From Octopus vulgaris (taxonomy: Eukaryota), in contig OX597822.1 in the NCBI GenBank assembly GCA_951406725.2, forward strand, positions 51,894,001 to 51,958,000: DNA of 64,000 nucleotides. Direction: 5' to 3'. Made by a program: the position numbers and the translations under genes. Below are positions 1 to 64,000 of this stretch, piece after piece. The notes under the pieces are model-generated. The model was not told the origin of the DNA, searched no databases, and saw only the letters and a list, made by a program, of their open reading frames with translations. Position 1 is the stretch's first letter; each line of letters begins with the position of its first letter.

Positions 1-660
1 GGTATCCACATGAATAAGGTCGATATAGCTCGTAGGAAGAGCTCCTGGATCCTAAGAACATTCCGGTCAGAGAACAAGGTGTCATCATTCCAATGTTCTC
101 CTCCGTTGTACAGCCACACCTGGGATACTGCTGCCCCCTGTGGTCTCCCCATACTAAACAAAGCATTTCGAAAATTGTTTCACTCCAGACAGCACTCACT
201 GAAAAGTCATGACTGATCTCGATTATTGCGACTGCCTTAAATCATTGAAACTCTTATATACCATTATATACCACCAGCATTGCCCAAACGACCTAAACAT
301 TAGTTTCAGAATTCATCCGAGACTAGGACCATGGGACATACGTCACAACACATAAATACATAAATATACTGGATCGCAACACATAAATATACTGCAAAAC
401 AATTACTTTTCCTCAACAGGCCCAGGCATATTTAACATTGTTCCAAAATAGATCAAAAAGTAAAATGATCCCATCACTTTTAAACGGAATCTGGGCGACT
501 TTCTGTAAGGAATGCCAGATAAGACATCTATACCAGGATACAACTCACTCAACAAAAACTCTCTATTCAAATGGACCATGATACCACAAAACTTGACTTC
601 AAAGAATTTAGTTAATCCATCATGTGGTGCTGTTAAGTTAGACATGGCCTGGAACTATCA
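1..660 (+). mobile_element. 3' fragment of a CR1/L2-like LINE (post-RT C-terminal region), degenerate
   Basis: Frameshifted translation gives ARRKSSWILRTF, then LVQPHLGYCCPLWSPH..., matching the 'ILRTF...LVRPHLEYC..VWSP' C-terminal motif of CR1/L2/Jockey-group ORF2. There are multiple stops. Confidence 0.7.
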
Positions 661-696
661 TTGGTCAAAACATATGTAAGTTACATACATACGCCT

Positions 697-699
<3 letters not shown>

Positions 700-737
<38 letters not shown>

Positions 738-760
738 TGTGTGTGTGTGTGCGTGTGTGT

Positions 761-794
<34 letters not shown>
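700..794. repeat. (TG)n microsatellite
   Basis: Direct reading of the sequence. Confidence 0.98.
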
Positions 795-1129
795 CTGACC
801 AAAAAAAAGTCAGGAAAACTCGTCCTACATGTAAGAATTGTAATATCCATGTTTGCCAAAAACAGTGCAATGTCTTCTGCTTTCACTGCCAGGAAGAACT
901 GTAATTCTGTATTTTTGTATTTTTTTAAATTTATAATATATTCTGTGAGCTGTATTTTTTAATTAAAATTTGTGTGAAACAGTAATTTTTCATTTACCTG
1001 ACAGCATATATAATGTAGCTAAGAAATAGTGGTAGTTTAAATAACATTTAATTAAAAGAAAAATATTGGGTCCATTGGACCCGGTTGGTAGTTAGTGACA
1101 TACATTTTCTCAGTTGAACCAAGGGTTAA
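795..1129 (+). mobile_element. piggyBac transposon 3' end (cysteine-rich C-terminal domain plus right terminus)
   Basis: RKTRPTCKNCNIHVCQKQCNVFCFHC* resembles the piggyBac C-terminal Cys-rich domain. A subterminal palindrome GGGTCCATTGGACCC lies at about 1068-1082. The terminus ...AAGGG at 1125 is followed by TTAA (1126-1129). Confidence 0.75.
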
Positions 1130-1297
1130 TCCTTGACCAGTCACATTCTGAACAGAATTGATAGCGAACTAGTTTTCTCCTCCTATGGCATAAATCAGTC
1201 TTGAACACACAACTTGGCATTTCCCTAACTTTATGTCTTGCATATGTATTTATAACTCAGTTTAGTCCTCTCCGCTTACAGGTATTTATTTTCTTGT

Positions 1298-1511
1298 AAG
1301 GCGGCGAGCTGGCAGAAACGTTAGCACGCCGGGCGAAATGCTTAGCCGTTCTGAGTTCAAATTCTGCCGAGGTCGACTTTACCTTTCATCCTTTCGGGGT
1401 CGATAAATTAAGTACCAGTTACGCACTGGGGTCGATGTAATCGACTTAATCCGTTTGTCTGTCCTTGTTTGTCCTCTATGTGTATAGCTCCTTTTGGGTA
1501 GTAAAGAAATG
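1298..1511 (+). mobile_element. tRNA-derived SINE, family A (central GCCTTTCATCCTTTCGGGGTCGATAAATTAAGTACCAG domain)
   Basis: Head GGCGGCGAGCTGGCAGAA...GAGTTCAAATTC (A/B-box like). TSD of 17 bp, GGTAT(T/A)TATTTTCTTGT, at 1281-1297 and 1512-1528. Five other copies occur in the window. Confidence 0.9.
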
Positions 1512-3505
1512 GGTATATATTTTCTTGTTCACAGTTTCTTCTCTTTGCAACACCTTTAATCTCATAACATTTATCATCCTACACGGAAGTTCAACCATAA
1601 GATTTCCAGCATACATTTATTTAGCTGCTACATCCCTTCCAGATCTAATTCTTACGATAGTAAGTATATAATTTGTGTCATTGAATAGTTGTATGCTGTG
1701 CATCAAAAAGAAAAATTTAATGATGATGTTCATGATATTCAATTTTTTAATATCTTTCCAAAAATTTTATATTATTGAAATAGACGACAGTTAATAGAAA
1801 TTTTGGCCTAATTTCCTTGGATTCATTATAACCTCTCTGGCCCCACCTTTATTATGCGAAGACAATAGCGTCTACCACTCAGCAATTTATTACATTTCCA
1901 TCTATTGAAAGTTAGTACAATTAATAAATTTCCTTTATGGTAGGTAATTTTTATGGCTTCTAACTTTTATTACAATATTCCGTTTTTAGAGGATGTTATA
2001 TCGTACTTTTCAACAATGATTAATTGCCATATTTAATTACTGTAATTAATTACCATATTTATAAAAGTAAACAAATATATGACCTACTCGTTTTCTTTTG
2101 CATTGTGAAATAATTAGGCAACCTCCGTTGCTACAGCTAGACAACAATAGCATCGATCGTCTTACTATATCTCTACTTTTCGTTGTATAGGTTATTTAAT
2201 CATCATTCCAATAAACATCTAAATGATAAATTAACTACAGTATAACTACAGTATATTGTAACTGGAAACTTGTACATTAACTTTCGACTGATATCCGATT
2301 ATCCTATATAAGTGATCTGTAATCTGTAGCAAGAACGTAAATCACCTATTTTATTACCTGGATGACATATATCTGTAAGCAACGCCATGCTGCCCTTTTT
2401 TTTTTCTTTTTGATGATGATTATTAGAGCAACTCATAAGCTCTTTCGAGATCACGGGGGCTGATGAGGTATGAACATTAAAAAAATAAATCGTAAAAAAA
2501 ATTGTTTGTCTTTTATCTATTTCATGACCTACGTTCTTCAATCATATTATAAGTTATAGTCTTTTAATTTTTTCGCTAAATTTTACCCAATATCTTTGAT
2601 GATGCGTTGTATATATAGATATATTTACTCTGCGATTACTCCTGACGGGACAATGCAATTAGCTCGAAATGAAAGACAGTCTCATAGAATTTTCCCCGGA
2701 ACACACAGATAGATAACCATATGCAAATATGCGTCCCTTCCGGATTTTCTTTTTCAAATTGACAATTGTTATCTGCACATGTAATTGCATTGATGTGTGT
2801 ATGTGTATATGTATGTGTATATGTATGTATGTGTATATGTATATATACATGTATGTATGTATAGATATGTATATATGTATAGATATATAGATAGATTATT
2901 TCGATTATGCATAAAGATACTAATAACCTGGAGTTAGAACTCATTATGCATATGATTTAGAACAACGCACCAGTAGAGTACTGAGCAGTAATAAGAAAGT
3001 AAGATGAAGAAGTAATACGGAATTAAGTTTTGAACTCACGGCTGTTTCTGCAATATGTTGCAACGTACTTATAGTCGAATGTTTGTGTATCACCTGGTGG
3101 CTTCATCGGAGCTTCAAACCTGAAGAGCAATTTTATTTAGGAAAACATTTCCATCCATATGTGTGTATGCATGTATTTATTTTGTGTGTGTGTGTGAATG
3201 TATGTATACAAAGGAAAGCATTACAAACGAAAAAGTATAAACTATAAACCCTATTACTAGATTAGTATATGCGGGTGCAAATTCCGTTCCCATAGATCGT
3301 TATTTTCCGATATTCGTTACCGCCACAGTTAAAGGTCTTCCCCGCTGGTACCAGGTGTGTGGCCTTGGAAATGAAATCCATTTTGTAACGTTCGTTTACG
3401 TTCTCCCCATGCTTTCCGACCCAGTATTTGATTGCTTCCTGCTGTGAAGTATCTAAAGTGTGAAGTATCTATTTCTTGTGTGTGTGCGTATGTGTGTGTG
3501 TATGT

Positions 3506-3552
<47 letters not shown>

Positions 3553-4089
3553 CCAGTCACTTCAGAAATGTAAACGCACGTGGATTGTTGGCAGTTTTCC
3601 TTATTTTTGCTTCTTTCTCTTTGAACTTTTCTCTTTCCAACAAAGAGTTATGCACGAAACTTTAACAACTCTCTTTTTTCACCGAGCGTCAAATTAATAT
3701 ATTTCTTATGCACGTCTTCATGTTCGTTTTTATTCTACTTTTTGGTTGTTTGTTCTTTGAATTGACTATATATATATATGTTCATATGTATCTTCGTGTG
3801 CGTGTGTGTGTTGGTATGTGTGAGTGCGTGTGTTTGTATGTGTGTGTGCAAGTATATATTGCGTCTCTTAGATTAAGTCATGTAAACAAAAGTAATAATT
3901 CATAAATATGACTAAGAGAAGAAATGTTACAGCCCTTGATCTATTTCAGAGTACCTGAGACTTAGTGAGAGGATGTGAGAAATTCATTCTCAGATTGGAA
4001 ATCTGACACCTTAATTTGAAAGAGAATGAATTTCACTAAAGATACTCGAGGTCAGCGTGGTAATTTACACAGGTGAAAGAGTCACGTTT

Positions 4090-4280
4090 GTCACCCAAAA
4101 TCAGGAGTCACCTTCGGATAGACTTCTACACAGTTTCCGTACACAAATTTTCATTCATAAGGATTTGGTAGTCCTGAGAGTGAGCTGAAAATGCGTTTCA
4201 ATTCTATCACCTTGTTGAATTGAACGTATATGTACGTATTGGAGAATCAAATTTCCGAAGCCATAGAACCATGTCTGCGC
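4090..4280 (-). mobile_element. Degenerate SINE family B head fragment
   Basis: Reverse complement resembles GACGGAAACTG.. and the CATGGTTC head of the copies at 19995 and 27295. Confidence 0.45.
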
Positions 4281-5139
4281 ACTTAATTTCAACATGGTTT
4301 TATGCTCTAGTATCCGGTTGTTAATACATTTATTCTATTTTGCCTGAGTATTATTACTCTGAAATAAATAATATTTATTTAACAGACTGAATGAAGAAAC
4401 ACAGCGCAGATTGTAGCTTAGATTCAATATGAATTCTGAATGGAATGAAACACAATTTAGATGGTATTCCTCTTCTGACTAACCCAGCGGAGCAGTTCAA
4501 GGTATCGTATACAATATTTATTGATTTCATCAATATACTTGATTCTTAGATTTTGTATAACTGCAAATGTTCACCCGCAAATTCTCGCGAAGAAACCCCA
4601 TTTCTGGATCTCTTGTAATTCAGTATTAGATCATTTCTGCATCTCTTGTTATTCAGAATTGGAAGACAATTAAGGTTGACTGACAGTACAAAATTTACTC
4701 AAATATTTCTTTTTAAAAACGTGATCTGGTTGATACCGAAGCATAATACATCTGAGGGAATATAGTATCTATAGAAAAGACACGATGTTAATTTATTTTA
4801 GGCCTTTCACACTGTAGTAGAGGTTCTGGCCACTCATACGTTAATGCGAGAAGCATTACTTGCTAATCCTTGCATCCTTGTCTCCCGTAATGCATAGAAC
4901 ATACAGCACCTAAGATATTTTTGAGTACAAATATCCGTCAATTATAAATAATGTACATAATTCCCCATCTCTTGAATATAGAACTGTTTTACGAATGAAT
5001 TAGTTCAGAATGGGGCGTAAGTAACAGCGAATAAAACTTTCAATAAATTTATATTCAGTATATATTTGCTGTCTACTAAGTTTATACGTTCTTGTAGGTT
5101 GTTTTTTTTTAATCAAGTGAAGCAGTGTCTATGTTGCTG

Positions 5140-5310
5140 CTAATGCTGATGATGGTGATGATGGTGACGATGATGATGAGGAGGAGGAGGGCGATGACGA
5201 TGATGACGAAGGAGGAGGGGGAGAAGAAGAAGAAGAAGAAGAAGAAGAAGAAGAAGAAGAAGAAGAAGAAGAAGAAGAAGAAGAAGAAGAAGATAATGGC
5301 GATGATGATT
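5140..5310. repeat. (GAT)n/(GAG)n/(GAA)n compound trinucleotide repeat
   Basis: Direct reading; the pure (GAA)n run spans about 5223-5294. Confidence 0.95.
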
Positions 5311-6269
5311 AGTATAACAGGCTCACTGGCTTTTGCATGCTTTTCATCTCGATAATAATCATTGATTAATAATGAAATCAAATTAATTTCATTACAATTG
5401 TAATCCTTCCATTATTACCTACCGAATCACATCACAACGTTCCCCGTATATAAAAGAAGCCTCCTGCATACGAGATTAAAGAGACTTCGTAAGAATTATT
5501 TTCCATAAGATCCTTGTTTTCCCTGCTCTCCTTGCTCTATTATCATTTGCAGATATTCCCTGACACGAACAAACTAATCGTACCGGTGACACGAAGTCTC
5601 TACAATTGACTAATGAAGAGAAAGCAACAATAGACATACAACTATTGAATCGAGGTGGCTTTATTACAGAATTATATTATGGCGTTGTGATGGTGACAGT
5701 TGTAGTGCTGAACGCTAGGAATATTTCTGATGGCTACATTTGTGATGGAAAATATTGAGAGTTCCAAACAATACTGATGTAGTCTTGGTGTCGGCGACGA
5801 TGAAGATAATGGTACATTTACTGGGTTTGTTTGCTAGAAAGTTTGGAAGTGTGCGCTGTAATTATGACAGTACTAATAAAAGTACTAAACGCCATCGGCA
5901 TTTAACAAATTATTTGTCATACACTAGAGCATTATTTCATCTTCGTAAGCTACACTGATTTTAAGAGAAAAAAAAAAACAGCTTTAATTTAATTGTGCAA
6001 CATTTCAAATCTGTTAGTTAGCATTGTTAGCTTCTTTTTGTAATTTCAGTGACGATAGTGTATTTACGATATGTGTAAAGATGTAATTGTTAAAGAGGCA
6101 CGCACACTTTTACATACATATATAATTATTTGTATACATATATATACACACACACAGATGTAGTATGTATGTATGTATTATATGTATATTAACACACGAT
6201 GTATTATGTATAGTATGTTATATAATATAAAAATATATAATTATTATAGCCAGTATATATATGTTTATA

Positions 6270-6452
<183 letters not shown>

Positions 6453-6474
6453 AGGCCACCACGTTTTGCTCAAA

Positions 6475-6820
6475 AAACGCTACTCAGGTCACAAGAACTG
6501 AACTTGGAAATACCCTGACATTCGCCATATTCCCCTGACCGTGCACCAAATGATTATCATGTTCTCCAGGCATTAGACAGCTTTTTGACGGAAAAAAAAC
6601 TTCAAATCTGAAAAAGATGCAAAAGTAGCCTTTCGTGATTTCATCACCTCTTGCTCTCCAGAATTCTTCGCTACCGGCATAAATAAGCTATCGATAAAAT
6701 GGCAAAAGTGTGTTGATAATTTAGGTGCATACTTTGATTGCCTGAATTGCTTTTTGTTGAGATAAAGTAAAATAAACTTTCAGTTCAAAATCGGACGTGT
6801 CATTCTTAACTACCTGATGT
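6475..6820 (+). mobile_element. mariner transposase 3' fragment with probable right TIR
   Basis: Translation HSPYSPDRAPNDYHVLQALDSFL...EFFATGINKLSIKWQKCVDNLGAYFD matches the mariner YSPDLAPSDYH motif and C-terminus. The fragment ends in ...AACTACCTGATGTA. Confidence 0.85.
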
Positions 6821-7117
6821 ATTAAGAAAAAAAGAGTCAGTCAGAAATTTGGATAATCTTTTAGTAGCGCTTTCATCCATTTACGACCTCGTCAAGACAA
6901 AATCAAAATCAAAATGGTAAAAACAGAACGTTTCGTTTTTTATTTGTATGAGTCGGGTGTTTTTTTGTGTGTGTGTTTTTTTGTTTTTGTTTTGTTTAGA
7001 AGAAGAGAGTACTGTCTTTTTGTTTTTTTTTGTAAAACGGGAGAGAAGGAGAAAAGCAAAGCGATAGGATAGACAGAGAGAGCGCGGTTCCGGGACAATC
7101 AAGAAAGAGGAGAAAAA

Positions 7118-7127
7118 AATAATAATG

Positions 7128-7169
<42 letters not shown>

Positions 7170-7172
7170 GTA

Positions 7173-7253
<81 letters not shown>
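7118..7253. repeat. (AAT)n microsatellite
   Basis: Direct reading. Confidence 0.97.
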
Positions 7254-7255
<2 letters not shown>

Positions 7256-7587
7256 GGATGGGGAATGGGGAAAGAATAGAGAGATAGATAGAAAGATACC
7301 GATATAGTCAATTCATTAAAATTTCATGTCAAAGTATTTTTCTTTCTTCTTTTTCTTTTCTCCATAGTATACGTATCAACATGGAAGAAAGAAGACAATC
7401 GGGGAGGATGCAGTCATCACTGAAAAATTCAAAAGGGTTCTAGGTTCAAAGTATTAGAAGAATGTATATTCTTTTAGTATGTATAGCCATATTCTGTGTA
7501 ATTCTACGTTTTGCATGAAACCTCTGTCTCTATCTATTTCTCCGCCCCCGCTTTGTTTTTCTTTCTCTCTCTCCCTCTCTCTCTATC

Positions 7588-7630
<43 letters not shown>

Positions 7631-7752
7631 CCACACCCACCACAAAACAATATTCTTCTCTTCTAAACAAGCCAAAACATCCGATACATATAAATAAACA
7701 TCGAAACTTTCTAAAAGGATTAACCAAAGTTCTGACTGTCTCCTTTTTCTCA

Positions 7753-7789
<37 letters not shown>

Positions 7790-7823
7790 TATGTGTGTGT
7801 GTGTATACTTACACGCATGCATA

Positions 7824-7876
<53 letters not shown>

Positions 7877-8740
7877 TATATATATGTATATATATTCTCC
7901 GATTGACTATTCAATCGAGTGATCCCAACTCATGCCTCATGAACTATCGTTCGAGAACAATAAGCTAAGTGTCGGAACCCCTTCGATATAGTATATAAAA
8001 AAAAATACATCTAGAGTAAGTGCCCTAGCATGGATGCTGTTTAGTGACTGAATCATTTGAAATAAGAATTACGCACTGCATTGCTTTCGGCCGAAATCAC
8101 TTCATTTCTATTAGAGATTTCCTGTTGCCATGAAGTTGAAAAATTATAATAATAACAATTCTTCCTCTATCATGAAATATTTGAGGCTTCTCGGCGTCTC
8201 GTCGACGTATAAAATCTTCGTTCCAATTATATTGTTCACTATTTATATATATTTACAACCTTAATCCACCGTTGCCATCTCCGTTTACTTCCTAACATTG
8301 AGATTGTGCAGGGGTTCTCAATAATGAAGCCATATTTAAAATCATCCTTCATACACTTTCTTAAATTTTGCTCGGCTTAATACTGTAAAATTCAACCATC
8401 TTTTATAATTAAAAGCATATTGATTTTGTTTCTTAAGAGAATCAATTCTTTAACAACAGTTCTGTGATTGCTACCATTCTACACTAATGAGACATTGAAG
8501 TAAATATTCCCACTACAGTTTTGTCTGATATCAGTAGACGATGTCAAGTCTTTTCTTTTATTCATTTATTCATCGGTGATAAATGGCAATTTGTGATTGT
8601 TGATATAAATAAATCTCTTTACAATAAATTACTTTAGTATGTGCATAAAATTGAACATCACGTAAAAAATATATATAAAAGTTTATTTTGAAACTTAAGA
8701 AGTTTCAATTACTGGTTTGCAACCTAACTTCCCATATCTT

Positions 8741-8815
<75 letters not shown>

Positions 8816-9149
8816 GTCTCTGTCTCTCTCTGTTTGTTAAACTGTGAGTAGCTTTGTTATTAAGAGTTGTCATGTGATGTGAAGCAGGTAGTTACACAAT
8901 TTGAGAAATTATACATCTATGCTCACAGTGCCGAACTGTATATTTTGATTGACCTATTCATATCTAAATGGGCTATGATATTCTGAGTTGTTATGGTGTT
9001 GCTAATGTAAATCTGAAGATTTGAAACATAAATATGCTCGTTTTCTTTGATTATATCGCTTAAAATATTCGACATTAAATACGCTGCCGAAGATACTTAG
9101 AGATTTATACTTTATTACTTATTAGTTTTTCTTCAAATCCTATCCCCTA

Positions 9150-9330
9150 GATAACGCGCACGTAGTATATTAACTTGGGTGTTGCACTCACGTACATAAG
9201 ATCGTGGTTTTGATTCCCGGACCAGGTGATACGTAGTGTTCTTGTGCAAAATTCTTCATTTCACCTTGCAAAATCCCCTCAGCTATAAACATTAGCTGGG
9301 AAAGTAACATTACGATGAACCGTTGTGCTG
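9150..9330 (+). mobile_element. Degenerate tRNA-SINE
   Basis: GATCGTGGTTTTGATTCCCGGACC is a B-box-like segment, followed by GTGTTCTTGTGCAAAATTCTT; similar to the head of family C. Confidence 0.45.
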
Positions 9331-10318
9331 TCGTTTACGATGGTGAGGAGAGAATGTTGTAATATCAGCCACTTATTCTGGTGTTGTGACGCCTAGAGCT
9401 CATCAAAGATCCACGTCTAAGTCCCATTCTACATACTATTTGTTTCCAATTGAGCTTATAAAAGGAGCAGGTAATGGTTCAATTCTTGTCTTCTGTTAAC
9501 TAATTTGAAAGATAAAGTCTCCGGCAAAAATTTTAATAAAACGTGGGAATATATAAATAAATAAGTACTTGAAATTATTTTGTATAATGTCAGATGCCCT
9601 GTGAAGTGATTTACACTATTCTGAATACTAATGTATCTAAGCTAGGCTAACGAAATTCTTAATGCATCTCTCTTAAACCCATCAGAACTGAAGGATTTAT
9701 TGTAACTTCATTCTGACGCCGTTCCATTCGCTTTCTTTTCGTTTATTTTGTGTTCTATGTATTTATCCATTTATTTCTTTACACACGCATTAATTTAATG
9801 TTTTTCATTAATCATATGATATACTTCGTGATTATTGTTTATCAAAATAACAATTATCTATGATTCGAATTTGAAACTCCTATTCAACTTGGCTTTTATA
9901 TATATATTGAATATTAATAGAGGAATGTTTTTAGAATTTAAATCGGAAAAATACGATAAATTTCCATTGTAAAGTGTTGTTTTCACACTAAACCTTATCC
10001 ACCTGCAATATTTCGAATAGAAATAAGAAAATATAGACTTAAAGTCACAACAACGCAACGAAGAAAAAACAAGCAAGTCTTTTCAAACAACTCAAGATAT
10101 ATGGAAATTAAAAGAAAAACATTAATTATTCATGACAATAGCAACTAAATTTCAGAGGACTGTTAACAATAGCTCAAAATTTTAACTCGAATTTAGATAT
10201 CCAGACACACTGCTATGTTGATAAATTCTGTTGCACCTTCACTTTTGTTTTGATCATAATTGTCTTTATGATTAAAAAATAGGAATTTTATATAAATATA
10301 TATATATATGTATGTATC

Positions 10319-10371
<53 letters not shown>

Positions 10372-10385
10372 ATCATGTATGTATG

Positions 10386-10477
<92 letters not shown>

Positions 10478-10783
10478 TATTGTCTTGTATAAACATATAA
10501 CCGTTGGAATGATGCCTCTAATGATATTCATTATTGTTAAATGATATTTAATGAATTAATTAGAATATTTATCAGTAATTACACTTATTGCTCCAACAGA
10601 CTAAGATACCATGTTTAGATTTAATTATTTATCTTTTGTTGCTTTTTTCTTCGCATAATACACACGTCGGAGAGATGTTTTCTAGGTTTCAAGGTCCATC
10701 ATTAGATATTCATGATAACAAATAAGATTTCACAATAGACGTCAATTATATATATATATACACACACACACATACACACACAT

Positions 10784-10845
<62 letters not shown>

Positions 10846-10934
10846 TCTTTGTTTTAGTACTTGAATCACTCACGCATAAATACATACATGTATGCATGCA
10901 TACTTACGCACATACATATATACATATACATATG

Positions 10935-11022
<88 letters not shown>

Positions 11023-11111
11023 ATTGAAATTTACAGAAAAACAAAAGATGAAGACTGGTGTATAGACAAGAAGCAGGTGTATTATTGTGATGCTCTTGAA
11101 AGTGAGAACGT

Positions 11112-11148
11112 TGCTTACGTTTCGAGCCTACGCTCTTCAGCAGAAAGA
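11112..11148 (-). ncRNA. Minimal hammerhead-ribozyme-like motif (A6C core variant) in a Penelope-like repeat
   Basis: Minus strand reads CTGCTGA-A-GAGC-GTAG-GCTC-GAAA-CG-TA. Stem II is intact and stem III is palindromic (ACGT); stem I is decayed. Confidence 0.55.
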
Positions 11149-13377
11149 AATATAAGGAAATAAGGAGAGAGAATAAAGAAAGACTTGTGGATTTAGCGAT
11201 CAATCATGGCGACTAGTTGGGAACAAATAGTTTGACGGGAGAGCTAGGAAGAAGGAGAGTTAATAAAGTACTGGTAATCCCAAAAGGAAGGGGCGTGTGC
11301 TAGTGTGTGAGTGCTCCTGCGCGCATTTGCACGTTTGTTGATACTTCAGGTGCGAAGAGTGTGTACGTGTATGGGCGAGTGGGTTCGCGGGGTTCTATGT
11401 ATAATATAACGTAGACCAGCGGCCAGCAGTACCAGCGCCAACCGTCCGCCAAGAAATCACTACCCCAGGATCATCTTTATCTTTACCCATCTCAGCTAAA
11501 TGCTCATGACAAGCACTTATATCCCTCCTCTTTCTTCCCTCCTCTTCATTCCTATCAATCTTATACGACTCCCACTCTCACACATATGATCTCATCTTTT
11601 CCTTCCCTACTTTTTTGGCCGTTATATTTCTGCAAACATTTTTTTTTCTGTTTTTCTAGCTTCGCTATTCATTTCATCTCACATTTGCAGTGAGATGAAA
11701 CTCCAAGCGACATTGTAACCTTCATTTAATTAAGGCATTCTCAGCTTGATGGTTAGCTAAGTTCAGACCCCATCGTTGAGTAACTGTTACATCAGTGAAT
11801 CAGCTAGCTAAGAAACATATGAAGCCTGCATTTTACCCGTTTCAATCCCTTAATTTGTATTTTTATTCGCCTTTTTAACAAATACAGTTGCGAACCGTGT
11901 GCTATACAGAAACTTTCAGCTGATCGAGTATATTCCTAACTTCGATATGGGAGAAATTGTGTAACCTTCAACAGCAATAAATTGTTATTGTGCCTGATCG
12001 TACACTGTCCGCTTCAGGTTTTCTCTACCTGCCACGGACTGATTGAAGCTTACACACTTCCTACACTTTGATTCTTGGATCTTACCCTTATATATCAATG
12101 TCTGCGTATGTGTGTGAAGACTATTTTTTGTGTGCTATACATGATTTTTAAGAGCGTAAGAAGCGTAGGTGTATAAACTTGTATCCAATGTATTTTGTAC
12201 TTACGTAACTGGTTTAATTCTTATGGAATTAAAGTTTCGAGAGAAAATAGTACAGACAATCTTCTTCATTTTCGCATCCCTGCAATTAACGCTAAATTAC
12301 AAGTAAAAAATTCGCATTATTCTAAAGATGATTTCTAAAGAAGTTAAGACAGAGCTGTGGAAATTCCACATTTTATAAATTTCATATATTGATTTTGACA
12401 CATAACAATAAACAATAGAAAAACAGCATAGAATTGTATTGATGCTTTAAAATTTTCGCTATATTCTATCTTGTTGCTGCAGCTAAGGTTGGTTCAAACA
12501 TTACACTTACACATATGAACACTGTGATAGACAGAAAGACATAGACTTTCTGTTTACATATTTGTATATTCTTATACAACTCGATTTAGCTAATATTATA
12601 AGAAGTAAAGATATTCTCGGACATCCTGTGAGACAACAAACAATCCGAAGGATGAAGCTACGAAAACTAGATATCGTACTAAAATATACATTAAGACCAA
12701 TTCTAAATTATGTGACGGAAGTTTAGAGTAAGAAGAGACAACTGGGAATTTAGACGAGATATCTTGCTGCAAATACAGACTGCTTGACCAACGTTCCAGT
12801 TAAATGAAATTTAACGTGGAGGTGGAATAACTGCCGGAAATACAGGTATAAAGTCTGGAAGAGCTGGAAGAAATGAAAGGCGGAAGCGGCTAGAAAGGAA
12901 TATTTTGTTAGAACAGAAATTTAAACAGTCTGTAGAGAAGCTAAAATGATTTTTCCTATTTTTCTGCATCGAGAGAATCAGAGGCGGTAGTTGCTCCGAA
13001 TTACAAAATGTGGTGTTATATTGAATTGTAAACTATGTTGGGGAAATGTGAATTCAAAATCACAGTGGCGCACTTACCTTTCTTAATGCTCAGAAGCAAA
13101 AGGTTTTCGAGGAGAAAATGAAGGCAGAAAGTATATAGATGGAAGAGAACCTATCAGTCTTATACTCAATACAGAGACCAGCTATTGAGATGAATAGTAT
13201 AAAGTCAAAATGTTAACTAGAGACGACGGAGACATAGAGCTCACAATCGATACCCTCCTAGTCAACCAAGTAATACAGGGAAGACCATGCCCAAAAGCTG
13301 GTGTAGTATTATAATCATCACCTGCTGCAAGAACCTTCCCCAGGAAGTCGCAATTACATAGATACGAAAATTATAGA

Positions 13378-14028
13378 AATAATAAATCTTAGAGCGAGTT
13401 ATAAACAGTAGCTGCAACACATCGTGACGTATATTTGCCATTTAAATATGACTAATCCCTAAGGGTGGATGCTACTGTAGTTTGTAGCCCCAGGAGGACA
13501 CCTCCTCCAGCTGGCTTTAGACACACTTTCTGTGCCCTACCATATTTACAAAGGGAAGCCATCCTTCCCGTCTTCAACTTATGATACACGCGGACTCGAG
13601 TTTCTGGGTATTGACCCGTCATCGGCGTGTGACAATCACAGTTGTCGAGGAAAAGTAGGTTCCCTTAGCAAATACTTATACCTTTTCCAGTATCGTAAAG
13701 ACACTGATATCGAAAAGGTGTAATCAAGCAATAATAAATCTTAGAGCGAGTTATAAACAGTAGCTGCAACACATCTTGACGTATATTTACCTACTTTTCG
13801 TCGACAACTGTGATTGTTACACGCCGATGACGGGTCAATACCCAGAAACTGGAGTCCATGTGTATCATAAATTGAAGACGGGAAGGATGGCTTCCCTTTA
13901 CAAATACTGATAGGACACAGAAAGTGTGTCTAAAGCCAGCTGGTGGGGGTGTCCTCCTGGGACTACAAACTACAGTAGCATCCACCCTTAGGGGTTAGCC
14001 ATATTTAAATGGTAAATATACGTCACGA
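13378..14028. mobile_element. Penelope-like pLTR structure: ~240-bp inverted arms plus ~60-bp direct repeat, with an HHR in each arm
   Basis: Arms 13422-13659 and 13790-14028 are reverse complements. 13378-13440 is repeated directly at 13730-13790. Possible TSD ACGAAAATTA(T/G)AGA at 13364 and 14025. Confidence 0.8.
13587..13631 (-). ncRNA. Minimal type-I hammerhead ribozyme (U4C variant)
   Basis: Minus strand reads CACACG-CCGATGA-C-GGGT-CAAT-ACCC-A-GAAAC-TCGA-GTC-CGCGTG. Stem III is the palindrome ACTCGAGT and the cleavage triplet is GUC. A mirror copy lies on + at 13818-13862. Confidence 0.7.
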
Positions 14029-14878
14029 AAATTAGAGAGACAGTTAAGAAACTAACGGTGAGAATATGACCACAATTCTTTAGGGAAAAACAATTTAGAT
14101 TAGACGTACTCTTCAAAGGGAAACAAAAGTATGACTAATCTTTAGCAAAGATTAAACCTCGCAAACCGTTTTTAAAATGAGAGAGCAATTCACATATTAC
14201 GATTATCTATATTCTGGTGGTCTTAAAGAAAATTTATTCTAAATGAATGACATCAAAGGTTTCTGAGCCATATACTACGATTCAATCAGGAAGGTGAAAG
14301 GAATTTATGAAGCGAATGTACACAGTAAACCTGCATCCTTGTATTTATTGATTAAATAATATTTTACAGAAACTCTTCTAGCTATATGCTGAAATAATTT
14401 CCTTTTACTTCAGTGTATTCCAATGTTCATTCTTTTAAGAATGAATGAAGCGAAATGTTCAATACGAGAAATGGAAACATTTACACAAGCAAATGTTACA
14501 TAATGAGAAAAATATATTCGCTTTTCCACATCCTGTGTAACATCCGTTTTTATTCAATGTTTAGCAACATGTTTGAATCATGGACTCAATATGACGTTGG
14601 TGATAAAGAATGAGAGAGGTTTTTTTTGTCCTGCGAATCGTTGAGCATAAATAACATATTGTGGAGATATAAATGTCTCTGACAGTTTATGCTATACTGG
14701 GTCAGTCCCAGAGATTTTTAATCGGATGTCATGAGCCAGAATTTTGTGATTAATTCAGAACATAGGCAGATGTTCAGCGATAGTCTGCTCTCACCTCCAT
14801 CGTGTTTCTCCAAGACATAACAGAGTAGTTTAAGCCCAATCCGCCATAGCAACTTCTATATGTTGGTGAAGTATCCTT

Positions 14879-15293
14879 ATTTCTTTATTGCCCACAAGGG
14901 GCTACACACAGAGGGGACAAACAAGGACAGACAAACGGATTAAGTCGATTATATCGACCCCAGTGCGTGACTGGTACTTATTTAATCGACCCCGAAACGA
15001 TGAAAGGCAAAGTCGACGTCGGCGGAATTTGAACTCGGAACGTAAAGACAGACGAAATACCTCTTTCTGTAATACCCATAAGGGGCTAAACACGGAGGGG
15101 ACAAACAAGGACAGACAAACGGATTAAGTCGATTATATCGACCCCAGTGCGTGACTGATATTTATTTAATCGACCACGAAAGGATGAAAGGCAAAGTCGA
15201 CCTCGGCAGAATTTGAACTCAGTACGTAGCAGCCGACGAAATACTGCTAAGCATTTCGCCCGGCGTGCTAACGTTTCTGCCAGCTCGCCGCCT
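14879..15293 (-). mobile_element. SINE family A with tandem duplication of its 3' ~180 bp
   Basis: Head at 15293. Body and tail occur twice (14879-15060 and 15061-15240). Imperfect TSD TG(G/A)TGAAGTAT(C/T)CTT. Confidence 0.88.
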
Positions 15294-15789
15294 TGATGAA
15301 GTATTCTTTATAGCAAAGACTGTGAAATTGTGGAAAATTTTGAGAATATGTAGAAAAAAAATCTAGAATTAACAGTTCACAGAGTAAAACTAGCAAATAA
15401 AGTTTTAATAACTAGGGAAAAAGCCAGATCTGATACACCAGAAAAATGACAGGATATGGAAGAAATTCCATACATTGTAAGTAAGGTGCTGTACGTGTGC
15501 ACAAGAGGTGCATTGGAAGCAAAGGTAGGATGTCTTGCAGTGATAAAAAAATTTATAGTTGATGCACAAGAGTAGTTAAGCCTCAGAACACCAGTAAAAT
15601 AAATTACAATGTTCAGTAGACTTCATAGATAATGTTGGTATCTAGGCACTTAGACAATTTAACTGAAGTTTCTCTCTCTCTCTCTCTCTCTATACATATA
15701 TATATATATATATATATATATCTTTCTCTCTCTCTCTCTCTATCTATCTCTCTCTCTCTTCTCTCTCTCACTCTCTGTGAGTGTGTATG

Positions 15790-16350
15790 TGTACAAAAAT
15801 TTAATGTACCTCAATAACTACTACATCTTTCATCCAATTTCTTTAAAATTTTATACACAGTTGCTTCATATCGCAGACCCGAACAAAAAATCTATATTGC
15901 GGTCTCTAGAGCGATGGAAAACCAACAGTAGATGATTTCTATTCATTTGCATTTATCGGCTGTTTTATAATCTGTAGGGTCTTCCATATTTTTTAAATCT
16001 TTTTAAAAACGTTAAAGGATTTTATCTATTTATTTCCACCAGCGACGGAGATTAAATTGACTAGGAACACTGAATGCATACATTTCCACAATTCACAACC
16101 GATTTTCGCTAAACTTCACACACACATTACTTGTGTCCCAAGGATGGTCATGCACTAAACATTTTGCCCAGAGCTGCCGCGTAAATAGACCTAAATGGAC
16201 ATAATATTTTGTATATTAGGTCTTCCATACTCTGTTAATTTTTTTATCAAAGTAAAAGGATTTTGTCTATTTATTTCGACTTTCCAAATGCGATGGTTAT
16301 TAAATTGATAAGGAAACAAACAATCTTAATCTCCACATTTAAACTACATT
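15790..16350. repeat. Degenerate element with ~260-bp internal direct repeat (Helitron-N-like, uncertain)
   Basis: GGTCTTCCATA...AAAGGATTTT(A/G)TCTATTTATTTC...TTAAATTGA.(T/A)AGGAA occurs at about 15978 and about 16219. Confidence 0.45.
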
Positions 16351-17126
16351 AAACTTTGGCAAGCTTACCTTTACTATTCTAAGTTACTTGAAAGGTGATG
16401 TTCCCTTCCCTCTCTTCTATTTGTTGATACCTTTGTTTACCTACCAATGCGTTGTTTCACTTTAAGGATGTTTATTTATCCATCTGTTATGATATTTCGA
16501 CTACTGTCCATTGTCTCAAATGTGTTTTACTATTGTCGTTCTAGACTTTTTTAGACAATCACATATGATTCGTCCCAAAGAATCAACCTTTACATAAGAG
16601 TGTTGCTTCCACTAGCGAAAGGAAAGCTCCATACCAATTTAACTTTATGCGGCATTCGCTGTTAGTTTATGCGTAGTTTATGTGAGAAGACAAAATAAAG
16701 GGCCTTATGTTACCTTATCTCTCCGAAAAAAATAGCTCCCTTTGCTGTTGAAAAAAAAAAAAACTAGCAGAGTGGGGGGGGGTGTCAACGTCTTCCTCCT
16801 ATTTCATTACACCATTTATGCGGCTGTTTCTGAAAGAAATTTCGCTTTCATGTAAAACAACTATATCTTGTGGTCATTAACCGTAATCTACTCTCAAAAC
16901 ACTTCAGCAGCTCTACTTTGCATCGCTTGCAAATTTATATGTTCTATGATCATTAAAGTGCAATGACCTCCACAATAAACAGCCTTCAATTTGATTTTCC
17001 GTTCCTTGGTTAATCGGAAACGTAGATTGCCGTACAACTCTTAAACCTTCTCGATAGTTCAATTATTTGGTGAAAAACATACCACCAAAGCAACTTAAAA
17101 CATCCAAAGGACGGGTGGTGCATTTG

Positions 17127-17170
<44 letters not shown>

Positions 17171-17310
17171 GTATATATGTATGTACGTATGTATATATAT
17201 ATGTATGCATATATGTATGTATGTATGACGTATGCATTAATGCATATACCTTTGTTCACCCATTCGATTTTAAATAATTCGCAAGCGCGAATATATGTAT
17301 ATATATATAT

Positions 17311-17742
17311 TATATAATTAGGGCTTAGTAAAATAAATTACTTTGCCACATACTGAACTTAGTAGAAATAGCAGCCAAAAAAAATTTTCTTAGCATTTCT
17401 ACTACTTAAAGAAAATTTCTCTCAGATAATGTTTATTTGGCTAATCTTGAAACGTTGACGTACTCAAACGATCTATGTACTTGTGATATTTTTCTGTATT
17501 TACCCCCAAACCTTCGTGAGCTGTCTAGAGTAAACATTATCTGAGAGAAATTTTCTTTAAGTAGTAGAAAAGGCTAAAAAGCTTTTTTTGGCTACTATTT
17601 CTAGTAAGTTCAGTATGTGGCAAAGTAATTTATTTTACTAAGCCCTAATTATATAATGTAATATTTTGAATTCGCCTTAAATGGTCCTTTTACATACTGA
17701 TCACTTGGTGAAATTGATTAATTAATTAATTTTACCCTCAAT

Positions 17743-17745
<3 letters not shown>
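17311..17745 (+). mobile_element. Fold-back element in a (TA)n tract (~125-bp inverted arms)
   Basis: 17311-17435 pairs with 17531-17655. The 3' extension carries the shared terminal motif and runs into (TA)n. Confidence 0.8.
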
Positions 17746-17784
<39 letters not shown>

Positions 17785-17820
17785 CGCAGGAGAGGCCGTG
17801 TGGTAAGTAGCTCGCTTACC

Positions 17821-19978
17821 CGCGCATGCGCCTTGGTGTGTTGCTTCAACACTTGAACAAGGAGGACATGAGCTAGTGCGCTCCGTCCTAAGACTGAAAA
17901 TTAAGAAGTCCGTCGAGGTAGATGTTTTTGTTTGTTTTGAGCTGGGCGTGATTTATTGTTTTGGAATTTTTTTCAGTAAATTTCGCCCAGCTCTGGGACA
18001 ATTTCGCCTGCTGTCGGCGCCTATTGTGAATTTTGCTTGTTGGAAAAAATGTTGGGGGCGTATCCCCGCCCCAAAATTGAAGTTTGTTCCAGTCATTGAA
18101 ATTTTTTGCGGCCCATTGTGGCGAAGAATCGTCTTCTGTGGACTTAAGATTCCATCTCGGAGTACCATCCAAAGAAGAGGGCCAGGAGTACCCGTGGCCT
18201 GAATTGTGTAGTCGCCATTTGGAACTATATTTATATTTCTTCCGTGTTTTTCCATCTGTTTTTTGAACTGTCCTTTTGTTTTCTTTGTCTTAATTTTACA
18301 GTCTATTTTTTCGTTCGGATTTTTTCTCTCTTATTTTCTTTTTTCTTTTCTCCTTTTCTAGTATATTTCTATTTTTGTGGACATTTTAACTTTCTTCTTC
18401 ATTGCAATAAAGAAAGGTGCCGCTGCTTTGGACTGGGAGATTGTCCCACCCAAGCAGTGGTTAAAAGATATGGAGTAGGGGACAGTGGTGGTTAGAACTT
18501 ATTCTAAAGTTCTTGATACCATCACCGTCTTCCCAAAACCAGTTATAGAAAATGAACTGATAGACTATTTGTCCTCTGTGAAATACATATCCCGCGGTGT
18601 CAAGCATTCAACCGTATGGTTGCTGTTTCTAACCCTGGGGAAGACTCGCAATTTCGCAGGTCAGCCCTTGGAGGGAAACGAAATTCTGTTCCTCCCGCAG
18701 TACGACGGGAGGAAATTAATAAGATCCTGGGTATGTGGGTTACCCCGTGCACCGAGGCGGGTTAGATTGAAGATACCATCCGACGGGGATTGGAGGATAG
18801 CGGACCCAGGCTCTTAAATGTAAGTGTATTGCCGGCGGTCGATTGGGAAGGGTCAAAAGCGATTTTGACCCTGTGGACCCTATCGGCCGCAACAGATATG
18901 GTTTTTCCAGATATTTTTTAAATGGCTGGCTGCAGGTATCCGGTGATAATTGAGGGACGTCCCCTCAAGTTTCACTCGTGCTTGCAGCCAGGCCACATTA
19001 AAAAGAACTCACCCCAGGACCATGGTAAGGGCCTGGAACAGTCACTGGATGCCACCTCACCTACCCTGTCAAAGGGAAGAGGTGCATGTGGTTGAGGAGG
19101 CTTAGCCTCCTCAACCCAAAAAGGATTAAAAAGGAAGGTGAGCAACAATGGTTGCCCGCCGAAGGACCCTAAGGCTTCAGGAGGTGGGGCAGAGACTCCG
19201 GACAAAGCGGAAGACCTCCACTCTCCCGAAGTCAGGAAGAAAAGGAAGAAAAGAAAGAATGGGTCATTGCCGGTGGGAGATTATGTGCCGTCTGCATGTC
19301 CACAAGTTGTACCACCCACGGTGGAAGAAACGATCCCCACCCTTAAAGATGATGGATTAATTATCTTTTTCTACAAGAGCGGGGAGGTGGAAAAATAGTA
19401 GAAGAACATAAGAGACAGTTGATATGGCCTTCACACGGGATCCTGAATGACCTCGGCAGATAGCTGTGGAGGTCAAAAGGTTTCCCTTGTGGGAAAGGCT
19501 TAGATGATTTGCGGAGTGTCGCATATGACCGGGTGGCTCTTACACTGGAATGACTTATATGTCCTACATGAGTGAGGAATGTGAAATGGCGAGATACAGG
19601 AACTCAAGCGGCATTGAAGATAATGATGGATATATTGATGGATATATCGATGTGTAGGTGGTGAAAAACCCTCGTTAGAGGGTTTAAAACCTCATCTTAT
19701 TGTATTATTTGTAGTGGTTTATAACCCCAATTGTGTGTTTAAAGAAAAAAAAACATGTTAAGTAAGAGGTTTTAGTGCCTCCTTCTTGTAAGAGTTTTGA
19801 AACCTCATATTGATTTTTAAAAAAAGAAAATACATTTCCAAGAAAAATCCAATCGGCGGGTGTTAGGTTTCGTCTCTCATTTATTCATTTTATTTCATTT
19901 TCATTCATTAATGTGTTTGTCCAGCCTGCAGAGCTATCCAATCTTTGTACTGTCTTCATGACAAATTTAAATGAAATA
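17821..19978 (+). mobile_element. Non-autonomous non-LTR retroelement with a decayed gag-like ORF1 (Tx1/L1-like)
   Basis: TSD of 16 bp, AAGTAGCT(C/T)GCTTACC, at 17805-17820 and 19979-19994. A-rich 3' end. GC content is higher than the flanks. Confidence 0.8.
18470..19600 (+). pseudogene. Decayed ORF1/gag-like protein with a CCHC zinc-knuckle remnant
   Basis: YPVIIEGRPLK-FHSCLQPGHIKKNSP (about 18937-19014) fits C-x2-C-x4-H-x4-C with the outer Cys residues mutated. It is followed by a Pro/Lys-rich region (RKKRKKRK). Stops and frameshifts are present. Confidence 0.65.
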
Positions 19979-21093
19979 AAGTAGCTTGCTTACCAACCAC
20001 ATGGTTCCGGTTCAATCCCACTGCGTGACACTTTGGGCAGGTGTCTTCTACTATAGCCTTGGGGCCACTAAAGCCTTGTGAGTGGATTTGGTAGACGGAA
20101 ACTGAAAGGCCATCGTGTGTGTGTGTGTATGTGTGTGTGTGTGTGTTCGTACTGTATTTATTTGTGTGTCTGAGTGAATTATTTAAAATCAAATGAATAA
20201 ATATAAATGATTGCATTGATTGAATTTCCATTGAAAATTATTAGTTAATTACTTTCTCAAACCCAATATTATATTTTTGAACACTCTGAGAAAAAAGAAT
20301 GCACATTTATTTCATGTATTTCGCTGAAACAGTTCGGAATTTTTTTTCGAAACTTTTCTTGAATGTCGTTTTTCTGTCTACTATTTTATATTAATATTTA
20401 TATCTAGTTTTTGTAGAATTTTATATTTCACAAATTAATATGAACCATTCTTTATCCTTACCAGATAGTCTGATCATTTATTTAAAGCACTGAGATTTAT
20501 AAGAAATATTCATGGAACATTAATCGACAGATTTGATAGACAACCATCTCATTTAATTTTTATGAAACATCACGAAGTAAATTAATGAAATTCTTATTAA
20601 TGTATGTATGCACATACTTAAAAAAAATGTACAATATTCTTTCCCATATCGACAAATTTATTAATTACCAGAATCATTCACTGAGATTTCATGAATTGCT
20701 TTCTAAATGAAATTTATTCTAGTGATGAAAATGGTATAAATGGAAAACAAAAGACGTAAATATTTTAACAGAAATTATATTTGATTAAATTAGAGAGTAA
20801 TAATATTTGTCAATTACGATATATTTCTTATTCTGTATTGATTAATTGGAAGTTATATAATTGGTAGAGTGAGAATAAAATGTTAAAGATCGTACGTATG
20901 CACTCCTTCGCGTTTCTAGGGTTTTAAAGTAAATAGAACAATGTAGTAATATGTATGTCCGAATGTCTTCCTTTTTTCTTTCTTATTTGGTTTGTGTTCT
21001 TAAATATCAACGGTTAGATAACTACATGTATTTTTTGCCATTATTATCATCCTGGTAAAAATAATGCCGCTTGTCACAAGTTAGGGTATATAT

Positions 21094-21125
<32 letters not shown>

Positions 21126-21140
21126 GTGTGTGTGTGTGTG

Positions 21141-21413
21141 TGGAGGCGCAATGGCCCAGTGGTTAGGGCAGCGAACTCGCGGTTTCGATTCCCAGACCGG
21201 GCGTTGTGAGTGTTTATTGAGCGAAAACACCTAAAAAAGCTCTACGACGCTCCGGCAGGGGGTGGTGATCCCTGCTGTACTCTTTCACCACTCTTTCTTA
21301 TGTTGGCCTGCTCGCTTAGCCACCGGGGTGGCGTCATTCAAAGGCTAAAACAATGTGAACGCATTGGGACCAGCGATGTGTAACAACATCTGATGGTCTG
21401 GTCGGTCACGTGA

Positions 21414-21415
<2 letters not shown>
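21141..21415 (+). mobile_element. tRNA-derived SINE family C (tail type 1)
   Basis: TGGAGGCGCAATGGCCCAGTGGTTAGGGCAGC...GGTTTCGATTCCC provides A/B boxes. The first ~150 bp are shared with 40679-41069. Confidence 0.88.
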
Positions 21416-21461
<46 letters not shown>

Positions 21462-22297
21462 CGCAAAAAACCCCTCTTAATAAAGAAAACGAAAATATTT
21501 CCCTTTAAACCATTCACTATCACATTTACATCGCAAACTCATGTGAATTTAAGAGAGGCATAGGTATTTATATCTATAGTTTGTATGAAAGATCATTTTC
21601 CCATTCACTAAAATTGATTTGTTTTCACACGTTAGCTATCAAACACACGTAAGGGAATATGCGTAATACTTGAGTAAAAAATTAGACAGATTTGAAAAAC
21701 ATTATCCTCATTCCACTATCTTCCAGAACCGATAAAAACGGATGAACCAGCCTAATTTCAGACAAGAAATTTCATGTGCTGGAATTTCGTCAGTGATGAA
21801 ATACCATGTTTTGCTGTAGACAAAAACATATACACATACAAACACACACATCCACATAAAAGTTTGTTTTTTTTAAGCCAACAGCATGTAATAGACATAT
21901 TTGCTTTGAAACACATATGCAAGTGTGCATAGATATTTTATTATGGAAGATTCATTTTCATCATGATAGCACAAGCGCCGGTCATATTTCTGTTCATTTT
22001 ATTATAATTATTCAATTAATTATTTCTTTCCTTAACCATTAGACTATTCAATCGATTAATCCATTGATAAATCCATGAGCCAAGAAAATGATCGGTTAAA
22101 GGTTTCACTAACTAATTGCAACATGATAAAATGGAATTAAATAGAACTAGAGCGAATGATTTTATTGGTACAATGACCCTACCAATAAAGAACAGCATCT
22201 ATTTCAACCAGCGAATTCATTTCAGATATCTTGCAAAACAAACTGCAAGACAACCACACGCACACACATATACTTGCATATACATATATACGCATAA

Positions 22298-22357
<60 letters not shown>

Positions 22358-23199
22358 ATGTATGCATATATTTGAATATATACATGCATATGTACATGCA
22401 TATATACATGCATATATACATGACTACGTACATGCATACATACGTGTACATACAAGCATGCCTCGCGTTACGGTTACCTCATGTTATGGAATTTGGCATT
22501 TACGGAAGCTGAAAAAGGGATCATTAACTTCTGGATAATATTTCAATGTTACAGAAACTCATTGTACATAGTATGAATTGTTAACGATTTTAAAATTCTT
22601 CTTTCTTCTTAGCTACTTGCGTTTTATTTAGGATCAATGTATATAATTAACGATTTGAATAACAATAATTATACATACATGCACACACATGCACACATGT
22701 ATATATATAATGTACATAATGTGAGGATACATACATATATATATATGTGTGTGTGTGCGTAAGTGTGTGAGTGAACGATTATCTTTAGGTATGTATGCAT
22801 GTATATATGTAGGTAGGTAGGTAGGTAGGTAGGTAGGTAGGTAGGTACCTACCTAAGTGCCTACCTGTGTGCGAGTGTTTCTATCATGAACACATCAGCC
22901 AAAAGCAACAGTAATGTATATAGTATGATGTAGAAAAGTAAATCTAGTGGTAATAGAAAAGTATAATTTAGTATTTTAATGTGTTTTGATAAGATATAGT
23001 TCATCATATATATGAGTACTGAGAGGAGTCTAGGCAGCCACAACAATACAATTGCTACAGCAACAACAATGTCCGTCCAGCGTGACCAACATTTAAACCA
23101 ATGCAACGCACACCATTCCCAGTATCGACCCACCAACTTTATAAATCTAAGTGGCTACAGCAGATATCTGCTTGAAACTCCAACACGTGTGTGCGGGAG

Positions 23200-23252
<53 letters not shown>

Positions 23253-23479
23253 CCGTGTGTGTGCGCATGTGAGAGCATGCGTGTGTTTGTATGAGTGTGT
23301 TTGTGCATGTTTGAGTGTTCGTATAAGCGCATGCGCATGTGTTTGTGTATGTCCATGTATCTATGTCTTAAGTCAGAAGTACAAGAGGCGAAATGTCTAT
23401 AAAATCTGGTGAACCTTCAGCTAACTTCCTTTTCTTCAGTTCTTCAGTTCTTCACCTTTTCATCTTCTGTTCAGTTTTG

Positions 23480-25324
23480 CATCAACAGGAATAAGACAAC
23501 GTTCCGCTCTAACAAATTAGACCTTTCATGTCCCAACTTATTTTTTACTACAAATTTGTCGTGGATAATCTTTAGTCACTGCTGTTCGATTTACCTACAA
23601 TCTAAGATGTCGGGAAAGAAGCTGTCAAGTAGACCTGAAAGTAGTAATGCGAAAAGGAACTGTAAAAGACGACACTGAATACGACACTTGATGTTTTGGG
23701 AGAAAATGATGTAAAGTGATCAAGAAGTTTCTCCGTTAATTGTCCTGACCTTAGTTTTTCATAATTCAAATTGAAGGATATTTGAGTGTATGCATCGAGG
23801 ATGAGAATCGGCGAAATGTGCCAGTAAATTTAAGGGTAATTTTAAAAAGAGTCAAAATGATTAGCATAAAATGGAGGGCGAAACTTCTAATGAACACCCT
23901 TCTTGGTCTGAAAGGCTTAATAAATGCATTAGTTTGCATAACAGAAAAATGATTAGTGAAACCTGAGCACTGAAGAAAATGAGTGCTGAAGAGGACTACA
24001 CACCAGAACAAGTTTACAGTGCTGTTGAAGCTGCAATTTTCTAGGATAGCATGCTAAAACTTTTATTTCTTGAGAAGGAAAATGAACACTAAGATTTAAG
24101 GCTTCCAAAAACTGTCTTACATTTGTTTTGAGAGAAAATGCCGCCGGTGATATGAAATTGAATGGCTTTCAAGAGTTACAGAAAGTTTAATGTACATCTG
24201 ATTTGACATTCAAATAAGAATGCAAAGAGTGGTTTACAAATGTTCTTGTCTTGTCGTAGAAAGGCAATGTCAGACAAAATATTTCCACCAAAGCATTGAT
24301 TCTTTTAGACAATATACCGAGCTACATAGGGAATTTAGATTAGCTTTCTGATAATCTGAGGGGAGAATATATCTCCAAGATACATGTTTGTTCCAGCCAT
24401 TAGATTCAGGTGTGATAGCTAACTTCAAGATATATTATATGAGGACTTTCAAACAAGTTATGAAACGGAAGACAAATGTTCAGTTAGAGCTTTCTAAAGG
24501 GAATTCACCATAGTAAATAATATAACTGAGTCATGAGATGAAGCGAAACCTTCAAATTTGAATTGTGCTTGGAAAAGTATATAGCCATACTGTATACGTG
24601 GCATTACAAGTTTTCCCCAAACAGTAAGTTTACATCAAAATCGAAAAGTTATAATTACACTTGCAAAAGGTGTAGGATTTGAAGAAGTCATAGATGATAA
24701 TCTGATTGAGTTGCTAATGTCCCAGAGAGAAGGTTTATCTTACGAGGAGTTGAAGCTGTTAGAAAAATAACAAGCTGGGAATAAAGATGAGACAACGGAA
24801 TTTCTAAATAGACTACTTAAATTGACTGATTCTAGAAGGTCTGCAGGTTTTTTGCTGATAAAGATCCTTATCGTGAACGTAACAATGAGCTCAGTTCTTA
24901 TGTTGAATTGCACAAAGGCATGATACGTTACAAACAATCAACGACTGTGGATAAGGTCTTCACCCGTCAAGCTGATGTTCGTGATAATGAACTATGAGTA
25001 AATAATATACTTAATCCTTCCAGTAAAACTCATTCTACCGCCATCCCTCACACATTAGCCAACATCTTTTCTGGTAAGAACGTACTCTAACGTTATTATG
25101 GTTCTTATTAATTCTCATGCATGAAGGTGATCGTCTTGCTTGTTGTATGTTGTTTTCGGGTGATACCGTTTTTTCCTTCCCTTTTTCTTTCGTATAAGTA
25201 TGTAGGAACGCAATTTCACTTGATCATATGAAAATCAATAGAAAAATTATTTCTGCATTACGGTATTTCGCCTTACAGACAGATTTTCAGGAACGCATTA
25301 TTTCCGTTAAGCGAGGGATTCCAG
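23480..25324 (+). mobile_element. Tigger/pogo DNA transposon remnant (decayed transposase plus right TIR)
   Basis: N-terminus MSGKKLSSRPESSNAKR (23607). ILLDNIPSY (about 24300) and FQPLDSGVIANFKIYY (about 24392) match the pogo LDNAPGH and QPLDQGVI motifs. The end reads CGTTAAGCGAGGGATTCCAG followed by TA. Confidence 0.85.
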
Positions 25325-25402
25325 TATATACATATATGTGTGTGTGTGTGTGTGTATTATACTATTTACACATACATATGTATACACACACATACACACA
25401 CG

Positions 25403-25442
<40 letters not shown>

Positions 25443-26900
25443 AATGTGTGTGTGTATGTGTGTGTGTACATATATATGCACGTGTTTGTATGACTGTGAG
25501 ATAAGTGTTTGCCAAAGCGTTTAACCAATGCAAGTGAAGCAAAATATGCTAGGTGGTGTCTGAATGAAAAAGTAAAGAGAAACAATATTGTGTCACATTA
25601 TGTAGGTTTTCTGATGATCATCTAGCATTTTGAAAAAAAAATCTCAATTCAAATTAAATGAAAAAAAAACAATTACATAATTTAACTAACACCTCTCCTG
25701 CACTTAACACATTTACATCCATTGCAATGCTTCAAACAAATTTACCCTTAAAATATGCGCATATATATATATATATAACCACACAGACGCTTACATAAAA
25801 ATTAAAATATATACATTCCACTATTAAAGTAAGAGTATTATTTTTTAGCGAATTGAATGATAACGCTGTCATATTTTTTAGCGAGTTGAATGATAACGCT
25901 GTCATATTTACTCGTACTGTGACATTATATGGAGAATAGTCAACTCGATCTTCCAATGGTATGTGTGTGTGTTAGCGTGTGTGTGTGTGTTAGCGTGTGT
26001 GTGTATTAGCGTGTGTGTGTGTGTGTGCTTGTCTACGCATCTGTATCTAATGTTCTGTGTGTGTGTATGCGTGTATCTACATTGTTATATAAAATATATA
26101 CATATACATATGTGTGTGCGTGCGTGTGCGTGCGTGTGCGTATGTGTGTGTGTTCCTATATATTTGAAAACTCCATTTAACTTGCGATTCTATTAGTGGA
26201 ACAAATTGAAATAACGTTATTACAACATATAGGTATTTGTTAATGTTTTTTCGCAATGAAACTGCTAGGAGGTTGCTTTAAAAACATGAAAAATAATTAT
26301 ATTAGTACAAACAGAGAAACAAAAAGAATGTATTCAATACCCAGCAAATCCTTGCAAAGATGTATAGTGAATGTAATCGAATTATTTTAGTTTCATATAA
26401 TCTCAAGCATACTTTCCGACTAAGTTTCTGCTATTTTAAGTCCTAATATGTACGCTTCTTGAAATCTTCATTAGCAGGTATCTAAATTTTTCTCTCTACG
26501 TACAATTTTTTCCGTTTTGATTATTCATGCATCTGCGTCTGATGCTGTTTGGATTATATTAATTATTTGTCAGTATGTGAGCGCGTACGAGTCTTTAGCG
26601 AGTACGTGTAATTGCGTTTGTGCCTTTGTGTTTGTATTTAGATATGGATAGCTAGCAGCGATACATAAGCTTCTATATCAATTGTTGTTTTAGTTTTCTA
26701 AAGATAACTCCATACAGAGAACAATGCGTTTTCTATCGCCATTAATATAACAAACATTGCATATTCCTCTCCATCGGCTTTTGCTACTTTAGCGTACATA
26801 CAGAATTTCATCTGCAACTACTATGACGATTATTATTATTCCATTATTCCTCTTTCTCTTACACATACGCCAGAGATCAATAGCAATGCCCGAATACGAA

Positions 26901-26967
<67 letters not shown>

Positions 26968-27294
26968 TTATATATACATACATACATACATACATACATA
27001 CATACATACATACATACATACATACATACATACATACATACATACATTCATACATACATTTACACATACCACTGCGTTACAATTTACGCCGTGGTGCTTG
27101 CCAGATGGTATAGTCGACATATTGTGAGAAGACGTATCCTTGAAATTCTATCCATATTCACGAATACTTTGTCCTTCCATGGATGACATAATAAGTATCA
27201 ATTGATTACATGAGAAGTATGGCTCATGTAACCGATTAATTATTAGTCGGCTATTTCACAAAGTGTTTGTTATCCGGTGTATACATAAATATCA

Positions 27295-27428
27295 GTAGGC
27301 TATGTGGTAAAAATCTTACACCCCAACAACATGATTCTGGGTTCAGTCCCACTGTGTGGCACCTTGGCCAAGGGTTTTTTACTGTAGCCTCGAGCTGACC
27401 AAAACGGAAACTGAAAGTAACCCATCGC

Positions 27429-27504
<76 letters not shown>

Positions 27505-27594
27505 GTAAATATATTATATATATATATATATATGCATTGGTGTGCCTGTAATTATCCTCCCACCTTCGGTTGACAATCGATATTGGTGAGCCGT

Positions 27595-27682
<88 letters not shown>

Positions 27683-27875
27683 TTTGTGTGTCAGTGATTA
27701 TCCTCCCACCTTCGGTTGACAATCGATGTTGATGAGGCTGCATCCCGTAACTGAGAGGTTCAGCAAAAGAGACCGAAATAATATGTACTAGGCTTACAAC
27801 AAAGACTAAGTCCTCGGGTCGATTTGTTCGAATAAAGGTGGTGCCCCAGCACAACTGAAAGAAGTAAAAGAATAA
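27295..27875 (+). mobile_element. SINE family B with internal (TA)n expansion and partial tail duplication
   Basis: Head 27295-27428, then (TA)n. ATTATCCTCCCACCTTCGGTTGACAATCGAT occurs twice (about 27551 and 27697). The tail ends in AAGTAAAAGAATA. Confidence 0.75.
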
Positions 27876-27920
27876 GCGAATAACAGCATAAAATAATATA
27901 CATAAATATATACATATGTG

Positions 27921-27953
<33 letters not shown>

Positions 27954-27969
27954 ACATATATATATATAA

Positions 27970-28410
27970 TGTAGGATAATTTTTTTTTCTTTTTTGAAAA
28001 ATGGTCAGCATATTAAAAAATACCTTTAAAGGTTAAATTTATATAATTCATAAATAAGAGCAAACGAAAAATTTCTAATGCCAAATATGCCGAAAAATTG
28101 GACATATTGTCCATTAACCATATAATTTTTTCACAGTAAGCACGCTACTCGAAAAAAGGTCAACAGAAATTTCTAAAAAATTCCATTATTACCATATCGG
28201 ACCGATTTCAGGGTTAGCTCATAAGAGCCCTCCCTTCGTCAGTGATAAATGTGGTAAAAGAAATAAATGAGATACTTACTCATACCCAAGGAAGAAACAA
28301 ACACTAAGTCATGGGCACAATTAAGTACCCCAAATACATCCAAAATAGAAATACCCCAGCCCATTCCAGACACGTGCGATTTGAACTGAGGCCCTCACAG
28401 AGTGAGAGAG
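27970..28410 (-). mobile_element. HHR-bearing non-autonomous element between (TA)n tracts; homologous to 33935-34610
   Basis: Shares CAGCATATTAAAA-TACCTTTAAA, GAAATAAATGA.ATAC and AAGTACCCCA with the 33.9-kb copy. Confidence 0.75.
28195..28247 (-). ncRNA. Minimal type-I hammerhead ribozyme
   Basis: Minus strand reads TATCA-CTGACGA-AGGG-AGGGCTCTTATGAGCTAA-CCCT-GAAA-TCG-GTC-CGATA. Confidence 0.7.
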
Positions 28411-28465
<55 letters not shown>

Positions 28466-28473
<8 letters not shown>

Positions 28474-29123
28474 GAAAAAAATACATTTTATCAATTTAAA
28501 ATGAACAATTAAATTACACCATCTAGAAAATTACATATAATAAAAATATTAAAATTAAATTAACAATAGAATATCAATGATTAAGTAACTTGCAAAAAAA
28601 TAATAAAAACGTATATAATTGGTAGAATAACGACACGTGTTTCGTGGCTATATCTAAGAAATTATTATAGTAGTAATAAAATCACTTCGATATAAATATA
28701 GATATAAGTTACGATAGATATTAATTCTTATATCTATCTATATTTTTTCTAAATATATATATTTATATATATAAAGGGATCTAACGTATTACAGTTAATT
28801 TAATTTGAGGATTAGTTTGATTAGATAATATATTATTTAATTATTAGGTGGCATATTTATTATGTAACATTACATTATAAGTTAATTAGGTATTATATTA
28901 ATTGTTATTTAGCCAACTATGTTATAAGGTTGATATATTAAATCTATAGATACTACACGTATATTAATTATATAGCTTATTTAATGAGTTTGACTATATT
29001 TGAACCACTACTTATTTCGATTACAATTTAATGACTTGTACTAGCATTGTGTATTTTAATAAATTTTAAAGTATTTAATAATTTAAATATTGTTTTAGTT
29101 TTCACTTATGTATATTTAGTATT

Positions 29124-29158
<35 letters not shown>

Positions 29159-29545
29159 TATTTATTTTATTAATTAATTATTTCATTATTCTAGTTTATT
29201 TTTAACCTGATGAGTGGCTATATTTATATCGAAGTGATTTTACTACTACTATAATCATTTCTTAAATATAGCCACGAAGCACGTGTCGTTATTCTACCAA
29301 TTATATACGTTTTTTTTTTTTTTTGCAATTTACTTAATCATTGATATTTTATTGTCATTTTACTTTTAATATTTTTATTATATGTAATTTTGTAGATGGT
29401 GTAATTGAATTGTACATTTAAATTGATAAAAGGTGTTTTTTTTTTCAATTTTTAATATATATATATATTATATTGTGTGAAATTTGATTTAGTATTTCTA
29501 AATTGAATTTTCTTCCCTGTAAGTTTGGATTTATATTCCCTCAAA
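28466..29545 (+). mobile_element. Penelope-like element end with ~240-bp inverted pLTR copy
   Basis: 28466-28720 is the reverse complement of 29219-29455. It is flanked by (TA)n and contains an HHR at 29203. Confidence 0.8.
29203..29291 (+). ncRNA. Type-I hammerhead ribozyme with a 12-bp stem II
   Basis: TAAC-CTGATGA-GTGGCTATATTT-(loop)-AAATATAGCCAC-GAA(G)C-ACGT-GTC-GTTA. The inverted arm retains GAAAC. Stem III is the palindrome ACACGTGT. Confidence 0.8.
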
Positions 29546-29579
29546 TAATAATAATTATTATTTATATTATATATATATA

Positions 29580-30010
29580 ACTAAAGCCAACTACTTGGAT
29601 ATTACCCTTAACTTATATAATGATTCATATTTACCATGCCATAAACATTCAATTAATTTAAAATATATTATCTCTTTCATCAATCACAAGGAATTTAGTT
29701 AGGAATATTTCACTTAGACTTTCTACGTTATTTGCCAATGTTGATGTCTTCAAAGAAAATGCCGAAATTTATATCTCTGCTTTACTTAAAGCAGGCTATA
29801 AAGGAAAATTACCTATATTAACCCTATTGACATTAATTCTACCTGTATTAATCAGGATATGAAATCACGGCATAACGGTAATAGCAATATACATTTCAGC
29901 TCGAATAACAACATTACATTGAAAAATTTGATTTTGCAGCGTGAGATAACCGTTGTTTAAGATCCTTTTTTCGTTATAACAGTACATCTAGGACTTTTTA
30001 AAATAATTAA
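29580..30010 (+). pseudogene. Penelope-like reverse transcriptase fragment (RT motif 6-7 and thumb)
   Basis: KANYLDITLNLYNDSYLPCHKHSINLKYI..NH / LVRNISLRLSTLFANVDVFKENAEIYISALLKAGY matches the PLE 'NFLDVTLNL..Y.PY.KP...YI..SNH...IS.RLS.LS.N...F..A..Y..AL..SGY' pattern. Confidence 0.75.
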
Positions 30011-30275
30011 CCTAATAACAAGGTATGTCCTGGTAAAACTGTTTGGTTGATAATTCCATATGGTAAGCAGATTATGGTTCCATCACAGTCATTAATAGAT
30101 GCTATCACACTAGAAGAGATTTATTAGTTTGCACCCATATGTAGATCCATATGTTCATTCAGTCGGTGTATACATAGAAATAATTATATCTAAATATATA
30201 TATATATATAAATGTTTATATATACATATATATATATATATGCACACACATCTACCTGTGTGTGTATAATTATAC

Positions 30276-30307
<32 letters not shown>

Positions 30308-30882
30308 ATGTGTGTGTGTGTGTGTGTATGTATGTATATATATGTATATATATATATATATACTTTCATCCGTATACATTCCCTTATACATTTATATCGC
30401 AACACTTTATAGACACGTACTTACTACTTACATACACATGCTAATACTCAAGTACCTACCATATATATACCAGTAATTTTACCGAAATCATTATCACACT
30501 GATTTCGAGTAAAGAGTGGATTGATATGAGAATATAATCATAGCTACATACAAGTTATTACAATTATCACATAATTCAGGTAAACAAGAATATAATCTTG
30601 CCATTGTAAGTAATCAGAAATTTTAAGTATGCCTTAGCTGAATAAAGAATTGATATTGTATTGGATATTATATATTTTTTCTAAATTACGGAAAGGAGCT
30701 TTTCAGTCTATGCTTGCATTTTAACATAATCTCTTGTCTGTTCATTAGTTATCATTGCATAATGGTAAACTAATAAACAGACAATAGATTATATTATATT
30801 ATATAATGCTATATATTATATGTTTTACATTTCGTGGTGAGGACCAAGAAGTGCTGTAATACATTTTTTCTTATGAGAATTA

Positions 30883-33129
30883 CACTGGTCAACAAAATGA
30901 AACTTCTTTTAATCATCAGAGTTGCAGATTGACTTTTCTGGTTAATTTCTGGTGCTGATTATGAATCTGGAGTCCGATCTCCTTTACCAGTTCACATTTA
31001 CGTGTTAATAATACCTGCTGTATTAACGTATAATATACGTAAAGCATGTCTATATAAAGTATATTGAATACAAGATACGATAATTTCATGGCTTTTTATT
31101 GTACAAAATTACAGTTATTGTGTACAAATAAGTTAGAATACACTCAAACTTAAAAACAACTTAAAATCTTTGAGATTTGGACTTTCTATAGTGTTTTGTC
31201 ACGGGTTCATCCTTGCATAACATCCAACAGTTGTCAGCTAACATTCCTGCATTCCAAAATCCTTGATATCTTTGTTACATCTATGAAATATCTTGATGGA
31301 AGCGTTCCCTTTGCTCATCAGACACTATTCTAAGGTTCTCTACAAAAACGTCCAGATGTTAATCAAGGAAATGGACTTTTAGTGACACCCAACATCCTAT
31401 TGTAGCGTAGGAGTCTAGAAGACATTTCACTCCATTTCCAAACTCTAGAGATTTCTTGTTGCCTAGGAAATTTTCACAGAGCCATTTGAAGGATTCCCAG
31501 GCTTTAAGCTCAATCTCATCCAGTGTTGTGAGGAAGAAGTTGTTGTCCTTCAAGAGTTCTTTTATCTGCGGACCTATGAATATGCCCTCCTTCAGTTTTG
31601 CCTCAGAGATTTTTGGAAATTTGGCCTTCACATTATCAAAACCTTTTGAGCTTTTCCTGGCAAGTGTCTTCACGAATTGTTTCATAAGGCCAAGCTTTAT
31701 GTAAAGAGTGGTAAGGAGAAAATTTTCTGGGTTTAAAAGTGGCTTACTCTAACCGCTAGAAACTCCCGGTTCATATGATTTTCGCAAAGGCCACTCTGAT
31801 TGCACTTAGTGCTTGTTAGTGGCACGACTGTCCCATAGGCATAAAAAGCAACAATATTTCGTGAACCCAGATTGCATTCCCATCAACATTCCAATCACCT
31901 TCAAGTCGCCACATATTTTCTAGCTGTAGTTTGTATACTTTATAGCATTGAGGAGTACTCGCATGTTTTCATAACACTCCTTCATGTGCACTGAATGTCC
32001 TATGGGAATGGATGGTTTCTCACTGCCATTGTGTAGTAGTACTGCCTTGAGGCTTTTCTTAGATGAATCAATGAATAAGCGCCATTCCGCTGGAACATGC
32101 TCTTTGAACAAACAGCGAAATAACTCATCGGTGTTATTACTGAAACAATGTGGTCCATCAACAGAGAAGCATGAAGTCAGATCCCTATTTCTCTTCCTGA
32201 AATGAATAATACAAACATCTTTTTTAAGCAGACACTTTTCTTGTAGGCGTGATGCTAATAGTTCAGCTTTATTCCTCGACAATGATAAGTCTCTAACTAT
32301 ATCATTTAACTCTCCTTGAGAAAATTTCTGTGGTACGTCTTCATTTTCAATCATGAAATCTGCATCCACTTCGGTGTCTTCCACAGCAGTAGTATTTTCT
32401 TCAGGAAGTATACCTTCGTCATACATCTGAAGGCCATTTTCTGGTGGTATTGGAATAGGAAGATCATCATCGTTGTGTGGTACTGGTATTCTTGCTGATT
32501 CCAAGTTGGGATACACAATCTTATGTTTGGTCTTTACAGTAAACCCACATTCATTAGCGTTGCAGAAATAACAATCCATGAAATGATTCTTTGGCTCTCT
32601 CCATATCATAGGTATTGCAAACGGCATTGCTCTTTTCCTCGTATTTAGCCAATCCCTTAGTCCATTTGAACAAGCTGAGCAGATGATGTGCGGGGCCTAA
32701 CCCTTATCTTGATCCCTGAGAGAGCAGCCAAAGTATAACTGGTAGATCTTCTTGATTTCATTTGTGATAGCACGTTGCTGAGCTTTGGTGTTAAATGAAC
32801 TACAGACATGACAAAACATATCAGGACTGTTCTTGCAATGCATTGACATCCTGAGTAAAATTTGATGATGATGATGACTTGGCACCTTAAACAGAAAAGA
32901 AAAGATTATGAAAACATAAAATTACAAAATGAATGCAAATAGTTATAAAGCAGAAGTCAGAATTTACCTGTATAAGACGTTTACGTGTAGCGATATTGCT
33001 GATAGGATTTATATACCTCTCTTATCTCATCAGAAAAACTGTGCCTGATAGAAGGAAACCAATTACATTTTTGAAATATGCAGACAAAACTACATATAAA
33101 ACAACATATAATATTCCAGTTGACTAGTG
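30883..33129 (-). mobile_element. Full-length Chapaev3-type (CMC superfamily) DNA transposon, 2247 bp
   Basis: TIRs CACTGGTCAAC and GTTGACTAGTG. TSD TTA (3 bp) at 30880-30882 and 33130-33132. It encodes a decayed transposase. Confidence 0.85.
31170..32849 (-). pseudogene. Chapaev3-like transposase, disrupted by several in-frame stops
   Basis: MSMHCKNSPDMFCHVC...PHIICSAC...MPFAIPMIWREPKNHFMDCYFC...EWRLFIDSSKKSLKAVLLHNG...CGDLKV..GFTKYCCFLCLWDSR...IKLGLMKQFVK...SLKVHFL..H...SDEQRERFHQDI. Spans ORFs 32697-32885, 31920-32627 and 31359-31685. Confidence 0.85.
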
Positions 33130-33214
33130 TTATTATTGATTTATATATGAACCGTTGAATAACCTATTTTGAATACCGAAATGAGCAAACCGCTAACGGT
33201 CCCTTACTAATTAC

Positions 33215-33284
<70 letters not shown>

Positions 33285-33290
<6 letters not shown>

Positions 33291-33475
33291 GTTTGGAGAT
33301 GATGTACAGGTATTTTATATTAGAAGAAATGAGATACTCAGAAATTCGAATGGACGAAAGCGCTTTATATGATATATGATATAAGTTATATGATGTATAA
33401 AAACATGTAATATACAACTAAATGCCTGTAAATATAAAACCATCCAAATTTCTGAGTACATCATTTCTTCTAACA
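33285..33475. repeat. Short inverted-repeat element between (TA)n tracts
   Basis: 33320-33353 pairs with 33440-33473. It contains GAAAGCGCTTTA, resembling an HHR 3' half. Confidence 0.6.
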
Positions 33476-33478
33476 CAC

Positions 33479-33509
<31 letters not shown>

Positions 33510-33890
33510 ATTATAACTTAGGGTACCTACGAGATACCACAATGCTGAAAATAACAGCCATGATCTAACTCTAAAACCACCTTAGGTGTTCATATAGTAA
33601 CACGAAGAGAAGACAAAAAGACAAGATAAAACTAGTAAAAAGTTACTGGATAACTACTGGATTACTAGTTTTATCTTGTCTTTTCTCTTCTCTCCGTGTT
33701 GCTATATGAACACTTAAGGTAGTTTTAGAGTCAGATCATGACTGCTGTTTTCAGCATGGTGATATCTCGTAGATACCCTAATTTATAATTTTAATAATTA
33801 TTACCTTTGAAGGTTATTTTCTTCTATGCTGGCCACTTGATAAGATCGTTATTTTATTTTAAATTAACGATCTTATCCTTATTTATATAA
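33510..33890 (+). mobile_element. Fold-back element in a (TA)n tract (~128-bp arms)
   Basis: 33510-33638 pairs with 33662-33788. The 3' extension carries the shared terminal motif. Confidence 0.8.
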
Positions 33891-33934
<44 letters not shown>

Positions 33935-33938
<4 letters not shown>

Positions 33939-34612
33939 CTACTACTACTAATACAGGATAAAATTTTTTCACAAAAATATTTCATCAAAAGTGGCAGCAT
34001 ATTAAAATACCTTTAAAAGTTAAAATTATAAACAACTTATAAACAAGGGCAAAAGAAAACTTATTTCTATGCCAATATGCTGAAAACAGACTTTAAATCG
34101 TCCATTTCCAAATTTCATTATACATTCACTATAAATACACGTCGTGCTGAAATCGAGGAAAGCTAGCCAACAGAATTTTTTTAAAAACAAGTTCGTTATT
34201 TCTATATTGAATCAATTTCGGGATTTATCTTATAGATTCTGCCCTCTTCAGTAGAAAATACGAAAGAAATAAATGAAATACGTATACGCACGCATGGAAA
34301 AACCACAAACAAGAGTCATGTGTACACATAAGTACCCCAGTTATATCTAAATGTAAAATCCTGTAGACAGCCTCAGCACACATGTGAACTATTCTGAATC
34401 ACAACTTATAGGTGTTACCAGTCCCTAAGTAATAAATCTACTACTAATATAAATTTTTTTTCAGAAAAAAGTTCATGAAAAGTAGCAGCATATTAAAATA
34501 CCTTTAAAAGTTAAAATTATACACAACTTTAAATCGTCAATTTCCACATTTCATTATATGCTGTTATTGGCACATAGAAATAATTTTTCTTTTGTCCTTG
34601 TTTATAAGTTAT
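33935..34612 (-). mobile_element. HHR-bearing element: ~500-bp unit, partial tandem copy, and an inverted piece
   Basis: 33937-34035 is repeated at about 34438-34530. 34565-34610 is the reverse complement of about 34034-34078. A degenerate HHR, CTGAAGA-GGG...CCC-GAAA, lies on minus at about 34205-34256. Confidence 0.75.
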
Positions 34613-36019
34613 ATATATATATATATATTCACTTAGAATTAAAAGAGTAGAAATTGTATAGCGTCATATATATATATATATATATATATATACATTTTAT
34701 GCATTTATAAGTGAGGGACTTCAAAGAAATTATTGCGTCGAATGAAAATATCACGGTATGTCGAATTTCGTCAGATTTGCATTCTTTATTCTAATGCACT
34801 CTTTCTATTACTAGCATATCAAACGACCATCCCTCTATATATTACTAGCGTATCAAACGACCATCTTTCAATGAAGAAATTCTCTTATACATCAGCTGGT
34901 AGGTAGTTTGGTATAGAACTGAACGATTGTATCAGATTGATAAAATCGAATTCATTAATCCATTTAAAATACTTTAATTCCTTGAAATATCTTTCTTGTC
35001 AGTTTTAGAGGTCCGCCATCGACATTCACGGCAGCTTTATGAATTATGGGCACTCAATCTACCAACGAGAAACAAATAAAAGATAATTGAGTTTCACTTA
35101 GAATTAAAAGAGTAGAAATTGTATAGCGTCATATATTTAAGTCGCCTCTATCTTTAATTTCCGTCAGTTCACAAAGAAAATGTAGTAATTATATCTTCTT
35201 GGTTATAGCGCCTAGAACTTCTATAGGAAGAAACTAAAATGGGATTTGTCAATTAATGTTTCTCTTGCTTTTGTTTTTATAACCTGATTTCATATCCTAG
35301 GTAATGAAATAAGCTCGAAGATTGACCAGCCCATCATGTTTTATAACCACGACTATATTTACTTTATTTCTCCTTGTCTTTTTCTTGAAGTCAATAGGAT
35401 GCGAAAGAATGTAGATTAAGTTCGTGTTTCTAAAAGTCAACTGACCACGAACACATGTCTCCTTGGTTTATTATTCCTGTGCATAAAATATATGACATAA
35501 ATAACATGCAGCTATTTATTATATTAAAGTGCTAACGGTAAACTCCTGTAGTGTAAAACTGACCTTTTGACCGTACTGCTCAAGGGAGGAGTTTGCTGTC
35601 AAAATCTAAGTCTTCACTTTTTGAGGTAAACAAATTAATCGTTGTTGTTTCTAGGATTGTCAGGACTTTCATTCAGCTACTACTATTTTGTAATCTTCGT
35701 GTATCAGCCCCTTTAATTGTTTTTCTGTGTTTTATTATTCATAATTTAATATATTAATATTGTTAGGTGCTTCATTGTAGTTGCTCTTATGCTATTTTTA
35801 TTTATACCATCCCTATTATTATTTAAAGTATTGTTACTAGCATTAATATTATTTGTAATTATTAATATGTTAATATGGGTAAGTAGTTCGTTATATTCCT
35901 TCATATATATAATTAATATTATGGACACCCAATTTATATGTATCATATTTTTTATCCTCATAATCTGTATTTATTTCGCTGTTGTAGTTTAATATTTAAT
36001 TTAATATTGGAATACTTAA

Positions 36020-36231
36020 AGGCGACGAGCTGGCAGAAACGTTAGCATGCCGGGCTAAATGCTTAGTGGTATTTCGTCTGTTTTTACGATCTGAGTTCAA
36101 ATTCCACCGAGGTCAGCATTGCCTTTCATCCTTTCGAGGTCGATGAATTAAGTACCAGTTGCGTACTTGGTCGATCTAATCAACTGGCCCTCTTCCCCAA
36201 AATTTCGGGCCTTGTGCCTAGAGTAGAAAAG
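36020..36231 (+). mobile_element. SINE family A (alternative tail)
   Basis: Perfect 17-bp TSD AATATTGGAATACTTAA at 36003-36019 and 36232-36248. Confidence 0.92.
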
Positions 36232-36416
36232 AATATTGGAATACTTAATTTGTTATTCTCATATGGGTATCATATTCTGTCAGATTAGTAACATATTATC
36301 TATCTATAATATTTATCATTCAATTATATATTGAAATAAAGAATAGTGGTACAACAATGCACCAATATTTGCTGGAAGTAACAGTCGATAATATACGACG
36401 CTATAGTAACACTTCA

Positions 36417-36472
<56 letters not shown>

Positions 36473-36687
36473 TGGCAAAGACGTTTGCGGGTGGCGAACA
36501 TAAAAAAATTATCTTTTCTGTAGGAAGAACATTAGATAAATGTACAACCTAGATGTGAGTAATCATGGACCTAGGTTTCCAACTCTCGAACATACGTTTT
36601 TTACCGTAAATTTGATTAGTTCGCCTCAGTTAGATTCACCGAGACAAAACTTTGAATGTTGCTACATCACCTCCAATATATATATAT

Positions 36688-37060
36688 AATCCAAATAATA
36701 AGAAGACAAAGAAGTTTGTTAACACTTCTTTAGTAATTCGATACAATTGTTTCTGTACCAACTCTGCTCGCAACGCCAGTTTACGCAAAAGATTGGCGTT
36801 GTCACAGACCTGGTACAGAAACTAATGTCTAGAACTGTTAGAAGTGTGTTAAAGTATTTCTTAGTCGTCTTATTTTTTAGATTATAATTTACTCTTTGCC
36901 AAACCCACACACCGGTATTGCCGTCGTAAATCTAGGATTGTCTACGTTTGAAGAATTTCGGCATTGGTGTAGAACCCGACAGTGTTGATAACCCAGAATT
37001 TGGGTTGAGTGCTTTTCTGGAGACACCCTACATTTAGACTCTACCAGGACCTATAATATA
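36688..37060 (+). mobile_element. Fold-back element (~95-bp arms) with HHR 3' half
   Basis: 36688-36782 pairs with 36790-36886. The arms carry GAAAC-AATT-GTA and GAAAC-TAAT-GTC. Confidence 0.7.
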
Positions 37061-37123
37061 TCAATATACATATATATAAGTGTGGGTGTGTGTTTATGTG
37101 TGTGTGTATACATACATACATAT

Positions 37124-37168
<45 letters not shown>

Positions 37169-37193
37169 CATATATATATATATATTTATATAC

Positions 37194-37247
<54 letters not shown>

Positions 37248-37388
37248 TTAGTTATAGTTATGGTATAATCTGTAAAGAACGTAGTAGGGTAGGGTATAGA
37301 GCCCGTCCACCTTCAGATTTATCCTGTACTATCCAGTAGTAATATTATACGTATTTCTAGGTTTGCGTTTGGACATCTATCATGTGGG

Positions 37389-37712
37389 AATAGGTAATTG
37401 AAGAAATTGGAGTAAACACTTAGGGGTACGATTGGACATTTATTTTTTAATCACTACAATTGTTTCGGCGCAATGTAGTCCTCCTGGTGCGCAGATACTT
37501 GATAATCCAATTGTTTCCCTGCATTATGGAGACAATATTTACATATCGCGTGAGGAAACACAACTAGATTTCATAATGCAGAGAAATAGTTGCATAATCA
37601 AGTACCTGCACACCTGGAGAACTACGTTGCGTCGAAACAATTGTAGTGATTAAGAAAATAAATGTCTAGCTGTACTCCTTGTTGTTGACTCCAATTTCTT
37701 CAATTATCTTAT
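37389..37712. mobile_element. Fold-back element (~140-bp arms) with HHR 3' half
   Basis: 37389-37530 pairs with 37570-37712. GAAAC-AATT-GTA is present in both arms. Confidence 0.75.
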
Positions 37713-38298
37713 TATATGCATACTCACATACATACACAACTTGTAAATAAGACTTTTAAATTGCCATATTGATCTTTAATTCTTGGTGACTGCTAATAAT
37801 GAAATGGCCAGACATCCAAGTGGTCCACTATAAATAGTAACATCACGTTCTAAAGTATAATTGTAAAACAACAAAACAGTACTTAAAAGAAATCATACGT
37901 CCACAATATTTTTTAATCAATTTTTCAATCTTTTCCCAACAAAACAAAAAATTCCATAAGGAGGGCACTCATACATTTAATTGCTTCAACTAGAAATTAT
38001 TTCTATGTCACAGTCCCATCGACACAAGCTTATTTACCGTAATATATTCCAATTGTAGTTATTACCTGTGACAAGACCAGCCGTTTTTAGAGCAGATATA
38101 TAATTAAAGTCGTTACATCCATACCTATTATAGATATTTGAAAAATATGTAACTCTCCCAGTACGACAATATTCACATTGTCCTACATTTCTAGGACTAC
38201 TGGCCTTCATATGCATTCTTTTGCTACAAGCTATCCTAACACATAATAACGACAAGATAAGTATATTATATTATAGTAAACCTTTGCAAATAATATTG

Positions 38299-38590
38299 GC
38301 TTCAAATTTTTGCTCAAGGCCAGCAAGTTCAGAGAAAGAGCTAAGTTGATTTCTTCCACCCCAGTACTCAACTGGTACTTGTTTTATCAACCCCAAAAGG
38401 ATGAAAGGCAAAGTCGTCCCTCGTTGGAAATTGGACTCAGAACGTAAGGAGGGACGAAATGCCGCTAAATATTTTGCCTGGGTTGCTAACGATTCTACTA
38501 GCCTGCCGTCTTAGAACGTAAAGTCGGAAAAATGCCGTTATATATTTTTACCGGCATGGTAACGATTCTGCAAGATCGCTACCTCAACTT
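38299..38590 (-). mobile_element. SINE family A, diverged, with duplicated head
   Basis: Core ACTGGTACTT..AAAGGATGAAAGGCAAAGTCG. The head segment AGAACGTAA...AACGATTCT occurs twice. Possible TSD AAATAATATT. Confidence 0.75.
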
Positions 38591-39259
38591 TTATAAATAA
38601 TATTCACAAAAATAAAAACTAATGAAATTGCTTCAATCAATCACGTTGTTGTTTTACTTATTTATTTATTTCTATATTTTCAATGTGAATAAATAATAGA
38701 TGACGTCTGTGTATGACTAGTACTAAAGATATAAAAGTTTCAGATATATTACTAAGAATTATTACATCTTGGTTCTGTGGTCAATGTTATTTAAGTCAAG
38801 CGTGATTTAACCAGAGACACAGTTCTTATTAAGAAATTCAATTACCGTTATATATGTTGTCCCGGGAAAAATAAGTGACATAGTGTAATTGCACCTTATT
38901 CATGGCAGACGACATTTTAAAGAAAATTGATTGCAATAGCTTGTTTACCATTGTCTCCAGGTTTATAATAATCATTCTTTCCAACTCTAGTTTCCTATTC
39001 CTCACACACAAACCATTTGCAAATACTCCCTTCTCTTCTCCCGCCCCCTTCTTTCTCTCTATGTATTTCTTTCTTTATTGCTATTTCCTCCAATTCCTCC
39101 TTTCCTTTCACTGTTTCAGACACTCTGTCATGTCGATTTTTATATATTTTTCTTTATATGCGTATGTGTATGAGTATACATATGTGTATGTGTATATGTA
39201 TTTCTGTGTATATATGTTTGTGTCTATGTATGTGTTCGTTTGCATACGTGTTTGAATGC

Positions 39260-39298
<39 letters not shown>

Positions 39299-39424
39299 TG
39301 TGTGTGTGTAGAACAATGAATTGTAGTGACAGAAAGTTATTCGTTAAACTATGCCCAAATATATACATGTAAGCATATATATCGCGGTGCATACGAATAG
39401 GTAGATGCATAAAGAATTCTTTAA

Positions 39425-39628
39425 ATTCTAACACAATGCCAGTCGTTTTGAGGGTAAGGATCAAGTCGATTACATATAACATCTCAGTGGTACTGTATTT
39501 ATCGACCCCCAAAAATAAGAGATGGAGCTGATTTCTACGAAATTTTACCTTAGAACATAAAGGGATGGGGAAAATGACTCCAGACATTTTGCCCGGCGTT
39601 CTAACAATTCTACCTGATCGCCCCCTTA
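39425..39628 (-). mobile_element. SINE family A, degenerate
   Basis: TCAAGTCGATTACAT...TTTATCGACCCC...CATTTTGCCCGGCG. Confidence 0.6.
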
Positions 39629-39792
39629 ATGATGTATGACCAATGATACATGAATTTAGCTAGACAACATGTGTAGCCATATATGTCTTTATACAAATGT
39701 AAGTGTATACAAGGCTGTACCTGAGCATGGCCGTAGTCTAATGACTGAGACAAGTAAAAGAGTAAAAGAATAAGAGAATATGTGTATTTATT

Positions 39793-39985
39793 CAGGGTGC
39801 GTTGAATAAATTGTAGTCTGAATTACACAAAAGTAACACTGATAACTCATTTTAACAGATATATACGTGAAAATATCTCGAAATACGAAAGATTAAATAT
39901 AGTCAATAAAATCGCCATTGGCTTCAATCACGGCCTCCGGACAACTTCGGAATCTCCTGCAACTCTTCTGGACGATATCGTGTCT
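39793..39985 (-). mobile_element. Tc1/mariner-superfamily (maT/DD37D-like) 3' end
   Basis: Minus translation DIVQKSCRRFRSCPEAVIEANGDFID. The terminus is CAGGGTG-like. Confidence 0.65.
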
Positions 39986-39999
39986 ATTAAATAAAATTT

Positions 40000-41780
40000 A
40001 TCTCTCACTCCATGGAGTATTTTTTTGTTGATCTTACCTCCCCGGAACAATACATTACGTGTGTGTGTGTGTATGTGTGTACAAGAGTTATGTAATGGAG
40101 TATGGGAAATCCGGGTTACATATGTTTCACAGTAAGTGGAACCTCAGAAGTAGTAAAATTTTCCTACTCCACTACCCATACAAAAATAAAATCTCATACA
40201 AAATCTAACAATACATCATTATCTCAACTTAGCAGTAAACTAACGCTTGACTCAACTCCTTACACTATCAAATGGTCCATAATCACTCACGCCTAACCTT
40301 ACAGCGGATATAATAATTAGTGTGATCCCAACAAAGCCGATATCATGGTTATTTTACAATCCACGGACTGTCTTAATGGATGCAGCAGTGTAATATTCAT
40401 CTGCAAACATCGGGGACTAAATCTATTCTCGAAATACAAATAATTACAACCCTACCATGCTCTTGTGTCCTCCATAACATTCATATATTCTTGTTTCCAC
40501 TCATCCACCCTTGCTACCACTGCATAATAAACCAACAATACTTTTTCTCCCAATATAATTCCTTAATCGTCAATTACAATTTTCTATCCGTATTTTTACT
40601 TACTATCAAAAATATCCTTCTCTCCTTACATTTATACTCCCCTCCTCTCCTACCCTTTCCACCCGTAAACGTACAAATGGATGGAAGCACTCCGTCGGTT
40701 ACGACGACGAGGGTTCCGGTTGATCCGAATCAACGTAACAGCCTGCTCGTGAAATTAACGTGTAAGTGGCTGAGCACTCCACAGACACGTGTACCCTTAA
40801 CGTAGTTCTCGGGGATATTCAGTGTGACACAGAGAGTGACAAGGCCGGCCCTTTGAAATTCAGGTACAACAGAAACAGGAAGGAAGAGTGAGAGAAAGTT
40901 GTGGTGAAAGAGTACAGCAGGGATCACCACCATCCCCTGCCGGAGCCTCGTGGAGCTTTTTAGGTGTTTTCGCTCAATAAACACTCACAACGCCCGGTCT
41001 GGGAATCGAAGCCGCAATCCTATGACCGCGAGTCCGCTGCCCTAACCACTGGGCCATTGCGCCTCCACGAAACGTACAAATACATACGCCTATATACACC
41101 TAAATCACTTCACTCGTTTTTTTTCTTCTTTCTTTTACTAATTTACGCATTTTGACAATAAAACCACTAGCCGTGCTTAAACTCTCCACCCTATCTTGCT
41201 TTATTCATACATACTTTCTTTTTCCCCCACGACCAAAAATATTTCCTCACTCTCTCGTCCCCAAGTTCCCTTCAACTGCCAATCCCACTATTGAATGCTG
41301 TGATTAAGCCAAAACGTCTATATTATCTACCACGGACGTGTCCAATTCCTACTTTCTCTTACTCCCCTATATTTCATTTTGTATTATTTTTCTCTTCTTT
41401 CTTCCATTTTTATTACATATTTCTCCCCTCATTTATATACATTTCACATATTGAGCCTTCCAAACATTCTGAATGAATCTTTGCATTAACATGTGCCTCC
41501 TTGCCACAATGTAGTCTTTAATCTAATCAAGATATCCTTGACCTAAAGAGTAGCCGGCGGTATGCATCTCACTTGGATTTTACCACTTCTGAGGTTCCAC
41601 TCGCGATGAAACATATATAGCCCGGATTTCCCATATTTCTTTCCGTAACTCTTGTATTTTTTCGCACACTCGGCTACCCTGGTTGCTTACCGAGGAGTAC
41701 AAGAAGAACTTTTTTTCAGCTCATCGTTCTTCGATAAAAGAAAAAAAATCCGCAATCTTCCGTCTTAATAAACCACTATT
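40000..41780 (+). mobile_element. Degenerate Penelope-like element with inverted pLTR, interrupted by a SINE
   Basis: About 40079-40160 is the reverse complement of about 41577-41657 and includes GAAAC-ATAT-GTA. DIII..PNKADIMVIL at about 40310-40360 weakly resembles the PLE 'ADKG' region. Confidence 0.55.
40679..41069 (-). mobile_element. tRNA-derived SINE family C (tail type 2), full length
   Basis: TSD of 12 bp, AAACGTACAAAT, at 40667-40678 and 41070-41081. Intact tRNA-like head. Confidence 0.92.
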
Positions 41781-42394
41781 GTACCTGAATGTTGTTCCTT
41801 TATATTTACTACGGTTTGGTCGAAGCTAACTTTCTTCCTACACTTCGATCCCTAGATCTTACACTTATGTACTTATATATATATATAAATATATATATGG
41901 GGTGGGGTATTGCGTGATGGATGGCAAATATATATATATATATATATATAGGGGAGAATTCACGTGTGTATAAGAGAGTTTGTATGTGCGTGTGGAAGAG
42001 GGCTGGTGATCTTGACGTGTGCGTGTGTGTATGTGTAGGTGTGAAAATGTGGGTCTGGGAAGTGGTCGGTGCTGATGTGTGCGTGGTGATGTGTTGCGAT
42101 GTGTGTGGTATGGTGTTGTAAGGTGTAGTGATGCGTGGTGTGGTGTGATGGTGTTGGGAGGAGGGGAGGCGGGTTTGGGGAAAGCAAGGATAGTTGTGGG
42201 TTAGGCTGAGGATGTGGATAGAGGTGGGGTGAGCTTACGAGGGAGGGGGAAGATGAAGGGAGGAAGGAGAAGATGGATAAGAGTGAAGAGAAAAGAAAAG
42301 GAGTGTAGGAGTGAAAAGAAGAAGTAGGAGACGGAGCAAGATATGAGATGTGGGTGGGAGGGAGGATGTAGGTGTGAGGGGGGAGTGACGAGGG

Positions 42395-42545
42395 GAGTCC
42401 GTATGGCCCCTGTGCAAGGACTATCCGAACACGGACAAGTATTGCAGATAGTGACCGGTAGAGCGAAAATGGCGCGAGACCGGAGTGTCATTGCGAGTCG
42501 GATGTCTCGGAGATGTTCCGCGAATCGGTCAGCCAAGTGGCGTAT
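42395..42545 (-). pseudogene. Penelope-like GIY-YIG endonuclease fragment
   Basis: RHLADRFAEHLRDIRL, then after a frameshift NDTPVSRHFRSTGH..., matching the PLE EN motif 'R.L..RF.EH...I......PVA.HF...H'. Confidence 0.75.
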
Positions 42546-42730
42546 ATATATATAAAGTAGATAAATGGTATAACAAGGCACCAATATTTACTGGAAAATA
42601 CCAATCGATATAAATACGACGCTATTATGGAGCTATCCTTTACTGGAAAGTAATACATTTATATATATATATATTACGGAGATGTACTCGCATAGCAAGT
42701 AATTTGATCTGAGATCGTGTGCTGAAACGA

Positions 42731-43022
42731 AAATAATTGCAGCGTGGAAGGTGTTTATAAGCCATTTAAGAAACACACAAAAGCCGTTCGATTCACTTCA
42801 ACATTTAAGTTTAATTTGTCAAAATATTTTCGTCGCTAAAATCCGCGACCTGTTCACTGACAAAAATCCGAACACTTGTCCGTGTTCGGATTTTTATCAG
42901 TGAACAGGTCGCAGATTTTAGCGACGAAAATATTTTGACAAATTAAACTTAAATGTTGAAGTGAATCGAACGGCTTTTGTGTGTTTCTTAAATGGCTTAT
43001 AAACACCTTCCATGCTGCAATT

Positions 43023-43026
<4 letters not shown>
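42731..43026. mobile_element. Near-perfect fold-back element (145-bp arms, 6-nt loop), each arm carrying a variant HHR
   Basis: 42731-42875 pairs with 42882-43026 with only about 4 mismatches by eye. The element is bounded by (TA)n tracts. Confidence 0.92.
42816..42863 (-). ncRNA. Hammerhead-like ribozyme with G3-C8 compensatory core swap
   Basis: Minus strand reads TTGTCA-GTGAACA-G-GTCGC-GGATTTTA-GCGAC-GAAA-ATAT-T-T-TGACAA. A mirror copy lies on + at 42894-42941. Confidence 0.7.
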
Positions 43027-43073
<47 letters not shown>

Positions 43074-43122
43074 TGTATGTATGTATGTATGTATGAATGT
43101 AAGTATGTATGTTTTTATATAT

Positions 43123-43181
<59 letters not shown>

Positions 43182-43762
43182 ATGTATGTATGCGCATATA
43201 TATATATATATAAATATGCATGTATGTGTGTGTATATTTATACGTATGGATATACTTCACATTAACAGTGTGAGAAGAACCCTGATCATATGACAAAATG
43301 CGTCGTGTTCTTGCTGCTGTAGTCATTTATTATTCTGGTGAAAAGCTTCTCTGTCTGTTATAAATAAAATGCAATCAATGCTTTTCCCATTCATTCAATT
43401 CCTTTTTATTCTAAGTCTGGTAATGTACAATGATATCGGAATTTGAATATGTTATATGAAATATTATGGACGGAAACTGTAAACTAAATGCGCAAGCTAA
43501 ATGATTATATGTGATAAAGGCATTCATGAGATACCGTACAATGACTGTAAACAAGAGGCTTGCCTGACAGGATGAGGCTAAATAATCCTGCCTTCAATGA
43601 ATGATGCATGATTAAATAAATGAAATGCACTCGGCATAAATGTATGGTATTCTGATAATGTTCAATGTTCTACAAGGAGACAAGAAAGACATATATCCCC
43701 ATCACAGAGGAAATCCTATGATTTGCAGTCACACACACACACCTACATACACAGATATATGC

Positions 43763-43827
<65 letters not shown>

Positions 43828-44429
43828 GAGAGCTGGTTACTGACAGGGATAGCGAAAAATAGAGAGAGAAATGAATATAATACGCATATATAATCCTGCT
43901 TGCACACACACACGTGTATGTATGTGTGTGTGTGTATATGTGTGTGTATGTGTGTGTGTGTGTGTCAGTCTGTCTGTGTGTGTCTGTGTGCTTCAGGTGC
44001 TTTCCTTTCGATAAGTTCTCCAATTGTTATTCTGCATATTCTGATAGACGGATAAATACTGATGTTTCACAATTTCATTTTACTGATGTGATTGTATTAT
44101 TTCCAAACATGTGCCAGACGAGAGCGCAAAGCAATACAATTCATGTTCATGTTAAGCCGAACCGGTCGCTGGATATCACGTTAGGGATACACGCATTTCT
44201 ATTTTCCAACGCCTCATTTTTACCCCATCTAAAACATAGCCTGATTTTGAAAAAAGCTATACTTTATCTAAAATATATCAATATAAATGCATCTCATAAT
44301 GCTGCTAGACAACATACTAGAATATATACTGGTAAGATTACGAAGCGACATCAAATTACGTAGAGTGTTACTTTCTTTTAGGAAGCAGGAATTTTACACA
44401 ACCGTTTTCCTTTTTTTTTCTCATAAAAG

Positions 44430-44575
44430 AATGGTTTTATGGTTAAGAAGTTCGCTTGGCAAACACATTGTTCGGGGTTCAGACACAATATGCAGCATGT
44501 ATCCTACTACACCCCCGGGGCAATCATTATGCTGTGAAAGTATTTGTTAGATGGAAACTGTGTGGAAGTCCCTTG
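44430..44575 (+). mobile_element. Degenerate SINE family B head
   Basis: TGGTTAAGAAGTTCGCTT...TTCGGGGTTCAG...GATGGAAACTGTGTGGAAG. Confidence 0.55.
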
Positions 44576-44579
44576 AATA

Positions 44580-44725
44580 TACAAGGGTTGGACAAAATAA
44601 TGGAAACACCTTAAAATTTCAAACAAATTTGTTTTAACATGGTGTAGGGCAGCCTTTGGCAGTAATTACTACTTGAATCCCGCGAGGTATGGAATCGTAC
44701 AAAGTTTGAATTGTTTCCAAAGGAA
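44580..44725 (-). mobile_element. Tc1-like transposon 3' end with TIR
   Basis: Minus translation PLETIQTLYDSIPRGIQVVITAKGCPTP. The terminus reads TA-CAAGGGTTGGACAAAATAATGGAAACACC. Confidence 0.75.
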
Positions 44726-44855
44726 ACAAGACTATTGAAAAGGTTGCAAGACGCAACGAAAATTTTAGGAGAATAAAAATATGAAATAAGTGGAAGTTTT
44801 TACCGGTGAGTGTGTTACATTGTAAGGCACAAAAAGAAAATGACTCTCCCCAGAC

Positions 44856-44916
<61 letters not shown>

Positions 44917-46159
44917 AAATGGATAAATGAATTATCTTGTTACGGATTATTCAAATTATAACCGATACCTGGGTAGCAAAAATCACAACAGTAAAATCAC
45001 GGTTGAGGTTACGACCATGGGGTATCGCAACCGTGCCTTAGTGCGGATAATTGAAGTTTTATATATTTAATGAGGGAAGAAATGGAGGGAAGAAATAGTT
45101 ATATATGTGTGCGTGTCTTTGTCTTTCTGCCAAAACCACATGACAACCAGTTGATTTCATATGGATGCATTGGAAAATAAATTCCATTATATCAGCTATA
45201 AATTTGTATACATGCAACATTACTGGTACAATTTTAACGGTTACACAAATTCACAATCCTACTTTCATTCTCAACTGGTTAATATCACGTCATTTGCTAC
45301 CAAAGTTTGTGAATAAGAAATATGTTGATAAACAGCTTTCAGTAGATCTGTTCTTCATAGTTACCAATAATACCAAATCCACAATCAGATATATTACTCT
45401 AAAGTAAATATAAATTAGTTGAATGATTATTATCAGAATATATCATTACTAGAGTATTATCCATCGTATGACAGGTAAGTTTAGAAGTATGACTTTACCC
45501 ATCAATGGTGATATCATCTCATCATTTTTATAAAAACAAAGAAATTGATGAAAAGTAAATCTTTTAAAGAAAATATTTAAATTAAAAACGTAACTTTATT
45601 TCACTCATTGCTTGCTACCAAGCCTGGTATGTGCACTCATCCTATTCTTCTAATGTTAACTATCTCTCCACCTCTCTTTCGCACTATCTCGCTCACTCTG
45701 TTTCTGAGTAACTGAAGAAATCTGTCAACCAACTAATCAACAAACATTTGTATCAACTGTTATTATATAGCAATTCCTACCCCGGAAAAGACTGAGAATA
45801 CTTGTGAGAGGGCGTTGATATGATAACTAAGCATCGTCTCATGTTACTGGTTTCATTCGACTGTGGTCGAACCAGAACACCGTCTTCAGTTGCTTATATT
45901 TGTCTGTAGCTAAGTATATATTTCAACAATTCTTATTTATCGACTGGTTAAATTATTTTGACAATAAAATGTACTGGTTTTGTACGATAGGGAGATGCGT
46001 TGTTAAATGCAAATAAGCATTCATGAACACACAACTTGACACACACACACGGACGCACACACACACACACACACATACACATATATACATACACATACAC
46101 ACACAGACATGTATATATATGAATGCTTGTTCGTGTCCATGACTGATTATCTCTAATAA

Positions 46160-46740
46160 CATACACGGCATATTTCTGTGGAAGACACCATACGTGTTCA
46201 TTAGCGGTCGCTCAAGAACGTCAAGAAACTACTTCCCTATGCAACACAAAGTTGTCACAAAAACAATATACAATGCCACTCGAAAACAGATACTCCTGGA
46301 ATAAATACAATCTTCCTGTTATTGAATACATACATCATCTACACAACGGATAGTAATGGAACATTCGTATCAAAATATCTGTCAAGTGTAAGCATCACAG
46401 GCTGTATATACTTGTTTGGGACAGAGAACAAAAAAGTATGTCGCTTCACAGAGGTCAGCTGTTTGGTGATGTGGATATTTCTTTGAAAATTAGAATGAAA
46501 GAGGAAAACTATGGACAACAGCTCAGAAACCTTCAGCTTCTATATCCAGATTATAAATTCACATTTATAGCAGTAGAAATTGATGTTCTTAGTATTATGA
46601 GAAAGTGTTAAGTTACAATTTGGATCAGCTAGGGTTTTCAGAAAAATAAATCAACCAGCTAGCTCGCACATTACTTAAACGATCTGTAAATGGAACAGTA
46701 ACAATATACAAGGCTTTTAAAATATGACATTGTTTTTGTT
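46160..46740 (+). mobile_element. 3' fragment of an RLE-type non-LTR retrotransposon (R4/Dong-like)
   Basis: VEDT..ISGRS (decayed CCHC end). WNIRIKISVKCKHHRLYILVWDREQKVC..EVSC..DVDISLK...KEENY...LRNLQLLYP matches the PD-D-E..K restriction-like endonuclease region. Confidence 0.75.
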
Positions 46741-48433
46741 ATCTACATTCCGACGATGCTGGTTTGTATCTTTGTAAGAAATCAACTCCTTTCTCAGAAG
46801 AAGAATTAAAATAATTGAAAATAGAAAAGAACACGCATATGTGCGCGCGGGCATGTGTATGTATGCATGATCGTCTCCAGTTTCTTTTGATCTTTGGACT
46901 ACAATCGAATGTGAGTCTTTTAATCACATTAGGCCTAGATATCTTTATTTCGAAAGAGTCGATCTGCTTTCAGGGTACATCCATTTCCTAATTCAAAAAA
47001 GTGTGTTTATCTGCGGTATGACAAAAAAAAAAACGACTTTCTCCAGATTCTGTAACACGATACTTATATCATATTGTGATCATGAAAATAATATTTCTTA
47101 TATAATATTAGTAGTTTTTAATGAATCACTTAGATAATTCCAGCATCGCATACAAAACTATTTGTGATATCATTTCTAAATGTTATAGTCACATCCAATA
47201 AATAATAGTTTTCGTTAGCATTACGTTAGCACGGCATGTGATTAGATGATGATATATTGCATAGATTCGATGGAACTAGCATGCTACATGGCACCATTTT
47301 CCTTTAAAATATTTAATCTGTATAAGGAAAGTAACATAAGCTACTTTGCCAAGTTAATACCAACTACTTTATCAGATTTGATTGAAAGCAAATGCATTCG
47401 AAAGTGGTTGTATTTTTTCTATACTAACCTGCAACTTCTCGGTAGTATATTCCTTATACTAAATATATATTCCGTTTATATAGATTTTGAAAGTGAAAAG
47501 TAAGCTGCAGTACGATTATATATTTTACAGTCTGGTAAGCAAAGAGAAAGAAGTAGACTGCAAGTAAGCTAAGATAACAACAGGTTTAATACCCAGTTGA
47601 AACGGTTTCTTATTACTCCAATGCATTTCGATGAAATAGTGATACACCATTCTATTTCTCTGCAAATATAATACCTATCGCACTTACTTAAGGACTACAC
47701 ACACAAAAAAGAAGTCTCTATTCGGTGCTAAAGATAAAACCTGAATTACTTCAAATATACCCCTATTGTTTAATAAAAGAGACAATATATAAGAATATGT
47801 ATTGATGTATTGCTTGTCAGTTGTTTGACCTTAACCAGTTGACCATGTTCCTTAGTGACTCACGATATGTGCATCTCTGATCACGAGCAGAAGTAGTGGG
47901 GCAGCATCATAGCCTTGGGATTCTTTGGGGTTTGAATAATTCACCTGAGGAAACATGGGTATTTCGTTCAACATCCTTAAACAACCGTTATTCAGGGACA
48001 TTTTGAGTGGGATGGGTTACTCGACACGAAGAACATTCTAACTGGGCCCTACCTGCAAGGTCGTTTGCTGATTATCTTGATATGAGATCACCATAAAATG
48101 GAAATAGCCACAGATGGAATGTTTGTGATTATAGGTCTACTAAATTAGGCAGATATGGGGGGCTAGGGTTAGCAACTTCTATAATATTAATATCATGAGA
48201 ATTTTTAGGTTTACAGGCGGGGTGCCTATTGTGTGAATCGATTACATATCGGCGTTACGGTCAAATAAGAAATGGTGCATTTGCCATGGAGTGAAGTGTG
48301 CATTTTCTATTACCAAAACAGTAAGTAGTCAAAACAATTAGTGATCAAAATTGATTTTACATAACATTGAACCACGCACTGGTCCTCTCATCATTAACTT
48401 TTCCTCCACTTCATCCTCCTCGTTTTCTTCTCT

Positions 48434-48441
48434 TAATAATA

Positions 48442-48514
<73 letters not shown>

Positions 48515-48531
48515 CAACAATAATATTAGTG

Positions 48532-48619
<88 letters not shown>

Positions 48620-48664
48620 TAATAATAACAATAATAATTATTATTATTATTATTATAATTATTA

Positions 48665-48713
<49 letters not shown>
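48434..48713. repeat. (AAT)n abutting its complement (TTA)n
   Basis: Direct reading; the strand switch is at about 48638. Confidence 0.95.
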
Positions 48714-48714
<1 letters not shown>

Positions 48715-48729
48715 ACTTTACATGACTTT

Positions 48730-49235
48730 ACATCCCCCTAACTTAGCGGTTTGGCAAAAAACACGATAGAATAAGTACTAGGTTTAAGAAATAAGTCCTG
48801 CGGTTGATTTGTTTGACTAAAATCTCTTCAAGGCGGTGCTTGAGCATGGTCACAGTCAAATACCAAAAATGTGTAAAGGAATGAAAGAGTATACATTTTT
48901 CTATCATTTACTTGCTTCAGTCATTTGACTGCTGCAATGCTGGGCCATGCTTTAGCCAAACAGGTTGACTCTAGGACTTAATTTTACACGGACTACTTAT
49001 TCTATCGGACTCTTTTGCCAAACCGTTAGTTAACGTTCACATAAACAAACCAACACTGGTTGTCAAGACACACACACACATAGATATACATATTTATACG
49101 ACGTGCTTCTTTCAGTTTCCCTCAACGAAATCCACTCCCAAGGCTTTGGTCAGCCCTTGGCTATAGTAGAAGACACTTGTCACGCAGCGGAACTGAACCT
49201 GGAACTACATGGTTAGGAAGCAAGCTTCTTATCAC
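48730..49235. mobile_element. Two SINE family B pieces tail-to-tail (+ tail 48730-48890; - copy 48900-49235)
   Basis: TAACTTAGCGGTTTGGCAAAA...GATAGAATAAGTACTAGG on +. The reverse copy ends in the head GGAACTGAACCTGGAACTACATGGTTAGGAAGCAAGCTTCTTA. Confidence 0.7.
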
Positions 49236-49331
<96 letters not shown>

Positions 49332-49332
<1 letters not shown>

Positions 49333-49690
49333 TTAAAGCACATAGAGACAACCATGGAAATGACAAAGGAAAATAGTTTAATAAACGGAACATATAGGCC
49401 CTCGATAGAAAAAAATAGGCTTTCCCTTACGCGTGGGACTCGAATCCTCATCCCTTTGTTAACGTGAATGTTACACCAGCGAACTAGCCCGCTCTTTACT
49501 GTCAAATTTAACAACTATATTAGTTCGTAGTTGTTTTTGTAAACAAATTTGATGTGTTTTCTGTGCGGCCTACTTTTTTGCTGTCGAGGGCTTATATGCC
49601 CTATTATTTGACTATTTTCCGTAGTTATTTGCACGGTGATCTCTATAAACTTTAAGGTTATAAAAAGTACCATTTTATCAGTTAACAGAA
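49332..49690. mobile_element. Diverged inverted-repeat element between (TA)n tracts
   Basis: About 49332-49420 pairs imperfectly with about 49567-49655. Confidence 0.65.
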
Positions 49691-49704
49691 TTATATATGT
49701 ATAC

Positions 49705-49787
<83 letters not shown>

Positions 49788-51246
49788 TGTATGCATGTAT
49801 GTATGTATGTATGCGTATATGTATATTTACGACAAAGTGGGGTTTAAAAATTCTCAGCAGTTGTTAGAACAGTATTTTGCATTAATGAATACTTCACCTA
49901 CTTCGATTACATCATGAAAAAATCTAATCTCATCAGGTGATTTTAATCAAACGAATAATCATATAGGTACATAGAGGATTTCAATTGACTAGCTTGATAA
50001 AGGCTTAACAAGGAACGTGAATTTGGTAGCTGAACAGTTGAATTGAAAGGGCTATAACATGAAAACGCATTTCTCCACATCTATGCATTCTACTACGAAG
50101 ACACTTTTAAATGATCAATCGATCTACTAGAAGAATCAGATAAATCTACTTTAATATGTAAATGTAAATGTGGAATGTAAATCAAGTTACACTTCTGTCT
50201 GAAGTAGGACATGTCAGTCATGACTGGAATATCGCTGTTTATAAGCATGCATGCTTAATGCCGGATTAGAACTAAACAGTAACAACATTTGGGGATCACA
50301 TGCAGAAAAGACTTCTATTAATTGAAAGTTTCTGCCATTTTGTGCAGAAATCCTTTAGTAAGGAGGAAGTAGAAAACATTGAACATCACAGTAAAAAATA
50401 AAAAGGAAGAAATAAAAGCTTCTGGATCAAAGACCTACATAACAAACATGTTTACTACTCCATATAAAACAAAAACTTGACTGTGTTTTGTCGATACCGT
50501 AAGGGATGATGATGTTGGTGATAATAGAGACGTTCGATGGAATTGAAGCGATGTTATTGTAGATAAAGATGAGGTTAGCTGATGCCAGAGTTACATCAAT
50601 GGTTCATAATGATAAAAGCTGCTTGGTAGCGTTGTTAGGAGCTGTTCTGAATATGCGTCTAGTACTTGAAGGAAAAAAGTAAATAATCGATATAATGCTT
50701 TCAATATATTTGTTAAGGCAGAACTAATCTGCACTTGCTGCTGGCCACAACAGAATCGGGAAAAATAGATTACAACAGTATAAGACTTTAGTTTCTTTTT
50801 CTATTCTCTATGATTGGTCGTTTTAAGGAATAGTCGTGGTGATTAAAGCAGTACTAGTGTTGATGATGTTGGTATTACTTTGGTTATTCTTTTTAGGAAA
50901 ATGGTAAAGAATTCCTATGCCGTATTTGGCGCATATGAATTCTTTACCATTTTCTTTTAAATATTGTTTATTTTTATTTGATTGATATCTTATTCCTTTG
51001 TTTTCCGTTTCTTTTGTTCCTATGCATATACTTCGCTTTTCTATTTGTCAAGATTGAAAATAGCAGGTGATAGCAAAATGTATCTTATAATATACTTGAG
51101 TGTTCTATAAACATGACGAGCATGCGATCGATGAATCAAAGTAGAGCAAAAAAAAAATTAGAATACAAACGATACAAAAGAATTGTAACAAACATAGAAA
51201 TAAAGCTATCGAGCGCGATATAAATAAGGAGAAAGAATGTACATAC

Positions 51247-51300
<54 letters not shown>

Positions 51301-51314
51301 ACATACATACATAT

Positions 51315-51361
<47 letters not shown>

Positions 51362-53303
51362 ATATATACATACACGCGCGCACACACACACATACAATGA
51401 TAACCAGGAGAATAACATGGATGAAGTGAATATTGGTAAATTTGTCAGTAACAGAGAGATGGTACTGAAAAAGAAACAGAAAAACCTGGTAAAAATAATA
51501 AATTGTTATGTGGGTGTTTCGAAAAGTTACAGGCGTACACGACAGTGAAAGAAAAAGGATTAAATGAACGAAAATCAGTTTACACATATAGTTCTCATTT
51601 GAATCTTATCGAAGTGTCAAAGTCGAGTCGTGAGAAGGAGAATTCTGTTTAAATGTACAATATGATAAGTACTGAGTGAGTTATTCCGCTTTCCTCGTAA
51701 TATGCCTGTGAAAAAGTGTATGTATGTTTGCATGTATGCAAGTATGTGTGTATATTAATCGGTTCTAAAGTTAAGTATATGACTAAAGTCTAAATGGTTG
51801 ATAACCGTATGTATTGCACTTTTAAGCATAACTTTTAAATCGTAAATCTACCTTTTATAAACGAAGAAATTACGATTTCTTCAAGAAGATAGCATTCAAA
51901 ACAATATTATATATTCACGTGATAAGAAATACTTTTCAAATACACCACGTAACATAAAAGAGAGGTTAAATAATTATGTTACATCGTAAAAACATATACG
52001 ATAATATACTTATTACGTATACAATAAAAATGTAAATACACAAATAAATATGCATGTACAAATAATTAATATATTCGCGACAAATGTTTCCGTTCCAATA
52101 ATTAATATATCACAATTGTTTCCGTTCAACAGTAACAGCTGTTACTGAGTTTTCCGTATCGAAATATTACATAAAGTATTATATAATTATATAAGTATAT
52201 ATATGATCCAGTAGCATCTTTGCACCGGCATGGCATCAGTTGAGTGGCTTTGATAGCACAACAGGGTCACATTCAGTTTCCCGTCATTTTATAACTCATT
52301 GTATTATAAAGGACTCGTGGCCAACACACACATATATAAACACACTCTGATTAGCATACAAATATTTCTAATATTTCATTCTTTAGACTCATACTTACAT
52401 ACATACATACATTACTACTCATATACTTACAGATACATACTTATATACACACACACAAACACACACACACACACACACACATTCCATTGTGATAATTCCA
52501 AAGATTTAAATGTAAACTTTGATCATGTAGTTATAGTAATATGTTATTCACTTGAAAATGCTATTATACTGTTTTCAATATCATTACTGGTATGTGTAGA
52601 TAAATACATACCAGTAATTATACTGAAAACATTGTAATAGATACTGTTGTATTTCGGAATGGTCATTTTGCCAGTTTAGCCAATAAATCTTGCACAACAA
52701 ATATATAAACGTAATTGTAATAGATATATACACATAAAAGAATATGTAAAACTGTACAAGGAATACGTGGGAGGGAAAAATATTTGTTTAACTTAACGCT
52801 GTAATATGAGAGGAATCCCCAACAGTGCGTATGCATTTATGTATGCCTGCATGTATGCATGTGTTGTAAAGCGGTATTTTGTCACTGTTGTATCTGTCTT
52901 TTGGCGACGATTGTCGCTCTGACAGATATTGTTATATTTCGAAGTTGTCGATAGAATAGTTTCAATCTGGCACTGCACGACCCCCAGTCGTACAGCGTTA
53001 TTATCCTCAAAAGTTTGGATCGGTATAATGTCCACTCAGTATCGCACTATAATTACAGCATCAGCACAGACACCACTATTAATATAGTCTATACGTACTC
53101 TCGACATTTTGACCTTCCACTGTCGACCGGCAAATCCGTCTATTCATAATGGTTAGGTACTACCACTTTTTACCGGGTAGGGTGTACAGTTTCAAACAAT
53201 CAATTTCTTTTATTCACACTACCTCCTTTTTTATATATACACTCAAAATCTTTTCTTCTTAGGTTCTACTTTTAGGAATTCAATGTTCTTCCTTTTCTTT
53301 TTA

Positions 53304-54325
53304 CACTGGCGAAAATAAATTTAAGACCGATGATAAAAGTTCTATTTCTTATAAAGTATTTTGTTACTAACACCATACAAATTATTTCTATTTTTTACAC
53401 CTTATGCAGAATTTATTTCTCTTTCTAGTGATGCAAATAATAACTATTTTTATACAACTTGAAGAATTCTAATGCTAAATTAATATAAACGTTTCAAATT
53501 TACCGACAAAATTAGTTTAAGACCATATCATTATAATTGTATTTAAAACTTAAGACTGTAGCAAAAATGGACAACAAGAACGAAATACATATTAGTACTT
53601 TGTGCCGTAGCCTTTATTCTTAATAACGGCTGAACAACGCCTCGGCATTGAATTCGCTGAGTGATTACAAAATTCTATGGGAATGTTTTGCCATATTTCA
53701 TTGATATAATCGAATAATTGTTTTAGATTAGATGTTTTTTAGCATGGACTTTTTTTGAAAAATGATTCCACAAGTTCTCGATCGGATTCAGGTCCGGGCT
53801 CTGCGGAGCCCATTCGATTACGTCAATCTTATGGTGATCAAAAAATTCCATAACCTTTTTGGCTTTGTACACAGGAGTATTGTCTTGCTGATAAATAGCC
53901 CCCGGAGGTATTTGGTGAGTCAATTATGACACAACATTATCCTTTAGTAGATTCATATAACTTACACTATTTATCTTTCCATCAACTTTAACTAGAGGGC
54001 CAACACCAAAGCTACTAAATCCCGCCCACACCACCACCCGCATACCTCCCGCTTGCGCCATCTTTTTCACGCATTTCGGATGGAATTCCTCGGTTGGGCG
54101 ACGTCTGACGAATGTTTTACCATCTGATCCAAATATACAGAAGCGTGACTCGTCACTCCAAAAGACCCTGCACCAATCTTCGGCAGTCCATTGAGCATGT
54201 CTTTCTGCGGAATTAAGGTGTTTGTGTCAATTTCTTACGGATATTATTGGCTTTTTCCTAGCGATTGGTCCATGTAGTCCTAATTCTCTCAAACGGTTGC
54301 AGATAGCTTTGGCTGCTTTGGAAAC
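53304..54325 (-). mobile_element. Tc1 (DD34E) transposon, 5'-truncated, with right TIR
   Basis: WCRVFWSDESRF...VWAGFS..GVGPL...QQDNTPVYKAK...WAPQSPDLNPIENLW...SMPRRCSAVIKNKGYGTKY*. TIR TA-CACTGGCGAAAATAAATTTAAGACC, with an inner direct repeat at about 53503-53524. Confidence 0.92.
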
Positions 54326-54334
54326 TTGATAGAA

Positions 54335-55290
54335 GCCGAAAAAAGGTATATGGTGGAGTCCAAGAAGAAAAACATTTGCATTTTTGACGTATGCTTTTCT
54401 TTGCCTTCAATCAAGTTTCCAAAGCTGTCCGAGCTATGGAAAAGGTGCTTTTACTGAAAGAATTGTACAGAATTCTACTTCACAGACCCTCTCCATTATC
54501 TCCGTTGAATGAGCTCATCTACTAGGATCCGTGCCAATCCACTAGGGTATCTCCCAGCAGATTGAATGCTGTCATGGATAACATCGTCTTCCACTCGATG
54601 GACATGGTGTATAAGTGCCACACGCTCTGAACGAAAACGACAAACTCCAGCGCTTGTCTCTCACCATTTTGCTCGCTTGGCACTAATCTATTCTTGATTT
54701 TATTATTGCATCGTCACCGGCGATGGAAATAATTTTCTCTACGTCAATTTGAAGTAAAGGAAAGAATAGCTGGTACTTGGCAAGCAAGCAACAACTCAAG
54801 ACAAGTTAGAACAGCAACTACACAAGACGATGTCCTGCGATAGGTGGGACTGGGAGAGGCTAATCTACTTCTAAATGTTTGAAAACCACCACATGGTCAA
54901 TGATTTACGTTTTACAAGGCAATCCAATTACAACAATATGACTAGTGACATCGCATATTTCTTCAACACAAAAGCACTCCAGCTCACTATTTTGAGCACA
55001 CATGCTATTCCAGAACTCGGTGGGAAGGTTCTACCATATCCATCGTATTCTCCTGTATAGTAACTTCAGATTTGTGCATTTTCGCTAGTTTTCCAACCGT
55101 CTGAGAAGAGTATCATTCGACAACGACGTGAAACCGAAAACGTGGGTCAATGAATTCTGCGAGTCAAGACCGGGAGATTTCTTCCATCGAGGCATTGACT
55201 AGTTAGTGGAACATTTGGTAAGACGTCGTGATCTGTGAAGGAGCATATAGTGGTTCTAAATTTTGACACGAGGACACGAATGTATCTGTC
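54335..55290 (+). mobile_element. Degenerate mariner transposase
   Basis: PHALNEN.K.QR, IVTGDG, VLPYPSYSP and FFHRGID motifs occur in the expected order, with many stops. Confidence 0.8.
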
Positions 55291-55309
55291 GACACAATAT
55301 AATAAAGGA

Positions 55310-55392
<83 letters not shown>
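55310..55392. repeat. (GATA)n microsatellite
   Basis: Direct reading. Confidence 0.97.
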
Positions 55393-55795
55393 CACATAGC
55401 TACACAAAGCATTCATACCCATACATATGTAAACATTCATACATGGAAATATGCAGAAACGTACATGATGATATACAAGGAATATAAGCTACATACTGAT
55501 ACACGACATATACATCGACATATAACATACGATATATAAGAAATAGTAAATTTGTTCTTCCTCGATATCGGCCAAATGTAATAATGATGTTTTGTTAAGT
55601 GAATGATTTTTTTTTTTTTTTTGTAATATTTATATCACTCTGCATGTCGAACAGAAAAATGTGTTTATACACTTATGTAAGATATAATAAGCGTGTATTT
55701 TCAAAGTAAATGAGACAGAATGAAGTATAGGAGGTTGGGACTGGTGCACATAAAGCATTAAAAATCAAACGGAAATCTCATATAAGGAGTATTAT

Positions 55796-56315
55796 ATTAC
55801 ATGGAAAAATGCGAGCATGAAAAGTCATATACTTAAGACTATATACCTGGAAAAGTGCAGGACAAGTTATTACACCTGTAAAAGTATAGGACAAGCTACT
55901 AGTTCCAGTAAAGTAAAGAATAAGAAACTTTTTACTTAAAATATTACGGCAAAGAATGCCAGTTCTTCTAATTTATCACTCTTTACAGTTCTCATCTTTT
56001 AAATCTATTGTACAAAACTGTTCAACTAATTTGTAGGTTTGTCTTATTAGTCACTGTTTCTGCATATAAGATAGTAAATTAGCCAAATTCTACTTAAATA
56101 TGTATAGTGTTATTTGTAAACTATAATAAAATAAGTTTTAATATTCAAATTTTAGTTTAAGCTGCAATATTTTAAGTAAAAAGTTTCTTATTCTTTACTT
56201 TACTAGAAGTAATGCCTTGTCCTATATGCTTACAGGTTTAATAACTTGTCCTGTACTTATCCAGGTTAATAATCTTAAGGATATAACTTTTCATGCTCGC
56301 CTTTTTCCATGTAAT
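55796..56315. mobile_element. Inverted-repeat (MITE/fold-back-like) element, ~150-bp arms
   Basis: 55796-55946 pairs with 56166-56315. The arms contain an internal ACCTG.AAA.GT..AGGACAAG tandem subrepeat. Confidence 0.75.
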
Positions 56316-57261
56316 CCATGATTTTTCCAGGCATTGCTGTTATATGATAATTAATAATGTGTCAATTAATAATTTAAGATTTTACCTTATAAAAAACTGA
56401 AAGATAATATTTCAATTTCCATCTAAGTGATGATAATATTTCAACTTTTTCGTGTTTAATTCAAATATATGTTGTGATTGAATCATTTGATGTTACCCAT
56501 CCACACCAAATTAATGGCAATAATTTTTACCATGTTGTTGGTTGCAGTACGGCTCACCAAAAGTTACAAACAACACGACCCCAAAACCATCAGTTACCAG
56601 GCTCACCTTAAGTAACCTAATTTTTCAATATTAGAAGGTCACAGCAATTCATTCAACGAAAGAAATTTCTAATGATTCTGGGATTGGGGGAACCCACCTC
56701 ATTTTTCTCAAACCAAAACAAGGGATCTGCAGCATATTAGGAGGCCAGGGTACTTGATTCTACGCTAAAAATCAATCTTTTTCTTTGTGAAAATCGTGCG
56801 AGTGTTAATATAGAAATTTACCATAATGTTGTTTTTATTTAGCTTCAAATAAACCCTGATACTGCAAACGTATCATCAAAGACTTTCCAGCCTTTTTAGG
56901 GATACTCTAGGACATTGCATACAATGGGCGTGATTTAGGTAGGGGAATACTTTGGCTGCTATTTTTAGCGTGTCGAGCGACCAGGTAGAGGCGCTTTCGA
57001 TTGCGTGATCAGATTTTTTACACATATATGTAATATGTATATATATCATCGGCAGAAGTTAGAGAGTAAGTCAAAAGCTGAGTGTATTGGCACTTATCAA
57101 GCACGGATTTTTCCATTGTCACTCTGCATCTTCTGACGAGATAACTTCTAAAATACAAAATTTTATCAAAAACTTTAAGAATAAAACCTGTTCTATGTGA
57201 CATATTCTACTAGTACCGGAAGTTTGAAAGTGTTTTATTAAAAAATAATTAATTAAATAAT

Positions 57262-57362
57262 CTGTACGTCAGAGTCGAACTCGGCGTAATTTGAACACAA
57301 AAACATAAAGACAGACGAAATACCATTAAGCATTTTCTCCGGCGCGTGAACGTTTCTGCCTT
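57262..57362 (-). mobile_element. SINE family A head fragment
   Basis: AAAGACAGACGAAATACC..TAAGCATTT..CCGGCGCG..AACGTTTCTGCC. Confidence 0.6.
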
Positions 57363-58885
57363 AGAAATTAAGCCTTTATTTTAGAAATATATTCTTTATT
57401 CTTATTGCTAAGAGTTACTCCCTTACTTACTGACATGAAATTTCGTAACATTTTACCTCATAACTCTTTTCCTACTAATCTTTGTTCAATGCGACTAGCG
57501 ATTCTGCATTACTCATGCATGTTCTGATCATTTAAGCCTAAGAAAGGTCTACTTTTAATTTGAAATTAAATAATTTATGTTAATTGAAGATGAACATCTG
57601 CCTTACTGCCCCACCTCGAGGTCGCAGATATTTTGATTAACTTTTTTTCTACTGAACCAAATCGCAAACTATTTATGCCGAAGTGTTGCTGTGGAAGTGT
57701 CCTTTTTAAATTTATTAACAGTTTGTAATTTAGTTGAGAACTTAATTCGGGATGACGCTTGGAATCTGCTGCGATTGACGAAATGATGGACTTAAGAATA
57801 TATTCAACCACTACCGTTGTTGAATGATATAAACGTTTGCATTGTGAAGTTCATATTCAATACATGTGTGAATAGTGTATACAGAGGCAAATGGAAAAGG
57901 TTACAGCATGAGATCAACGAACAAAAATAAACTATGCAAAGAAAAGGAGAAAACAGTGTGAGTGTGTGGCACTAAAAATGCTGTTAAAGTCAAACCTGGG
58001 ACAAACTTGAGTGTTATTTAAAAAGCAAAAATACAAATAGAGCATCTATCGTATTATCTGGTAGATATCTTGAAGAACGGTAGAAATATTTTTCTTTTGG
58101 TCTGGGCATGAAGAAATAAATTATATTTTAGATTTCAATTTCGGAAAACGTGCATTATGATATTGGAATTTTCGAACGCGGAATGAAATCATGTATAAAC
58201 ATTGATATAAGAGATATAGATTCATATTAAAAATTTGATATTGCATCAGAGATACGTTTATCTTCAAAATTCCAAATACATTTCGAGAGCGCAAGTATAT
58301 TTATATTTAAATCTGCGCCGTCTACATTTCAAGAGCGCAAGGATATTTAAATTTAAAAGTATACTCTGTGCATTTTATCTTCTTTCTCCTTTGTAGAAAC
58401 TATATATATATATAATCAAGTTTCCGATGGCATTTAGAAAGTGTGTACTGCTATTAAAAGAATTGCGTTGAGATGAATAATTAAGTATGTAGAAGGGAAC
58501 TAATTAACTCTCGTTAATCTTAATTAATGAAGAGGTGAAATGTATATACAACTGTAAATTCAAAGTTAATTTTTTGGATATTTGGTTGATCATTTGACTA
58601 CTAATGAAGTTCTTTCTAACTAAATTGAGACAGAATCGGATAAACTAAAACATAATACTCACACTAAAAGTTGCGATATATCATAGAATATACTTTTCCT
58701 AGCGTTGCTTGCATAAAAAGGTTAGTTGTTTAAATTCTTGTTTTTCTGCGCTCGCGTGGCACAAACTTTTACTTGTCCAGTCTCAGATGTCGACAAATGC
58801 CATTTAACTTTCTATATATATATATTCTTTTACTTCTTCTTTTACTCATTTGATTGCAGCCATGCTAGAACACCACCTTAATGAG

Positions 58886-59537
58886 TAGGCTGTCCAGTGG
58901 TCAGTCCTCTAAATTTTGTATGTAAAACTATTTTTAATCTTCGGATTTTTTTTAAATATGCTAAGACACTGGTTTTAATTGATTAATATCAATTTCTACC
59001 CTCATTCAATTTTAAATAAAAAATGTTCTCTAGCCGGTAAATTGACTGCTGTAGTTTATTAACTGCAGAGTAGTTTTCCGATCTCAGCGCTCCAAAGTGA
59101 AGACATCTGAAAGATAGACATAAATATAAATTGTAGAACTTTATACATACTGGATTTCGGTTGAGCGTTCTGTATCTAGTTCTGGAAATTGTGTTTTGTA
59201 AACGACAGACTATGCTGATGATCTTGCAGATCTTTGCGTGTCCATTTACGTAAATATTAACAAGTGAAACTAATGGTACATAGGTAATCGTTTTGTATTT
59301 CGTATATTTTCATTTGTCTTGCTTATTTTTACATTTTGGTTTTTTTGATGAGATTTTTCTTGAGATCACATTCTTTGTTGTAATGGCGATTTGACGTCTA
59401 TGTTTAGCATATAGGTTGTCCATTTTTAGTGGTCAGTCCTCTAAATTTTGTATGTAAAGCAATTTTTAATCTTCGTATTTTTTTAAAATATACTAAGCCA
59501 CTGGTTTTAATTGATTAGTATCAATTTCTACCCTTAT

Positions 59538-59546
<9 letters not shown>
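58886..59546 (+). mobile_element. 532-bp-unit element with ~120-bp terminal direct repeats and an internal HHR (retrozyme/pLTR-like)
   Basis: AGTGGTCAGTCCTCTAAATTTTGTATGTAAA... occurs at 58896 and 59428. The element ends in (TA)n. Confidence 0.82.
59210..59283 (+). ncRNA. Type-I hammerhead ribozyme, canonical core
   Basis: CTATG-CTGATGA-T-CTTG-(loop)-CAAG-T-GAAAC-TAATG-GTA-CATAG. Stem I is a perfect 5 bp and the cleavage triplet is GUA. Confidence 0.75.
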
Positions 59547-59598
<52 letters not shown>

Positions 59599-61229
59599 AT
59601 GAATTTACTAATTTGTACCAAGCTAAATCATCAACGTGTCAAGTCCACGTATGTAATATAGTGGGTTAAATTCTCCACAGGACCGAGTCACAATATTGCC
59701 ATAGAAAATATAAAAATATTTATGCATCATATCCTGTAGTTTGGTGCTTCCTTCATGTCCTATAAATATAATTTCTCAATATTATTCCGTTACTTCTGTT
59801 TTATTATACATTCTTAGTTATTGTTATTATTGTATAAACTCATAGTCTATACCTTTGTTATCCAGTTTAATCTTTTAATCTGTAGCAGCTCTTTGTCTTA
59901 TACCATCTCTTCTCACTCTTTGTTGCTGACGTTTATTTTGTAAGACTAAAGTATTTCATTGTTTTATAATCGCAATTTTGTGATCTCTTTTCTCTTGATT
60001 CATTAACAAATCATACTATTATTCTTCGTTCATCTTTTCTTATATTTCTATTTTACTCTTTGGTTTTATTGTCCACTTTTTTTGCTACTCTGTGTAATAC
60101 TTCTGCTCTGACTCTTTCTTTTCATTAACAGCTGTCTCTAATCTTTTCGGATGTCTTTATCTTCTTTGTGATTCCATAGGTTTCTCTTGAGAATGCCTGA
60201 GATTTTGAACATCATAAGTTAGTTTTGCTGTTGTTGCGACTACAAACCGATTTGATTAGCAACGCTTCATATCTTTTGTTCACGCAGCGTATCGCTTGTT
60301 CATTTCTATAGCTAAAAAAATGTAACATTTAATTTCCATTTTAGAATTGTTTCACTTTACTTATGCCATATCTTATCTTTACCTTACTTGCGAAACATTA
60401 CTCCGCGCCTTTGCTTTATCTGGCACCATATTAGTTTAGAATCTCATATATCATTTCCCTTTACATATGTAATCGTAACTATAGTATAGTATATCATAAT
60501 TCTTGAGAACTAAAGAGGGGTAGTTTGATAGAGTATGAATCGATATATGTGTTCAAATATCATCGATATAAGTATATTTACATGTATGTATCTGTATATG
60601 TAAGTGGGTATGTGATCGAATAATGATACAGACTGATTTGGTCCCTTAAACAAAATGAACTACTATTTATAAAATTGCTATTTGATATAATTACTTTGAA
60701 TTCAAACATGTGTGTGTGAGACAGAGTGTGTATGTGAATGTATGTATATGAATCTATCTGAGAATAATCATATAAAGTTTATGTGTATGTGTGTTGGTGC
60801 CATTATATATTGACTTAGAGTAATATATCTGTCCTAAACCAGTCGCGCATGAAATTCCAATATTTTACGCCGTCTGCTATGTACCTCTACTAAAATAAAT
60901 ACATTGTCTTTAACAAACCAGGCTTCTCATATCGCTCTTTAAACCTTGTATATTTTGTGATTGCTCTCTATGTTTTTCATTTTATTTATTTGTTTGGTTA
61001 TTTATTCATTTATTTATCTTATTCTCTACTTTTTTATCCTATGATCTATTCATTAGTCTACTACGATATGATCAGCCGAAACTTTCGAAAGCAAATCTGT
61101 ATGATAAATATTTTTTTTATCTAATATGTATTGATGTTATTGTATTTACTTTATTTTATTGCATTCCTTTTCTAAATTCCTATTTTACTGTTCTCACTTT
61201 CTTAGTGACTTTCTTTCGTATGACATTAA

Positions 61230-62460
61230 AGCATGAATTTGGTGGGAACAAAATTGGGATCTTATCGGTTTAGCTACCAGCATCAGTTCTGTTCGAATCG
61301 ATTTCCTATTCAGTGTAATGATACACTTTTATAGGCTAGTTAATGACGAGAAAGTAATTTTTGCTATAAATCAATAAATACAGAGTTATTAGCAGTTAAA
61401 GTTTGAAAAGTTTGGTAATTTTAGCCAATCGTAAACCACAGACACATTCATGCCTGTGTCGATAATAAGAAGCGGAACATGAGAATTCTTTGTCTCTCAA
61501 CGTGCCTGTTGTCATAGTAACAAGCGAATCCGAGCAGTGTTTGAGAAGTTTTTCATCTGCGAGGAAGCACGTGTTGACAAAATTTGAAACTGGTATTTTG
61601 TATTCTATGTAATTCTGGCAACAAGCTCCAGTAATTTCACTTCTATTATGGAAACATTGAAAACAGAGGAGGATATTTTTAAAACTAAAACCGAAAATTA
61701 AATGTTTGTTTTTAATGCTTAAATGTTTGTTTTTAAGCATATTGCATATTTTGTTCACTCTTATTTTCATATATAACATATAAATGTATGCATATTTTGG
61801 AACATTGTCATTTTATAAGATTTTGCTGGCAAATCTTTAAATTTACATAAACCATAAACATTTATTTACATGAAAGAAAATTACCAGAGAACTTTCGTCT
61901 ACTTCTTCAAAATTTTTCTTTTAAAAATTGTAATATGTTTATCGCATGTAACGTGTTGTTTATCGCATTTGCATTAAATGCATATTGAATTCTTAAATGT
62001 TTGCTTACTCATTTCTTTTTGTCATTGAACATTGAGGTGGTTGATTTGTGTGCTAAAAATTACAGCTAAATATGATTTTTTAGATAAATCTTTTAAATTA
62101 ACATGAACATTTATTTACATGAAAAAAGGTTACCGGAGACATAACACATGTTGTTTACAAATATTAACAAAATGTGCTATTTTCAGGATGTTGACGATAG
62201 AATGTGCAGTCCTGCATAAAATGACAGCTTCCAAGTATTGTTTCCTGACTGAGTGAACATGATCAAAATTTAAACTTCTATAACTTTTTAAAACATATTT
62301 CTGGAAAAAAATGAAATAACTCCAACTATGCAGTTTGAGAAAGTGTATTATTGTGCCCAATTTTAAAATTTTCGGTAAACTTTAATTTTTGAAATGCCGG
62401 CAGCCAAACCGATAAGATCTCAAAATTGTCTGCCGACGTACATACCTCCAAATTATAACT
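61230..62460. mobile_element. Non-autonomous TIR element (~1.2 kb)
   Basis: GATCTTATCGGTTTAGCTACCAGCAT (about 61258) pairs with ATGCCGGCAGCCAAACCGATAAGATC (about 62394-62419). The left end is preceded by TTAA. An internal direct repeat lies at about 61831 and 62086. Confidence 0.65.
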
Positions 62461-62469
62461 ATTCGGCCA

Positions 62470-62885
62470 CTGCACTAGCAACACTTGTCTAGTCTACCAC
62501 TTGACAGATTGAATTTGACTGTCTTGGACTCTCACTACATACGTTCACTCAACCCTGTCAGAGTAAAAACATATATTGTCATATTTCATTAATATATGTA
62601 ACAAACATTAGGGGGTCCAAGAACGGGTCCTTGTGGTACACAAGATGTATCTCACAGGGTGAAGAATGATGTCCTAGAATCGTTACTATTACCATTTTCG
62701 ACCAAGAATGAAGGACTTCAACCATTTAAAAAGATCATCTTTCACACACATGACAAAGAGTTTTGCCATCGGTTGTTTGTGTAGCACAGAATTGAAGGCT
62801 TTAGCAAAGTGAAGGTAGAAAACATCCACCCATGAGCCGCCATTAGTAATTCAGGTGATATCCTCAAGAAACCCAATGTTTTGGC
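62470..62885 (-). mobile_element. CR1-like LINE reverse transcriptase fragment
   Basis: Minus translation WVDVFYLHFAKAFNSVLH...SCVPQGPVLGP.MFVTYIN matches the decayed 'YLDFAKAFDSVPH' and 'GVPQGSVLGP' motifs. Confidence 0.82.
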
Positions 62886-63127
62886 TACAGTTTTAAGCAT
62901 AATTACGCCTTCACCCTCTGCTACTCAAAATATATCCGAAACAGAGACTAAATTTTTGAGTTATATTGTCTGTATAAAAGCAAGAAAATGTCTACATGTG
63001 TGTATGTATGTACGTATGTATGTATGTATGTATGTATGTATAAAACAAATATTTGCATTATGTCATTTACACACGCATACACACACATACACAGACACAC
63101 ACACACACAAACATACACACACACACG

Positions 63128-63166
<39 letters not shown>

Positions 63167-63167
<1 letters not shown>

Positions 63168-63840
63168 AAGGAAATAAGCAACAAAGATGTCCAGGTATCA
63201 GTGCATTACGGCCGTTTCAAGCGGCTCCATTTAATTGATCAATGAAAACATCACATCAATTTGAAATAAACCGCTTTCCTCAAAAATAGACGACCATATA
63301 GATTTCCAGCATATAGGATTCACCATTCTAATTTTTTAGCAAAATGTTCATCAGTACTAGAGACTAAAATAATTATATTGTTTTGAATGTGATAAGGATA
63401 AAGACGAATGTAGCTATAACACCATTCCTCTTTCTTGACCCCCATAATTTCCTTCTGCCACTCTAAATTATAGTAGGCTTTAATTATTTTTCTCTAAATT
63501 TATTCTGCCACAAAAACATAAAAGAGAAGCGATGTAGTTATTTTACTCACTAGTACTGATGAAAAATTTACCAAAATATTATAATGGTATAGCCTGTATG
63601 TTGGAAAACTATATGGTTGTCAGCTTCCGAGGAGAGCGGTTGATTTCAAACTGATCTAATGTTTTCATTGATTGATTAAATAGAGTCGCTTGAAACGACC
63701 GTAAAGCACTGAAACCTGGGCATACTTATTACGTATTTGCTTTTTATTCACCTTACTCCAAGGTGTGCAGACCATACCGGACTGACTTCGTGCCTCAACT
63801 TAAGTACCTAATTCAACTGAATCTTAATTATTTCTTTCAT
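63167..63840 (+). mobile_element. Fold-back element (~210-bp arms) between (TA)n tracts, with an HHR in each arm
   Basis: About 63167-63373 pairs with about 63537-63745. Confidence 0.8.
63623..63707 (+). ncRNA. Type-I hammerhead-like ribozyme
   Basis: GCTT-CCGAGGA-GAGCGGTT-(loop)-AGTCGCTT-GAAAC-GACC-GTA-AAGC. The other arm reads TTGAGGA...GAAAC-GGCC-GTA, implying an ancestral CTGAGGA core and the palindrome ACGGCCGT. Confidence 0.7.
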
Positions 63841-63847
63841 ATATATA

Positions 63848-63889
<42 letters not shown>

Positions 63890-64000
63890 GAAGCATTGCT
63901 TTAAGGGTATTGCGGAAGGAAAGGCCTAACTGGAGTTCTAACCTTCCGAGTTCTTTTACAGGGCTTGGAAAAACTGAAGATCTGCTGCAATAAGTGTGTG

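Follow-up and report, generated by a model that had tools for sequence, protein, structure and literature searches.

A near-perfect hairpin in the genome of Octopus vulgaris is most probably a dead insertion in which two short pieces from the 5′ part of a Penelope-like element stand head to head, each carrying a family-wide G3–C8 minimal hammerhead for which cutting is predicted only in dimer form. Judged by its sequence, the motif is a hammerhead homologue, a natural G3–C8 variant of the minimal, dimer-type hammerhead of Penelope elements, and this family-wide, long-kept core is found beside a canonical sister family in one genome. The hairpin and its motif are real but are not a stand-alone ribozyme switch, and a sequence-only reading had overlooked the retrotransposon origin; longer copies hold an open reading frame (ORF) with a reverse transcriptase (RT) and a GIY-YIG domain.

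Structure of the insertion

Within the window, the 64-kb stretch of DNA that was analysed, the inverted repeat consists, as first read, of two 145-nt arms (42731–42875 and 42882–43026) that are 97% complementary and separated by a 6-nt spacer, with four mismatches (42861/42896, 42844/42913, 42744/43013 and 42734/43023). These arm coordinates were right, but 57 nt of element sequence had been missed: in an alignment to the partial tandem copy L069, the left arm extends to about 42673, so the feature is larger than 42731–43026. This 57-nt ‘tail’ (42673–42730, minus strand) is present on the left arm only and ends at the second of two 3′ end clusters found throughout the family. The remainder of the left arm (42731–42870, minus strand) is a 5′-truncated piece of the pseudo-LTR of the element, covering roughly +11 to +150 from its putative RNA start, and the right arm (42887–43026, plus strand) is an inverted copy that stops at the first 3′ end cluster and lacks the tail. 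The central 16 nt (42871–42886), comprising 5-bp arms and the 6-nt loop, are non-element sequence with differing letters in other copies, a 16-nt gap that we denote as junction filler. (TA)n, which most ends of the family abut, adjoins the hairpin at either end, as a microsatellite on the left flank of the insertion target (42659–42673) and a (TA)n-rich one on the right flank (43026–43217). The hairpin is a high-copy repeat and hence not a product of chance, and, as an insertion product, the locus itself is unremarkable.

The element ORF begins here, its first ~30 codons occupying 42674–42765 on the minus strand. Their ATG (42765), which is present in both arms 56 nt 3′ of the predicted cut site described below, also occurs in L069, in frame with the ORF sequence of the long copy L065. 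An ORF running through the motif was rejected, as stops interrupt all three frames and the ATG is downstream. Elsewhere in the 64-kb window we found no same-sense motif partner or ORF piece of the element, and the only nearby frames of at least 150 codons are simple-repeat-like. The window also contains a 258-codon frame (31920–32696, minus strand) with a Cys/His-rich motif and no Pfam match, presumably resembling a Chapaev-type DNA transposase, and a two-copy, 184-bp tandem (14880–15244) that looks like a dispersed SINE-type repeat.

The hammerhead motif on each strand

The minus strand holds an intact minimal type-I hammerhead motif (42815–42864), whose positions we numbered from the consensus of Cervera and de la Pena 2014 (PMC4209133). 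Its letters are those of the earlier reading: a 7-bp stem I (42864–42858 with 42821–42815), GUGAACA with G3 at 42857 and C8 at 42852, an extra G at 42850, a 5-bp stem II, GAAA, the palindromic AAUAUU (42828–42823) and U17 at 42822, with the predicted cut at 42822/42821. U4, G5, A6, A9, G12, A13, A14, the A15.1–U16.1 pair and H17 are all present, and GUGAACA stands in place of the CUGANGA box, so that the canonical core is lacking and the 3–8 pairing is retained as G–C. In a 60-nt piece of this strand, stems I and II both form (z = −2.9), with 3 of 200 shuffles folding equally well. The second motif (42893–42942, plus strand; G3 at 42900, C8 at 42905, predicted cut at 42935/42936) has the stem I mismatch that had been noticed, an A·C at 42896, and a loop II change besides, and its fold scores z = −1.4. 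The same G-to-A change in stem I occurs in L088, L310, L311, L313 and L315, and the template may already have had it.

Neither transcript of the hairpin would provide the working ribozyme that the earlier reading expected from either strand: a helix III is missing from the monomeric motif, which would need a same-sense partner, and the hairpin supplies none. When two strands are modelled, the best fold reaches −29.5 kcal/mol, whereas a dimer in which one core is active reaches only −22.3 kcal/mol and is thus the less stable, in agreement with reports that motifs of this kind have low activity or are assisted by protein. Clusters of same-strand copies, such as three arm copies within ~0.8 kb at G000:C28:5211942-5212753, could give a same-sense dimer partner.

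Rfam covariance models returned no hammerhead match at E ≤ 10 for the window motif, only sub-threshold microRNA and simple-repeat matches. It had been proposed that the variant would escape CUGANGA searches; that descriptor indeed cannot match it, but the swap is not the sole reason, since Rfam is also blank for the canonical-core motif of the sister family. The extra nucleotide after A9 and the UUU triplet are not peculiar to this motif: in the available parts of Cervera and de la Pena 2014 (PMC4209133), a nucleotide at that place and an NUH triplet belong to the usual make-up of Penelope minimal hammerheads, and only G rather than H there is atypical.

The G3–C8 swap across families

The arm matches many sites in the 2.8-Gb genome at 98–100% identity among the 40 of 905 candidates that were scored. 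An 18-mer spanning the core has 6,616 exact copies and 11,047 within one mismatch (reversed control, 0 and 1), and a search with no constraint at positions 3, 7 and 8 gave 5,665 matches, with G3–C8 in 93 of the first 100. The genome thus bears out the expectation that GTGAACA is the family consensus.

The canonical-core 18-mer has 12 matches, which led us to a sister family (3,475 candidates; 175 exact 33-mers) that shares both 3′ ends and resembles the first family at the start of the ORF. All seven aligned copies carry C3–G8; the 10.4–11.4 pair is A–U in place of G–C, and the 2.1–1.1 pair is G–C in place of A–U in three of six copies and A·C in the rest. This abundant, older Penelope-like family (L127–L146, for example, L141:1525-1760) has a canonical CUGAAGA minimal hammerhead. 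A third, old and decayed family, 71–79% identical to its query over most matches, has G3–C8 in 19 of 30 copies and C3–G8 in none, the remainder showing single changes or a gap (one of the 30 rows is the query and one a mid-age copy). Between the old and young families, N7, loop II and the length of helix III were altered, AATT having become AATATT; helix III is palindromic throughout, as AAUAUU in the young family, AAUU in the old and AGAUUU, with G–U, in the sister.

Through these changes, the commonest letter at U4, G5, A6, A9, G12, A13, A14 and A15.1 does not differ among the three families. The commonest letters of the old and young families agree at 34 of 38 columns of the motif; elsewhere the agreement is 45 of 67 in non-coding columns (p = 0.017 for the difference from the motif) and 62 of 76 in ORF columns. 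This comparison is biased toward motif conservation by a query chosen for its core pattern. Pairing across stem II and the 3–8 pair holds in 83 of 84 cells for 14 copies picked by hand (slid controls, at most 49%; stem I, which is not in register, was left out), and the covariation represents few evolutionary events in three families. L103, L104, L155 and L191, additional relatives in a decayed state, have motifs resembling a hammerhead and a similar sequence downstream, and probably represent further families; the first three of these have the canonical core.

With canonical C3–G8 in the sister family and covariation at 3–8, the earlier claim of a true compensatory swap stands. The accompanying statement that a double swap restores partial activity is also borne out, for an engineered Penelope hammerhead, in the available text of Frangieh et al. 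2024 (PMC11167929). The selection that the earlier reading proposed finds support at another level: the G3–C8 variant has probably been kept by selection on the element lineage, as the old family suggests, and none is supported on the hairpin.

Evidence bearing on cleavage

We think it somewhat probable that measurable cutting by the natural motif occurs, either in a dimer or with the aid of protein. The main competing explanation, which we consider less likely than not, is that a motif of hammerhead descent has lost its cutting, having been kept as a protein-binding or dimerization structure, or through overlap with an internal promoter just past the RNA start. Such a promoter is suggested by the position of the motif, which begins ~16 nt past the putative RNA start, but it would need neither the paired changes at 3–8, 10.4–11.4 and 2.1–1.1 nor a helix III that stayed palindromic when 2 nt were inserted.

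More generally, loss of cutting is favoured by copies that run through the cut site, which count against a needed cut. U17 is intact and in place in 8,412 copies, another letter occurring there in 133 and at the next position in 218. In two samples of 30, examination by eye confirmed 16 (5 with microhomology) and 5 true junctions, where a script had flagged 21 and 10. Nor do 5′ ends pile up clearly at the predicted cut site, where <1% of ~8,500 copies start.

Copies with a G3·G8 core point the same way. They number 236, compared with a combined 168 copies that have T or A at position 8, and are about ten times commoner than comparable transversions (C3·C8, 26; two other C/G transversions, 19 and ~13). 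They occur on all subfamily backgrounds (G000 genome-wide; L111–L118 and L322–L341), so a paired 3–8 is unnecessary for every jump. Having apparently moved, such copies have G8 in both arms of four hairpins, three of which were picked for that, and in one arm of four others. We rejected a single ancestral intermediate lineage as their source, as they show all loop II types and have the older N7 letters in 4 copies, as against 189 with G3–C8. Their excess fits the normal insertion in vitro of ribozyme-dead mutants of the anole element, for which the available parts of Frangieh et al. 2024 (PMC11167929) record no RNA-seq reads ending at the site.

Against a complete loss of cutting stands the constancy of the eight core letters in three families, and the engineered double swap is partly active in the portion of that study available.

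The parent element

Long copies continue upstream through a ~1-kb repeat-rich 3′ UTR into a GIY-YIG frame. Among six regions taken for long open frames, L065 has a frame of 1,025 codons with YVDD, DKSG, a CX3CX2C linker (residues 896–903) and, at its C terminus, a GIY-YIG domain. The GIY-YIG match scores 25.4 bits against a Pfam cut-off of 22.6. Pfam RVT_1 does not match the L065 ORF directly, but the frame shares 63% identity with an RVT_1-matching fragment and 54% with an O. vulgaris protein named RT-domain-containing; a PDB sequence search with the ORF gave no match. This single ORF, RT followed by C-terminal GIY-YIG, is found in the relatives L065–L070 and is absent from the window.

The arrangement of L065, with an arm downstream of the ORF and a 1.8-kb inverted, tailed copy upstream, repeats the layout of the window on a larger scale. 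In L069, a partial tandem, the motif stands on both sides of the ORF, which is the pseudo-LTR position. Further features of elements with a C-terminal endonuclease are found: a partial tandem, an inverted 5′-truncated copy, a one-sided tail and a microsatellite target. The CX3CX2C linker points to the Neptune/Nematis type. A second RT–GIY-YIG element (L031:2192-4203, minus strand), 52–63% identical to the L065 protein, adjoins a copy of the family; by eye, its truncated 3′ part has no hammerhead.

Copy ends and inverted pairs

The copies share defined ends. Two 3′ clusters, ~57 nt apart, mark where 121 of 130 distinct arms stop or how far they reach, and 23 of the 27 distinct arms with AGATG begin exactly there. 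Sixteen of the AGATG-starting arms have an extra G where the source has C, although in 8 of the 16 the partner arm could supply it. An extra G at the end of a cDNA can arise by copying of the cap, and these starts with their extra G suggest a capped RNA start. Just 5′ of AGATG (L018:1470-1500 and L069:1695-1725), the sequence looks like the 3′ end of an intron, with a branch-point-like motif, pyrimidines and AG, as has also been reported beside the Penelope hammerhead of Drosophila virilis; we found no matching splice joint in the contigs examined, and we take the stretch to be initiator-like as well.

Inverted pairing is the rule. A partner lies within 1.5 kb at 21 of 29 distinct best loci, and a 106-locus set holds 48 rows of head-to-head pairs, a few of them fragments of one locus, with variable junctions and, in 43 of the 48, a tail on exactly one arm. 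Arms of different loop II subfamilies meet within one pair in L083, L098 and L172, and differences between arms are enriched at subfamily columns (19 of 265 versus 155 of 4,418, p = 0.006, for partly linked columns picked from the same data), which argues that at least some pairs were made from two templates. In the contigs examined, short inverted pairs vastly outnumber ORF-bearing sequence. Four contig sets show no alternative letter at ≥5% inside the core, but cover is lower there and we attach no weight to this.

This prevalence bears on the function proposed earlier for the hairpin, a selected locus whose double-stranded RNA masks the ribozyme on either strand, which we regard as very unlikely. 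Masking would occur if the locus were transcribed, given a folding energy of ~−240 kcal/mol for the 296-nt hairpin, whichever strand is taken, and of −13.8 kcal/mol for the motif alone; with one motif and its antisense buried in each transcript, the locus is predicted to be inert as a ribozyme. But the hairpin is the usual product of inverted, truncated Penelope insertion, its plus-strand motif has a stem I mismatch, and its surroundings offer no same-sense partner or ORF piece and only simple-repeat-like long frames. A foldback DNA transposon (MITE) or a microRNA hairpin with a chance resemblance to a hammerhead deserves almost no credence: a long inverted repeat in TA and weak Rfam microRNA matches far under the gathering score recall one, but MITEs and foldback transposons have symmetric terminal inverted repeats and fixed ends, whereas here the outer ends are made asymmetric by the tail, the centre varies, the arms continue into an RT–GIY-YIG element and the covariation across families fits a hammerhead.

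Two further candidates were set aside. Non-LTR retrozymes consist of head-to-tail tandem units with a hammerhead in each (available part of bioRxiv 10.64898/2026.07.22.740005), and the head-to-head copies of the window rule them out. Seven matches from a metagenome scan, all GC-rich and without stems I and III, were dismissed as chance.

A proposed model for insertion

Taking the hairpin as a dead Penelope-like insertion, we suggest the following course. The element RNA would start, capped, at AGATG in the pseudo-LTR, with the motif at about +17 to +66 and the ORF start at about +116. The RT-endonuclease would nick both target strands at (TA)n, and copying would begin at two internal sites ~57 nt apart, so that short copies would be cDNAs of the first 150 or 208 nt of the RNA. 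Two cDNAs, primed on opposite strands, would then join head to head at their truncated ends. The templates would be mostly uncut RNA; cutting, if any, would involve two same-sense motifs paired through AAUAUU, probably with the assistance of the element's own protein, and would be slow. Read-through RNA at the present locus would fold into the long hairpin and remain uncut.

A more speculative extension, which we consider improbable, is that the G3–C8 core represents a hammerhead of reduced activity, retained over a long time, and that two element RNAs pair through its palindromic helix III, that a dimeric RT-endonuclease copies both into opposite target strands to give the inverted Penelope insertions, and that G3·G8 copies accumulate as uncut RNA makes the better template. 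If true, it would link two unexplained features of Penelope elements, their ribozyme and the inverted structure of their insertions.

Relation to known systems

The motif agrees with those of Cervera and de la Pena 2014 (PMC4209133) in its pseudo-LTR site, the extra nucleotide between 9 and 10.1, G10.1–C11.1, a palindromic 15.2–16.2, the NUH triplet and thousands of dispersed copies; opposite-strand pairs are mentioned there too. It differs in its GUGANCA core, the available parts of that work giving C3–G8 and U3–A8 only, as well as in its 7-bp stem I and 5-bp stem II and in having G rather than H as the extra nucleotide.

Another close parallel is PAc, a Poseidon element of the green anole (available text of Frangieh et al. 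2024, PMC11167929), which likewise has a hammerhead near the ORF start, two ORF-internal RT start sites with the tail lying between them, and an AT-rich target of which both strands are cut and extended. There the C3G/G8C double change, engineered, partly rescues cutting, whereas here G3–C8 is natural and fixed. The octopus tail is ~57 nt long compared with 30–40 nt in PAc, the ORF starts 56 nt past the cut site and not inside the motif, and a Zn-finger linker is present, unlike in PAc. The available sections of Craig et al. 2021 (PMC8557442) document that Penelope-like elements can have truncated copies in inverted orientation, a tail on one side only and (TA)n as target, and the octopus element shares with the Neptune/Nematis type described there the RT, a CX2-5CxxC linker, GIY-YIG, partial tandems and an inverted 5′-truncated copy. 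It differs in that short inverted pairs far outnumber ORF-bearing sequence in our contigs.

Natural covariation of the 3–8 tertiary pair has a precedent in the U3–A8 hammerheads of Perreault et al. 2011 (PMC3088659, available in part), but unlike those natural variants, G3–C8 requires two transversions. U3–A8 is the only natural 3–8 covariation in the literature searched (Perreault et al. 2011, and Cervera and de la Pena 2014 with parts of its supplement), and G3–C8 appears as an engineered, partly active variant also in the available part of Kalweit and Hammann 2013 (PMC3884650). We found no natural G3–C8 or octopus case in the literature searched, which included accessible portions of PMC6765202, PMC6155905 and bioRxiv 10.64898/2026.07.22.740005; Lunse et al. 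2017, on dimeric hammerhead variants of Penelope elements, lies outside that scope and could contain one.

These comparisons bear on a standing puzzle, for hammerheads are reported in all canonical Penelope elements, yet are dispensable for insertion in vitro. They also indicate that descriptor-based counts of genomic hammerheads can miss whole families. A single octopus genome preserves a fossil series, from a canonical C3–G8 sister family through an old G3–C8 family to young G3–C8 subfamilies with more than 11,000 copies within one core mismatch, and it supplies natural wild-type, mismatch and canonical variants of the motif. The series gives natural support for a 3–8 tertiary pair in swapped orientation and argues for long retention of the hammerhead fold in these elements.
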